A stretch of 6,374 nt of DNA from Candidatus Heimdallarchaeota archaeon (GTDB lineage Archaea > Asgardarchaeota > Heimdallarchaeia > Heimdallarchaeales > Heimdallarchaeaceae): NCBI GenBank assembly GCA_030668875.1, contig DAOVER010000097.1:1-6374 (forward strand). The letters run 5' to 3'. The position numbers were made by a program, and so were the translations under genes. Within the stretch, counting starts at the first letter, position 1. Every line of letters starts with the position of its first letter. This document shows, in pieces, positions 1 to 6,374 of the stretch. The notes under the pieces are model-generated. The model made no database searches. It was not told the origin of the DNA and saw nothing but the letters and a program-made list of their open reading frames with translations.

Positions 1-160
1 ATAGAGCACTTGCACACTCCGCTTCCTCCTACCCCTGATCATGAACCTCATGATTCTTCCCCTCAACGCACGTGAGGGGACCCACTTAAACGACGGTCAG
101 AATGCTTCTTGCAAGTTTGACCAAGTTTCATAACGTGCGTAGTGAAATCGCTGGAACGCT
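1..160. ncRNA. Candidate structured non-coding RNA, unassigned family, probably truncated by the left window edge
   Basis: 80/160 G+C (50%, hand count) in an otherwise AT-rich window; no convincing ORF. Hairpins at 38-44/48-54 (ATCATGA/TCATGAT), 58-65/73-80 (TCCCCTCA/TGAGGGGA), 95-99/118-122 and 126-130/143-147. Loop 66-72 (ACGCACG) is complementary to loop-located 134-140 (CGTGCGT). Confidence 0.45.
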
Positions 161-171
161 CAAAATCGTAT

Positions 172-199
172 CTTTCAGCTCTTTTTCTTTTTTTCTTTG
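172..199 (+). terminator. Possible archaeal oligo(T) terminator for a plus-strand transcript
   Basis: Pyrimidine/T tract including CTTTTTCTTTTTTTCTTT (181-198) directly after the GC-rich structured segment. The orientation of that segment is not established. Confidence 0.3.
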
Positions 200-342
200 A
201 AATTTTTATAAAAGATTAAATGGTTAGATATAGTATAAAATTGTACTGGATAATTGGATATTATATTTGTTCGTGTTGATATTCTGAAAAAGTAAATTTA
301 ACAAAGTAAAAATCCAAAATTGGACATGATTGGTAAATTGGT

Positions 343-819
343 TTAATTTAAAACATTGTTCTTAAATTCCTTCCAATTCAATATTTCAAGTGATTTCCAG
401 TCGTTTAAATCCTCTATGAATTCTCTTGCTTCTTTATCTTCAGATATCATTTTTCTATCTTCTACTCTCGCTGTTCCTAGTATCCAACAATCCATTAGAT
501 CGGTCATCCCCTTACTCCTAAGCTCATCCGCATAGATATTTACTTGGTTAATTTCCCATGAATTAAGTATAGTAAATATGTTAGAATTGAAGATATGATT
601 TATAGCTCTAGTTGATTTATCAAGATATAGCTTATCATTGTGTTTGTTAAACTGTTTAATTGCTGACCATTTACATTCAATAATTGAACAAGAGGAGATA
701 GCAATGTCTTCTTCTTTTGATAAAAATAAATTTTCTAAATCATTTTTCAGGTTCTTGATTTTTACATCAAATCCTTGAAAAGGCAACAAATAAGTTGTAT
801 CGAAAAGCCATTTAGTCAT
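343..819 (-). CDS. vapC: PIN-domain ribonuclease, VapC-like toxin
   Basis: PIN acidic tetrad pattern in the 161-aa ORF: LFD10TTYLLP, SIIE51, D110LMD113CWILGTA, ISED131. Start ATG at 819 preferred (8-nt ATGACTAA overlap with the upstream stop, GGATGA upstream); ATG at 828 is the alternative. Confidence 0.88.
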   Translation of the reverse strand: MTKWLFDTTYLLPFQGFDVKIKNLKNDLENLFLSKEEDIAISSCSIIECKWSAIKQFNKHNDKLYLDKSTRAINHIFNSNIFTILNSWEINQVNIYADELRSKGMTDLMDCWILGTARVEDRKMISEDKEAREFIEDLNDWKSLEILNWKEFKNNVLN

Positions 820-1135
820 TTGATTCATCCAAACTTACTCGGATTTGTTCTTTTTGAGCATCAGAAATTAGTTTCTTGATTTTCTTTGGTTTCATAGGTT
901 TAGTTAAAGGTGGCTCATGGAGTAGATCTAGCAGTTTTTTTACATTATCAGAAACTGGTGTATCAATATCTTGATGAAAAGTAATTGTGTCATTTAGATC
1001 CATTGTTTTTAAATTTTCCATTCCTGTTGATTGGATTTGGTAGACAGGAGCTGTATTAGCATACTCAGTAATCAAAGAATCTTTTATTTTATCCATCTTT
1101 TTCCCATTGATTAAAGAGACTTGAGTTACTACCAT
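812..1135 (-). CDS. Small hypothetical protein, putative VapB-like antitoxin
   Basis: Immediately upstream of and overlapping the PIN gene; ~107 aa; ATG at 1135 preceded by GGTGA (1145-1141). C-terminal KKLLDLLHEPPLTKPMKPKKIKKLISDAQKEQ resembles toxin-binding tails of archaeal VapB proteins (my impression). The ORF-track start at 1144 is a GTG inside the SD motif. Confidence 0.6.
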   Translation of the reverse strand: MVVTQVSLINGKKMDKIKDSLITEYANTAPVYQIQSTGMENLKTMDLNDTITFHQDIDTPVSDNVKKLLDLLHEPPLTKPMKPKKIKKLISDAQKEQIRVSLDESND

Positions 1136-1136
1136 C

Positions 1137-1793
1137 TTAATCACCTTTCTGCTTATCTTCCATTTCTTTAGCTTTAATTATCAAATCCTTTATATTTACA
1201 TTGTGTTTCTTCTCAAAATTATCTATATTTGTATCTATAATAGAGACAAGATTATAAGCTTGATCTATAGGTAAGATTACTGAATAAGCAAATAAGGTAA
1301 TTTTCTTATCATTTGAAACACCCATTTTTCTTCCAAAATATATCTTGATTTCTTTCCCTGAACTCAAGATAAGAAATCCATTAGGAGAGAAGAATCTAGT
1401 ATTTCCATATAATGTCATACCTAATTTCTTTCCTTCAATAGGTTGTATTTCTTTCGTGCTTTCTTTCTCTTCTTTTACTTTAGAAGTTTTAAAATCTTTC
1501 AAACCTTTTTCAAGAGAATCCTTGAAATTAAGTAGCTCACCATAAGATAAAATAATCATTAATTCTGAAAGGAATTCTTCTAAGTGGGGAACAAAATTTC
1601 CAAAAAAAATAGTAAAGTCTGTGTCACCTTCATGAGACACAATGTAAATTGGACAGTATTTATCAAATAATGGTTCTCTAAAAATATATATTTCCTCATC
1701 TGTTTCTTTTCCTACGAAAGGCCCTTTATAGGCATAATTGGATGGATCTAGGTTTACTGGTCCAATTTGTATCTTCTTTTCGTCCTTATTCAT
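1137..1793 (-). CDS. Hypothetical protein with two tandem DUF3467-like repeats
   Basis: 218-aa ORF; residues ~45-101 and ~134-193 align (YCP/FSP, DFTIFFG/EIKIYFG, IIL/VIL, GLKDF/NIDNF). The strands-then-long-amphipathic-helix pattern ending NIDNFEKKH resembles DUF3467 from memory. Family assignment not verified. Confidence 0.6.
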   Translation of the reverse strand: MNKDEKKIQIGPVNLDPSNYAYKGPFVGKETDEEIYIFREPLFDKYCPIYIVSHEGDTDFTIFFGNFVPHLEEFLSELMIILSYGELLNFKDSLEKGLKDFKTSKVKEEKESTKEIQPIEGKKLGMTLYGNTRFFSPNGFLILSSGKEIKIYFGRKMGVSNDKKITLFAYSVILPIDQAYNLVSIIDTNIDNFEKKHNVNIKDLIIKAKEMEDKQKGD

Positions 1794-1805
1794 CTCATTG
1801 CACTA

Positions 1806-1824
1806 ATTTATAGTAAATATAAAA
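1806..1824 (-). promoter_or_regulatory. Putative TATA box (leaderless promoter) of the three-gene operon, with adjacent short inverted repeat
   Basis: Minus-strand TTTTATAT at 1824-1817, 24-31 nt upstream of ATG 1793; no SD before that ATG. ATTTA-N3-TAAAT inverted repeat at 1806-1818. AT-rich context lowers specificity. Confidence 0.4.
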
Positions 1825-1954
1825 CAAAATAAACTTTTTCCATTCAAATTAACTATTTGAGTTATTTACAATCTTTCAATAACCTTGCTGTTTGGTTACC
1901 GTATATTTTTAAGGATGACCTTATGCGTTACGAGGACTTTCATAAGAAGGTAGG

Positions 1955-1969
1955 TTGTCAACAAGGTTA
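1955..1969. repeat. Direct repeat copy R1 (TTGTCAACAAGGTTA), includes the stop codon of SBP copy 1
   Basis: 14/15 identical to 3946-3960, at the same offset from the stop codon. Confidence 0.8.
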
Positions 1970-3874
1970 GTTCTTTTGCTTTTTTCTAATGATTATCAGA
2001 ATAATAACAGATAAACAACTAGGTAAGAATAAGGATACTGTTTCGGTTGGACTTTCATATCCTGCTGCTTCCATCCATTTCCAAGCTAAATCTAAATCAT
2101 GATGGTAAATTATGGGGAAACTACCATAACTATAGAAATTTATCATAGGCTTATGACTTAAAAGGTATACACCATCATGAATTACTTCATTTATTTCACC
2201 ACGATCTATAGCGTAACAGATTGCTTTTCTCACTGCACAAGCTTTTGTATAATTACCAAATTCTGTTCCATTTATCCACACTGAATTGTCTGAACCACCA
2301 ATATTTTCTCTTAACATATTAAATGCTAAGAAGCTAAATCCATTGTTTAGTGTACTTTGAACTTCAAATCTTGGATCTGCTTGCATTTGCTTTCTTTCAG
2401 ATGGGAAAGAGGTTAGATCGACAATATCTAAATTACCAGCTTTGAATTCTGCTAATTCTGCTGAAATATCAGGAATAACGCGAACATTGAAGGTTTCGAT
2501 GTCTAGATCTTGCTCAGTTCCATCGATAGCACCATAACCCATCCAGTATGGACTTTTTTGTAGCACAGTTACGGAGTTCTTGATGTAGTAGTCCAACATA
2601 TATTTACCACAGCTGAATGCGGATGTAGAGTAATATATCCAAGGATCTGTATCTAGGATTCCATCATAGAAACCTGTACATTTAGCACCTCCAGAAGTGT
2701 ATGAAACTTTAGAATCAGTAGAATTCAAAAAGAACTCAGGAAGAATATACTGAGGTAAGCTTGACCAGAAGTCGGCATAATATTCATGTTCGGAGGTTAG
2801 AGGATTCCCATCAATTTCAATGTGGAATTTCAATTCATCTGCTGGGTCAACATATACTTTTGTGATCCAATTTTGATTTGATGGATTTTCAGCGACAATT
2901 GAGTTTGCCCCTGCAAGATAAGTAAAAACCGCATCTTTGCCTGTGACTTTTTGATTTGTACCATCACTAACTTCACCATTCTTCAGACCAGCCATTAGTG
3001 GAGTGGTAGCTGAGTCTAGTTGATCAGAGCTAGCACTTCTACCAGTAACATTGTATGAGGGGTTCCAATATAGGTTGTCCCTCATGGTAAACGTGTAATG
3101 GAAATCTTCAATTAGGTTCCAATCTATAACTAATGAAGTTTTTAACGGGGCCAAATCTGGACTCCAACCAACAATTGATTCAGATATTAGACTAGTCAGG
3201 AAAGAGCTGGATGTATCGTCTGTTTGCAGTGGGTTCAAATCTCTCCAATTAGCGTCAGCTATACTGAATTCAGCTAGTGATTCTTGACCTTCGTGTAGAC
3301 CATCGTATTCGATGTAAGGTAAAGAATCAACAATTCCCCAACGACCGTCATAACCGATTGTGTTCGCCCATGTAGCAACATAGTTTCTAGCGCCAAAAAG
3401 AGGTAATAATGGGAGAATATTGTCCATAAATAAAATTTGCCAATCATAATACAATTGTTGCCTTTCTCCTCCATCATATAAAGTGACCGCTTCATTCTGC
3501 ATTGTTTCACTTTCATTCTGATAAGGAATATTTTTATTCAAATGAAATAGGTTCAAATTGCCTTCTTCTGTATAATAATCTCTCATATCTGGTGTTTTAA
3601 GATCTGAGAAAGCAGATAAAGTCAAATCAAAATTAACTGTCATATAAGGTTCAAAGAAACTGATGAAATCAGCTGATTCTACTGTTACCTCAACTTCTAT
3701 TCCTATTGCTCGAAGATATTGTGCTACATATAACCCATAATCTGCACAGGTCCCTACGTTTGTTCTCAATACTAAAGTGAAGTATGGTTCAACGGTTTCT
3801 TCTCCTACTGCATTTACTATACTAAAAGTGATAATAAGATAGAATATTACAGATAGAGCAATTCTTCTTTTCAT
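1967..3874 (-). CDS. ABC transporter substrate-binding protein, family 5 (OppA/DppA/NikA-like), circularly permuted, C-terminally anchored; copy 1
   Basis: 635 aa. Signal peptide MKRRIALSVIFYLIITFSIVNA; family-5 motifs DLNP, YTFTMRDNLYW, GKYML...LQKSPYW, VRVIPD..AELAEFKAGNLDI, FLAFN, VRKAICYAIDR, AWKWMEAAGY, YLRAIGIEVEV, ERQQLY..WQILFMD..PLLPL; C-terminal hydrophobic stretch + RKKQKN. Confidence 0.92.
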   Translation of the reverse strand: MKRRIALSVIFYLIITFSIVNAVGEETVEPYFTLVLRTNVGTCADYGLYVAQYLRAIGIEVEVTVESADFISFFEPYMTVNFDLTLSAFSDLKTPDMRDYYTEEGNLNLFHLNKNIPYQNESETMQNEAVTLYDGGERQQLYYDWQILFMDNILPLLPLFGARNYVATWANTIGYDGRWGIVDSLPYIEYDGLHEGQESLAEFSIADANWRDLNPLQTDDTSSSFLTSLISESIVGWSPDLAPLKTSLVIDWNLIEDFHYTFTMRDNLYWNPSYNVTGRSASSDQLDSATTPLMAGLKNGEVSDGTNQKVTGKDAVFTYLAGANSIVAENPSNQNWITKVYVDPADELKFHIEIDGNPLTSEHEYYADFWSSLPQYILPEFFLNSTDSKVSYTSGGAKCTGFYDGILDTDPWIYYSTSAFSCGKYMLDYYIKNSVTVLQKSPYWMGYGAIDGTEQDLDIETFNVRVIPDISAELAEFKAGNLDIVDLTSFPSERKQMQADPRFEVQSTLNNGFSFLAFNMLRENIGGSDNSVWINGTEFGNYTKACAVRKAICYAIDRGEINEVIHDGVYLLSHKPMINFYSYGSFPIIYHHDLDLAWKWMEAAGYESPTETVSLFLPSCLSVIILIIIRKKQKN

Positions 3875-3876
3875 AT

Positions 3877-3933
3877 GATCACATGAAATTTATTACTAAA
3901 TTGTTCGCTAAAACACTTATTAATTTTACTTAC
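3877..3933 (-). promoter_or_regulatory. Putative promoter of SBP copy 1 (BRE-like, TATA-like, SD-like)
   Basis: Minus strand: GTAAGTAAAA (3933-3924), then TTAATAAG (3923-3916); GTGAT a few nt before ATG 3874. Homologous to the region upstream of copy 2. Confidence 0.55.
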
Positions 3934-3945
3934 AATAGATATTAC

Positions 3946-3960
3946 TTGACAACAAGGTTA
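3946..3960. repeat. Direct repeat copy R2 (TTGACAACAAGGTTA) at the junction of the two SBP units
   Basis: 14/15 identical to both R1 and R3; contains the CTTG-N4-CAAG dyad (3945-3956). Confidence 0.85.
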
Positions 3961-5880
3961 TTTCATTTGTCTTTTTCTAAAGATTATTAGAATTATTAGA
4001 GATAAACAGCTTGGCAAGAATAATGACACTAATTTTACTGGTCTTTTATATCCTGCATATTCCATCCATTTCCAAGCTAAATCTAAATCGTAATCGTAAA
4101 TTATGGGAAAAGCAGGTTCATAATAAAAGAAATTAAAATTTCGCATAGGTCTATGATTTATAAGATATTCACCATCATGAAGTACCTGATTCATTTCAAC
4201 TCGGTCTATTGCATAACAAATTGCCTTTCTTACTGCACATGCTTTTGTGTAATTCCCTGATTCGGTTCCATTTACCCACACTAGATTATCTGAACCACCA
4301 ATATTTTCTTTTTTCATATTAAATGCTAAGAAGCTGAATCCATAGTTTAGTGTACTTTGAACTTCAAATCTTGCGTCAGCTTGCATACTTTTTCTTTCTT
4401 GAGGGAATGGAGCTAAGTTCACAAGATCTAATCTACCAGCTTTAAATTCTGCTAATTCTGCTGAAATATCAGGAATAACGCGAACATTTAAGGTTTCAAT
4501 ATCTAAATCTTGTTCAGTTCCGTCAATGGCACCAATACCCATCCAATACGGACTGGCTTGGAGAACTGTAACTGAGTTTCTGAGATAGTAGTCCAACATA
4601 TATTTACCACAGCCGAATGCGGAAGTACTGTAGTATACCCAAGGAGCTGTGTCTAAGATTCCATTATAGAAACCTGTACATTCAACACCACTAGAAGTGT
4701 ATGAAACTTCAGTGCTAGAGGAATTCAAGAAGAATTCAGGAAGAATGTATTTGTGTAGACTTACCCAAAATTCAGCATAATATTCAAGTTCTGGGGTTAG
4801 AGGGTCCCCATCAATTTCAATGTGGAATGTCAAATCATCTGCTTGGTCAACATAGATATTTGAAATCCAGTTATTATAAGATGGATTTTCACTAACGATA
4901 GGGTTTCCCCAAGCAAGATATGTAAAAACTGCATCTTTTGCCGTAACCTGTTGATTTATACCATTACTAACTTCCCCGTTCTTCAATCCGGTTAGAAGTA
5001 GATTGATGGTTGGGTCAAGAGGGTCAGAACTAGCATTTCTGCCAGTAATGTTGAATGAGGGGTTCCAATATAAATTATCCCTCATGGTAAATGCGTAGTG
5101 GGATTCGTCTATTTGTTTCCAATCTGAAACCAATGAAGTTTTGAGTGGAGCTAAATCAGGACTCCAACCAACAATTGGTTCAGCTATTAAGCTATACATA
5201 AAAGAACTGGATGTATCGTCTGTTGTCAGCAAGTTCAAATCTCTCCAATTCGCATCAGCTACATTGAATGCTGTTAGCGATTCTTGACCTTCATGTAAAC
5301 CATCAAACTCCATATATGGTAAAGAATCAGCTAAATCCCATCTTGAATCAAATCCCAATGTATTAGCCCATGTTGCCAAATACTGTCTAGAGCTGAAAAG
5401 GGGTAATAAAGGAAGAATTTGATCCATGAACAAAATTTGCCAATCATAATACAATTGCTGTCTCTCTTCCAAATCATCCGAAGTAATTGCTTCATTTTGC
5501 ATAGCTTCACTTTCATTTTGATATGGAATACTTCTATTTAGATTAAATATATTCAATTTACCGTTTTCGGTATAGTAGTCTCTCATATCTTGGCTTTGAA
5601 GATCAGAGAAACTCGCCATATAAAAATCAAATTGCGGATTATAGTTAGGATCAACAACTACCATAGGAAAAGACCATTCTTGGACTTTTACTTCTAATTC
5701 TATTCCTATCTCTCTAAGATATTGAGCTATGAAAAGACCATAATCCGGATAAACTCCTCCTCCTGTTGTTCTTATTACTAAATTGAAAAAAGGTTCAACA
5801 GTATCTTCACCAGCTACATTTATCACACTAAAAGTGAGAATTAGATAGAAAACTACAGAGATAGCTATTTTTCTTCTCAT
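3958..5880 (-). CDS. ABC transporter substrate-binding protein, family 5, circularly permuted, C-terminally anchored; copy 2
   Basis: Collinear paralog of copy 1 (roughly 70% aa identity by eye). Start set at ATG 5880 (MRRKIAISVVFYLIL, matches the copy 1 N-terminus, GGTGA at 5889-5885), giving 640 aa. Confidence 0.92.
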   Translation of the reverse strand: MRRKIAISVVFYLILTFSVINVAGEDTVEPFFNLVIRTTGGGVYPDYGLFIAQYLREIGIELEVKVQEWSFPMVVVDPNYNPQFDFYMASFSDLQSQDMRDYYTENGKLNIFNLNRSIPYQNESEAMQNEAITSDDLEERQQLYYDWQILFMDQILPLLPLFSSRQYLATWANTLGFDSRWDLADSLPYMEFDGLHEGQESLTAFNVADANWRDLNLLTTDDTSSSFMYSLIAEPIVGWSPDLAPLKTSLVSDWKQIDESHYAFTMRDNLYWNPSFNITGRNASSDPLDPTINLLLTGLKNGEVSNGINQQVTAKDAVFTYLAWGNPIVSENPSYNNWISNIYVDQADDLTFHIEIDGDPLTPELEYYAEFWVSLHKYILPEFFLNSSSTEVSYTSSGVECTGFYNGILDTAPWVYYSTSAFGCGKYMLDYYLRNSVTVLQASPYWMGIGAIDGTEQDLDIETLNVRVIPDISAELAEFKAGRLDLVNLAPFPQERKSMQADARFEVQSTLNYGFSFLAFNMKKENIGGSDNLVWVNGTESGNYTKACAVRKAICYAIDRVEMNQVLHDGEYLINHRPMRNFNFFYYEPAFPIIYDYDLDLAWKWMEYAGYKRPVKLVSLFLPSCLSLIILIIFRKRQMK

Positions 5881-5884
5881 TAGT

Positions 5885-5940
5885 TCACCAAGGGATTTGT
5901 CACCAAATATTACGCTCAAACACCTATAAACTTTTCTTAC
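5885..5940 (-). promoter_or_regulatory. Putative promoter of SBP copy 2 (BRE-like, TATA, SD)
   Basis: Minus strand: GTAAGAAAAG (5940-5931), TTTATAGG (5930-5923), GGTGA (5889-5885). Spacing matches copy 1. Confidence 0.6.
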
Positions 5941-5952
5941 AATGGATATCAC

Positions 5953-5967
5953 TTGACAACAAGGTCA
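5953..5967. repeat. Direct repeat copy R3 (TTGACAACAAGGTCA)
   Basis: 14/15 identical to R2; 5951-5965 is identical to 3944-3958. Confidence 0.85.
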
Positions 5968-5972
5968 ATAAG

Positions 5973-6374
5973 TTATGAATTGAATTTAGATTTTAACATT
6001 TCTCCAAATGCTTTAGCTTGTGCAAGTTCCTCTTCTGTTGGGTGTCCTTCATTATCCATTATTTTACCCATCATGCGTAAGGCTCCTTTGCAATAGAAAC
6101 GATCATCGAGAATAGTCACCTTATTTTCTGCATTAATTAGACTCTCCATCGTCTCAAAAACCATTTCTTTAATCAATTTAGGATTGGTTTCTTGTGTGCT
6201 AGGAATTACTTCATCAGGTCATGCACTTGTGAAAAAGAGTGTAACTTTTTTATCTTCAATTATCTTTTTGCTGAATTTTGTTAACCATCTTTTACTTTTA
6301 CCTCTGATTTTGAACATCATTGACCATGTACCTAGAACTAGTAAATCATAATTCTCAATATTCTGTGGAATATT
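5973..6374 (-). CDS. Flavodoxin-like protein, 5' end outside the window, with one in-frame TGA (pseudogene, sequence error or recoding)
   Basis: Frame starting at 6374 reads NIPQNIENYDLLVLGTWSMMFKIRGKSKRWLTKFSKKIIEDKKVTLFFTSA*PDEVIPST...RFYCKGALRMMGKIMDNEGHPTEEELAQAKAFGEML. YDLLVLG, KKVTLFFTS, FYCKG and PTEEELAQAKAFG are flavodoxin-fold hallmarks. The TGA is at 6221-6219. The 67-aa ORF in the track is only the C-terminal half. Confidence 0.8.

Follow-up and report, generated by a model that had tools for sequence, protein, structure and literature searches.

The window, by which we mean the whole stretch of 6,374 nucleotides analysed here, is the start of contig C28 in a Candidatus Heimdallarchaeota genome of 3.2 Mb, 99 contigs and 34% GC. 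Positions 1967-5952 hold two tandem genes for family-5 solute-binding proteins (635 and 664 aa), and between 343 and 1793 lie three small minus-strand ORFs, one of them with a weak match to DUF3467. The first 140 nucleotides (Table 1) are a repeat: an own-genome search retrieved 26 copies of this right end, many of them at contig ends, the closest being C26:1-141 with 100% identity and copies on C5, C83 and C29 with 97-99%. A preliminary description had recorded a GC-rich island without a good ORF at this place, and both observations hold, as positions 1-100 have 54% GC compared to 34% genome-wide, no ORF of at least 40 aa overlaps 1-160 and no frame is open across this segment. The start of the contig within a multi-copy repeat explains the assembly break at this point. 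In four metagenome runs on marine sediment from the source study, the Logan contigs likewise all stop within the repeat. Summed over contigs, depth across 61-150 reaches about 100 times the value in the unique flank, and many different continuations are found at 138-143. Extending the contig leftwards, a check proposed in the preliminary description, failed: no Logan contig piece carries the locus left beyond position 114, and of the window copy the right end alone is assembled.

Table 1. Features of the transposon right end at the start of the window, in window positions
Feature	Position	Strand	Basis
Gene-less type A mini-IS607 element, right-hand 140 nt of ~400 nt	1-140	+	Contig begins inside the repeat; identity to copies on C26, C5, C83 and C29
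Hairpin AUCAUGA-ACC-UCAUGAU, specific to gene-less elements	38-54 (38-44/48-54)	+	98% of cells pair (21 related elements), almost no variation; in the MFE fold
86-nt right-end module, also present in autonomous IS607-type elements; putative 3' part of a TnpB omega/reRNA scaffold	55-140	+	Adjoins the tnpB 3' end; covariance model
Hairpin H1, loop 66-72 provides one pseudoknot strand	59-65/73-79	+	98.4% of cells pair; stem nearly invariant
Pseudoknot, 5' strand (H1 loop)	67-72	+	Pairs with 134-139
Hairpin H2: outer stem 88-91/125-128, inner stem 95-101/116-122, variable tip	88-128	+	Covariation
Two direct CAAGTTT repeats, probable TnpA sites, overlapping H2	112-118, 122-128	+	Similar inverted pair in left ends
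Pseudoknot, 3' strand, directly before the boundary/predicted guide	134-139	+	Pairs with 67-72
Terminal GT, probable crossover dinucleotide and right boundary	139-140	+	Flank divergence; ACC-GT left junction; single GT in the empty site
Predicted guide segment of the window copy (unique flank)	141-160	+	Position only, by analogy with TnpB reRNAs (PMC10711439)

Among the internal copies, three forms can be distinguished: a gene-less type A of ~400 nt, represented by the window copy and, in full length, by C29:51575-51973 and C83:33626-34024 (399 nt in common), a type B that has ~300 nt in common with type A at ~80% identity, and an element of ~2.4 kb (C48, C87, C37) whose similarity to the window is limited to the last 86 nt (55-140). 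The gene-less derivative contains no ORF, is present in several copies, resembles the autonomous element at both ends, including the left end (ACCGTAAAC...CCAATCTTGCC), and has an empty site in a relative. The 2.4-kb element codes for a TnpA of 196 aa, which combines a MerR-type helix-turn-helix with a serine recombinase (Pfam MerR, Resolvase) and matches the NCBIfam model NF033518 (IS607 family transposase) with 163.8 bits at a cutoff of 110, and downstream of it for a TnpB-like protein of 638 aa, ~240 aa longer than a typical TnpB. The sole Pfam match of this protein is the Cas12f1-like TNB zinc ribbon. A PDB search with its structure model (built with 24 homologues, pLDDT 86.4) gave Cas12f, TnpB or other Cas12 structures for every one of the best 50 matches, among them the TnpB-reRNA complex of the IS607 element ISFba1 (8iaz), and database homologues of the protein carry the names Heimdallarchaeota or Heimdallarchaeaceae. 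D436 and E535 are invariant, and the position of the RuvC-III aspartate is occupied by a nearly invariant histidine, H620 (motif NTHxNAAxNI). Because of this replacement of the canonical aspartate, it is uncertain whether the TnpB-like protein cleaves. TnpB branches with a rearranged RuvC-III and branches linked to serine recombinases have been catalogued, some of them archaeal (Altae-Tran et al., PMC10691335).

The 86-nt module is closely associated with this gene, as the TnpB C-terminus lies directly upstream of it in 47 of the 104 collected copies. In the autonomous element L009 (G000:C48), a tnpB-like ORF at 3081-4997 is followed 3 nt after its stop and on the same strand by the module at 5001-5086, and in most other autonomous copies the tnpB ORF ends inside hairpin H1, with the stop at or near positions corresponding to 74-76 in the 3' arm.

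Every copy ends with ...CAUAACGUGCGU, and the sequences diverge after window position 140. The right end reads GC-GT and the left junction ACC-GT. Using a strict regular expression (two looser ones returned mostly noise), we counted ACCGT in 46 distinct left junctions, ACTGT in five and ACAGT in two, and the bases around this motif, eight before and three after, are variable. One clean empty site is present in a relative (L098, G021:C177), where the sequence flanking the C83 copy on the left runs straight into that flanking the C29 copy on the right: GCTACAACTGT is directly followed by CTCTTATGAC, with AACTGT before the junction and the flank homologies abutting. Based on this site, the element is a discrete insertion and the ACYGT motif already existed in the target before insertion. 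Since one GT in the empty site corresponds to two in the filled site, one per junction, GT is likely the crossover dinucleotide, and the insertion pattern in this one empty site is consistent with an IS607 crossover at a short identical dinucleotide. The same empty site together with the junction conservation makes ACCGT at the left junction the likely TAM. Joined to one another, the left flank of C29 and the right flank of C83 look like a single gene that is uninterrupted in another relative (G016:C66). The cross-contiguous flanks in the two relatives imply that the C29 and C83 copies (96% identical) swapped flanks, which reflects either inter-copy recombination or a chimeric assembly join.

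Besides the boundary, the ends contain motifs that may serve the recombinase. The left ends hold an inverted pair (AATCTT..AATCTTGCC) similar to the two direct CAAGTTT repeats of the right end, and these repeats are probable binding sites of the serine-recombinase TnpA. In a 95-nt mini-element (G000:C88:71839-71930, minus strand), only 51 nt of the left end and, joined to them, the final 44 nt of the right end remain. This copy may mark the minimal ends needed for mobilisation, and as it is devoid of H1, the pseudoknot described below cannot form in it.

To describe the RNA structure of the right end, we aligned 80 distinct copies over window positions 53-140 and counted pairs on a specified structure. 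The hairpin with a 7-nt loop reported in the preliminary description is present (H1). The complementarity of this loop to 134-140 is exact in the window, lies far beyond chance and is backed by covariation: with seven pairs scored, 93% of cells pair, and five pairs change on both sides (CG/UA/UG/AU, GC/AU/GU, CG/UA/UG, AU/UA and GC/AU), giving compensatory variants such as ACACACG/CGUGUGU, AUGCACG/CGUGCAU, ACGUACG/CGUACGU and ACGCUCG/CGAGCGU. However, the outermost pair 66/140 is formed in just 50 of the 80 copies, so that the helix comprises 6 bp (67-72/134-139). The preliminary description had placed 134-140 in the loop of a further hairpin (126-130/143-147) and considered a kissing-loop contact, but this hairpin spans the element boundary 140/141, and with flank bases that differ in every copy it is a chance pairing. 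As the sequence after 140 differs from copy to copy, 134-140 is a 3' tail and not a loop, and the interaction is therefore an H-type pseudoknot rather than a kissing loop.

Hairpin H2 lies between the two pseudoknot strands. Four pairs of its inner stem vary on both sides, with 97% of cells paired, and a G·U pair at 100/117, which the opposite strand would read as a C·A mismatch, is found in 44 of the 80 copies. Over the whole structure, ten pairs change on both sides, none of 500 shuffles reaches any of the observed measures, and in a slid control with partners shifted by 1-3 columns the pairing drops from 97% to 18-42%. On the plus strand, G·U cells outnumber A·C cells by 80 to 23 (36 to 21 without the fixed wobble pair), and the stability of the fold relative to shuffles is z = -3.6 for the plus strand and z = -0.66 for the minus strand. 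The excess of G·U and the fold stability indicate that the RNA strand is the plus strand, i.e. the tnpB strand; for the pseudoknot alone, nine G·U versus six A·C cells leave the strand undecided. In a few copies (L117-L123, L127 and L128 of a second genus, g10, and L026 of the genus of the window), an extra small hairpin (e.g. GGGUGAAACCC) is inserted between H1 and H2. It shows compensatory variants of its own, and such insertions are typical of modular RNA.

Two further pairings of the preliminary description fared less well in a comparison of 21 related elements. Only 66% of cells pair in the proposed helix 8-14/110-116, with 10/114 and 14/110 mostly mismatched, and bases 110-116 largely coincide with the first of the two CAAGTTT repeats. 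A GNRA-capped hairpin on the minus strand (20-3) keeps a conserved 4-bp GGAG/CUCC core, but the remainder is not conserved. A candidate 5-bp helix between 11-15 and positions -18 to -14, outside the window, has one covarying pair and clashes with the GGAG/CUCC hairpin. In the last 300 nt of the autonomous elements, no covarying helices besides H1, the pseudoknot and H2 were found, and many of the single-column “covariations” upstream of the module are third-codon transitions.

The complete gene-less copies extend this picture beyond the window. A conserved TATA-like motif TTTATATA (L011:863-870, in G000:C29) is followed ~25 nt downstream by an AGUGCU stem (L011:892-897) and then by a 5' domain of ~110 nt with the strongly covarying helices CUUGGUUC/GAACCAAG and GCAGGUG/CACCUGU. 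A distance of ~25 nt fits the TATA-to-start spacing in archaea. This arrangement suggests that the TATA-like motif is an archaeal promoter and that the element may specify a self-promoted scaffold of ~250 nt, of which the window would contain the last 140 nt. We detected no counterpart of the 5' domain in autonomous elements and no tblastn similarity of the inner part to the TnpB C-terminus; in consequence, gene-less and autonomous forms may not make equivalent scaffolds. Segments of 30-60 nt around the TATA-like motif (CTTTTTCTACGRGTTTATATAGGAAAGTGC) also recur without the rest of the element on the G000 contigs C11, C44, C84, C85, C19, C43, C3 and C39, and these sites may belong to other element families with the same promoter segment.

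A covariance model of the module (R1) identified it in 20 of the 23 genomes of the genus and in both genomes of a second genus of the family, and gave no match in the four other family genomes or in 52 genomes of other families of the class. Among the 82 class genomes searched, the IS607/TnpB lineage is restricted to these two Heimdallarchaeaceae genera. A second tnpB family (L129:473-2582, G000:C95) codes for a protein of 646 aa with 38-39% identity to the first, and its module at 2365-2449 has the same H1/pseudoknot/H2 layout in different letters: a CUCCUC/GAGGAG hairpin carries the loop CGCAUAC, whose pairing partner GUAUGCG follows 64 nt further on, and the hairpin between the pseudoknot strands is formed by AAGC/GCUU together with CUAAGCAC/GUGUUUAG. 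About 60 nt beyond this module, a tRNA-Cys gene is located on the opposite strand.

Neither the window nor the complete elements match an Rfam family at gathering thresholds, including the models for group I and II introns, RAGATH-18, RNase P and SRP, and permissive searches (E<=10 on 1-400, E<=1 on four complete elements) returned only noise such as mir-374, STnc170 and snoR110. A group II intron, RNase P, SRP and an IS110 bridge RNA were rejected on the basis of the gene context and the lack of model matches.

In contrast, there is a good match to a class of RNAs described for transposons of the same family. IS607 reRNAs of ~150 nt extend beyond the right end and consist of three stem-loops and a pseudoknot, in which ~5 nt next to the guide pair with a stem-loop apex; this pseudoknot is required for the activity of ISXfa1 from Xylella fastidiosa, which uses a GG crossover and a GGG TAM, and a guide-adjacent pseudoknot is conserved in IS200/605 TnpBs and Fanzor2 (Yoon et al., PMC10711439). 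Like the reRNAs of ISXfa1 and ISFba1 (PDB 8iaz), the module is encoded on the tnpB strand, where it overlaps with the gene end and reaches as far as the right end of a serine-recombinase transposon, and it shares with them the stem-loops, the pseudoknot between a loop and the guide-adjacent segment and a guide derived from the flank, which is predicted here. A conserved left-junction motif is also common to ISXfa1 (GGG with GG) and our elements (ACCGT with a probable GT). Unlike these two systems, the lineage described here resides in an Asgard host, has a partner protein of 638 aa compared to ~400 aa with His in place of the RuvC-III Asp, and is without an Rfam match. In the omega RNA of ISDra2 TnpB (PDB 8h1j; cited in PMC10711439), a guide-adjacent pseudoknot is likewise central to the scaffold, and the two proteins have related folds (PDB match rank 25), whereas this IS200/605 scaffold ends exactly at the boundary, the first flank base already being guide, and has no sequence similarity to ours.

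For the gene-less form, the closest parallel is found in the PATEs, gene-less relatives of IS200/605 elements that often encode omega RNAs, which are used in trans by the TnpB of other elements (Meers et al., bioRxiv 10.1101/2023.03.14.532601). Both are protein-less and multi-copy, keep both ends together with a guide-RNA scaffold, and would depend on TnpA and TnpB supplied from elsewhere. In contrast to the bacterial PATEs with their Y1 transposase and single-strand “peel-and-paste” mechanism, the elements described here derive from a serine-recombinase IS607 transposon of an archaeon and appear to carry their own archaeal TATA promoter and an extra 5' domain. The bridge and seek RNAs of IS110/IS1111 are also structured ncRNAs that come from a transposon end and have loops complementary to the junctions; however, they are located upstream of a DEDD recombinase gene and base-pair with the DNA of target and donor, whereas the partners here are a serine-type TnpA and TnpB and the loop pairs with the 3' tail of the element itself.

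Taken together, window positions 1-140 are the right end of a non-autonomous, gene-less IS607-family derivative in a Heimdallarchaeaceae genome, and this end probably represents the 3' module of a TnpB guide-RNA scaffold (H1, H2 and pseudoknot), with the guide starting at 141. The reading builds on the directly established repeat family, boundary, tnpB association, covariation, strand bias and single empty site. From these we infer transcription, TnpB binding and guide use, as well as the TAM and the promoter mentioned above. Transcription would run past the boundary at 140, and the adjoining unique DNA (141 to ~160) would become the guide. TnpB from full-length copies would load the gene-less RNA in trans, and upon excision, recognition of the re-formed site, with ACCGT next to the flank, would favour retention of the element.

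The same features could also be explained on the level of DNA, with the hairpin and inverted motifs acting as TnpA binding sites of a transposon end that has no functional RNA. The CAAGTTT repeats (112-128) with their inverted left-end counterparts and the 95-nt mini-element, in which the right end is reduced to its terminal 44 nt, would fit such an end; in addition, a compensatory change in an inverted repeat could in principle stem from a DNA-binding dimer, and the wobble counts of the pseudoknot are not strand-decisive. Yet H1 and its loop lie outside the retained 44 nt and are nevertheless the most conserved part in gene-less copies, which are free of coding constraint. Together with the tolerance of H2 for G·U far above A·C, including the fixed G·U pair, the better-than-shuffled fold of the plus strand alone and the layout that matches published reRNAs, this makes a pure DNA function unlikely.

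Conversely, the structure may belong to a mobile-element RNA unrelated to TnpB guidance, for instance an IStron-like self-splicing intron, a ribozyme or a regulator of neighbouring genes. The covarying 5' domain of ~110 nt without an autonomous counterpart could be taken in this direction, and some IS607 elements are known to serve as group I introns as well; however, the intron and RAGATH-18 models remain without a match even at E up to 1-10, and the module is tied to the tnpB 3' end in the 47 copies as well as in the paralogous family, so that we regard such an RNA as highly unlikely. The preliminary description had named the end of a CDS outside the window as an observation that would speak against a structured RNA. 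This is partly what we found, because tnpB of full-length elements does end inside the 59-79 hairpin, but the window copy is gene-less: positions 1-54 match type A with 97-100% identity and not the tnpB 3' end, tblastn with TnpB revealed no similarity in the window contig or in type A and B elements, and, as stated above, 1-160 lacks an open frame. It is thus extremely improbable that tnpB continues past the contig start and that the conservation reflects coding.

With the guide-RNA scaffold as the preferred reading, the earlier assignment to an undescribed archaeal ncRNA or a mobile-element RNA is half right: it is a mobile-element RNA and its key pseudoknot is real, but the class is already described, which removes a candidate for a new archaeal ncRNA. 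What is added to the known class is an Asgard lineage, a large TnpB with a RuvC-III His variant and a gene-less form with a predicted promoter. The gain is that the guide-RNA end of an IS607/TnpB lineage now has a structure supported by covariation, which should be of some use for studies on the evolution of TnpB, Fanzor and Cas12 and for the annotation of Asgard genomes; the known working of TnpB systems is unchanged by this finding. A more far-reaching proposal, which we consider distinctly unlikely, would be that the gene-less elements are mobile guide-RNA genes that drive their own transcription and have, through the 5' domain, a separate function, that the His-variant TnpB binds rather than cuts, and that the dozens of dispersed copies act as a network for RNA-guided retention or regulation in an Asgard archaeon.

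Beyond the boundary, the flank of the window copy contains a T-rich run (CTTTTTCTTTTTTTCTTT) at 181-197, 41-57 nt past the boundary. It is specific to this flank and could end read-through transcripts in an archaeon.
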